Below, piece by piece: positions 1-34,827 of a stretch of DNA of 34,827 nucleotides. The translations under genes and the position numbers were made by a program. This stretch comes from a bacterium (GTDB taxonomy: Bacteria; SZUA-182; DTGQ01; JAFGSM01): contig JBLIRP010000036.1 in assembly GCA_049472355.1 (NCBI GenBank), positions 1 to 34,827 on the forward strand, in the 5' to 3' direction. A model generated the notes under the pieces. That model worked only from the letters and a program-made list of their open reading frames with translations. It searched no databases and was not told where the DNA came from. The number at the start of each line of letters is the position of its first letter. The stretch's first letter is position 1.

Positions 1-219
1 GCTGTGGAGCCATGGTACGAACCTACCTGGGGTCCATGGTGGGATGCGGACTACAACGTGTGGTTCAACACCTGGGGTGGACTGCTTCGAGTGCAGACGG
101 AGTATCGCAGCTCCAGCGGAAGCACCTACACGGAAACGATCGTAACCGGCGGCGAAGTGATTACCGGACCGGAGTTCATGGTCCAACTCTGGTACGATCC
201 GAACACCACATTGCCGTAA
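1..219 (+). CDS. 3' end of a Trp/Tyr/Thr-rich hypothetical protein (truncated by the window edge)
   Basis: Frame 1 is open from the window start to TAA at 217-219 and is followed directly by a strong terminator. Confidence 0.65.
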   Translation, partial: AVEPWYEPTWGPWWDADYNVWFNTWGGLLRVQTEYRSSSGSTYTETIVTGGEVITGPEFMVQLWYDPNTTLP

Positions 220-237
220 TACGCCGACGAATCACCA

Positions 238-270
238 AAGGCCGCCTCTCAAAAGGGGCGGCCTTTTTTT
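238..270 (+). terminator. Rho-independent terminator
   Basis: aaggccgcctct-caaa-aggggcggcctt followed by a T tract, about 20 nt after the stop codon. Confidence 0.85.
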
Positions 271-628
271 ATAGCTGGATGCACCTGCTCTGGCCGAGCT
301 TTTATCACTCTGAACAGGGAAGGCATTCTGCCCGTGCAACCGGGATTGGTCCTGAGCCCCAACCAGAATCAGCATCTTCCCCTTTATAATAACACGCTGG
401 TTACTGGTCTGTTTAGTTATAGTGCCATACGTTCTCATCCCGAAATACACTATCCGGATCGTTTTTGATATAATCATGAAGATGCGCTATGTGGTATTGA
501 AACGGCAGATGCGCAACAGTATATCCGGCATGGTTTCACTGCCGTATGGCGTGACTTTAGTGACCCTATGTTGATATTGTGGGATCGCCTGCGCAATTTC
601 ACCGGAATATGCCGTGGATGAGGTAAGG

Positions 629-2683
629 ATGACTCGACGATTCGTACTCAATGCACGAAGCCTGGGCCAAGGACCGGATTTTTCCGCGGACCTCAACGAG
701 GAACAACTGCAGGTGGTAACGGCGCCGGGCGGCCCCATGCTCGTTGTCGCCGGTGCCGGGAGCGGGAAGACCAGGGCCCTGACCTATCGGCTTGCCTGGC
801 TCGTTCACCGCGGCACGGACCCCGGCCGGATCATGCTGGTCACCTTTACCAACCGTGCGGCACGGGAAATGCTCCAGAGGGTCGAGGTCCTGGTGGGACA
901 CAAGACCAGAAACCTCTGGGGAGGGACCTTCCATCACATCGCCAACCGCATCCTCAGGCTGTACGGCGAACGCATCGGTATCAGCCCGGATTTCACGATC
1001 CTTGACCGGGAGGATGCGCGGGACCTCATCGGATCGTGCATTACGGAGGCAGGCATCCCGATAAAGGAACGCCGCTTCCCTCAGAAGGTGATCCTGGGAA
1101 AGATCTCCAGCTTTGTGCACAATACACTCGATTCTCTGGAAGGGGTATTGTGCAGGCATTACCCGATGTTCATGCAGGATATCGACCGTATCCAGCAGGT
1201 GCTTTCACTCTATGAGGCCCGAAAGCATCAGCGGCAGCTCCTCGATTACGACGACCTGCTTTCTTCATGGCTCAGACTCCTCATGGAGCAGACCGACGTG
1301 CGCAAGCTCCTCGCCGACCAGTTCCTCCACATCCTGGTCGACGAATACCAGGACACCAACGCCATACAGGGGACAATCGTCGATCTCCTCGCCTCCACAC
1401 ATCGCAACCTCACCGTGGTGGGAGACGACTCGCAGTCCATCTACAGCTTCAGGGGGGCAAGCTTTCAGAACATCATATCCTTCAGGGAGCGGTACCCCGA
1501 AGCCAAGGAATACCGCCTTGAGACTAACTATCGCTCCACCCCGGAGATACTGGCCCTTGCCAATGCGAGCATTGCGCACAATTCCGTGAGACTCCCCAAG
1601 GACCTGCGCGCTGTGCGCCCGCCGGGGCTCAAGCCCGCCCTGGTCACGTGCTACGATCATTGCAGCCAGTCCCGTTTTCTGGCCGAATACATCCTGCATC
1701 TGCTGGATGAGGGGCGCAGCCTCAACTCCATCGCCATCCTCTACCGCAGCCACTGGCATTCCATGGAGATACAACTGGAGCTCCAGCGCCGCAATATCCC
1801 CTTTCATATCAGGGGCGGATTGAGGTTTTTCGAACAGGCCCACATCAAGGACGTGCTCGCCTGTCTGCGGATCATCCACAACCCGCAGGACGAGATCGCC
1901 TGGCTGCGCACGTTGAGGCTCCTGCCGCGGGTGGGAGGGGTGCTCTCCCGGAAATTGTGGGAGCACATCCACGAGACCGCTGATCCGCTGAATGCCGCCC
2001 TGACCCCCCAGGCGATAGGGATATTCCCCGAGGGGGCCCATCCCGCCTACCGCGACTTCATTAAACTCCTCCGGGAGCTGTCGGCAATGACCTCGCCCGC
2101 AGACATGATCGAGCATTTGATGGGGCGCTTCTATGAGGACTACCTGGTCTCACACTACGACCGGGCACACCTGCGGCAGGAGGATATAAAGGGGATGGCG
2201 ACATTCGCCGCCCAATATGGCAGCATTGCATCATTCCTTGCGGACCTTGCCCTGGCAGCGGATTTCTCCGGCGAGACCGTGGTCACCGGTCCGGAGGAGC
2301 AGGAATTCGTCATCCTCAGCACCATTCACCAGGCCAAGGGTCTCGAGTGGCCGGTGGTCTTTATCCCCTGGCTCACGGACGGCCGCTTCCCCACCGATCT
2401 CGCCATCAACACCCCTGAGGACGAAGAGGAGGAGCGGCGCGTGTTTCATGTGGCGGTAACCAGGGCGAGGGATGAGCTGTACCTGGTCATTCCCCAGGTC
2501 TATCGGAGCCGTTCCGGCGGTTTGATCATGATGAAGCCGAGCCGTTTTCTCATCGAAATCGAGCCCCATTACACCGAACGAATGATTCTTGAGGAGGGGC
2601 TTCCCCACACGATCAGCGGGGAATGCCCATCGGGCGAGTACTTCGTGCCCGAGGGGGACCTGAATGACCTCATGCCGGATTAG
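629..2683 (+). CDS. ATP-dependent SF1 DNA helicase, UvrD/PcrA/Rep family
   Basis: LNEEQ Q-motif, AGAGSGKT Walker A, TFTNRAA, VDEYQD, VGDDSQSIYSFRGA, NYRS, STIHQAKGLEW, HVAVTRAR. Start is ATG 629 or GTG 614. Confidence 0.95.
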   Translation: MTRRFVLNARSLGQGPDFSADLNEEQLQVVTAPGGPMLVVAGAGSGKTRALTYRLAWLVHRGTDPGRIMLVTFTNRAAREMLQRVEVLVGHKTRNLWGGTFHHIANRILRLYGERIGISPDFTILDREDARDLIGSCITEAGIPIKERRFPQKVILGKISSFVHNTLDSLEGVLCRHYPMFMQDIDRIQQVLSLYEARKHQRQLLDYDDLLSSWLRLLMEQTDVRKLLADQFLHILVDEYQDTNAIQGTIVDLLASTHRNLTVVGDDSQSIYSFRGASFQNIISFRERYPEAKEYRLETNYRSTPEILALANASIAHNSVRLPKDLRAVRPPGLKPALVTCYDHCSQSRFLAEYILHLLDEGRSLNSIAILYRSHWHSMEIQLELQRRNIPFHIRGGLRFFEQAHIKDVLACLRIIHNPQDEIAWLRTLRLLPRVGGVLSRKLWEHIHETADPLNAALTPQAIGIFPEGAHPAYRDFIKLLRELSAMTSPADMIEHLMGRFYEDYLVSHYDRAHLRQEDIKGMATFAAQYGSIASFLADLALAADFSGETVVTGPEEQEFVILSTIHQAKGLEWPVVFIPWLTDGRFPTDLAINTPEDEEEERRVFHVAVTRARDELYLVIPQVYRSRSGGLIMMKPSRFLIEIEPHYTERMILEEGLPHTISGECPSGEYFVPEGDLNDLMPD

Positions 2684-2732
2684 CCATGGGAAGGGGGGCG
2701 TCTTTTGTTTCGGCTCCCTTTTGATACGATAG

Positions 2733-2841
2733 TGAAACGCACATGAGCCGGATGAAACTGCGAATGTAGAATGCAGAAGTGAAACGCTCATGAGACTTCG
2801 GCTCACAAAGAGGCATGAAAATGCCCCAAAGGGGATTTTCA
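2733..2841 (+). repeat. Dispersed intergenic repeat, copy 1 (REP/MITE-like double hairpin with internal heptamers)
   Basis: Nearly identical to the reverse complement of 10975-11096 (tgaaacgcacatgagcc...ggctcacaaagaggcatgaaaat...caaaggggattttc). Confidence 0.9.
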
Positions 2842-3073
2842 GATGAAAAACTGCCGCGATAATGCGTTGCAGAGATCTTCATTGCCGGGCATGGATGCGC
2901 ATTTGTTTGGATTCATGGGTAAGAACGTGGTAGAATTTTTTGCGTATTTATTTCGATAATCACCATGATCTTTCAATCGCAGCCAAGGACGGAAGTCGAA
3001 AACATCAAGCAATTATTTGAAGAATTTCATATAACCAGGGATACATAACCTTCAGAATCGAGGAATATACCGC

Positions 3074-4018
3074 ATGGACCGCATAACGATCGACTCCATT
3101 GAACTGGTCCTCTCGCATCCGGACCAGCAGGAAAGGGAATGGATCGGCCAGGAGGAGCTCCTGGAACAGATCCTTGCATGCTGGCTCGTCCTGACACCGG
3201 ATGATTTCCCCTTGTGTCCCCGCTTGCTGGGCAAGCCCGGCATGGGAAAGACGACCCTGGCCATAGCCGCGGCGCGCACCCTGGGAAAGCCTGTCTACCT
3301 TTACCAGTGCACCATGGATACCCGACCCGAGGACCTCATCATTACCCCGGTTATCGCCAACAATGGGAGGATTCAATACCATGGGAGCTCTCTGCTGACG
3401 GCAATGATACGGGGAGGGGTGGCAATTCTCGACGAGGCCAATCGTATGAGTGAGAAATCATGGGCGTCCCTCGCCCCGCTGCTGGATAACCGCCGGTACG
3501 TGGAGAGCATCATCGCCGGCATCAAGATCCACGCGCACCCCGAGTTCCGCTGCTGTGTCACCATGAACGACGATGCATCGACCTATGAGGTGCCCGATTA
3601 CATCATTTCCCGCCTTCAGCCGATGATCCACCTCGACTTCCCTGACAAGGAGGAGGAACTGGCGATCCTGAGGTACAACCTCAACTTCGCACCCGAGGAA
3701 ATTTTGCGCCTCACCGTGGCCTTTCTGCAAAAAAGCCATGAGGCCCGATTGGAATACAGCATCCGGGATGGTCTGAGCATAGCCCGGTATGCCATGAAAA
3801 TGAGGGGGGGTACGTCGAGGAAGCACCCCATGAGATTGCGGGAGGCATTTCAAAGGGCGGTGGAACAGGTCCTGGGCAAGGATGCCCTCGATATAAGAAA
3901 AAAGGCGGCACAGATCAATGCGAGGAATCTGAACAATATCGTCTTCCTGGAGGACTTCTTCATGAATCAGAAGGACTGGGACAAGGGCAATCAGGAGGAA
4001 GGAGAACGGGGGCAGTAG
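3074..4018 (+). CDS. MoxR/CbbQ-like AAA+ ATPase (AAA_5)
   Basis: GKPGMGKT Walker A, ILDEANR Walker B, AHPEFR...TMN sensor region; GAGGA RBS upstream. Confidence 0.9.
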   Translation: MDRITIDSIELVLSHPDQQEREWIGQEELLEQILACWLVLTPDDFPLCPRLLGKPGMGKTTLAIAAARTLGKPVYLYQCTMDTRPEDLIITPVIANNGRIQYHGSSLLTAMIRGGVAILDEANRMSEKSWASLAPLLDNRRYVESIIAGIKIHAHPEFRCCVTMNDDASTYEVPDYIISRLQPMIHLDFPDKEEELAILRYNLNFAPEEILRLTVAFLQKSHEARLEYSIRDGLSIARYAMKMRGGTSRKHPMRLREAFQRAVEQVLGKDALDIRKKAAQINARNLNNIVFLEDFFMNQKDWDKGNQEEGERGQ

Positions 4019-4021
4019 TGC

Positions 4022-5854
4022 ATGGGAAAAAGGATTCTCGTCAAGGACGGCAGGCTGTGGCTTGACAACATCTGCCTGGTGCCGGTTATTTCAGGGAGGG
4101 TGGCCTTTGCCCACGAGGTGAAGGAGACCTTTTTGAATACCCCATTTGACTGCATTGCCGTAGGGCTGCCTGCATCCTTCCATTCCCTGAGCATCCAGGG
4201 GATCAATGTGTTGCCCTATATTTCGGTCATCGTCTCGGATGAGGCAGAGGAGGGAAGTTGCAGCTATTTCCCCATTGATCCCTGCGACGGCATGATCGAG
4301 GCCTTACGGCTCGGTATGGAGGAGGGCCTTCCGATTCGATGTATTGACCGGGAGATGGATGCGATCCCCTTGTCCGGCCTTATCCTTCCGGATGAATACG
4401 CAGTCCACAGGATAGGCCTGTCCGCATATGTCCAAACGGCCTTTTCCGCCTTTGACACCAAGGAAGAGGACAGCCAGGCACGACACATGGCCTCCAGGCT
4501 CCAGACACTCAGCTTTGAATATGAAAGGGTCCTCTGTGTGTTTTCCGTACACCACCTTCCGGGTATCCTTCACTACTATCAGCATGAATACGGCGATATT
4601 CCTTCAGGCAGGAAGCCGCGGGAGGTAAGGCTCTTTTCGGCGCATCCCGATTCACTCTATTTCGTTCTGGGAGAGCTCCCCTATATCACCTACCTGTATG
4701 AAAGGCTGAAGGGCACCCTCTCGTTCGAGGAGTTCGAAAAGACCGAGGCGGTCAAGATGCTCCTGCTCGAGACCAGGGACGAGTTTCACAAGGAATTCCG
4801 CGAGGAGATTTACCGGATCGGTCATCAGGGCATTCAGTCATCCCTTCAATTCATACGGAACCTCTGTATTCTCAAAAAGAGGCTCACCCCCGATCTTTAC
4901 GAACTGGTGGTAGGGGCAAAGGGGGTCATGGGAAACGACTTTGCCGTAAAATTGCTTGAGGTGGCGAAATTCTATCCCTTTATGGACATCTCGCCCGCCC
5001 ACCCTCCCCTCAAAATGACTGACCGGTATATCGACAGGGGCGGCTCCTCTGTTCCGGCCTTCAGGAGGGTGCCCACCATGGCCAAGGAGTGGAGGCGGAT
5101 CAGCCTCGAAAAGAGGCCGGACAAGAGGCAAAAAAGGAGGTGGCGGACGTACTGGAATCCTGATTCGGTATGCTCCTGGCCTCCCGAGGACGAGATCATC
5201 GAAAACTTCTGCGGGTATATCCGCAAGCGCGCCCTGAAGCTCGTGGGGATTTCCCAGGTGCGGGTCGAGGAATTCCAGAGCACCCTCAAGGACGGCATCC
5301 ACCTCCGGGAGACATTGAGAAACCTGCATGTAGGGAAAATCTACGTCAAGGAGGAACCCCAGATCCAGGGTGAGGTGGGTGCGGTGATTTTTATCTTTGA
5401 TGAGGACCGGGAGGGGGACAGGTATCCTTACAAACTGACCTGGCATGCCGAGCACGAGAATGAGTCCACCCTCGTCTTCTACGCCACGGATTTCAGGAAC
5501 GACCTGGTGGGGCCCTCTATAGGGCGATCATTTTACGGCGGCGCCCTGTTTCTCTATCCCCCGCAATTGATACCGGACGTATGGACGAACCCTCGCTTCG
5601 ACGCGGCCGGGGATAGTGCCGAACGGCTCATGATGGCAGGTCTATATTATTCCCGCGACCGGTATGTCGCCGTCGTGGCGCACCGGAAGCCTTCCCCGAT
5701 TATCAGTGAGTATGCGAGAATCCAGCAGAAACGGCTGGTGTTTCTCCCCCTGTCCGCGTTCAGCCACAGGACGCTCCAGAGGCTCCGCTATTTCCATGTG
5801 TTGAATGGGAAGCACGTGCGAAACTGGGCCGCGCACTTCATCAGGGGGCGTTAA
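4022..5854 (+). CDS. Conserved hypothetical protein, probable partner of the MoxR ATPase
   Basis: 610-aa ORF starting 3 nt after the ATPase stop, with ordinary protein composition; function not recognised. Confidence 0.8.
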   Translation: MGKRILVKDGRLWLDNICLVPVISGRVAFAHEVKETFLNTPFDCIAVGLPASFHSLSIQGINVLPYISVIVSDEAEEGSCSYFPIDPCDGMIEALRLGMEEGLPIRCIDREMDAIPLSGLILPDEYAVHRIGLSAYVQTAFSAFDTKEEDSQARHMASRLQTLSFEYERVLCVFSVHHLPGILHYYQHEYGDIPSGRKPREVRLFSAHPDSLYFVLGELPYITYLYERLKGTLSFEEFEKTEAVKMLLLETRDEFHKEFREEIYRIGHQGIQSSLQFIRNLCILKKRLTPDLYELVVGAKGVMGNDFAVKLLEVAKFYPFMDISPAHPPLKMTDRYIDRGGSSVPAFRRVPTMAKEWRRISLEKRPDKRQKRRWRTYWNPDSVCSWPPEDEIIENFCGYIRKRALKLVGISQVRVEEFQSTLKDGIHLRETLRNLHVGKIYVKEEPQIQGEVGAVIFIFDEDREGDRYPYKLTWHAEHENESTLVFYATDFRNDLVGPSIGRSFYGGALFLYPPQLIPDVWTNPRFDAAGDSAERLMMAGLYYSRDRYVAVVAHRKPSPIISEYARIQQKRLVFLPLSAFSHRTLQRLRYFHVLNGKHVRNWAAHFIRGR

Positions 5855-6216
5855 TCTCCGGAGGTATCATCCCGGCCCTTTTCCTCACCGCTGGACTCCC
5901 GGATATACCGTTCCAACTGCAGGAGACCTTCCCGGGGGATGTCGATGAATTCGGCGCCTATCTCGTAACGATCGCTGCCGGGCATCTTTTTGGCCCACTT
6001 GACGCGCAGCGAGGCATCAAAGATATAGGGGATGGTCTTTATGGAAAGCCTTATGCGCAGGGTGCTGCCTATGGGAATGAATTCCCGCGTGGAAAAACGC
6101 ACCCCGCCTGTGCTGATGTCCTTGGAGATGGACCCGATGGTCTTGGTCTGTGGAATGAGACGGTACGACAACTCGGAGGATTCCGGTATTCGTAAGTACT
6201 GCCGCTTATCATTCAT
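5851..6216 (-). CDS. PilZ domain (c-di-GMP receptor) protein
   Basis: RxxxR (KRQYLR) and DxSxxG (DISTGG) motifs, plus YEIGAEF; GAGGAGG upstream. Confidence 0.9.
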   Translation of the reverse strand: MNDKRQYLRIPESSELSYRLIPQTKTIGSISKDISTGGVRFSTREFIPIGSTLRIRLSIKTIPYIFDASLRVKWAKKMPGSDRYEIGAEFIDIPREGLLQLERYIRESSGEEKGRDDTSGD

Positions 6217-6295
6217 GGTGCGTGCGAAGACCTCCTCAGGCCGGGACCCGCGCAGCCTTTCATCACGTGCACATCGGGACTATTATGGTAGCATA

Positions 6296-6326
6296 ATTAT
6301 ATATCAAATCCGCCTTGATATGTCAA
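6296..6326 (-). promoter_or_regulatory. Putative sigma70 promoter for the PilZ gene
   Basis: Minus strand TTGACA followed by TATATA (17-nt spacer) or TATAAT (19-nt spacer). Confidence 0.4.
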
Positions 6327-6451
6327 AAGGGTATGAAGCAGCAGCAATTCTCATTTGAAGGAATATACCCGGACATGGTTACTCCGGTGTGCGGGAGGGA
6401 GATGCGCCTTCGATGCCGACTCCGCTCATGAAGAAACGGCAACCGGCTGCG

Positions 6452-7384
6452 TCAAGGAGCAGGGAAGATCGCCCTGGCTGCCATCGCTGTCCAGCCTTCC
6501 TGCGAGGCTGTCTCCATCACCTCGAATCCCGCCCCGAGCAGCCTGTCCGTGATTCTTCCCTGATTCTCCTCGACGATACCGGAGCATATAAATATTCCTC
6601 CATGCCGCAACACGGTATGGAGCCGGGGAATCAGGGCATCGATGACCTCCGAGGTGATGTTGGCGACAACCATGTCAAAGGCATCGTGCACCTCATCGAG
6701 GAGGTCCCCTCGTTGCACCCGGAAGCACTCGTAACATGTCCGGTTGAGTGAGAGGTTTTCCCCGGCGACATCGACCGCCACCTGGTCGGAATCGATCCCC
6801 AGTCCCTTTCCCGCCCCGAGCTTGGCAGCGGCAATCAGGAGGATACCCGAGCCGGCGCCGACATCCAGAACGGAATCGCCCTTCTGCAGGTAGCGTTCGA
6901 TCAGGATGACGCACAGGCGGGTGGAAGGATGGGTGCCGGTGCCGAATGCCATCCCGGGATCGATTGTCACCACGATATCATGAGGGGCGGGATCGTACGC
7001 CCTCCATGTCGGGGTGACCACGATGCGGCCGGAGATCCGTTGGGGCCGGAAGTACGCCTTCCACGACTCGGCCCAATCCTCCTCATCCACAGCACGGAAG
7101 GTTATCCTGTAGTGCATGTCCAGCCTCTTCCCCAGCAGATCGAGCATTTCCCTCGCCATGCGAACCTGCGCACCGATTCCACCGTTGATCGGCAGATAGG
7201 CGATAACCGCGTCATACCCGGAGATCGCCTGATCACGATGCCCCCTTGCCAGAGTCTCCCCATCCTCGGCATTTTCCATCACCACGCCCTGAAGACCGAG
7301 TTCATAAAACACATCCGATATGAGATCAGCGGCGCATTCCCTTTCAGCACATCGGTAATTGACCCTTGTTTCAAGCCATTTCAT
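6452..7384 (-). CDS. prmA: Ribosomal protein L11 methyltransferase
   Basis: MKWLE N-terminus, EEDWAESWK, IDPGMAFGTGTHPST, VLDVGAGSGIL, VVANI, SGI. Confidence 0.95.
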   Translation of the reverse strand: MKWLETRVNYRCAERECAADLISDVFYELGLQGVVMENAEDGETLARGHRDQAISGYDAVIAYLPINGGIGAQVRMAREMLDLLGKRLDMHYRITFRAVDEEDWAESWKAYFRPQRISGRIVVTPTWRAYDPAPHDIVVTIDPGMAFGTGTHPSTRLCVILIERYLQKGDSVLDVGAGSGILLIAAAKLGAGKGLGIDSDQVAVDVAGENLSLNRTCYECFRVQRGDLLDEVHDAFDMVVANITSEVIDALIPRLHTVLRHGGIFICSGIVEENQGRITDRLLGAGFEVMETASQEGWTAMAARAIFPAP

Positions 7385-7524
7385 CCTGAGGTTCCCTGCC
7401 GTGGTTTTCCGACATCGTGAGTCGAAGTTCCGTGGATAATCGCTTACAGGCATATCCAGGGAATGATTCGATCGATTTCAGTTTTACTATTCAAGACGTT
7501 TCACGCTAATGTGACGATATAACT

Positions 7525-7552
7525 ATTATAGATTTGACAGCGCGTCTGTCAA
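7525..7552 (-). promoter_or_regulatory. Putative sigma70 promoter for prmA, overlapped by a palindrome
   Basis: Minus strand TTGACA-N16-TATAAT; TTGACAG-cgcgt-CTGTCAA inverted repeat at 7534-7552. Confidence 0.6.
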
Positions 7553-7675
7553 TGATGTGCGTTCCTTGCCTGGTTCCATCGCCACGTATTGTTTGTAACG
7601 GGCAGTGCCGGGCATTGGTAATGTTGATAGAGGAACTATGTGCGGTACACCGGTTATTGAACAGGGCATGATCTA

Positions 7676-9727
7676 TTGTTCATCCTGCTTCCGATAGGAC
7701 ATGAAAATCAAGTCGTTCAAAGATTGCCGTATGTGACCATCGTCATCATATGCCTGAACGTGCTCATTTTCTTCTCCACCAGGCCGTCACAATCAAGGCT
7801 CGAACATGCCTTCGGAGAGGCATTCGAGCATGTCATCGATTTCTATGCCACACATTCGGATATCGATGTTGAAGGGATCATCGATAATGAAAATCGCGAC
7901 CTCAAAAACCTCCTGCTGGACATAAAACAAGAGTACGGAGGTGGTTGGATAGAGTCAACGTCAACAAATGCGGATAGGGAAAAACTCAAAGAACTGGTCG
8001 ATGAGCTCTCCGCCATCAAGTATTCCCTGCCCTCATATAAATATGGCCTTATTCCGAGCAATCCCAAACTGTTCGGCTACCTTTCCTCGATGTTCATGCA
8101 TGGGGGGTTCTTCCATCTGTTCTTTAACATGCTCTTTTTATGGCTGGCAGGCTGCACCATCGAGGACAAGTGGGGGCGGCCCCTGTATGCGGGATTTTAC
8201 CTGCTCGGCGGTATTATCGCCTCCCAGGCCCATGTGCTCATGTTTTCCCAAAGCACCATCCCTCTGATCGGGGCATCCGGCGCCATTGCGGGCGCCATGG
8301 GGGCGTTCCTGGTGAAGATGTATAAGACAAGGATCAGGATATTCTATGCCCTCTGGCTGTTTCTCTTTTTCGTCAAAACGGGGACCTTTCACATCCCGGC
8401 ATATGTGGCCCTTCCCTTCTGGTTTGTCCAGCAGATCTATTTTGCCCTGCTTTCAGCAGGCACAGGCGAAACCGGCGGGGTGGCCTTTTGGGCCCATATC
8501 GGGGGATTCGCCTTCGGGCTTGCCGTTGCCTACCTCATGCAGCAATTCGGTATTGAGGAACGGTTTATCCAGCCGGGCATAGACCAGAAGATATCCATAC
8601 AACAGCACCCGGGGCTCCTTGCGGCAATGGAAAAGTTCGAACGGGAACAGTACGATGAGGCCCTGGCGGACATCGAGGATTTTCTCAGGGTGGAACCGAA
8701 CAACCTCGACGGCAATATCATGTTGGCACAAATCTCTTCCAAACAGGGCAAGAACGAGGATGCGGCCCAGGCTTACAGGAAGGTGGCATCCCGCTACCTG
8801 GCCGATAGGAACCATCCCCTTGCAGTGAGCACGTACCTGGATATGAAGGGGCTCTCATCCAACGTCTCCCTGTTGCCCAGGGATCAGTTGGCCATCGGCT
8901 ACCTGTTTGAAAAGGAGGGAAATATGCAAGAGGCCGCCGATGCCTATGAACGATTGATCACCAGCTATCCGGAGGCCGGCGAGTGTATGAAGGCCGCTGT
9001 TTCCTATGGAAGCATGTGCTTCGGGGCTCTTAACCGTCCGGATAAGGCCATGGAATTATTCCAAAAGGCACGGGAACGGTGTGATCGTTATCCGGAATGG
9101 ACCGAACGGGTGGAGGATGGCCTGAAAAAGGCACAGGAGCTGATGGCCGGCAGAGACGCCGCGGGACAAGGCATGCCCACCCCTGCCGCCCCCAAGGCCG
9201 ATCCCTCCGAACCTGCCGGGCTGAAACCGAACACACCGGTTCATACGAAGGTTGAAACAGCCATGTCCGTGTGCCAGATGAGGCCCGCAAAACTATATTC
9301 CCAGGGAATCCTCATGGAAGGGAGGGAGAAGAAGGGCCTGTTCAAGTGGGAGATGATCAAGTTCATCGGTGTGGGCCGCATTGAACAGGGCCCCGCCGAC
9401 GGGGGCGGCACCCGGATCATCGACCTCATCTATGCGGTCGATCCATCCACGATAAAGTCGATCCGCATCCGGGAATCGACGATCGACTATACCACCCTTT
9501 TCAATCCACCCCCCAACAACCGCACGGAGGGATTCGCCACCCTGGTGAGAATGCTGCTGCAGAATACCACCATACCGGCCATACCCGCATCCCTCAGGGA
9601 TACAAACCTTGTTCCCGATTCCCTTATCCCGGCATTTCGTACCCTTGAGGATTACGAGGCATGCGTGAGGAACACGCTGCGGATAGCCAGCATATCAACA
9701 CCGATGCGCAGCCCCGTCACTGCCTGA
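7676..9727 (+). CDS. Rhomboid intramembrane serine protease fused to TPR repeats and a C-terminal domain
   Basis: SMFMHGGFFHLFFNMLFLW, catalytic GASG, GGVAFWAHIGGF, then TPR-like helices. TTG start is uncertain. Confidence 0.9.
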   Translation: MFILLPIGHENQVVQRLPYVTIVIICLNVLIFFSTRPSQSRLEHAFGEAFEHVIDFYATHSDIDVEGIIDNENRDLKNLLLDIKQEYGGGWIESTSTNADREKLKELVDELSAIKYSLPSYKYGLIPSNPKLFGYLSSMFMHGGFFHLFFNMLFLWLAGCTIEDKWGRPLYAGFYLLGGIIASQAHVLMFSQSTIPLIGASGAIAGAMGAFLVKMYKTRIRIFYALWLFLFFVKTGTFHIPAYVALPFWFVQQIYFALLSAGTGETGGVAFWAHIGGFAFGLAVAYLMQQFGIEERFIQPGIDQKISIQQHPGLLAAMEKFEREQYDEALADIEDFLRVEPNNLDGNIMLAQISSKQGKNEDAAQAYRKVASRYLADRNHPLAVSTYLDMKGLSSNVSLLPRDQLAIGYLFEKEGNMQEAADAYERLITSYPEAGECMKAAVSYGSMCFGALNRPDKAMELFQKARERCDRYPEWTERVEDGLKKAQELMAGRDAAGQGMPTPAAPKADPSEPAGLKPNTPVHTKVETAMSVCQMRPAKLYSQGILMEGREKKGLFKWEMIKFIGVGRIEQGPADGGGTRIIDLIYAVDPSTIKSIRIRESTIDYTTLFNPPPNNRTEGFATLVRMLLQNTTIPAIPASLRDTNLVPDSLIPAFRTLEDYEACVRNTLRIASISTPMRSPVTA

Positions 9728-9989
9728 TTGTGTCATATCTAATCGTTTACCATCTCGTTTAAGATCCCTAAAAAAGGGGGATGTCCTTTCTTCCCACCAT
9801 ATAATAAACCACCCCGGCGCAAGCAGCAGGGTATCAAAAGGGATTTTTGAAACGCCCCAAATGGCGAGGAATTATACCCGCAAAGATTAAACAGGCCTGG
9901 TACTTCGGAGGCATTCGGGTATATGAACAGGGATCTGAGGACTCGATGAAACAACCGGACAGTCTGCGCTGCCGAGGTCTTCCTCGGGA

Positions 9990-11000
9990 TCAGAGCTTTT
10001 CGTTTATGTCGCCCTGTCGTTGCCGATCCAGGTATTCCATGAAAAAGACGAGGAAAATGGCCATAAACGCGGCCACGAAGGTGGATAAGAGGACGATCAT
10101 GGATCGCTTGGGCTTGAATTTTTTGTCCGGGACCTCCGGGGGATCGATGATCTTGAAGGCGAAATACTGCTGCGCCTTGGCGAGCATGATCTGTCTTGTC
10201 TGCTCGGCAATGACGGCATAGAGGCTCTGCCGCATCTCCAGCAACGGGGTTTCCTCTATCAATTTGCTGAGATAGTCGATGTTCGCCTCCGCCTCCTTGA
10301 TGGCCTGCTCCTTGAGATGATTGTTGAGGGTCTCGATAAAGAGGGTAAGCCAGGAGGCCGCCTGCGCAGGGTCCTCCCGCTCCAGGGACACGGTGGTCAA
10401 ACCGTTCTTTCGGTCGGTGGAAACGCTCAGGATGCCGTCCAGCAATCGATAGGCATCCCACAGGGTGGGCTTCTCATCGGGGGTGGTGACGTTCCAGGCA
10501 TTCCTTTCCTGGTCCCACTTCTTCGGGAAAAGGTGGGGCATCATCCCATTCTCCTCGACAACCTGCTTGATGAAGGCGCGTGATTTGAGCACCGCCAGGT
10601 TCACCTCGTTGCTCCCGTTTCCGAGAGGCAGCCCCACCATTGAGGCAAGCCCGTTGAACTGGCCGAGCAGGCTGGCGAATCCGCCTCCCCCGTTTTTCTT
10701 CTCGATGGGGGCGAGCACCACCTCCGCGCGATAGATATTCGGCATGAGCAGCGAAAAGACCACACTGGAGACGGCGGTCATGGCGACGATCAGGACGATG
10801 ATCCACTTCCGCTTCATCAGGACCCGCCAGTATTCGATGAGGTTTATCTCCTCATCCTCGACGTAGAATCCGTTTTGGTGGTTGGGATAGGGAGCGGGCC
10901 ATCCGGGAGGGATTTCAAAGGACTCCTCAACCTTGGATTCCGTGTCGAGTTCATTCTGGCTTTTGAATTTCACTTGAAAATCCCCTTTGGGTATTTTCAT
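9990..11000 (-). CDS. Wzz/GumC-type polysaccharide chain-length determinant
   Basis: EEINLIEYWRVL, TM1 then PNIYRA, coiled-coil region, IIDPPEVP..KFKPKR then TM2. The start lies within repeat copy 2. Confidence 0.88.
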   Translation of the reverse strand: MKIPKGDFQVKFKSQNELDTESKVEESFEIPPGWPAPYPNHQNGFYVEDEEINLIEYWRVLMKRKWIIVLIVAMTAVSSVVFSLLMPNIYRAEVVLAPIEKKNGGGGFASLLGQFNGLASMVGLPLGNGSNEVNLAVLKSRAFIKQVVEENGMMPHLFPKKWDQERNAWNVTTPDEKPTLWDAYRLLDGILSVSTDRKNGLTTVSLEREDPAQAASWLTLFIETLNNHLKEQAIKEAEANIDYLSKLIEETPLLEMRQSLYAVIAEQTRQIMLAKAQQYFAFKIIDPPEVPDKKFKPKRSMIVLLSTFVAAFMAIFLVFFMEYLDRQRQGDINEKL

Positions 11001-11096
11001 GCCTCTTTGTGAGCCGAGGGCTCATCTGCGTTTCACTTCTACATTCTACATTCTACATTCGATATTCGCAGTTTCATCAGGCTCATGTGCGTTTCA
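10975..11096 (-). repeat. Dispersed intergenic repeat, copy 2
   Basis: Reverse-complement match to 2733-2841 with two extra heptamer units (ttctaca/ttcgata). Confidence 0.9.
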
Positions 11097-14000
11097 TCAG
11101 TCGAATAACCCCACCGTTTTGAAGGCTGCTGCGGAAATCCCCAACTGATAGACAATCTGCGAGATATCCTTGGTCAACTCCAGACCGGATACCCGTCGTA
11201 TCTTCTCAGGTGCCACTATTATATCACCAGGACCCACTGAAACGCCACTCCTGAAGAAACCCGTCTTATCGGGGACCACCTCACCATTGGCCTTGATGAC
11301 GTATATGGCGTCCCGGTTTGCCATCTCGGTAAGACCACCGGCGGATCGGATGAAGTCGCGGCTGTTCTTTCCCTTTTCGTACAGGAAGGCGGTGGGATTG
11401 TAGACCTCCCCGAGCACCAGCACGGAGTCCGGTTTTTTGGGAATATGGAGTGCATCGCCGTCCTGCAGCAGGACGTTGTACCGGCTTTCCCGCAACTGAT
11501 CGGGCTCCATGAGATGGATGATGAGGCGGCCCTCCGGCTTCGTGGTGCGAAGCCTCTCCACCAACTGCATGAGATTGGCCACTGCGAATTTCCGTTTCTC
11601 GGTGTCCTTTTCCTCCCCTGCAGCCACCGGTGAGGCACCCAGCCGTGCGATGTCGGATTCGAGATTGTCCGCCATGTCCTCGAATTCCTTCTCCTGGAAC
11701 TCCGCAATCGCCCTCCGGGTAAACTTTGCTGCGAAAAGGTAGGCATCATCGGTGAACCCGCCTGCCCGCTCAACAAGGTCGGCGAGCATCTCCCCCTCCT
11801 CGATGGGGTAGACACCGGGAAAACGCACCTCCCCGGTAACGGTGACCCGTTCCGCCTCACGCCAGTTGGTCACCCTCCGGATGTGCAGGTGGTCATAGGG
11901 CTGCAGCACGATGTCGGCGAATCGATCCCCGGAAGCGATCCCCTCGAGATTCACCTCGATGTGCTCGGAGATCCGCTTTTCCCCCTTGACCACGAAGTAT
12001 CTGGTAAGCTCGGCCCGCTTCCGGTATGCCTTCTCGGTGAAGCTCCCGCCGCTGAAGACGAGGTCTGAAACCGTTGCCCCCTCCACCAGGGGATAGGTGC
12101 CCGGGACGTTCACCTCGCCGGACACGGTCACCTCGTGAGGGGTCTTGAATTCCCATATCGAGTGAACCGCAAGGTGATCGAGGTCCTGAAGCGGCAGGTT
12201 ATCGCTCCCCTCCCGCCCCAGCACCGCCCGCAGATCGATCTTCACCACCGTCACCTGTTTGGTAAGGGGATCGGTGCGATAGAGCTCCGCCTCATCCAGG
12301 TATGCATCGCGCAGCAGCCCCCCCCCTGCCAGGATGAGATCGATCACCCGCATGCCCTTCTTCAACTCGTAGAAACCGGGCGCATGCACCACCGTCCCTG
12401 TGTCGCTGACACACGCATACGGGCCCGGGGAAAGAGCTACCCCGCGCCTCTCGCCGGAGGAGATGCCCCGTTTCGGCTCCGCACCGCAGAGTGAACCGGG
12501 GGAATCCCGAACCCCGCCTATGGAGACCATGGGTATCTCCCTGAAATGGGAGCGATGGAAGATACACACCCTGTCCCGCGGCTGCAGGACAAGGTTCGCC
12601 TCCCGATCACCCTCGATCACCCTTCCAAGATCGAAGCGGATCAGCTCGGGCTCCCTGTTCCCCTCCGCCTCCCGCTCGATGAGCGCATAGGAGTAATAAG
12701 TCTCGGGCAGGAGATCATCGTTCCCCTTCACCAGGTCGGCTATCCTCATCCCCGGGACGTACCCCTTCTTGCCGGGACGCTTCACATTGCCGCTGAGATA
12801 GACAACACGCTCTTCGATATCGAGCACCGGGAAGATCTTGAGCAGGTCCCCGTCCCGCACCGTGGTTGCCTTTCCATCATCGCTCAAATCGATGTCGAAT
12901 ACAACCCTCTCCCCGTCCTCGTTGATCCGCTCGATCTGTGCCATATTCTTGAACCCGGTGGCAAGCAGCCCTCCGGCCATGTCTATCAGCCCTCCAACCG
13001 TCGTCTTTCCCTTGAGCTCGTAGATGGCCGGACGCTTTACCTCCCCGGCGATCCCCGCCGTATTCCCGACCGGCGGCACGAACACCACATCCCCGGGCAG
13101 AAGCCGCACGTCGCCGGAGGTGTCGCCCTTGAGCAGAAAGTCATAGAGGTCGAGCACGGAAATCCTTTTTCCATCGCGGCGAAGCTCGATGGCGCGCAGG
13201 GTCCCGATCTTTTTGACCCCGCCGGACACGAAAAGGGCATGGGAGAGGGTGGAAAGGCCGCTGACCGTGTAGGAACCGGGCCGCTCCACGTCTCCCAGGA
13301 CAAAAACCCGGATCGATCGCAGTTGTCCCATGGTGATATACACGTTGACCCCGATCATCTTGTTCTTGACGATCTCTTCGATAAGGGAGGTCATCCGGGA
13401 GAAGGTGAGGCCGGCCACGTGGATCGGCCCCTCATCCGGGAAGTTGATGGTCCCCTTTCTGGTCACCGTGAGGATAAGCTGCTCCTGGCGTGCACCATAC
13501 AAATGGACCAGCACCTCATCCTCCGGTCCGATGATGTAGTCGCGCGGCACCGGTATATCGGTGGCCGGGGCGAAGGTGGTAGGGGTGCCTGCAAAGAGGG
13601 AGTATCCGAACTGGTCGATCTCGGTGGACACGCCCGAGGAAACCCCTTCTTCCACAAGGTCCTCCAAGGTGAGACGGATGAGGTCCCGTTCCGACTTGAC
13701 CGCAGGCCTTTGTTCGGAAGGGGAATCGACCCGTGTGGCCGATGCATCCGGAAGGGCCTGTTCCCTTTGATCGTCCCCTGGCTCCCTCCGCAAGGCGCCC
13801 CTGTCCTCCCTGTGGCGTTCAATCCTTCTCCTGGATCGAACGGCCGGTCCGGCAAGATCTTCCTCCCCTCGCGTATGGAACTTCTCCTCGATCGCCGAAG
13901 GCTCCTCGGAGATACGAGGGATGACCACCGGGACGAGCGCCTCCTCTTTTTCCCGATCCTCCCCTTGTTCAGGAATCTTCACGCCGTATTGTTCGGCAAG

Positions 14001-14126
14001 CGCCTTCTGCTGGGCAGGGGACAATCGTTTCATCTGGTCGATATGGGCCGGGGTAATGTTCTGTGCGCGGGCAGCGGGAACGATGAGGACATGGAGCATG
14101 AAAAGAACCAGCGTGAATCTTTTCAT
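11097..14126 (-). CDS. Polysaccharide export protein with multiple SLBB domains (Wza/KpsD/OtnA-like)
   Basis: Signal peptide (ARA-Q), FGYSLF...DYIIGPED Poly_export domain, repeated VxVxGEVxxPGxY SLBB motifs, C-terminal amphipathic helix. Confidence 0.92.
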   Translation of the reverse strand: MKRFTLVLFMLHVLIVPAARAQNITPAHIDQMKRLSPAQQKALAEQYGVKIPEQGEDREKEEALVPVVIPRISEEPSAIEEKFHTRGEEDLAGPAVRSRRRIERHREDRGALRREPGDDQREQALPDASATRVDSPSEQRPAVKSERDLIRLTLEDLVEEGVSSGVSTEIDQFGYSLFAGTPTTFAPATDIPVPRDYIIGPEDEVLVHLYGARQEQLILTVTRKGTINFPDEGPIHVAGLTFSRMTSLIEEIVKNKMIGVNVYITMGQLRSIRVFVLGDVERPGSYTVSGLSTLSHALFVSGGVKKIGTLRAIELRRDGKRISVLDLYDFLLKGDTSGDVRLLPGDVVFVPPVGNTAGIAGEVKRPAIYELKGKTTVGGLIDMAGGLLATGFKNMAQIERINEDGERVVFDIDLSDDGKATTVRDGDLLKIFPVLDIEERVVYLSGNVKRPGKKGYVPGMRIADLVKGNDDLLPETYYSYALIEREAEGNREPELIRFDLGRVIEGDREANLVLQPRDRVCIFHRSHFREIPMVSIGGVRDSPGSLCGAEPKRGISSGERRGVALSPGPYACVSDTGTVVHAPGFYELKKGMRVIDLILAGGGLLRDAYLDEAELYRTDPLTKQVTVVKIDLRAVLGREGSDNLPLQDLDHLAVHSIWEFKTPHEVTVSGEVNVPGTYPLVEGATVSDLVFSGGSFTEKAYRKRAELTRYFVVKGEKRISEHIEVNLEGIASGDRFADIVLQPYDHLHIRRVTNWREAERVTVTGEVRFPGVYPIEEGEMLADLVERAGGFTDDAYLFAAKFTRRAIAEFQEKEFEDMADNLESDIARLGASPVAAGEEKDTEKRKFAVANLMQLVERLRTTKPEGRLIIHLMEPDQLRESRYNVLLQDGDALHIPKKPDSVLVLGEVYNPTAFLYEKGKNSRDFIRSAGGLTEMANRDAIYVIKANGEVVPDKTGFFRSGVSVGPGDIIVAPEKIRRVSGLELTKDISQIVYQLGISAAAFKTVGLFD

Positions 14127-14399
14127 AGTGTATAATCACCTTGTGATAGGGTTGGAAACGAAAGGAAAATGTAGCACACCTGAAGCCTTTTTTCAAAGAG
14201 TCGTCACAAGGGTGTCACAAGAGCATGGCATTCCCCCGACAATTCCCATTTTGACACCGCCTTAACGTAAGCGGACATGTTTACATGTCTGCCTGCATCG
14301 AGACCCCCCGGAATCAGGGATGTTGTTTCTCCTTCTTCTTCGGTTCCTCATCTGTGCGCGGCGCCTCCCTGAATCGGGATTCCCGGAATCTCCCTCGCG

Positions 14400-15923
14400 C
14401 TACAAGCGCCTTGTCCAGCATACCAGGAGGAGATGGCCTTCCTCGCCGATTCCTTGCCATTCCCCCCGTTCATATTCGTACTCGATGCCTGCCTGGACAT
14501 GGGCCCCGACATGACGGAGACCGAATCGAATGCCGTTCTGTCTGCCGGGGATGCTCCCGTACCGCTCCTTCCTCAGGAGGTGTTCATAGTCAACCGAAAC
14601 ACGCCAGCGTACGCCGAAGGGGTGCGTCATCCTCACCCACACATCCCGTGCAGCCCCGCCCATGGCATGCCCTATGATGGAACCATCGTGGGTATAGCCG
14701 TCAAGGAACTGCCCGTGGGTATACCAGCGGGTATCGTCATGGTCCAGATTCTGCGCATACTCCACCCTCAGGTCGGTGGCGCCGGTGTCGATGTAGAGGC
14801 CGTAGAGGGTCGCCACATCGGTGAGTCTGGGATAAAACCGGTCCACAAAACTCAAATCCGTGCCCCCGTACTCCACGTATGCCCGCATCCCCCGCAGCCG
14901 GCGAAAGGGCAGGGAAAGGTTCAAGGACGCATCGAAGGAGGCGACCCGATCGGTGACCGGACCCTCGGTTTCCTCCCGATTGACCGCCTTGTGCCTGGGG
15001 AAGAAGACCTCCTTCACGTCATCGAGGCTTAGTCCGTCCCTTCCGATAAAATGGGCGGCCATTGACGCCCCGAACTCGAACCGGGGAGAGGGGGAAAAAT
15101 CAATGCGCATGCCTCCGAAGTGCGGCTTCGTGAACACGGTCACCTCGGCGCCCGATTCCCGATATCTGACCGGCATTGCCGAAGTCCGACCGTACAGCAG
15201 GGCGAACCTGAACGTCCCCAGGAAACCGAGCGAATAGGGATAGGGATTGTAGAGCCTGACCAGATCAAGGGGCGGGGCATTGTTGGTGAGCACCCATGCC
15301 CCGTGCCTTCCCGGCCCCCACCACAGGGAATCCCTCCCCCCAGCAATCCCTATACGCTCCCCTTCGACTGCCAGGTACAATCGGAGAACATCAGCCGTTT
15401 CATCATCATGGCCGTCCAGCCAAAGTCGTGGAGCCAGGGCCCCGGCAAGGGCGCTCGTTTCGAACCCCCACTCCGGTATCACCCTTCCGTGCCACCCGTC
15501 GCCGAGGGTATCACCGGCGTTGTTCTCCTCGATAACGGGCCCATGTGCGAACGCACCCTCCAGGGTGATGCCGGTATACGTCCGTATTCCGGTTTCATGT
15601 CCGGGGCGTTCCCGGTCTTCGGCCGCCAGCCCGAGGTCCTCCTCCAGCAGGGAAAGGAGCCCCTCCAGGTGGTCGCTCCGCTTTTCCGTGTTCGCATCCT
15701 GCAGCGCCCTGGCCTGGCTCACGATCCTCGCCATATCCAGCCTGTTCATCGGTCTGCTGTTGAGGGGGTAGGCAATTCCCCAGGCAAGGGCGATCCTCTC
15801 TACGGCCTCATATTTCCAGTCGCCCACGGGTACCTTGAGTGAGGCGGCGCGTGGGTGCTCCGGCACAACAAGGCAGAATAAAAGAAACACACCGAAGACC
15901 GGGATAATCTTCTTTATACGCAT
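14400..15923 (-). CDS. Capsule assembly Wzi-family outer-membrane beta-barrel
   Basis: Signal peptide, RPMNRLDMAR, GRDSLWWGPGRHGAWVLTNNAPP (Wzi signature), YTHDGSIIGHAMG. Confidence 0.88.
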   Translation of the reverse strand: MRIKKIIPVFGVFLLFCLVVPEHPRAASLKVPVGDWKYEAVERIALAWGIAYPLNSRPMNRLDMARIVSQARALQDANTEKRSDHLEGLLSLLEEDLGLAAEDRERPGHETGIRTYTGITLEGAFAHGPVIEENNAGDTLGDGWHGRVIPEWGFETSALAGALAPRLWLDGHDDETADVLRLYLAVEGERIGIAGGRDSLWWGPGRHGAWVLTNNAPPLDLVRLYNPYPYSLGFLGTFRFALLYGRTSAMPVRYRESGAEVTVFTKPHFGGMRIDFSPSPRFEFGASMAAHFIGRDGLSLDDVKEVFFPRHKAVNREETEGPVTDRVASFDASLNLSLPFRRLRGMRAYVEYGGTDLSFVDRFYPRLTDVATLYGLYIDTGATDLRVEYAQNLDHDDTRWYTHGQFLDGYTHDGSIIGHAMGGAARDVWVRMTHPFGVRWRVSVDYEHLLRKERYGSIPGRQNGIRFGLRHVGAHVQAGIEYEYERGEWQGIGEEGHLLLVCWTRRL

Positions 15924-16207
15924 TTCAGCAGGCTTCGTACATTTTGGGATAAAACGGGGAACCCACGTCTACAATGGGAATGATGCGATACCAGGATCAT
16001 GGTGTATGGCTATTCTCGCCGCATCCCTTTGTCCCGGGAGCCCCGGAGTAAAAAGGGGACATGCTTCCATACGATGTAAGAAATGAGGCATATGCTCCTG
16101 TATCAGAGTATTTATTGTATATCATTACGGGGACGAAATACAACCGGAGGCTTATCGACGCAGCACGACGTGCCGTTCATCATCCTGCCGAGGGTCCAAG
16201 GGTACGC

Positions 16208-17728
16208 TCATCCGTGTTTGCGTATCCCGAGCTTCCTCAACCGCGAATCAAAGGTGGAACGGTTTAATCCCGCAGCCCTGGCACACTTGGAGATGTTCCA
16301 GCGGTTTTGTTCAAGCAATTGGAGGACATACTCCCTCTCCAGGTCCTTCCACGAGCGATCGTCGAGGGTACGGGGCCTGTCCGGGACACGGCCCGATCCG
16401 GGCATTCGTTGCCGGGGCTCTGTATCGAAGGATTCCGGTGGGTTAACAACCATAAAGTGCTTCGGCAGATTGTCGAGGGAAATGACCGGATCGTCGTTTA
16501 CCACAATGATATGTCTGACAAAGTTTTCAAGCTCCCTGATATTCCCCCTCCAGGGATAGTGCACCAGGCGGTCCAGGGCCTCATTGGACAGCCTCTTCGG
16601 CTTGATGCCCAGCCGTCTTGACTCCCTGTGGATAAAGCCTTCCAGGAGCAGCGGAATATCCTCACCCCTGTTTCTCAGGGGAGGAAGGTGCAGGGGGAGG
16701 ACGTTCAGCCGATAGAACAGGTCTTCCCTGAATCGCTTCTCGGCAATCGCCTCTTTCAGATTGGCATTGGTTGCCGCTACGATCCGAACATCAACCCTTT
16801 TGGAAACATTACTGCCGAGGGGTTTGATCTCCCCGTCCTGAATGAACCGCAACAGGCGCGCCTGGAGATCATAGGACATATCGCCGATTTCATCCAGGAA
16901 CACGGTCCCCCCGTTTGCGGTCTCAAAAAGGCCGTCCTTATCCCTGACCGCACCGGTAAACGCGCCCCGTTTATGCCCGAACAATTCGCTCTCCAGGAGG
17001 GTTTCCGGGATGGCGCAGCAGTTTTGCACCAGATAGGGATTCTCGCGGCGGTTGCTCAAACGGTGGAGCTCCCGCGCAAACAGTTCCTTACCCGTGCCGC
17101 TTTCCCCGGTGATCAGCACAGGATAATCAACCCTGGCATAGCTCTTCAGCTTCTCGTACTCGTTGAGAAAGCATCTGCTTTGACCGATGATCGCCTGATG
17201 GTCCTTAAACTCGCCAATGATCTTTTTGAGCTCCCTGTTTTCCTCGAGCTGCTTGTGGTAGTCGAAGTACTTGCTGATGGCGATTGAGCCCACCTTTATA
17301 ATATCCTCAATTAATTCAAGGTAGTCCTTGTCCAGGTTCATGATGTTTCCGCTGCTCATGACATCGATGAGCTCAAGTGCGCCGAACACCTCACCGGATT
17401 CGAGGATGAGGGGGAAGCAGAGTATGAGGTTGCTCTTCAACGCAAAGTCCTGTTCGATTTGTTGAAAGTGCCGCTCGTCTTCACCGGCCTTTGCAATCGT
17501 CCTTCGCCCGTTTTCTATCACCCACCCCACAATGCTGGGGTGGTCGCTGCGTATGCTGATACCCTTCACCTTTTCGCTTTCCTCGCCCAGCGCCTCGATG
17601 CACAGGTACCTGGCCCCCTTTTTGACCCAAATGGATCCCCGTTCGACGTTCTGCAGCTTCAGGAGACTTGAAAGAAAGGCATTGAGGATGTCAGCGGTTT
17701 CGAATGGCTTTTTGATCATGGCGCACAC
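16208..17728 (-). CDS. Sigma54-dependent enhancer-binding protein (GAF-AAA+-Fis HTH)
   Basis: N-terminal GAF domain, [52 protein letters not shown]-terminal HTH. Start is GTG 17728 or ATG 17719. Confidence 0.95.
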
Positions 17729-17888
17729 TACCCGTTAATGAAGGGGATACAAAAAAATCTTTAATGATAAAGGACTATCCCAATAGAGCGTTACATAACC
17801 TGGCCTTTTATAATTTTAATAGTATATCATCATTTTTTTGAATTATCAATATTATTTCCATTACCAAACATTCGATTCGTTTTTTAAC

Positions 17889-17965
17889 TTCTCCCTTCTC
17901 CATTCTCCCTTCTCCATTCTCCCTTCTCCATTCTCCCTTCTCCATTCTCCCTTCGACATTCGTTT
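17889..17965 (+). repeat. Heptamer tandem repeat
   Basis: Nine alternating TTCTCCC/TTCTCCA units followed by TTCGACA and TTCGTTT. Confidence 0.95.
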
Positions 17966-18136
17966 TTATAATGATAATGAATATGCTGGGAACAAGGATG
18001 GAACTACCGAAATTTCGTTAATTTTATCTTAAAACAATACATCTGTTGTCATTTAATGATTTTTTTTAGATCCCACAGAAACGTATTTGGCCCGTTATTC
18101 CTTGTATACACAGGGTTTTGGTGCGATCTTCAAGAT

Positions 18137-18151
18137 TGGCACATGAATTGC
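18137..18151 (+). promoter_or_regulatory. Sigma54 -24/-12 promoter
   Basis: TGGCAC-atgaa-TTGC, an exact consensus, divergent from the sigma54 activator gene. Confidence 0.8.
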
Positions 18152-18162
18152 TTCTTAATAAA

Positions 18163-18470
18163 TGCGTAACCTTGAAACGATCCATTGGCGTGTGATCACA
18201 ACACCGTTCTCACGCCTCCTTGACATGAAAATCTCACGGAACATTCGCTGCGGCCATCATATTGCCTGCAGCACAACCGATTGAAGGGTCCCACGAAGGC
18301 CAAAAGAGGGTCGGCCTTATTTGGGGGGGAACAAAAAGGGATCGGCCCGGACGGAAACGGTTGGAGTGGGTTTTACAGCTCACATAAGTGCAATTGCTCT
18401 TTGAGTGGTTGCATGGAAACTCCGTTTCCAAATTTAAAAGCCTCCGGTTTTTACCGGAGGCTCTTTTTTT
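18163..18470 (+). ncRNA. Candidate sigma54-dependent small RNA (about 305 nt)
   Basis: Bounded by a sigma54 promoter and a strong terminator; contains several hairpins and no credible ORF. Confidence 0.5.
18439..18470 (+). terminator. Rho-independent terminator
   Basis: agcctccggt-tttt-accggaggct followed by cttttttt. Confidence 0.85.
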
Positions 18471-18623
18471 GTGCGTACGTGCAGACAAGGTAAGGGCCCT
18501 GGCGATACGATACAATCCTATTCCCGGGGCGAAAAAATCCCTTTCCTGGCCTTACATGTCTGGTGCAAAGGCACACCGTGTCGGATCATCGGGATACGGC
18601 CATAAGGGTGAAATATCGGCATA

Positions 18624-19136
18624 CTACCGTCGTGGACAAGGCGAAAGGCGCCCATAGAGCCCGATCTCCTGCTCGAAATTCGGCGTGAACACGCCGGTCC
18701 CCATGGCTGCGGCGATCTCTTCCCTATCCCAGAAACGGACCGCCTCGATCTCTTCCCGGTTGAACTCAATGGCTCCGTCGAAGGTGCACTGATAACTGCG
18801 AATGTTCTCCGATTCCACCTCATTGCGCATCTTGTAATCGTAAAGATAATCCAGCGAAATTCCCTTGATCCCCAGTTCCTCCTCCAGCTCTCTTAATGCC
18901 GCCTCCTCATACGATTCCCCGGAGGCCACATGCCCTCCCACCGAGGTATCCCATTTGCCCGGCTGAATGTCCTTGTTCATCGACCTCTTCTGGAGCAGGA
19001 GCTGTCCCCGGGAATTGAAGACCAGTATATGGGCAGCCCGATGAATGAGACCGGGATTTCCGTGGCATTCACTCCTGAGTGCCCTTCTGAGGATCACGTT
19101 CTCTTCGGTTACGATATCGAGGTATTCGTTGTCCAT
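18624..19136 (-). CDS. NUDIX hydrolase (YfcD/Idi-like)
   Basis: HRAAHI, LLLQKRS..K..PGKWD, Nudix box GGHVASGESYEEAALRELEEELG; GGAGG RBS before ATG 19136. Confidence 0.92.
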   Translation of the reverse strand: MDNEYLDIVTEENVILRRALRSECHGNPGLIHRAAHILVFNSRGQLLLQKRSMNKDIQPGKWDTSVGGHVASGESYEEAALRELEEELGIKGISLDYLYDYKMRNEVESENIRSYQCTFDGAIEFNREEIEAVRFWDREEIAAAMGTGVFTPNFEQEIGLYGRLSPCPRR

Positions 19137-19290
19137 GCATCCTCCATCGATGGTCGCAGTGGGGACATTTTTGAAGCCCTCCCTCATATGTTCATTCCTG
19201 CTATCGCCACAAAGCGACATGAGGAATTGTGCGATGGTTCCGGCCGGCCTCTCCCGTCAGAAGGGCCATCGCATCCGAAATGGCCGCCTA

Positions 19291-20814
19291 TCAGGCGGCA
19301 TTCCCGATGATTATGTCCGAAGCCAGACGCGCCGTGTGCATCGCCGAAGGAACCCCGCCCAGGAAAAGCTCGGAAACCGCATAAATGCCGACCATCAGGA
19401 GATGCTCAACAGGGGTTTCCACCAATATCCTTCCCCCGAGCACCCCTTCATGCTCCATGCTCCAACTCCATCCGGCAATGGAGCCCTTGTAGCGATGCCC
19501 CCAGTCCTCATAGGTCAACGGGGTTGCAGCCTCCATCACCTCGACTGCGGCGCCGAGACCAGGAATGATCCCCTCGACCGTATGTATCAGGGAGTGCGCA
19601 AGCCGTTCCTTGTACTCGCGGTATCCCCCTCCCCTCCTCTTCTCGCCGGTGCGAAAACCGGCAACGCATTCGTAGGGCAAATCCACACGGAGCACCATGG
19701 CGGCCTTTCCCGAAGGCATCAGGTCAGGGGCGTTGTCCGACCACAGGCAGATTTCGATCTCACGATTCCGGAAATCCTCCGGGCCGCTTTCCGCCTCCGG
19801 ATCGAGACGGTGGCGGTAAAACACGTGGGTTGCCCTCAGACGGCCCAGGTCAATCCCTTTCGGATCTATCCCCAGATAAACGCACAACTCCGATCCGGTA
19901 TAGGGGACCTCTTTGACCTTTTCCAGAAATGTCCCCGAAACATTGCGTTCATCAAGGAGGTCAAGAAACGTCCTCTTGTAATCGGTATTCGATACCACCC
20001 ACTGGGATTCGAACACCCTCCCCCCTGCGGTCCTCACCCCGACCGCCCTTCCATCCCTGACCAGGATCTCCTCCACTGGCGCCCCCGTGTGCAGTTCCCC
20101 GCCATGACGCTCGAATGCATCACGGAGCAGATCGCATATGCCGTGGATGCCGCATGAGGGAAACCATATACCCTCCCACGACATGAGATTCCACATGGAG
20201 GCGAGCTTCAGCGCCGACACGACCGGCTCGTACGTCCCCTGGGAACCCAGCAGGCGTTTGAGGAATGGGTCGGACAGGGAGCGGTCGAGCATTGTACTGC
20301 AGGAGGTGCCTGCATATGCACTGATGCGCTCGAACCTGGAGAGAAAATCCCCCTTTGCATTCGCAGGCGTTCGCTCCCGCTCATAGCGGGAGAGATAGTC
20401 GGGGTGCCATCGATACACGTCCCTTACCAGGGAGATGATGTCTTCCATCTCCGCAAACAGGGGATCGATGCACTGTTCCCCAGGGAATGCCTGGTGCAGC
20501 ATTCCCTTGAACTCCTCGAAAGGGCGCGAGTAAATGATATCCACAAAGGGGGTGATGAGTTGAAAGTGGTTTCTTTTAAAGGTGATCTCCGTTTCAATGC
20601 CGGTCTGGTCCAATAATTCCTGTACCAGGGAGGGGTAGCTGAAGGAGAGCGGTCCCATGGGGAAGGCATACCCGCCGCGACGGAAGATGTAGCTCGTGCC
20701 CCCGATGTGACGATCCTTTTCAAGGAGCACCACCCTCTTTCCCCCCTTTGCAAGCATCGCCGCGCACATCAACCCGCCTATTCCCGCCCCGATGACCGTG
20801 ACATCATACGCCAT
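19291..20814 (-). CDS. FAD-dependent oxidoreductase, phytoene desaturase family
   Basis: VIGAGIGG...LLEK...IGG Rossmann fold; C-terminal ATPLTY...GSIAGW...TPVEHL...GGVP. Confidence 0.88.
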   Translation of the reverse strand: MAYDVTVIGAGIGGLMCAAMLAKGGKRVVLLEKDRHIGGTSYIFRRGGYAFPMGPLSFSYPSLVQELLDQTGIETEITFKRNHFQLITPFVDIIYSRPFEEFKGMLHQAFPGEQCIDPLFAEMEDIISLVRDVYRWHPDYLSRYERERTPANAKGDFLSRFERISAYAGTSCSTMLDRSLSDPFLKRLLGSQGTYEPVVSALKLASMWNLMSWEGIWFPSCGIHGICDLLRDAFERHGGELHTGAPVEEILVRDGRAVGVRTAGGRVFESQWVVSNTDYKRTFLDLLDERNVSGTFLEKVKEVPYTGSELCVYLGIDPKGIDLGRLRATHVFYRHRLDPEAESGPEDFRNREIEICLWSDNAPDLMPSGKAAMVLRVDLPYECVAGFRTGEKRRGGGYREYKERLAHSLIHTVEGIIPGLGAAVEVMEAATPLTYEDWGHRYKGSIAGWSWSMEHEGVLGGRILVETPVEHLLMVGIYAVSELFLGGVPSAMHTARLASDIIIGNAA

Positions 20815-20853
20815 GCCCTTCTCCTTGCTGCGGGAATGCCCGTACGAATGAAT

Positions 20854-21534
20854 TCACTCGCCGTTTCCCCGGCCTATGGGGAGAATGTCGGCATAGGCAA
20901 ATCTATTGCGCAGGACCACTTCACCGACCTCGACCTCAATACGTTCCGCAAACATCGGCCCGTCCACAACGACGGTGTGCATCTCTCCATTCTCCCCGCA
21001 CGGGTCAACCCCCTCAGGAAATTCCTTCAGCAGGTCACCAGACCACTGGCGTCCCGCGAAGCCGGCTGGAAGCCTGGTGAGATCCACGCTGCTGATATAT
21101 GCCTGAAGACCTGCGGCGAGCATCCGGTCTGCCAGCTCCACCGTGGGTATCCGCCACAGCGGAAAGAGCGGATCAATCCCCGTGCCTTTGAGCCTCTTCT
21201 CACGGTACCGCCGGACGTCTTCGAGAAACAGGTCACCGAAGGCAATGCATTCGGTCCCATTGGCAGCCAATCCGGCCACAAACCCGCCCATGATCGCATC
21301 GTATCGCTCGTTCGTGCAGGTGTCCGGCAGGTTGATCGTGTGCAGCGGCATGCCGGCGGCTTCTGCCTGCCGGCGAAGCAGCTCCATCCGTGTGGAGTGC
21401 ATGGAGACGCGGTTGAACCGCTCGTTCACCACACTGAATAGACCTATGACCTCGACCGTTGGATCCTGGCGCAGCATGTACAGGGCCCATGCGCTGTCCT
21501 TGCCGCTGCTCCAACTCAATAGGGTTTTCTTCAT
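20854..21534 (-). CDS. PP-loop ATP-binding protein (Dph6/MJ0570-like adenine nucleotide alpha hydrolase)
   Basis: SWSSGKDS, FGDLFLED, FPLW, DPCGENGEMHT..VDGP. Confidence 0.9.
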   Translation of the reverse strand: MKKTLLSWSSGKDSAWALYMLRQDPTVEVIGLFSVVNERFNRVSMHSTRMELLRRQAEAAGMPLHTINLPDTCTNERYDAIMGGFVAGLAANGTECIAFGDLFLEDVRRYREKRLKGTGIDPLFPLWRIPTVELADRMLAAGLQAYISSVDLTRLPAGFAGRQWSGDLLKEFPEGVDPCGENGEMHTVVVDGPMFAERIEVEVGEVVLRNRFAYADILPIGRGNGE

Positions 21535-21746
21535 GTGATTGCGTCAACTGATGTCCGTGATTTTATAAATCCTGCCATCACGGAAGGTGAATTCCGAGTG
21601 CCCGGTGAGCCGGAGCGACTCTCCCCCGGGCCATCGCCAATTTCATCATATTCCACAATGCCACGTGCGGTCTTCACTGTTTTTGGAACAACAGTACTGG
21701 ATAATTTAGGATCTGGAATATCGTACGCAACAACCCCCCTTTCCAT
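21531..21746 (-). pseudogene. N-terminal fragment of an alpha/beta hydrolase
   Basis: VKTARGIVEYDEIGDGP resembles an alpha/beta-hydrolase N-terminus, but the sequence breaks off before the LHG motif. Confidence 0.4.
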
Positions 21747-22224
21747 CCTTGGAGTAGCATCGAAAAGGTAAACGCGCCTGCGCTCAGTTCAAAGCACCAC
21801 TTGCAATTGCCCGGCGATGGGACGTGAGATCATCGTTGGCGGTGACTTGCCTGGTGACCCGATTATCTGTACCCGATGAATAAGAATGGTCGCAACGGGT
21901 CACCAGGTCGGGTCAAGTGCCCTTGCTATAATTTTTTACAAATAGCGTGCAAGATAATGTTAATTTGTTTAGGCGTGTGCTTCGAACCACTAAACAAATT
22001 AACAAGGATGAACTTTCTCCCTCTGCTATCAGTCATGTTTTTGCTACACCATAGTATAGCTTCCTCAAGGATTTAGAATGTGCTCCACCAGATGTGTAGC
22101 TTATAATTTAAATTATCTCCTTTCTAATATCACTGATTGATAAAGCATTTGTTCTTTTCAGTATGAATCAATGTGTATAATATTAACAGACTCAACAGTA
22201 ATATCTAATTTATTTACTCTATAA

Positions 22225-22839
22225 TTAATTAAAAGTAGCTGAGAAAAGCAAACCGTAGGAGATGTTTTTAATCTTGCCCTCATCTTCGTCTGGAACTCTT
22301 CCGAAATAACCAAAAATCGCTAGACCAAGACCCCAATTATCAGAAACCCACCATTCTTTGCCCATGTTTAGATATAGTCCATAACCAGTATCAGAGGTTC
22401 CTTCATAACTATTGAATTCAATCGTATCTTTTGCCAAATTCAAAGAGCCGCCTATATAGACATTAGTTGGCATAAAGTAATATGTTATACCAATACCAAA
22501 ATCAGAAATTCTAGAAGTTGTGTCGAATGTAGAATACTTAACACCATTTAATTCTATATCTGGATCTGAGATACTGATTCCACCTAATGTACCAAAAATT
22601 ATTAAATTTTCTTTAATCGCTCCACCAATATCTAAACGAAAGGCTGAACCGTTCCCTGAAACTTCCATTTCAGTCCCGTCACTGTACCCTGTTCCTTTTG
22701 ATTTAGTATCAGCAATACCTAATTGCATTCGCAAATAGAATCCTTTGTGCTCTCGAAGACCATAGGCATAAGAAAATGTACCATATGCCATTGTAATCAA
22801 ATAAACTGCTATAATTGCAATTAATGATATCTTTTTCAT
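22225..22839 (-). CDS. Secreted outer-membrane beta-barrel protein (AT-rich, probable integron cassette gene)
   Basis: Signal peptide, amphipathic beta strands, GKEWWVSDNWGLG, C-terminal SATFN; much lower GC than its neighbours. Confidence 0.8.
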   Translation of the reverse strand: MKKISLIAIIAVYLITMAYGTFSYAYGLREHKGFYLRMQLGIADTKSKGTGYSDGTEMEVSGNGSAFRLDIGGAIKENLIIFGTLGGISISDPDIELNGVKYSTFDTTSRISDFGIGITYYFMPTNVYIGGSLNLAKDTIEFNSYEGTSDTGYGLYLNMGKEWWVSDNWGLGLAIFGYFGRVPDEDEGKIKNISYGLLFSATFN

Positions 22840-22946
22840 TTTAATTTAGCCCCTTTTTATAAAATGATCTGATCAAATTCTATCTACGAAGCTGTTCTAT
22901 AATAACTTTCAATTTATAAACAAATCTCCATAAAAAGCCAAAGCAA

Positions 22947-23084
22947 TCAAATAGGAAATGTTTCATTTGGTCTTATCGGCAGATGATGCAAAACTTCTCG
23001 GGTAGTACAAGATAAAATAATAGTCGAGCAAAAAGACAGTGCGGCAAACATCTTTGGTATTTTACTATGCACGATATGCTCCAT
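22947..23084 (-). pseudogene. Truncated lipoprotein-like gene stub (45 aa)
   Basis: AAGGAGG RBS, then MEHIVHSKIPKMFAALSFCSTIILSC with a lipobox-like ILSC, then an early stop. Confidence 0.35.
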
Positions 23085-23130
23085 TTTTTATCCCTCCTTT
23101 CATTTTTAACATAAATTAATTCATAGCGTT

Positions 23131-23348
23131 TCATGCAAACTCAAGTTCTCCAACCTCGTGAACACATGGGATTCTGCCGCGGTTTAGTTCTTCATAAATA
23201 TCTCTTAGATTCTCTTTTCGCTCTTCAATAGTTTCTTCTTGTTTAGATCTTCAATTGTTTCTCCTTGGGTCATGTGGTCTGGATAGTCTTCGAGGCATCC
23301 AATCCACATATCATCCTCTTTGTAAAAAATAAATCTTACGGTTTTCAT
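23131..23348 (-). pseudogene. hicB: HicB-family antitoxin, frameshifted
   Basis: MKTVRFIFYKEDDMWIGCLEDYPDHMTQGETIEDL / KENLRDIYEELNRGRIPCVHEVGELEFA*, split by a 26-bp imperfect duplication; followed by an overlapping ATGA stub MKRYELI (hicA-like). Confidence 0.75.
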
Positions 23349-23693
23349 TAAATTATCATCTTCTTTTTTCCCTAATAGCGTATACGCCGTGAATTCGGAT
23401 GAGAGTGAATCACGAAGGGTATCGATTATCCGATCAGTCGAGCCTTGATTTCCGCACCTGTTGAATAAATAGACACACTCTGCCTATCCCATTATTGACC
23501 TATTGTAAAGTTTCTGTTATTTTACTGAATAGGTTCATATTCATTTCCGGAAGCTATCAAATCGGACATCTGTCTTTTAGCGTCTAAAGACTATCCCAAT
23601 GTAGCTGAATTCCTGGTGGGTAATGGTATTTTGAGAATAGTATCAGAAGCTTAGGATAATATCAATATTCAAGTAAAAGGGAATGTCAAGCAT

Positions 23694-24006
23694 ATGGATA
23701 CCTTAACGGACGTCTATAAACAGTGCCTTGAGGCAGAGAAGGTCCCGCAAAACCGTATCAGGTGGTATCTATCATGGGTCCCGAAAATCTCCTGTGCCGC
23801 TTGAACAACGAAACCCGGAGGATGTTGAGGAAGAGATCAATCGCCTGTTTGATCACCTGACAGGAACATATGCGCTCATGGGGGGATTGTTGTATGGAAC
23901 CGGTATGCGGCTGATGGAATGCATACGCCTGCGTGTGGCTGACGTCGATTTTGATCTTGGGCAGTCCGGCCGGCAACTGGGTGTCAGGAGTCCTGTAGAC
24001 ATGTGA
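23694..24006 (+). pseudogene. intI: Integron integrase remnant with internal deletions
   Basis: EEINRLFDHLTGTYALMGGLLYGTGMRLMECIRLRVADVDFD (box I) is fused directly to the IntI-type C-terminus GVRSPVD; an N-terminal piece (RIRWYLSWV) lies in another frame. Confidence 0.8.
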
Positions 24007-24018
24007 CGGGAGGCATGC

Positions 24019-25737
24019 ATGTTTCTTCCCACCACCCGCGAGGAAATGGAAAGGCTGGGATGGACCGGCCTGGACGTGATCCTTGTTTCAGGGGATACCT
24101 ACATCGACTCCCCCTTTTCGGGTGTTGCCCTGATCGGCAAGGTTTTGCTCGAAAAGGGGTATCGAGTGGGCATCATTGCCCAGCCCTGCCTGGACAGCGC
24201 ACGGGACATTGCCCGGCTGGGGGAGCCCTCCCTGTTCTGGGGGGTCACATCGGGCTCGGTCGATTCCATGGTGTCCAACTATACGGCATCCGGAAAGAGG
24301 CGAAACAGGGACGACCTCACCCCGGGCGGATTCAATGCCAGAAGGCCGGATAGGGCCCTCATCGCCTATGCGAACCTCATACGCAGGCATTTCAAACATA
24401 CGGTTCCCGTCGTGATGGGCGGCATCGAGGCCAGCCTGCGGAGGATTGCCCACTATGATTACTGGAGCGATGCGATACGGCGTTCGATCCTGTTCGATGC
24501 AAAGGCGGATATCATTGTATACGGCATGGGGGAGCGGGCGTGCCTGGAGATTGCGGAGAGACTGAAAAAGGGCTCGGATCTCCATGATTGCAGGGGGATA
24601 TGCTGCATCGGCGATGCCCCTCCGCACGGATACATACGGCTTCCCTCCTTTGAAGAGGCGGCGGATGACCGGCACCTGTTTTCCCGGATGTTCACCACAT
24701 TCTACGAGAACACCGACCCTGTTCATGCACAGGGCCTCTGCCAGCGACATGGGAAGCGATACCTCATCCAGAACCCGCCCCAGCCGGACCTTTCAGCGGA
24801 GGAACTGGACCGGGTCTACAATCTCGACTACGAACGGGAGGTCCACCCCTTCCATGCCGGGGAGGGGGGCGTCAAGGCTATCGAAACCATCCGGTTTTCC
24901 ATCACCACCCACCGGGGATGTTATGGTGAGTGCAGCTTCTGCGCCCTGTCCATACACCAGGGAAGGCGGGTGGTTTCCCGGAGTGAGGAATCGATCCTCA
25001 AAGAGGCCGAAGCAATGACCAGACATCCTGCGTTCAAGGGGATTATCGCAGACGTGGGGGGTCCCACCGCCAACATGTACGGCATCGAGTGCGGCAGAAA
25101 GGAGAAGTCGGGGGCGTGTAAGGACCGGCATTGCCTTTTCCCGTCGCTATGCCCCACACTGAAGCCGAGCCACTTGCGTCAGGTCAATCTTTTGCGGCGC
25201 CTCAGGGGGATTCCGAAGGTCACCAGGGTATTCGTCGCATCGGGGATCCGCTACGACCTTATCCTGAGCGATAAGCGATCGGGGGAAACCTATCTGCGGG
25301 AGCTGGCAGCCCACCACATCTCAGGCCAGTTGAAGGTTGCGCCCGAGCACGTGGCGGACCATGTGCTGAGGCTCATGGGAAAGCCCTCCCGGCGGCTCCT
25401 TCTCCGCTTCAGGCAGCTCTTTTTCGAAATCACAAGGGAGCTCGGCGCCCGGCAATTCCTCACCTACTACTTCATCGCCGCGCATCCCGGGTGTACAACG
25501 GAGGACATGATGAAACTCAAGCGGTTCGCCGCGCGCGAGCTCAGGCTTCGGCCCGAACAGGTGCAGATCTTCACCCCCACCCCGTCGACCTTTTCCACGC
25601 TCATGTACTGGACTGGTATCGATCCGTGGACTGGCGAAGGGATCTTTGTGGAGCGGGACAGGGCCGGGAGGGAACGGCAGAAGCGGATCATGAAATACGA
25701 TGCCCGGCGATTTATGGAGATGTCGAACGCCCCCTAA
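24019..25737 (+). CDS. ygiQ: YgiQ-family radical SAM protein
   Basis: MFLPTTREEM..GW..LDVILVSGDTYIDSP, GGIEASLRR, HRGCYGECSFC, DVGGPTANMY, LKVAPEH, EQVQIFTPTP. Confidence 0.93.
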   Translation: MFLPTTREEMERLGWTGLDVILVSGDTYIDSPFSGVALIGKVLLEKGYRVGIIAQPCLDSARDIARLGEPSLFWGVTSGSVDSMVSNYTASGKRRNRDDLTPGGFNARRPDRALIAYANLIRRHFKHTVPVVMGGIEASLRRIAHYDYWSDAIRRSILFDAKADIIVYGMGERACLEIAERLKKGSDLHDCRGICCIGDAPPHGYIRLPSFEEAADDRHLFSRMFTTFYENTDPVHAQGLCQRHGKRYLIQNPPQPDLSAEELDRVYNLDYEREVHPFHAGEGGVKAIETIRFSITTHRGCYGECSFCALSIHQGRRVVSRSEESILKEAEAMTRHPAFKGIIADVGGPTANMYGIECGRKEKSGACKDRHCLFPSLCPTLKPSHLRQVNLLRRLRGIPKVTRVFVASGIRYDLILSDKRSGETYLRELAAHHISGQLKVAPEHVADHVLRLMGKPSRRLLLRFRQLFFEITRELGARQFLTYYFIAAHPGCTTEDMMKLKRFAARELRLRPEQVQIFTPTPSTFSTLMYWTGIDPWTGEGIFVERDRAGRERQKRIMKYDARRFMEMSNAP

Positions 25738-26029
25738 TAACATTCGGACATGCACGTCGTGATCGAGGCATATCCTTCGTGCGGATAACTCGTTGAAAAA
25801 GACCATTCGATTAGGCACTCAAGGGGTGTAACCATGCGATAACAGAATAGCCGTTTCGTTGCTCACACCGGGGGTATCAAAGGAGAATTCCCCTGAGATC
25901 CTCCAAAGGAGGGAACGGAACCCGTTGAGATACTATATCCATAATCGCTATGCTAAAAATCATAAATCGTATATTTTTATGGACAGAACAGCACGAAGAC
26001 AACCGATAATGAAGTTTTTTATTCAATAT

Positions 26030-26042
26030 AATCAATAAGTTA
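26030..26042 (+). promoter_or_regulatory. IHF binding site
   Basis: AATCAATAAGTTA matches WATCAANNNNTTR, with an upstream A/T tract, just 5' of a sigma54 promoter. Confidence 0.65.
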
Positions 26043-26065
26043 AAAACTGCCATTATCACCCTCCA

Positions 26066-26080
26066 TGGCACATTCCTTGC
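26066..26080 (+). promoter_or_regulatory. Sigma54 -24/-12 promoter
   Basis: TGGCAC-attcc-TTGC, an exact consensus. Confidence 0.8.
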
Positions 26081-26452
26081 TCTCTAACGGGGTAGAACGG
26101 TCACGCTTCCCCGTGTAGTTCTCCATGCGACTCCTTCTCATTATGCAGTTCCTTCTTCCCTCTCATATACTGTGGGAGGCCATAGCCGACATATCACCAC
26201 GAACGCGCGATAATCGATACCACCTGTTCCCAGAACAACGTGGCCGTCCAACTCGAGGTGGGCATCTTCATGCCCACCTCGAGAAAATACCCTGCTGTAC
26301 CGGGCAGGATTGCATACACTTCCGGGATTACTCTTACTCACATCTTACATCGGAATGAAAGGGGGTGTGGAGGTGCAACACTATCGGCAATGGTTCCGGA
26401 ACGAGGAACCAGGGTTTGAAAAATGCCTTTGCTGGTGGAGGAGAAGGAGAAA

Positions 26453-27331
26453 ATGAAAACCGCGCAATCATTGCTTCTATTGATGAGTATGGCGCTTATA
26501 GGGATCGTCATTCTCATTGCAGGGGCCTGCAATGTACACCCGTCCATCCTTTTCTCAGGGAGCGGAAATATCTACGGTAATGTCCCGGGGGTATTCGGGA
26601 TGTATCCCTCCATAGGGGGGATCTATAATCTCCATGGGTATGGAGGATTGTACGGCGGGCTCTATGGAATCGGGTCAGGCCTGAACCTCGGATTCCCCGC
26701 GATCCCCGCCGGAATATACGGAATGGGCCTGTTTGGCGGAAGTCTCGGCGGCCTCTACGGACTCAATCCCTTTCTCGGCCTTGGGGCCATGTACCGCATG
26801 TTCGGGCCATGGGCACTCCTGAACAACATCGGCAATGCCGGCAACATCGGCAATACTATCTCTCTTGGCTCACTGTCCCTCGGCCTATTGCCTGCGTCAT
26901 TGTTACCGGCGGTTCCTTCCGTTCCTGTGGTCGCCGCAGAGCAGGCAGGCACATGGACCGGAACCTGGTACAGCTATATCAAAATCACCGATTTCGGATC
27001 AATGAACCTCACCCTCATAGAGGATGCAACAAACAGCCTTCTCTCCGGGGAGGTAAATCTTCTGCTGAATAATATAACCGCCTCGATACCGGCTCAGGTG
27101 AAGGGCGTCTACAGCGGCGGCTCTACATTCATCCTCTCCGGTGGAAATAATACCATATTCACCAGCACGTTCCTGCTCGTTCCCTCAGCCACCCTCTACT
27201 CCATCCAGCTCACCTGCACGTTGACGAGTCCGACCAGCATGACCGGCTCATATGTCATTCAGGATCTTGTAAAACTGTTTAGCAGTGATATCGGAAACTT
27301 CACCCTTACCTGTATTTCCGTGCCTCTGTAA
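26453..27331 (+). CDS. Secreted Gly/Leu/Tyr-rich protein with a C-terminal AEQAGTW beta domain (paralog A)
   Basis: GGAG RBS, hydrophobic N-terminal signal ending AGAC, GLYG repeats, C-terminal domain homologous to 27681-28682. Confidence 0.8.
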   Translation: MKTAQSLLLLMSMALIGIVILIAGACNVHPSILFSGSGNIYGNVPGVFGMYPSIGGIYNLHGYGGLYGGLYGIGSGLNLGFPAIPAGIYGMGLFGGSLGGLYGLNPFLGLGAMYRMFGPWALLNNIGNAGNIGNTISLGSLSLGLLPASLLPAVPSVPVVAAEQAGTWTGTWYSYIKITDFGSMNLTLIEDATNSLLSGEVNLLLNNITASIPAQVKGVYSGGSTFILSGGNNTIFTSTFLLVPSATLYSIQLTCTLTSPTSMTGSYVIQDLVKLFSSDIGNFTLTCISVPL

Positions 27332-27604
27332 GCCATCAATCAGGGGGTGGATGTCATTCCCCGTGAGGATTCCCGAATCATCCGGAAACGGACGGCATGG
27401 GTTCCCTCATTACCACTGAACCGTCTCAGCCGAACCTGGAGAGAACTTTCGTGCCCACCCAGGGGCGGCATCCATCCTCTCCCAAGTAAAAAACAAGAAA
27501 TTGCAGCATACAGTGTCTTTGCAATGATGAATGGCCCAATTCTGCCGGGCCATTGATTGTAAGCCACTGATAATAGCACGCCCTTATCGGTATGGTTTTT
27601 CCCG

Positions 27605-27651
27605 AAAAAAAAGAAAGAATGCGGGCTGCCTTGTTTTATTCAGGCAGCCCG
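27605..27651 (-). terminator. Rho-independent terminator of paralog B
   Basis: cgggctgcct / aggcagcccg 10-bp stem with a minus-strand T tract. Confidence 0.7.
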
Positions 27652-27680
27652 TCTTCATGGTTAGGAGGGTAGGGAGATGG

Positions 27681-28682
27681 CTATATAACCGGTGCAGTCA
27701 GGGTCAGTTGGAATTCACCTGAATCGGCATTCAGCTTATAGATATCCTGCACATCATACGTCCCTGTCATCGTGACCGGGCTTGTCATGACACAGACAAG
27801 ATTGATGGTGTAAAGGGGAATGGCGCTGGTAAAAACCGGCACCAGCACCAGCGAGCTGAAGAAACTCTGATTCCCTCCGGAGAGGATGAATGTCGCCACT
27901 GCCCCGCCTGTTCCGGTAATGCCCAAACTGCCGGGTCCAACGGTAGTGAGATATCCTGTTACATCGGCAGGTATCGAATTTGTGACCTTGTTCAGGAACA
28001 GATTCACCTGCCCGCTGAGCACACCCGTCAGCACATCCTCAACGAGGCTCATATCCATGAACCCACCCTTCAGGGTAACGAGACTCGTCCAGGTGCCTGA
28101 CCACGTGCCGGCCTGTTCCGCTGTGAGCACGGCCGTTTGTATCGGAGTACTCTGAGTGATTGTGTTAGGAAGACCCGCATTGCCCAGGAGCCCCATTGTG
28201 CCGAGGAGTCCTCCGAGGCCGGAGAGCCCGCCAAGGCCATACAAGCCGCCAAGGCCGCCGAGACCGCCGAGACCGGAAAGACCGTACAGGCCACTCAGGC
28301 CGCAGAGCCCGCCAAGGCCCAGGCCATACAGGCCCCCGAGACCGGAAAGCCCGTACAGGCCGTATAATCCCCCGTACATGCCGCCAACCCCATAGAGACC
28401 CATGCCGTAGAGCCCGCCCAAGCCATACAAACCGCCCAGACCGTACAGGCCCCCGAGGCCGGAAAGACCATACAGGCCGTATGAACCTCCATACAGGCCA
28501 CCAAGGCCATAGAGACCCATGCCGTACAATCCTCCAAATCCGTATGATCCAAGTCCTCCATAAAATCCCGACGAAAAAAGACCAAAGTAGGCATTGCCGG
28601 GGGAGACAGCAAGCAGGACCATCAATGCGAGGATTATGATCACGATTCCTGAACCCAGTGTTGCACGCACTAACCTCTTCAT
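27681..28682 (-). CDS. Secreted Gly/Leu/Tyr-repeat protein with a C-terminal AEQAGTW beta domain (paralog B)
   Basis: GGAGGT RBS, signal peptide ending PGNA, about 130 aa of GLYGLG/GLSGLG repeats, shared C-terminal domain. Confidence 0.85.
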   Translation of the reverse strand: MKRLVRATLGSGIVIIILALMVLLAVSPGNAYFGLFSSGFYGGLGSYGFGGLYGMGLYGLGGLYGGSYGLYGLSGLGGLYGLGGLYGLGGLYGMGLYGVGGMYGGLYGLYGLSGLGGLYGLGLGGLCGLSGLYGLSGLGGLGGLGGLYGLGGLSGLGGLLGTMGLLGNAGLPNTITQSTPIQTAVLTAEQAGTWSGTWTSLVTLKGGFMDMSLVEDVLTGVLSGQVNLFLNKVTNSIPADVTGYLTTVGPGSLGITGTGGAVATFILSGGNQSFFSSLVLVPVFTSAIPLYTINLVCVMTSPVTMTGTYDVQDIYKLNADSGEFQLTLTAPVI

Positions 28683-28909
28683 GCAGTACCTCCATTTATG
28701 AGATCCATTCCAACAATCCGTTCGAATCCGCATGGGGAAACAATCACCGCAGTCACTCATGTTCAGACAATCCCGGTGGTCTGTTCATGAAAAAATGATG
28801 ATACCATGGCATGTGCATCATGTCTTACATCCTCTGCTCCATAATAATACATATAAAACAAGTAGATAACGATATGTTCAAGAAAATAAATGGGGTGAGA
28901 TACGTAGTC

Positions 28910-29272
28910 TCAGGATTTGTAGCGCTGAAGGATCAATTGCCTCCTGCAATCCGGATGATGCAGGTTTTCGAGGAATAACAAGCCTGGAACATAAGATCTG
29001 TTCCGGTGAGATGTTGTACACATATCCACAAGGGCAAGGCACAGTGCGGCATCAGCACCGCAGGTGCGACAGCAGATCTGCTCATCGTGCCCAATATGAG
29101 GTGAAAGGGAAAAGTGAAAATCCATGATCTCATCGGGAAAGACACATCTGCACTGAGCATACTCTTCACCTTGCAGGGAGAGAAGGGCGCATATGCTGAA
29201 GACGAGGATAATCACGACACCGGCATAAAACCGCCGGCGCACTGCAATATTCCTTAACAGGCAGGTACTCAT
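28910..29272 (-). CDS. Small membrane-anchored Cys/His-rich hypothetical protein
   Basis: AGGAG RBS before ATG 29272, one TM segment, CRC/CCRTC and His clusters; lies between a sigma54 motif and paralog B. Confidence 0.5.
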   Translation of the reverse strand: MSTCLLRNIAVRRRFYAGVVIILVFSICALLSLQGEEYAQCRCVFPDEIMDFHFSLSPHIGHDEQICCRTCGADAALCLALVDMCTTSHRNRSYVPGLLFLENLHHPDCRRQLILQRYKS

Positions 29273-29336
29273 AAATGCTCCTACCTTACGAGGGTGTGCT
29301 GTTAGCTGCTGGTGACTGTTGCCGACTTTTTTATAA

Positions 29337-29351
29337 GCAAGGAGCATTCCA
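29337..29351 (-). promoter_or_regulatory. Probable sigma54 promoter
   Basis: Minus strand TGGAAT-gctcc-TTGC (GG-N10-GC) with AT-rich upstream DNA. Confidence 0.55.
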
Positions 29352-29579
29352 GAGGGAAAAATTTTGACTATCTTTTATTTTTTCTAGAATATCAGTAATA
29401 AAGTTGCTTTTTTATATCCAAGTTACCCCATTTCTCATAAACCGACCATACAATGTATGATCAAGAGACATAGGTTTTATGGATATTCATGAAGAAGAGA
29501 TATCGGCACAATCGAAAGGAGGGGTATGGAACAGCCGGGCGCACTGCCGGCCTTTGGCACGGGTGGACGAAGCAGCGGT

Positions 29580-30461
29580 TTAGTGAGCGTTTGTCGAAAG
29601 GGCTTCACCCTGTGCATTCCTATAGAGATCCCGCGCCCTATAGGAGCTCCTGACAAATGGTCCGCTCGCTGCATCGGAAAATCCCATGCCGAGCGCGATC
29701 CCCTTCCACCGATCGAATTCCTCCGGAGGTACGAACCGTTCCACCGGCAGGTGATCCCTTGTCGGCTGGAGATACTGCCCCAGGGTCAGGATGCTGCAGC
29801 CTGCGGCACGCAGATCACCGAGGGTTTCCTTCACCTCCTCACCCGATTCCCCGAGTCCGAGCATGAGACCCGACTTCAATGGGATGCCGGGCGCATACGC
29901 CCCCGCATTTCTGAATATCTCGATGGAGCGATGATAGTCGGCACCGGGACGGACCAGGGGGTACAGGCGGGGTACCGTCTCGATATTGTGGTTCAGCACG
30001 GCAGGCCGGGCATCAAGGACCGTCCGGAGGGCATCGATGCTCCCCTGCAGGTCGGGAATCAGAACCTCAACGAGGGCATCGGGCACCCTTCCCCTGATTG
30101 CCTCGATCGTTGCCGCAAAAAGCCCTGTCCCGCCATCCGGGAGATCGTCCCGGGTAACCGAGGTAATCACCACATAGTGTAATCCCATTCTCTTGACCAT
30201 CTCTGCGACCCTGGCAGGTTCTTCAGTATCCGGAGGGCCGGATGGCCCGTGCTCGACCGCACAGAAACGGCACCTGCGCGTGCACCGGGGCCCCATAATG
30301 AGAAACGTCGCCGTATGGCGGGAAAAACATTCCCACATGTTGGGACATTGCGCCTCCTGGCATACGGTATGGACACGGCCTGCATGAATAAGCCCCCTCA
30401 CCTGCTCGAACGCACCCCCCTTGGGAAGTCTCCGCCTCAACCATGGGGGTTTTCTGACCAT
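29580..30461 (-). CDS. lipA: Lipoyl synthase
   Basis: RKPPWL, CQEAQCPNMWEC (CX4CX5C), CTRRCRFC, VTRDDLPDGG, NHNIETV, RSSY. Confidence 0.97.
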   Translation of the reverse strand: MVRKPPWLRRRLPKGGAFEQVRGLIHAGRVHTVCQEAQCPNMWECFSRHTATFLIMGPRCTRRCRFCAVEHGPSGPPDTEEPARVAEMVKRMGLHYVVITSVTRDDLPDGGTGLFAATIEAIRGRVPDALVEVLIPDLQGSIDALRTVLDARPAVLNHNIETVPRLYPLVRPGADYHRSIEIFRNAGAYAPGIPLKSGLMLGLGESGEEVKETLGDLRAAGCSILTLGQYLQPTRDHLPVERFVPPEEFDRWKGIALGMGFSDAASGPFVRSSYRARDLYRNAQGEALSTNAH

Positions 30462-30531
30462 CCTATTGTTATTTCCTTGATTTATATGACCCACGGTCAC
30501 TCTCTAATGCGCCAAAATGGGGTCACCAAAA

Positions 30532-30733
30532 TGGGGTCAGGTCTTGAAATATCAGTTTTTTGCATCAAACGCTCATGCCACTTTGTGGGGCCACGAAGAA
30601 TGAAAATATGATTCTATTTTCGGAACAAACCCTCATGCCCCTTCGGGGCGCCACTAAGAATCAAAATGCTATATTTTGAGATGAATACAGGATATTCTCG
30701 GAAAAAAAACTGTCAATTCAAGACCTGACCCCA
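30532..30733. mobile_element. MITE-like element with 17-bp perfect terminal inverted repeats
   Basis: tggggtcaggtcttgaa (30532-30548) and ttcaagacctgacccca (30717-30733); no internal ORF; two internal repeat units. Confidence 0.6.
30567..30680 (+). repeat. Two tandem 60-bp-period units related to the dispersed repeat (copies 3 and 4)
   Basis: aaac(g/c)ctcatgcc-hairpin-ccac.aagaat(g/c)aaaat...atttt at 30567 and 30627. Confidence 0.75.
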
Positions 30734-31417
30734 CGCCACCCCCGGGGGAGGGCTTTCCCTCAGTGTCACCCCGAACACGCTCTCTGTATGGCGTTTCACG
30801 TTCTCACGGATCTCCTCCATGCGCACCGTGCCCGAGATCTCCTGCGCAATCGAGGTCATCTCGATCCCCTTCAACCCGCAGGGATTGATCCAGGAGAACG
30901 CCTCCAGGGAATTCATCACATTGAGCGAGGCCCCGTGGAAGGAGATCCCCCGGCGGATGGCGATGCCCACGCTTCCGAGCTTCTTTTGCCCCACCCATAC
31001 CCCCCTGTTGAGGGGGCTCCGCATAGCCGTGACGCCGTAGTCCGCGGCAGCCCTCAGCATGACCTCCTCGAGGCGATCAATGAGATCAGCCACGCCAATG
31101 CCAGCCCGGCGAAGGTCGATGATCGGATAGATGACGATCTGACCGGGACCGTGGAAGGTGATGTCTCCCCCGCGCTCGATCCTGATGATCGAGATCCCCT
31201 TCGTCCGCAGAAAATCCCCGGTCACCCGGAGGTTTTCCAACCCGGCCCTGCGGCCGGAGGTATACACGGGATTATGCTCCGTGAGAATCACCACATCCCG
31301 ATCAAGGGACCCCTCTTTCCGCGCGGTTACGAGGGAATGCTGAAGGTCCCATACCTCCTTGTAGTCGACCACGGGAAGCTCGATGCAGAACCACTCAAGT
31401 GTTTTCCTTCCGACCAT
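30713..31417 (-). CDS. lipB: Octanoyltransferase
   Basis: EHNPVYTSGR, RGGDITFHGPGQ, KKLGSVG, HGASLNV, INPCG. Confidence 0.96.
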   Translation of the reverse strand: MVGRKTLEWFCIELPVVDYKEVWDLQHSLVTARKEGSLDRDVVILTEHNPVYTSGRRAGLENLRVTGDFLRTKGISIIRIERGGDITFHGPGQIVIYPIIDLRRAGIGVADLIDRLEEVMLRAAADYGVTAMRSPLNRGVWVGQKKLGSVGIAIRRGISFHGASLNVMNSLEAFSWINPCGLKGIEMTSIAQEISGTVRMEEIRENVKRHTESVFGVTLRESPPPGVAWGQVLN

Positions 31418-32832
31418 TATGTGTGGGCAGAGCTTATGCTTCCCCTGGAGGTAATTTTCCTGGGGGGAAGCCCAAGCCTCTTGATGCCCACCTCTGCGAT
31501 CTGGGTGATGGGATCGTACATCTGGGATACCGGGGGATTATAGGCAAGTTCGGTATCCAGGAGGTCATGAAGGCCCATCCCCGCCTGGATGGCAAGGCTG
31601 AACAGGTTGATCCGCCAGGAGGCCCCCTCCCTCCCCGCTGCCTGGGCTCCCAGGAGCCTTCCGGTCCCCGCCTCGCACACCACCCTCAGGTGAAGGGGAT
31701 GGGCATCCGGCATATAGTGGGGCCGTATCTCCCGGACGGTGGATACCGCCTTGGCATCGAACCCGAGCTTTTGAGCCCGCTCAAGGGTATAGCCGGTGGA
31801 TGCCACCTGCAGCCCCCCGATAACGGTGAGAAAGGTGTTGAGTGCACCCGGATAGGAGGTATCACCGCCTGCGGCGTTCACCCCCGCCGCCATCCCCTGC
31901 CGAAAGGCTGCGGTTGCAAGCTGCATGGTGTCCGGGGTGCCGTCGATGCGGGAATGCGTCCGAACAAGGTCACCCACCGCATACACATCAGCCGCCGAGG
32001 TCTCCATCCTGTCATTGACCACGATGAACCCCTTGTCGGTCTGCGCCCCCGCCATATCGGCAAGACCCAGGTCGCCTCTCATGCCCACGGCCATGACCAC
32101 GATGTCGCACTCGATGGTCTCCCCGGCGATCTCCACCGATTCCACCCGGTCCGTTCCATTGATCCGATCGATCCCCCTGCCGAACAGGACGCGCATGCCC
32201 ATCTTTTCCAGATGATCCGTGATGATCGTTCCCATGGCCGGATCCAGGTTACGGGGAAAGGGGTGCGGGGTCCTCTTGGTCACCGCCACATCGAGCCCCC
32301 GGCCCCTGAGTCCTACTGCCGCCTCCAGTCCCATGGCGCCGCCTCCCACCACCACCGCCCTCCCCTTCCGTGATTCCTGTGCGGCCTTGAGCAGGTCCCT
32401 TCCGGATTCGATGTTCCACAGGGCGTGCACCCCCCTTCCCATGAATTCCCGTGCACCGGGTATGGGGAGGATGACCGGGAGGGCGCCGAAGGCAAGGATA
32501 AGGGCATCGTACCCGATCTCCTTCTCCTCACCGGTGGCGGAGTCCTTCGCCCTCACCACCTTCCTTTTCTTATCAATTCCGATTGCCTCGTGCCGCAAAA
32601 GCTTGGTCAGCTTTGTGCCGAATGCGGGCACCTCGTACTTGAGGGCATCGAAGTCTTTGACTAAGCCCTCGACGACATAGGGAAGACCGCAGGGTGAGAA
32701 CTGGTCGAAGTCACGCCTCTCGATAATGGTGACATGGCACTTCCGGTTGAAGGAAAGGGCGGACTTGGAGGCATAGAGCCCCCCCACACCAAGGCCTATG
32801 ATGACAATCTCGAGGGACTCGGAAGCAGGCAT
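31417..32832 (-). CDS. FAD-dependent pyridine nucleotide-disulfide oxidoreductase (NADH oxidase / CoA-disulfide reductase family)
   Basis: IIGLGVGG, single-Cys FSPCGLPY, VVGGGAMGLE, TS..DVYAVGD, LAYNPP dimerisation motif. Confidence 0.9.
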   Translation of the reverse strand: MPASESLEIVIIGLGVGGLYASKSALSFNRKCHVTIIERRDFDQFSPCGLPYVVEGLVKDFDALKYEVPAFGTKLTKLLRHEAIGIDKKRKVVRAKDSATGEEKEIGYDALILAFGALPVILPIPGAREFMGRGVHALWNIESGRDLLKAAQESRKGRAVVVGGGAMGLEAAVGLRGRGLDVAVTKRTPHPFPRNLDPAMGTIITDHLEKMGMRVLFGRGIDRINGTDRVESVEIAGETIECDIVVMAVGMRGDLGLADMAGAQTDKGFIVVNDRMETSAADVYAVGDLVRTHSRIDGTPDTMQLATAAFRQGMAAGVNAAGGDTSYPGALNTFLTVIGGLQVASTGYTLERAQKLGFDAKAVSTVREIRPHYMPDAHPLHLRVVCEAGTGRLLGAQAAGREGASWRINLFSLAIQAGMGLHDLLDTELAYNPPVSQMYDPITQIAEVGIKRLGLPPRKITSRGSISSAHT

Positions 32833-32835
32833 CCC

Positions 32836-34293
32836 TTAACCCCCGAGGCAGGGCTTCCGTGCGGCGGTCACCTCATCCAGGCGTTTGACCTTGCACTTGA
32901 CCGGGGCATTGTGGAGAAGGTCGGGATTCTGCCCTGCCTCTTCGGCAATGGCCTTGAATGCCTCCACGAACCGGTCGAGGTCCTCCTTGGTCTCCGTTTC
33001 GGTCGGCTCGATCATGATGGCACCATGCACCACCAGAGGGAAATAGACCGTGGGCGGGTGGAATCCGTAATCCATGAGCCGCTTGGCCATATCCAGGGTG
33101 ACGACCCCCGACGCCTCCTGGTTCTTGTCCGAAAACACGCACTCGTGCATGCAGGGCCGATCGTAGGGAAGGTGCAGGGTCCCCTTCAACCGCTCCTTGA
33201 TGTAATTTGCATTCAAGACCGCAAGGGTGCTCGCCCGCTTCAGGTTCTCGGGCCCCATCATGCGGATGTAGCTGTACGCCTTGAGCATAACCCCCGCGTT
33301 TCCATAAAATGCCGAGACCTTGCCGATGGATTGGGGATGGTCGTACGAAAGGAGATATCCGTCACTCCCCTTCTCCACCCGGGGGACCGGGAGGAAGGGC
33401 GCAAGGTGTGCCTTTACGCACACGGGACCCGAGCCGGGCCCCCCGCCGCCGTGGGGCGTCGAGAAGGTCTTGTGGAGGTTCAGGTGCATCACGTCCACAC
33501 CGATCTCCCCCATTCGGACAATCCCCATGACCGCATTCAGGTTCGCGCCGTCGCAGTAAACCAGCCCGCCCTTTTCGTGGATGATGCCGGCGATCTCCCG
33601 GATGTTTTCCTCGAAAAGGCCGAGGGTGTTCGGGTTGGTCACCATGATCCCCGCGGTGTCCTCGTCCATGACCGCTGCGATGGACTCCACCGAGAGGATC
33701 CCCTGGTCGTTTGACCCCACCGGCACGGGTGTATACCCGCACAGGGCCACACTCGCGGGATTTGTCCCATGGGCGGTGTCCGGCACGATGATCTTGGATC
33801 GGCGGGCTCCCTTGCTCGTGTGGTATGCATGGATGAGGAGCATGCCGGTGAGCTCGCCGTGGGCACCTGCAGCAGGCTGAAGCGTGGTGGCATCCATACC
33901 GGTGATCTCGGCGAGGTATCCCTCCAGCTCGTACATCATCCTGAGCACCCCCTGGGAGAGAGTGCCGGGAAGGAGGGGATGGGCACCGGCGAATCCCGGG
34001 AGGCTCGCCTGTTTTTCATTGGTCTTTGGACTGTACTTCATGGTGCAGGAGCCGAGGGGATACATGCCGGTGTCCACACCGAAATTCCACTGAGAAAGGC
34101 GGGTGTAGTGCCGTACGACTTCCACCTCGGAGAGGTCGGGGAAATCGGGTCCCTCACCGGTCAGTGCTGAGGGAAGCGGAGCTGCCTCGACATCGCGCCG
34201 GGGCATGGAGAACCCCCTCCTCCCCTTTTTCCCCTTCTCCCACAGGAACGGTTCGTTCAGGATAAGACCGGTGGTTCCGACGGTTTCGCTCAT
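32836..34293 (-). CDS. gcvPB: Glycine dehydrogenase (decarboxylating) subunit 2
   Basis: YPLGSCTMKY, QPAAGAHGE, AHGTNPAS, TNPNTLG, HLNLHKTFSTPHGGGGPG; GGAGGT RBS. Confidence 0.97.
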   Translation of the reverse strand: MSETVGTTGLILNEPFLWEKGKKGRRGFSMPRRDVEAAPLPSALTGEGPDFPDLSEVEVVRHYTRLSQWNFGVDTGMYPLGSCTMKYSPKTNEKQASLPGFAGAHPLLPGTLSQGVLRMMYELEGYLAEITGMDATTLQPAAGAHGELTGMLLIHAYHTSKGARRSKIIVPDTAHGTNPASVALCGYTPVPVGSNDQGILSVESIAAVMDEDTAGIMVTNPNTLGLFEENIREIAGIIHEKGGLVYCDGANLNAVMGIVRMGEIGVDVMHLNLHKTFSTPHGGGGPGSGPVCVKAHLAPFLPVPRVEKGSDGYLLSYDHPQSIGKVSAFYGNAGVMLKAYSYIRMMGPENLKRASTLAVLNANYIKERLKGTLHLPYDRPCMHECVFSDKNQEASGVVTLDMAKRLMDYGFHPPTVYFPLVVHGAIMIEPTETETKEDLDRFVEAFKAIAEEAGQNPDLLHNAPVKCKVKRLDEVTAARKPCLGG

Positions 34294-34826
34294 GATCGCA
34301 CCTCCTGTATAAGGGCGTCCAGGTCCTGCCTGGAGAAGGTCTCCGTGACGCACATAAGGTAGTGTCCGGGAAGCTCGGGATAGTAAGGCTCAAGGGGAAG
34401 CCCCGCAACAAATCGCTTCTCGATAAGACGCCGGTACAGGGCCTCATGTTCTCCCGGAAACGCCACCACGAACTCGTTGAACGTGGGGGTGTCGAACGGA
34501 ATCCTGCATCCGGCGCCGGCAAGCCCCCGCTTCAGGTACTCGGCCTTGTCAAGGTTGAGCTGGGCAAGCTCATGCATGCCGGTCCTCCCCAGGGAGGCCA
34601 TGTATATGGCAGCAGTGAGTGCGCACAGGCTGTTGTTGGTGCAGATGTTGGAGGTTGCCCGCTCCCTGCGGATGTGCTGCTCCCTGGTGGCGAGGGTCAG
34701 GACGAATCCCCTCCTCCCGTCCAGGTCGGTGGTCTTTCCCACCAGCCTGCCGGGGAGGTTACGCATGTATTTCCGGAGGGTCGCGAGGATGCCGAGCCCG
34801 GGTCCGCCGAACGAGCGGGGTATGCC
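34290..34826 (-). CDS. gcvPA: Glycine dehydrogenase subunit 1 (partial, 5' end outside the window)
   Basis: FGGPGLG, PGRLVGKT, TREQHIRRERATSNICTN; ATGA overlap with gcvPB. Confidence 0.96.
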   Translation of the reverse strand, partial: GIPRSFGGPGLGILATLRKYMRNLPGRLVGKTTDLDGRRGFVLTLATREQHIRRERATSNICTNNSLCALTAAIYMASLGRTGMHELAQLNLDKAEYLKRGLAGAGCRIPFDTPTFNEFVVAFPGEHEALYRRLIEKRFVAGLPLEPYYPELPGHYLMCVTETFSRQDLDALIQEVRS

Positions 34827-34827
34827 C

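What the first reader, a model, noticed from the sequence alone, without database searches (positions are those of the whole stretch)
18137..18470. Orphan sigma54-driven ~305-nt noncoding transcript opposite a GAF-sigma54 activator
Seen: a perfect TGGCAC-N5-TTGC and a strong terminator enclose only a 19-codon ATG ORF with no RBS and an unconvincing TTG ORF that runs through the terminator. Hairpins include ggcgtg/cacgcc, aaggcc/ggcctt, ggaaacgg/ccgtttcc and tgcaattgctc/gagtggttgca. An anti-Shine-Dalgarno CCTCCTT (~18215-18221) and four ANGGA motifs (18236, 18337, 18351, 18413) are present. Knowledge: activator-adjacent sigma54 sRNAs exist (CbrB-CrcZ, LuxO-Qrr1), and ANGGA is the CsrA site. Inference: a novel sRNA output of the neighbouring activator, acting as a protein sponge or RBS-pairing RNA.
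Basis: partly seen in the sequence, partly recalled or inferred. Interest (0 to 1): 0.75.

Follow-up and report, generated by a model that had tools for sequence, protein, structure and literature searches.

The report
Genus-restricted sigma-54 small RNA gene
A roughly 308-base folded RNA gene with its own sigma-54 promoter and terminator sits opposite a signal-sensing activator in one genus of uncultured bacteria; it looks like an uncatalogued example of a known kind of regulator, and it is not a CsrA sponge because csrA was not found in these bacteria.

Summary
The promoter (18137-18152), terminator (18439-18470) and the lack of a conserved reading frame are confirmed. It is the only one of 47 strict sigma-54 sites in the genome followed by a strong terminator and no gene. 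A congener keeps it at 87% identity and loses the ORFs and the anti-SD. Its 3' core is 124/132 identical, against 75-83% at local fourfold sites. A third congener, saturated at synonymous sites, keeps the 3' part beside the same NUDIX gene: a GGGWCGGCC/G-run motif, a three-way junction and the terminator, with three double-sided pair changes. No Rfam family matches. The CsrA-sponge reading fails: csrA occurs in 1 of 20 genomes of the phylum and none of the genus. Hfq, ProQ and RapZ were not found; KhpA is present. No mRNA target beat shuffled controls. Transcription is not shown. Best reading: an activator-driven sRNA (0.8) that more likely binds a protein through purine-rich, SD-like motifs than pairs with mRNA. 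New member of a known kind (Desulfovibrio sigma-54 ncRNAs, Pxr).

The parts
16208..17719 (-). GAF - sigma-54 AAA+ - Fis HTH one-component activator, divergent from the RNA; probable but unproven regulator (alternative GTG start at 17728)
   Evidence: Pfam GAF_2, Sigma54_activat, HTH_8; GAFTGA motif in the translation; 94% identical orthologue in the same arrangement in G001
17821..17849 (-). sigma-70-like promoter that would serve the activator gene
   Evidence: 10 of 12 consensus match with TG extension; AT-rich block conserved in G001; consensus match only
18009..18049 (.). two imperfect palindromes (18009-18025 and 18034-18049), about 115-150 nt upstream of the predicted start; candidate activator binding sites
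   Evidence: conserved in G001, where both are perfect 6-bp inverted repeats; function inferred
18137..18152 (+). sigma-54 (-24/-12) promoter
   Evidence: 16 of 16 identical in G001
18163..18470 (+). predicted small RNA, about 308 nt; start inferred from promoter geometry
   Evidence: fold z -3.93; homologues L002:1530-1833(-) and L199:2290-2539(-); no conserved ORF; expression not shown
18163..18296 (+). variable 5' half with two hairpins (18187-18216, 18248-18271) whose stems are unchanged while loops change, and a 16-nt invariant island (18228-18243)
   Evidence: 103 of 134 identical to G001, i.e. at the neutral level; 14 of 14 stem pairs kept; not recovered in G002, whose contig ends
18308..18348 (+). 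conserved GGGWCGGCC motif and G-run; in G000 and G001 a long hairpin presenting a GGGGGGAA loop
   Evidence: loop unpaired probability about 1.0 in G000 and G001, but G-run only 0.7 open at its first three Gs in G002; the pattern occurs once in each of G000, G001, G002 and in 0 of 17 other genomes (pattern designed after seeing G002)
18353..18429 (+). three-way junction: P1 GGAAACGG/CCGTTTCC (18353-18360 with 18422-18429), P2 18366-18383, P3 18388-18414
   Evidence: P1 invariant in 3 of 3 genomes; base of P3 has one double-sided change in G002; P2 and P3 lengths vary; 27 of 27 pairs kept in G001, 3 by one-sided changes
18439..18470 (+). intrinsic terminator, probably bidirectional and shared with the NUDIX operon
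   Evidence: two double-sided pair changes in G002
18624..19136 (-). convergent NUDIX hydrolase gene; synteny marker, tail-to-tail with the RNA in G000, G001 and G002
   Evidence: Pfam NUDIX

Best explanation
It is a stand-alone, non-coding small RNA gene (about 0.8). When the neighbouring GAF-sigma-54 activator senses its signal (about 0.65 that this neighbour is the driver), it binds the palindromes at 18009-18049 and opens the sigma-54 promoter. A roughly 308-nt RNA is made from about 18163 to the terminator. Its working part is the 3' 175 nt: a purine-rich motif with an SD-like G-run and a three-way junction with arms of free length. It most likely acts in trans by binding a protein, as a decoy or scaffold that displays ribosome-binding-site look-alikes (G-run, repeated GGAAAY), and so relieves or retimes translation of mRNAs that carry such sites. 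The partner is not CsrA, Hfq, ProQ or RapZ; KhpA is the only general RNA-binding candidate found. Shown by computation: promoter class, terminator, no conserved ORF, purifying selection on the 3' core, structure-compatible change, and absence of the known partners. Inferred: transcription, the activator link, and the decoy mode.
For: Only 1 of 47 strict sigma-54 sites is followed by a strong terminator with no gene. G001 loses the ATG at 18225 and has indels of 4 and 1 nt. The core is 124/132 identical against 0.75-0.83 at local fourfold sites (binomial p 6e-6 against 0.80, 7e-4 against 0.844). A model built only from G000 and G001 found the G002 copy at the syntenic site (E 3e-4); without the terminator that window ranks 1 of 1948, although G000-G002 fourfold identity is 0.29-0.43. 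What survives is purine-rich and repeated (GGAAAC/GGAAC 4 times against 0.9 expected, p 0.008; G002 has a second, 11-G run). The pyrimidine strand of P1 is paired (probability 0.78 and 0.93 in G000 and G001). No target beats shuffles. G5 runs lie in the RBS of 9 of 33 first genes behind sigma-54 promoters against 154 of 1694 other first genes (p 0.0025). Precedent: Desulfovibrio has 4 sigma-54 ncRNAs, one divergent from a one-component activator (PMC4641369, passages).
Against: No transcript seen. Only three homologues, one truncated. 25% of 246 intergenic control windows are also at least 94% identical to G001, and the 5' half is at the neutral level. The non-circular structure test is modest: 11 of 87 pairs broken against 17.1 expected (p 0.014), or 15.3 (p 0.062) when halves are kept apart. 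G000 and G001 share no double-sided change in the 55 pairs counted. G002's rank-1 margin is thin (42.5 against 41.5), its fold z without terminator is -1.31, P1 has probability 0.05 in its full 3' context and its G-run is only partly open. The G5 enrichment is post hoc, rests on my own crude gene calls, and in G002 (4 of 21 against 3 of 64, p 0.06) is no stronger than for ordinary GGAGG (7 of 21 against 9 of 64, p 0.06). No binding protein is identified. Negative target scans have little power for short seeds.
Confidence: 0.4

Rival explanations
1. The same sigma-54 sRNA gene, but it regulates by base-pairing with mRNAs without Hfq or ProQ, as proposed for Pxr, using the G-run loop, GGGWCGGCC, the 5' island, or the CCGUUUCCAA strand once P1 opens.
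For: Short sequence blocks invariant at saturated distance behave like seeds. P1's 3' strand has alternative partners, so it may switch. Pxr is a sigma-54 sRNA beside an activator in a lineage without Hfq (PMC5568312, passages). KhpA is present.
Against: No start region among about 2500 called genes pairs better than with shuffled segments (3 segments; 5 segments). The best lead, three gspC-like paralogues, is matched by 7 of 52 shuffles and weakens in G001 (-14.0 and -11.1 against -19.2 and -17.7 kcal/mol). The anti-SD is not conserved.
Confidence: 0.28
2. A relic: a promoter plus the leader and 3' UTR of a protein gene deleted in the ancestor of G000 and G001. The conserved 3' domain would be an mRNA-end or stability element attached to a terminator shared with the NUDIX operon.
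For: Two distant activator relatives (L084, L086) have a divergent sigma-54 promoter that drives protein genes. The 5' half evolves at the neutral level. The G002 contig ends at the motif, so an upstream gene there cannot be excluded. The terminator works in both directions.
Against: The promoter (16/16), palindromes, both 5' stems and the 3' core (94%) are kept between G000 and G001 despite about 20% synonymous divergence. No ORF remnant scores as coding. The conserved part extends 130 nt upstream of the terminator and folds better on the plus strand.
Confidence: 0.13
3. A ligand- or conformation-switching RNA (an orphan riboswitch-like aptamer acting in trans), built on the three-way junction with alternative pairings.
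For: Conserved three-way junction with purine-rich linkers and free arm lengths. Mutually exclusive pairings exist for both the GGCC block and CCGUUUCC. This genome does put a c-di-GMP-I riboswitch behind a sigma-54 promoter elsewhere.
Against: No gene downstream on the same strand in any of 3 genomes. No Rfam riboswitch hit. The possible antiterminator bases before P1 differ in G002 and the junction linkers differ too.
Confidence: 0.1
4. mRNA for a small peptide, including TGA read-through as selenocysteine at 18282.
For: A leaderless ATG at 18162 and an ATG at 18225 are in frame with a TGA that is TGC in G001. A 10-codon GTG frame inside P3/P1 is shared by G000 and G001.
Against: Both ATGs are absent in G001, indels of 4 and 1 nt shift the frames, coding scores are negative, and the 10-codon frame has no SD and is absent in G002.
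Confidence: 0.04
5. A CsrA/RsmA-titrating sRNA.
For: Four ANGGA motifs in G000 and G001, and four in the G002 fragment.
Against: csrA found in 1 of 20 phylum genomes (another family) and 0 of 5 in the genus; controls rang in 3 of 14. GGA count is not above chance (8 against 6.7) and the ANGGA motifs are mostly predicted paired.
Confidence: 0.02

Closest known systems
Sigma-54-dependent ncRNAs of Desulfovibrio vulgaris Hildenborough, especially the ncRNA upstream of DVU2357 in the DVU2359 regulon (Kazakov et al. 2015, PMC4641369; passages seen, supplements not read)
   Same: ncRNA listed as the only target of a one-component sigma-54 activator that is divergently transcribed from the promoter; function unassigned beyond post-transcriptional regulation.
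   Different: Different lineage; sequences were not compared directly. Neither the RNA model nor a strict pattern found this RNA in the deltaproteobacteria-like genomes searched.
Pxr of Myxococcus xanthus (PMC5568312; passages seen)
   Same: Multi-stem-loop sRNA with a sigma-54 promoter beside a sigma-54 regulator gene, in a lineage without Hfq.
   Different: Pxr is 108 nt and lies downstream of a response regulator; this RNA is about 308 nt, divergent from a GAF activator, and has a three-way junction. No Rfam family reaches its threshold here.
GlmY (sigma-54/QseF-driven decoy for RapZ; PMC7073468 and PMC6075780, search listings and abstract openings only)
   Same: A sigma-54-driven sRNA acting as a protein decoy is the mode proposed here.
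   Different: No RapZ in 5 of 5 genomes of the family; no Rfam hit.
CsrB/RsmY/RsmZ and CrcZ sponges
   Same: Repeated purine-rich motifs; comparable length; CrcZ is sigma-54-driven (recalled).
   Different: No csrA and no hfq (0 of 6 genomes); GGA motifs neither enriched nor loop-displayed.
suhB/MmgR (RF00519)
   Same: Best sub-threshold Rfam hit, 28.9 bits against a gathering score of 41, over CGUUUCC plus the terminator.
   Different: Lacks the anti-SD that follows CGUUU in that family; the G002 copy does not hit the family.

Membership tests
Activator-linked sigma-54 sRNA genes (a kind, not a sequence family) | -24/-12 promoter and rpoN in the genome | tested here: met
Activator-linked sigma-54 sRNA genes (a kind, not a sequence family) | adjacent activator with an intact GAFTGA motif and conserved upstream sites | tested here: met
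   for G000 and G001; not recovered in G002
Activator-linked sigma-54 sRNA genes (a kind, not a sequence family) | own terminator and no conserved ORF | tested here: met
Activator-linked sigma-54 sRNA genes (a kind, not a sequence family) | discrete transcript | tested here: inconclusive
   one contig-level RNA run holds the organism at depth 3-4 with no contig over the RNA
Activator-linked sigma-54 sRNA genes (a kind, not a sequence family) | transcription depends on RpoN and this activator | not testable with these tools
   needs in vitro transcription or a reporter
CsrB/RsmY/RsmZ | csrA/rsmA in the genome | tested here: not met
   1 of 20 phylum genomes, 0 of 5 in the genus
CsrB/RsmY/RsmZ | many GGA motifs in hairpin loops | tested here: not met
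   8 GGA against 6.7 expected; ANGGA motifs mostly paired; one GGA at the end of the G-run loop
Hfq- or ProQ-dependent sRNAs (Qrr, CrcZ) | hfq or proQ present | tested here: not met
   hfq 0 of 6 genomes; proQ 0 of 5
GlmY/GlmZ | RapZ present and Rfam match | tested here: not met
Any Rfam 15 family (including Pxr, suhB, riboswitches, 6S, tmRNA) | score at the gathering threshold | tested here: not met
   0 hits for the window, L002 and L199; 6S lies elsewhere in the genome; no tRNA or tmRNA in the window; positive control c-di-GMP-I found in L293
Desulfovibrio sigma-54 ncRNAs | sequence or structure homology | not tested
   their sequences were not fetched; the paper's supplements were not read

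The most novel reading that the evidence does not exclude
The RNA is the decoy arm of an unrecognised Csr-like circuit. In a phylum that lacks CsrA, Hfq, ProQ and RapZ, an unknown protein (or KhpA) binds G-run Shine-Dalgarno sequences, which are over-represented in front of sigma-54-driven genes, and this sigma-54 RNA titrates it through its G-run loop and GGAAAY repeats, giving feed-forward release of translation across the sigma-54 regulon. An extreme version is that the exposed loop engages the 16S anti-SD itself.
Probability: 0.12. Interest if true: 0.75.

Novelty: new member of a known kind. Interest (0 to 1): 0.42.

Why it matters
It adds an uncatalogued structured RNA, with a defined conserved core, from a small uncultured phylum where none of the four classic sRNA partner proteins was found. 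It is therefore a concrete bait for finding how such bacteria do post-transcriptional control. As a kind (activator-linked sigma-54 sRNA) it is known, it is narrowly distributed, and the host is uncultured, which limits the impact unless the partner protein turns out to be new.

Tried and rejected
Expression: of 6 RNA runs listed, 4 were laid. X1 has two contigs 100% identical to the window (18501-18755 and 19331-19584, depth 3-4) and none over 18163-18470; these are contigs at low depth, so this is neither support nor refutation. X3 shows depth 1.42 in the bin 18278-18411 from a piece that is not listed, and holds next to none of the words; not used.

Homologue searches without result: 58 of 60 other genomes by BLAST, plus one terminator-only hit in G022; class and phylum BLAST and model searches, which all missed the real G002 copy, so their negatives are weak; 5 deltaproteobacteria-like genomes; 0 of 401 genomes with a strict pattern whose spacing would also miss the G002 copy; viral contigs (none; 15 matches, none with a P1 partner or a sigma-54 site); plasmids and phages. 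No paralogue in G000. The 8 other matches to the P1-terminator pattern lack a terminator context (5 inspected, 3 not). The single scans of genome and metagenome contigs went to the activator protein, so the RNA motif itself was never scanned there.

The 5' half in G002: not recovered from 30 of its 38 sigma-54 sites; the top score (L260) is AT-rich noise. One site lies 10 nt from a contig end (L252) and cannot be assigned.

Divergent sigma-54 promoters beside activator relatives: 2 of 10 loci, and no intergenic one among 13 loci.

Targets: an accessibility-aware scan timed out; simpler scans gave nothing above shuffles; the gspC-like lead was rejected. Selenocysteine read-through, an antiterminator before P1, and a boxA-like stretch in P3 (label recalled) were dropped because G001 or G002 do not keep them. 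One search used a structure string shifted by one column and is void; one search replaces it. No 16S tail was found in the assembly.

Full report
Observation. The promoter pattern occurs twice in the window against 0.04 expected. In the genome 46 of 47 strict sites are intergenic, rpoN is present, and this site is the only one of the 47 followed within 700 nt by a strong hairpin and T-run, with the next same-strand gene 5.6 kb away (gene calls are my own simple model). The predicted RNA folds better than shuffles (z -3.93; -2.14 without the terminator), and its 3' core folds better on the plus strand (-3.22 against -1.53). The ANGGA count is marginal (p 0.046), and the motifs are mostly predicted paired.

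Surroundings. The unit lies between a divergent GAF-AAA+-HTH activator (16208-17719) and a convergent NUDIX gene. Two palindromes 115-150 nt upstream of the start are conserved and become perfect in G001. The genome belongs to a small phylum with 20 genomes held.

Homologues. G001 (same genus, 97% complete) has the whole unit at 87% identity beside a 94% identical activator. It lacks both ATGs, has indels of 4 and 1 nt, and changes the anti-SD to CCTCATT, so neither a peptide nor the anti-SD is conserved. Identity is 16/16 in the promoter, 103/134 in the 5' half and 124/132 in the 3' core, against 0.75-0.83 at fourfold sites of four flanking genes and 0.844 over 28,982 sites. Against this, 25% of 246 intergenic control windows also reach 94%; that control covers about 243 kb of alignment and includes near-identical regions and probably uncalled genes. 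A covariance model made from G000 and G001 alone then found a diverged copy in G002, tail-to-tail with the orthologous NUDIX gene at a contig end (E 3e-4). It ranks 1 of 1948 windows without the terminator, by a thin margin. G000 and G002 are saturated at fourfold sites (0.29-0.43), yet G002 keeps, in order, GGGWCGGCC, TTGGGGG(GG)AA, GGAAACGG, the base of P3, CCGTTTCC and the terminator, with one double-sided change in P3 and two in the terminator, while P2 and P3 differ in length. Its fold without the terminator is not significant (z -1.31), and P1 competes with an upstream near-copy. The RNA was found in 3 of 5 genomes of the genus; in G003, G004 and G006 other genes follow NUDIX. It was not found beside 18 distant activator relatives. 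Genome-wide filters missed the G002 copy, so absence elsewhere is weakly shown.

Structure test. Of 55 pairs in 7 helices, none is broken in G001 and 3 change on one side, but that structure was chosen with both sequences in view. With the structure predicted from G000 alone, 11 of 87 pairs are broken against 17.1 expected (p 0.014), or 15.3 (p 0.062) when the two halves are permuted separately.

Partners. csrA is in 1 of 20 genomes of the phylum and none of the genus; hfq in 0 of 6; proQ and rapZ in 0 of 5; the KhpB N-terminal domain in 1 of 6, outside the genus. KhpA is present in G000. KhpA/B are described as sRNA-binding proteins in a lineage lacking CsrA, Hfq and ProQ (10.1101/2023.10.30.564711, listing and abstract opening only).

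Targets. No start region pairs with any segment better than shuffles. A lead pairing the 5' island with three gspC-like start codons was matched by 7 of 52 shuffles and weakens on both sides in G001, so I reject it. G5 runs are more common in the RBS of sigma-54-driven first genes (9 of 33 against 154 of 1694, p 0.0025), but this is post hoc and the G002 check is no stronger than for GGAGG.

Expression. One metatranscriptome holds the organism at depth 3-4, with contigs on NUDIX and the next gene and none on the RNA. This decides nothing.

Mechanism. Shown by computation: a promoter of a functional class, a terminator, no conserved ORF, selection on a 3' core, and absence of the classic partners. 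Inferred: the neighbouring activator switches on a 308-nt RNA whose purine-rich, SD-like motifs bind a protein (0.40 overall). Base-pairing (0.28), a relic of a deleted gene (0.13), a switching aptamer (0.10), a peptide mRNA (0.04) and a CsrA sponge (0.02) are the rivals. The decoy choice rests on the purine-rich, repeated, partly loop-displayed character of what is conserved and on negative target scans of low power. It is a preference, not a result.

Comparison. It is arranged like the activator-linked sigma-54 ncRNAs of Desulfovibrio, one of which is divergent from a one-component activator (PMC4641369, passages; supplements not read, and they may hold sequences worth comparing), and like Pxr (PMC5568312, passages). 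It belongs to no Rfam family and fails the partner tests for Csr, Hfq-dependent and GlmY systems. Six literature searches found no description of it. Earlier notes of this scan list similar orphan sigma-54 units, so the kind is recurrent; none matched by sequence.

Verdict. A probably real, uncatalogued, genus-restricted sRNA gene; new member of a known kind; interest 0.42.

Noticed in passing
window 17889-17954: Perfect 14-nt tandem repeat (4.7 copies) between the activator and the promoter; absent in G001 and found once in the genome, so probably a recent expansion that lengthens the spacer.
   Followed up: partly
G000:C49 (L293:919-1009, minus) and G000:C13 after 27739: c-di-GMP-I riboswitch directly behind a sigma-54 promoter, confirmed by Rfam for C49 (83.8 bits); the C13 case was seen by eye only.
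   Followed up: partly
G000 sigma-54 promoters on C58, C95, C106, C116, C129, C139: Many first genes behind sigma-54 promoters encode signal-peptide proteins rich in Tyr, Gly and Ser repeats; similar genes occur in G002-G004. Possibly a family of secreted structural proteins.
   Followed up: no
G000:C88:18314, C1:80155, C49:1627-2586: Three GspC-like paralogues: one in a full type II secretion operon, one stand-alone, and one whose N-terminus and upstream DNA are fused to an unrelated 700-residue region.
   Followed up: partly
genus genomes G000-G004: KhpA is present in G000, but the KhpB N-terminal domain was found in 0 of 5 genus genomes and only in a short ORF in G005.
   Followed up: partly
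window 26066-26080: A second perfect sigma-54 site, 387 nt upstream of a 292-codon gene with no Pfam match.
   Followed up: no
window near 17845; L084 and L086 upstream regions: A 12-nt AT-rich motif is shared upstream of the divergent sigma-54 promoter in G000, G001, L084 and L086, at different distances (-292, -225, -126, -124); could be an IHF-like or activator site.
   Followed up: partly
G000 against G001, e.g. C16, C52, C82, C115: Several intergenic regions are 98-100% identical although fourfold identity averages 84%, suggesting recent exchange between the two species.
   Followed up: no

Follow-up and report, generated by a model that had tools for sequence, protein, structure and literature searches.

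The window, as we call the whole stretch of 34,827 nucleotides of bacterial DNA analysed here, carries a convergent pair of genes, A on the plus strand and B on the minus strand, which encode paralogous proteins made of a signal peptide, a nearly charge-free block of Gly, Leu and Tyr, and a common C-terminal domain. Both proteins belong to a real family, undescribed and unnamed, which is confined to one bacterial order. The best explanation for this pair, which we regard as an even bet, is that this exported and order-restricted family, whose expression is likely driven by sigma-54, would self-associate on the outer side of the cytoplasmic membrane, as a layer or matrix.

Gene A (26453..27331, plus strand; 292 aa) is composed of a predicted signal peptide (26453-26527), an uncharged block (26528-26926) and the barrel domain described below (26927-27328), followed by the stop codon, and gene B (27681..28682, minus strand; 333 aa) keeps the same order, with its signal peptide at 28682-28590, a GGLYG-type block at 28589-28131 and the barrel domain at 28130-27684, again directly before the stop. 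An earlier note on this DNA had presented the two genes as convergent secreted GLYG-repeat paralogs with a common domain, a description confirmed by the alignment of their C-terminal domains (45% identity over 160 columns, E 1e-33), which contains the motifs AEQAGTW[T/S]GTW, TFILSGGN and MTG.Y quoted there. Both genes stand as described, with the exception of their start codons, which we have corrected to ATG 26453 for gene A and ATG 28682 for gene B, both favoured by their Shine-Dalgarno sequences; the resulting 292 aa of A is also the length of a 97%-identical homolog (P0001). The predicted signal-peptide cut falls after AGA in A and between PGNA and YFG in B. A reading of gene A as a lipoprotein ('AGAC') was rejected as unlikely because the Cys after AGA is not conserved, being a Tyr in P0001. 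Regarding the blocks, the one in B contains no Asp, Glu, Lys or Arg in 156 residues (G 40%, L 25%, Y 12%), and the one in A, as read from the sequence, a single charged residue in ~145 mature residues, with an irregular composition rich in Gly, Leu, Tyr and Ile that is much less repetitive than in B. Tandem repeats at the DNA level in the Gly/Leu/Tyr regions come down to a single weak 9/18-nt array (28216-28319, 68-69% matches), and the repeats are maintained at the protein level. Directly past the stop of gene B we read a terminator-like hairpin (27603..27651, minus strand; stem 27622-27630/27643-27651, then a T-run on the minus strand), whose loop of 12 keeps it outside the listing of our hairpin scan, with its loop limit of 8. 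An origin of the pair by recent tandem duplication was also considered and rejected: the nearest relative of B is C56 (62%), those of A are C63 and C62a (56-57%), and a quick tree places the two genes in different subclades, both of them supported.

The larger paralog family that had been anticipated for the pair amounts to 16 copies in this genome. At a wider scale, among 20 genomes of the phylum, 13 contain the domain: they make up the full set of 13 from the window's order (G000 included), with 3-42 domain matches per positive genome, and the seven from the rest of the class have none. Only 247 of 1,835,955,588 representative proteins match it at E<=1e-3. The related loci were searched with the five closest domains as query, the 16 domains together being without a conserved stretch. 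The suggestion that the family was undescribed has also held: against Pfam, A matched no family, Lamprin included, at E<=1, and B only DUF6534, below its cut-off; at E<=10, none of the 16 domains matched an avidin- or lipocalin-type Pfam family; NCBIfam gave no match for the family; a sequence-profile search of the PDB returned chance hits only (e.g., ND1 at E 0.007); the Protein Atlas offered only unnamed clusters of ~130 aa, its nearest named clusters scoring <0.85; and no bacterial paper describing the family was found among open-access papers and preprints. The barrel is the conserved part of these proteins, the N-terminal regions varying among paralogs between G/L/Y, P/F/S and A/F/P types, and most paralogs would share a mature YYG N-terminus, as judged from predicted signal-peptide cleavage between AxA and YYG. 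The neighbours of the units are housekeeping genes, with no recurring assembly, secretion or cross-linking genes beside them; the dityrosine cross-linking suggested in the earlier note would need an oxidant.

The C-terminal domain is predicted to be an eight-stranded antiparallel up-and-down barrel of avidin/calycin-like type. Its AlphaFold model (pLDDT 85.4, pTM 0.78) shows eight strands of 6-12 residues, and VIA-align comparisons gave Z 14.4 and 13.6 against designed eight-strand barrels and Z 11-12.6 against avidins, the Cap15 receptor and the QHNDH domain, with an rmsd of 2.3-2.8 Å for the soluble barrels; Foldseek returned the same set of folds. Such a predicted fold, with its eight strands and Z values of 11-14.4, fits the initial guess of a calycin/avidin-like barrel starting with GxW. 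The predicted barrel would share with avidin, streptavidin and designed barrels (PDB 8ah9, 6czj, 4bj8, 2c1q) its eight up-and-down strands, a length of ~110-130 residues and a GxW start, whereas identity to them is 11-15%, there is no Pfam Avidin match, and a long low-complexity block is attached to it here.

Binding of small ligands is frequent among barrels with this fold and would suit a carrier role rather than a structural one. In this line, the proteins could be tethered ligand binders, a reading that we consider rather unlikely, where the barrel would bind a small hydrophobic molecule or cofactor and the Gly/Leu/Tyr block would be a flexible spacer or a wall or membrane tether. The structural matches to avidins, lipocalins, nitrophorins and the Cap15 nucleotide receptor point in this direction, together with the conservation of the barrel next to N-terminal regions that differ between paralogs and with the occurrence of distant relatives that are stand-alone secreted or lipo-proteins of ~135 aa. 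The domain, however, shows no conserved polar pocket residues, its invariant columns (Gly, Trp, Tyr and one Ala) being typical of barrel geometry, and matches no Avidin or lipocalin Pfam family. A spacer, moreover, would not normally be held, in many paralogs, to such a strictly charge-free and Tyr/Leu-rich composition along 100-160 residues. That the domain could be instead a small outer-membrane barrel of the OmpA/OmpX/OmpW type, with eight transmembrane strands and a periplasmic Gly/Leu/Tyr block, seems very improbable to us. OmpW, OmpA, NspA, PagL, OprF and a designed transmembrane barrel do align at Z 11-12.5, and the domain is charge-poor and ends with an alternating G.F.L.L strand, but the natural examples fit at an rmsd of 4.2-5.2 Å, well above the value for soluble barrels, three of the predicted strands have only 6-8 residues, and the chains end in PVI, PVL or VPL, with no terminal aromatic residue. 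Moreover, the double GxW or 'tryptophan corner' is typical of soluble barrels, and other distant relatives carry the barrel beside domains such as beta-helix, PKD, fn3, FG-GAP or DUF4214, soluble extracellular domains among them, or in tandem with Pro-rich linkers. A different parallel is found in the neisserial heparin binding antigen NHBA and other Slam-dependent surface lipoproteins (PDB 6cuj, 5o1r), likewise exported and with a C-terminal eight-stranded barrel (Z 9.4-10.6), NHBA having also a long unstructured N-terminal region. In contrast with NHBA, fHbp and TbpB, the family shows no sequence similarity to them and no lipobox, given the AxA/YYG junction of most paralogs and the non-conserved Cys of gene A. 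The genome contains one Slam-like PF04575 match (C46:41695-42297), and none of the 16 family ORFs is on contig C46.

Both units are likely transcribed from sigma-54 promoters, as judged from their upstream sequences. The left -24/-12 element, TGGCAC-N5-TTGCT (TGGCACATTCCTTGCT; 26066..26081, plus strand), has its GG at 26067-68 and its GC at 26079-80, with a predicted transcription start at ~26092, and the right one, TGGAAT-N5-TTGCT (TGGAATGCTCCTTGCT; 29351-29336, minus strand), predicts a start at ~29325, 53 nt 5' of the ATG of a small gene preceding B; in both, the GG and GC doublets lie ten bases apart within the TGGCAC-N5-TTGCW frame. A match to the IHF consensus (AATCAATAAGTTA; 26030..26042, plus strand), located by sequence and pattern scan, precedes the predicted start of unit A by ~56 nt. 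These are the two sigma-54 motifs and the left IHF site that the earlier note had reported, together with a proposal of sigma-54 regulation and the advice to look for such motifs upstream of the paralogs. The pattern TGGNA[CT]-N5-TTGC[AT] occurs 88 times on both strands of the 3.49-Mb genome, from which ~0.2 hits would be expected upstream of the 12 testable family units, and sigma-54-type motifs were found upstream of nine of them, three paralogs (C94, C64 and C17) being without one. In genomes of other MAGs, 10 of 14 loci have a motif of this type upstream, on the coding strand and at the matching place. In the 96% ortholog locus L025, the left element is identical while the sequence further upstream diverges, the IHF consensus is kept, and the right motif is found at the same place. 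Both this enrichment and the conservation in other genomes support the proposed regulation. The IHF site as a family feature was rejected, occurring in two of 18 family promoters. A candidate upstream activator binding site, ATTTTTATG, was found 91-126 nt upstream in 6/18 family promoters and in 0/80 other sigma-54-type sites, figures that refer to a motif found by eye in AT-rich DNA. Regarding the regulatory proteins, the genome has rpoN (one PF04552 match, 204 bits) and 32 matches to the activator domain PF00158, 25 of them at E<=1e-50 and one in the window (16208..17728), and activators devoid of a sensory domain appear to be present, judging from their first residues. At least eight further sigma-54-type sites in the genome precede other exported Tyr/Gly-rich proteins.

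Transcription from the left promoter would produce a long structured 5' leader of ~360 nt for gene A (26092..26452, plus strand), with a predicted RNA fold of -134.4 kcal/mol (z -4.65) that none of 100 shuffled sequences equalled in stability. The leader is ~95% identical in L025, where a two-sided change preserves a 14-bp hairpin (26252-26283), and Rfam gave no match across 25700-29600 at E up to 1. Metatranscriptome contigs from two runs of one study cover 27667-28886, across gene B, and 26104-26271 in the leader of A. The coding part of gene A (26370-27173) and the stretch 28916-29351 are without RNA contigs, although contigs are no proof of absent transcription. At unit A, the RNA-library contigs begin at 26104, one of them abutting an adapter remnant, which is 24 nt past the -12 GC in comparison with the ~12 nt predicted, contigs of this kind giving neither the strand nor the true ends.

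Between the right sigma-54 motif and gene B lies the small gene just mentioned (28910..29272, minus strand), which, as well as the 360-nt leader of unit A, had been missed in the earlier note. It encodes a single-pass membrane protein of 120 aa, with a basic N-terminus, one helix and the motifs G.(E/H)Y.QC.C.FPDEI(L/M)D and, at its C-terminus, LQ(R/H)Y(K/N)S. The protein matched neither Pfam (E<=0.01) nor NCBIfam, and its AlphaFold model (mean pLDDT 52) is confident for the N-terminal helix only. Some of the family genes have it as a conserved companion: in this genome, three further family genes are immediately preceded by paralogs of it, the gene is also found in the loci L025, L028, L031, L033 and L034, and in genomes G008-G010 it maps 0.5-1.3 kb upstream of a barrel match on the same strand. 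The psp operon of Enterobacteria has a sigma-54 promoter with an IHF site and the small membrane proteins PspB and PspC, and the window would resemble it in the combination of such a promoter with an operon encoding a small single-pass membrane protein. Here, however, the small protein is without a Pfam match, and what follows it is a gene for an exported protein of low complexity in place of PspA.

A structural or assembly role (sheath, fibre or amyloid) is what we infer from the composition of the proteins alone. The same residues appear in short repeats in lamprin and other GGLGY animal matrix proteins, as well as in the Gly/Tyr/Leu tails of reptile corneous beta-proteins (GGLYG here, GGLGY there). 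Lamprin GGLGY repeats are reported to self-aggregate into fibrils (PMC8333314), and a paper on turtle corneous beta-proteins contains GGLYG and LYGLGG peptides (PMC8074788). The likeness is one of composition only, the present proteins being bacterial, with a barrel domain and sigma-54-type promoters. Another comparison is with SgpA/B/C of Allochromatium vinosum (PF17228), which share with A and B a Sec signal peptide, a hydrophobic and low-charge make-up and the presence of several paralogs per genome; PMC10386293 likens these sulfur globule proteins to keratins and plant wall proteins and assigns to SgpA/B/C a structural coat role outside the cytoplasm, which for A and B is only proposed. 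A and B differ from them in lacking a sequence match, in their attached folded barrel of ~120 aa, in a mass of 27-31 kDa as estimated from length, and in their sigma-54 motifs and small membrane partner gene, with no dsrA found. An extracytoplasmic inclusion envelope, where the block would coat a hydrophobic deposit (sulfur, mineral or lipid) and the acidic barrel would face the water, is suggested by sulfur globule proteins being Sec-exported and extremely hydrophobic structural proteins (PMC10386293), and the two-block make-up would suit such an interface. We consider this improbable: PF17228 matched neither A or B (E<=1) nor the genome, the latter result being weak since control genomes were also silent; the best dsrA match reached 40.9 bits against a cut-off of 392.85, in a genome 87.5% complete; the mature proteins would be, by length, 2-3 times larger than the 11-13 kDa of SgpA-C given in PMC10386293, apart from their folded domain; and these uncultured bacteria are not known to form inclusions.

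Self-association outside the cytoplasmic membrane, our preferred reading, would then proceed as follows. A and B would be Sec-exported members of the order-restricted family, whose units an activator protein would switch on in response to a signal. Their uncharged Gly/Leu/Tyr block may aggregate with itself in the manner of the GGLGY-type repeats found in animal matrix proteins, and this sticky block may self-associate to form a protein layer or matrix. The barrel, which is acidic (6-11 Asp+Glu versus 0-3 Lys+Arg in the 13 paralogs tabulated), could work as a docking module or a soluble head, so that each protein would be an amphiphile of two blocks, and where a unit includes the small membrane protein, as that of B does, this protein may help or anchor its neighbour. 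Against this reading weigh the ordinary type-I signal peptides, for which the periplasm is the default location in a diderm, the housekeeping neighbours of the units, the frequent ligand binding of such barrels, the three paralogs without a motif, the start of the RNA contig at 26104 and the less repetitive block of gene A. A bolder version, which we put forward only tentatively, is that the order makes a novel kind of switchable protein material, where sigma-54 activators would induce dozens of exported two-block proteins, each pairing an elastomer-like uncharged block with an acidic mini-barrel. These would condense outside the membrane into a coat or matrix, whose assembly the dedicated small membrane protein would initiate or anchor.

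Exported self-assembling bacterial proteins are few, such as curli, chaplins and sulfur globule proteins, and each of them has been informative on cell surfaces and materials. In the present case, the domain occurs in multiple copies throughout an order of uncultured bacteria from sediment, often joined to an animal-like Gly/Leu/Tyr block, and many of these copies stand behind sigma-54-type motifs, seemingly in one regulon with further exported proteins rich in Tyr and Gly. Whatever their function, they define a new domain family, accompanied by a family of small partner proteins, and both could be added to the databases. If the proteins do assemble, they would bring a new material to the bacterial envelope, put the avidin-like barrel to a new use, and offer a rare case of sigma-54 governing a large part of an exported proteome.

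Genes A and B occupy convergent open reading frames that run from 26423 to 27331 (+ strand) and from 27681 to 28760 (- strand). Translation of A was placed at the ATG at 26453, with a Shine-Dalgarno GGAG a few bases upstream, which gives 292 aa, the same length as P0001, a metagenome protein 97% identical to A, and that of B at the ATG at 28682, preceded by GGAGG and giving 333 aa. A hydrophobic signal peptide opens both proteins. For B and the majority of paralogs, the predicted cut after a small-x-small site would expose a new N-terminus YYG or YFG, and in A cleavage is predicted between AGA and C; a lipoprotein reading of A is unlikely, since the Cys after AGA is a Tyr in P0001. The middle blocks are almost free of charge: in that of B, 156 residues long and composed largely of G (40%), L (25%) and Y (12%), Asp, Glu, Lys and Arg are all absent, and the block of A is less regular. 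Blocks of the 13 tabulated paralogs span 104-171 residues, with 0-4 charged residues in those where the signal-peptide cut was set (104-163 residues). At the DNA level there is only a weak 9/18-nt array, so the repeats seem to be kept as protein composition and not through recent slippage. Downstream of B's stop codon, the sequence reads as a hairpin and then a T-run (27603-27651, - strand). The C-terminal parts of A and B share 45% identity over 160 columns (E 1e-33), and the motifs by which the earlier note had defined a domain common to both genes are indeed present.

This domain matched no significant Pfam family in A, B or any of 16 paralogous domains, had no NCBIfam match, and retrieved chance hits only in a sequence profile search of the PDB. 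An AlphaFold model built from the 16 domains (mean pLDDT 85.4, pTM 0.78) predicts eight strands and zero helices, in line with the calycin/avidin-like barrel suggested in the earlier note. The top group of Foldseek matches in the PDB (E 5e-5 to 5e-3, identities of 7-18%) comprised designed eight-stranded barrels, streptavidin and avidin relatives, lipocalins and nitrophorins, the C-terminal barrel of NHBA and the Cap15 receptor. Independently of Foldseek, VIA-align scored designed barrels at Z 14.4 and 13.6, and avidins, Cap15 and a QHNDH domain at Z 11-12.6. Eight-stranded outer-membrane proteins reached Z 11-12.5 in the same comparison, but a barrel inserted in the outer membrane is very improbable, as they superpose with an rmsd of 4.2-5.2 Å against 2.3-2.8 Å for the soluble barrels. 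This better soluble fit, together with the shortness of three predicted strands (6-8 residues), non-aromatic chain ends (PVI, PVL or VPL) and distant relatives that carry the barrel in tandem with Pro-rich linkers or beside beta-helix, PKD, fn3, FG-GAP and DUF4214 modules, leads us to read the predicted domain as a soluble barrel of the avidin/calycin type. The invariant columns (Gly, Trp, Tyr and one Ala) would suit the geometry of such a barrel and point to no active site; that the proteins are tethered ligand binders, as the avidin and lipocalin matches might suggest, we consider unlikely. The barrels are acidic, with 6-11 Asp and Glu against 0-3 Lys and Arg in the 13 tabulated paralogs.

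A profile of the A and B domains recovered 16 open reading frames in the 3.49-Mb, 87.5%-complete genome, with which a whole-genome search agrees, and the suspicion of a larger paralog family was thus well founded. Several of these genes form adjacent pairs (contigs C58, C71 and C62). Within the family, A and B share a subclade (49-66% identity), in which the nearest paralog of B is on C56 (62%) and those of A are on C63 and C62 (C62a; 56-57%). In a quick tree, A and B fall in separate supported lineages with orthologs in each, and the convergent pair is therefore not a recent duplication. The pair is also kept in L025, a near-identical locus from another MAG, and in G009, another genome of the genus. 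The domain occurs in 13 of 20 species genomes of the phylum, with 3-42 matches each, and in all 13 genomes of the order (this one included) versus none of the seven from the remaining class. In a genome of a sister family within the order (G012, C12:72941-89095), a dense array of long frames bears several barrels each, reaching 1027 aa. Word-indexed and pattern searches returned unnamed metagenome proteins and 'MAG: bacterium' records only. Searched exhaustively with the profile, 1.84 billion representative proteins yielded 247 matches at E<=1e-3, of which 81 reach 1e-10 and 11 reach 1e-30. Architecture was surveyed in 158 proteins, drawn from the best 150 of these 247 plus 12 close relatives (160, two of them shared): the barrel is C-terminal in 123, and the region before it is Gly/Tyr-rich in 32, otherwise uncharged in 19, of other kinds in 51 and shorter than 45 residues in 56, many of which are fragments.

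The control of these genes points to sigma-54. The genome has one copy of rpoN and 32 activator-domain matches, one activator gene lying within the window (16208..17728). The motifs described in the earlier note were confirmed at both units: the left element TGGCACATTCCTTGCT (26066-26081, + strand), accompanied by a match to the IHF consensus found by pattern scan (26030-26042, + strand), and the right element TGGAATGCTCCTTGCT (29351-29336, - strand). Scanned on both strands, the genome contains 88 sites of the pattern TGGNA[CT]-N5-TTGC[AT]. The 16 family genes fall into 13 units, of which 12 are testable and one is truncated at the end of a contig. The motif precedes nine of the 12, where site density would predict about 0.2; for the C63 unit the site lies inside the stop-to-stop frame. 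Among 14 loci from other MAGs, 10 also carry the motif on the coding strand, at 70-1330 nt from the start of the domain on its upstream side, a count that is not independent of how these loci are related. It is absent upstream of the three remaining testable units (C94, C64 and C17), which constitute a subclade with a Pro/Phe/Ser-type block. The IHF site was rejected as a family feature, its consensus being present in two of 18 family promoters. A candidate activator binding site is the word ATTTTTATG, spotted by eye in AT-rich DNA, which 6 of 18 family promoters have at 91-126 nt ahead of the -24 element (in the window at 25975-25983), versus 0 of 80 other sigma-54-type sites.

By rough gene calls, 54 of the 88 sites are intergenic and followed by a gene at a distance below 700 nt. 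The barrel family accounts for eight of these, one precedes a type IV pilin, and at least eight precede other exported, low-complexity Tyr/Gly-rich proteins (C108, C116, C127, C129, C138, C40, C57 and C59) with sequence types such as YYGGGYYGGGG and SSSYYPSSSYGYSGYY. A large set of exported Tyr/Gly-rich proteins seems to be under sigma-54 in this organism.

Between the right motif and gene B lies a gene for a 120-aa small membrane protein (29272..28910, - strand). The N-terminus of this protein is basic, a single hydrophobic helix is present, and the sequence bears the motif G.(E/H)Y.QC.C.FPDEI(L/M)D as well as LQ(R/H)Y(K/N)S at the C-terminus. It has no match in Pfam or NCBIfam, and its AlphaFold model is confident for the helix only. 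In this genome three more family genes are preceded by a paralog in the equivalent position, in every case behind a sigma-54 motif, and the gene was also found in five loci from other MAGs (L025, L028, L031, L033 and L034). Within the genus, four genomes (this one, G000, and G008-G010) have strong matches over the full length; the matches compared with barrel sites are located 0.5-1.3 kb upstream of a barrel hit on the same strand.

Unit A lacks this gene and has instead a leader of about 360 nt (26092-26452, + strand), far more stable in folding than its shuffles (z -4.65). The leader is about 95% identical to that of L025, where the region upstream of the promoter has diverged, and a 14-bp hairpin (26252-26283) keeps its pairing there through a two-sided change. 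A scan of 25700-29600 against Rfam (E up to 1) gave no match for the leader, which by its features resembles an independent regulatory RNA. Contigs from two metatranscriptome runs of one study, which give neither strand nor true ends, cover part of the leader (26104-26271), the end of A with the spacer (27256-27482) and the whole of gene B (27667-28886); none covers the coding part 26370-27173 of A, although contigs cannot show absence. Both leader contigs start at 26104, one with an abutting adapter remnant, 24 nt past the -12 GC versus the approximately 12 nt expected. In the spacer 3' of A, one 135-nt contig (27348-27482) has adapter remnants at both sides, which suggests that a short fragment of defined ends was abundant; because of a few mismatches, this contig is assigned to a related strain.

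The neighbours of A and B are housekeeping genes (a ygiQ-type radical SAM gene, lipA, lipB, lpd and gcvP) and those of other family units differ from unit to unit, thus giving no hint of function. Just before the radical-SAM gene, a stretch of low GC (22001-24006; 33-41% versus ~55%) ends in a truncated integrase-like frame (23728-24003; PF00589, 26.3 bits, slightly below cut-off) and is likely a mobile element remnant. Elsewhere in the genome (C58:665-8326), an activator apparently without sensory domain (7012-8037), a subtilase with a fervidolysin-like prodomain (3257-4963) and a family pair (1816-2739 and 665-1615) follow in order on one strand, with a sigma-54-type site before each. A further activator lacking such a domain is encoded on C116 and, like those of C58 and of the window, is a candidate for acting on the promoters of A and B. 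A single Slam-like outer-membrane protein gene (C46:41665-43209; PF04575, 49.8 bits), with a sigma-54-type site 534 nt upstream, is followed by two large same-strand genes (323 and 788 aa). The family proteins, however, lack a lipobox, and this gene is not adjacent to theirs.

Altogether, these are exported two-block proteins of an undescribed, lineage-restricted and multiplied family with conserved sigma-54-type motifs, and searches of the open-access literature turned up no account of bacterial proteins of this sort. The uncharged Gly/Leu/Tyr block may stick to itself, by analogy with the GGLGY repeats of lamprin, described as self-aggregating (PMC8333314), and it resembles the hydrophobic sulfur globule proteins (PMC10386293). 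That the family coats an inclusion in the manner of those proteins is improbable: neither A, B nor the genome matches PF17228, for which control genomes are equally silent, and no dsrA was detected above cut-off in the 87.5%-complete genome. In the preferred reading, the acidic barrel would face the water or serve for docking, and the proteins would build a layer or matrix outside the cytoplasmic membrane on an activator's command. This whole explanation, from exported sticky-block and barrel proteins with sigma-54-type promoters to the layer or matrix, stands for us at an even balance; a bolder and more doubtful reading is that the family may represent a switchable protein material of a new kind.
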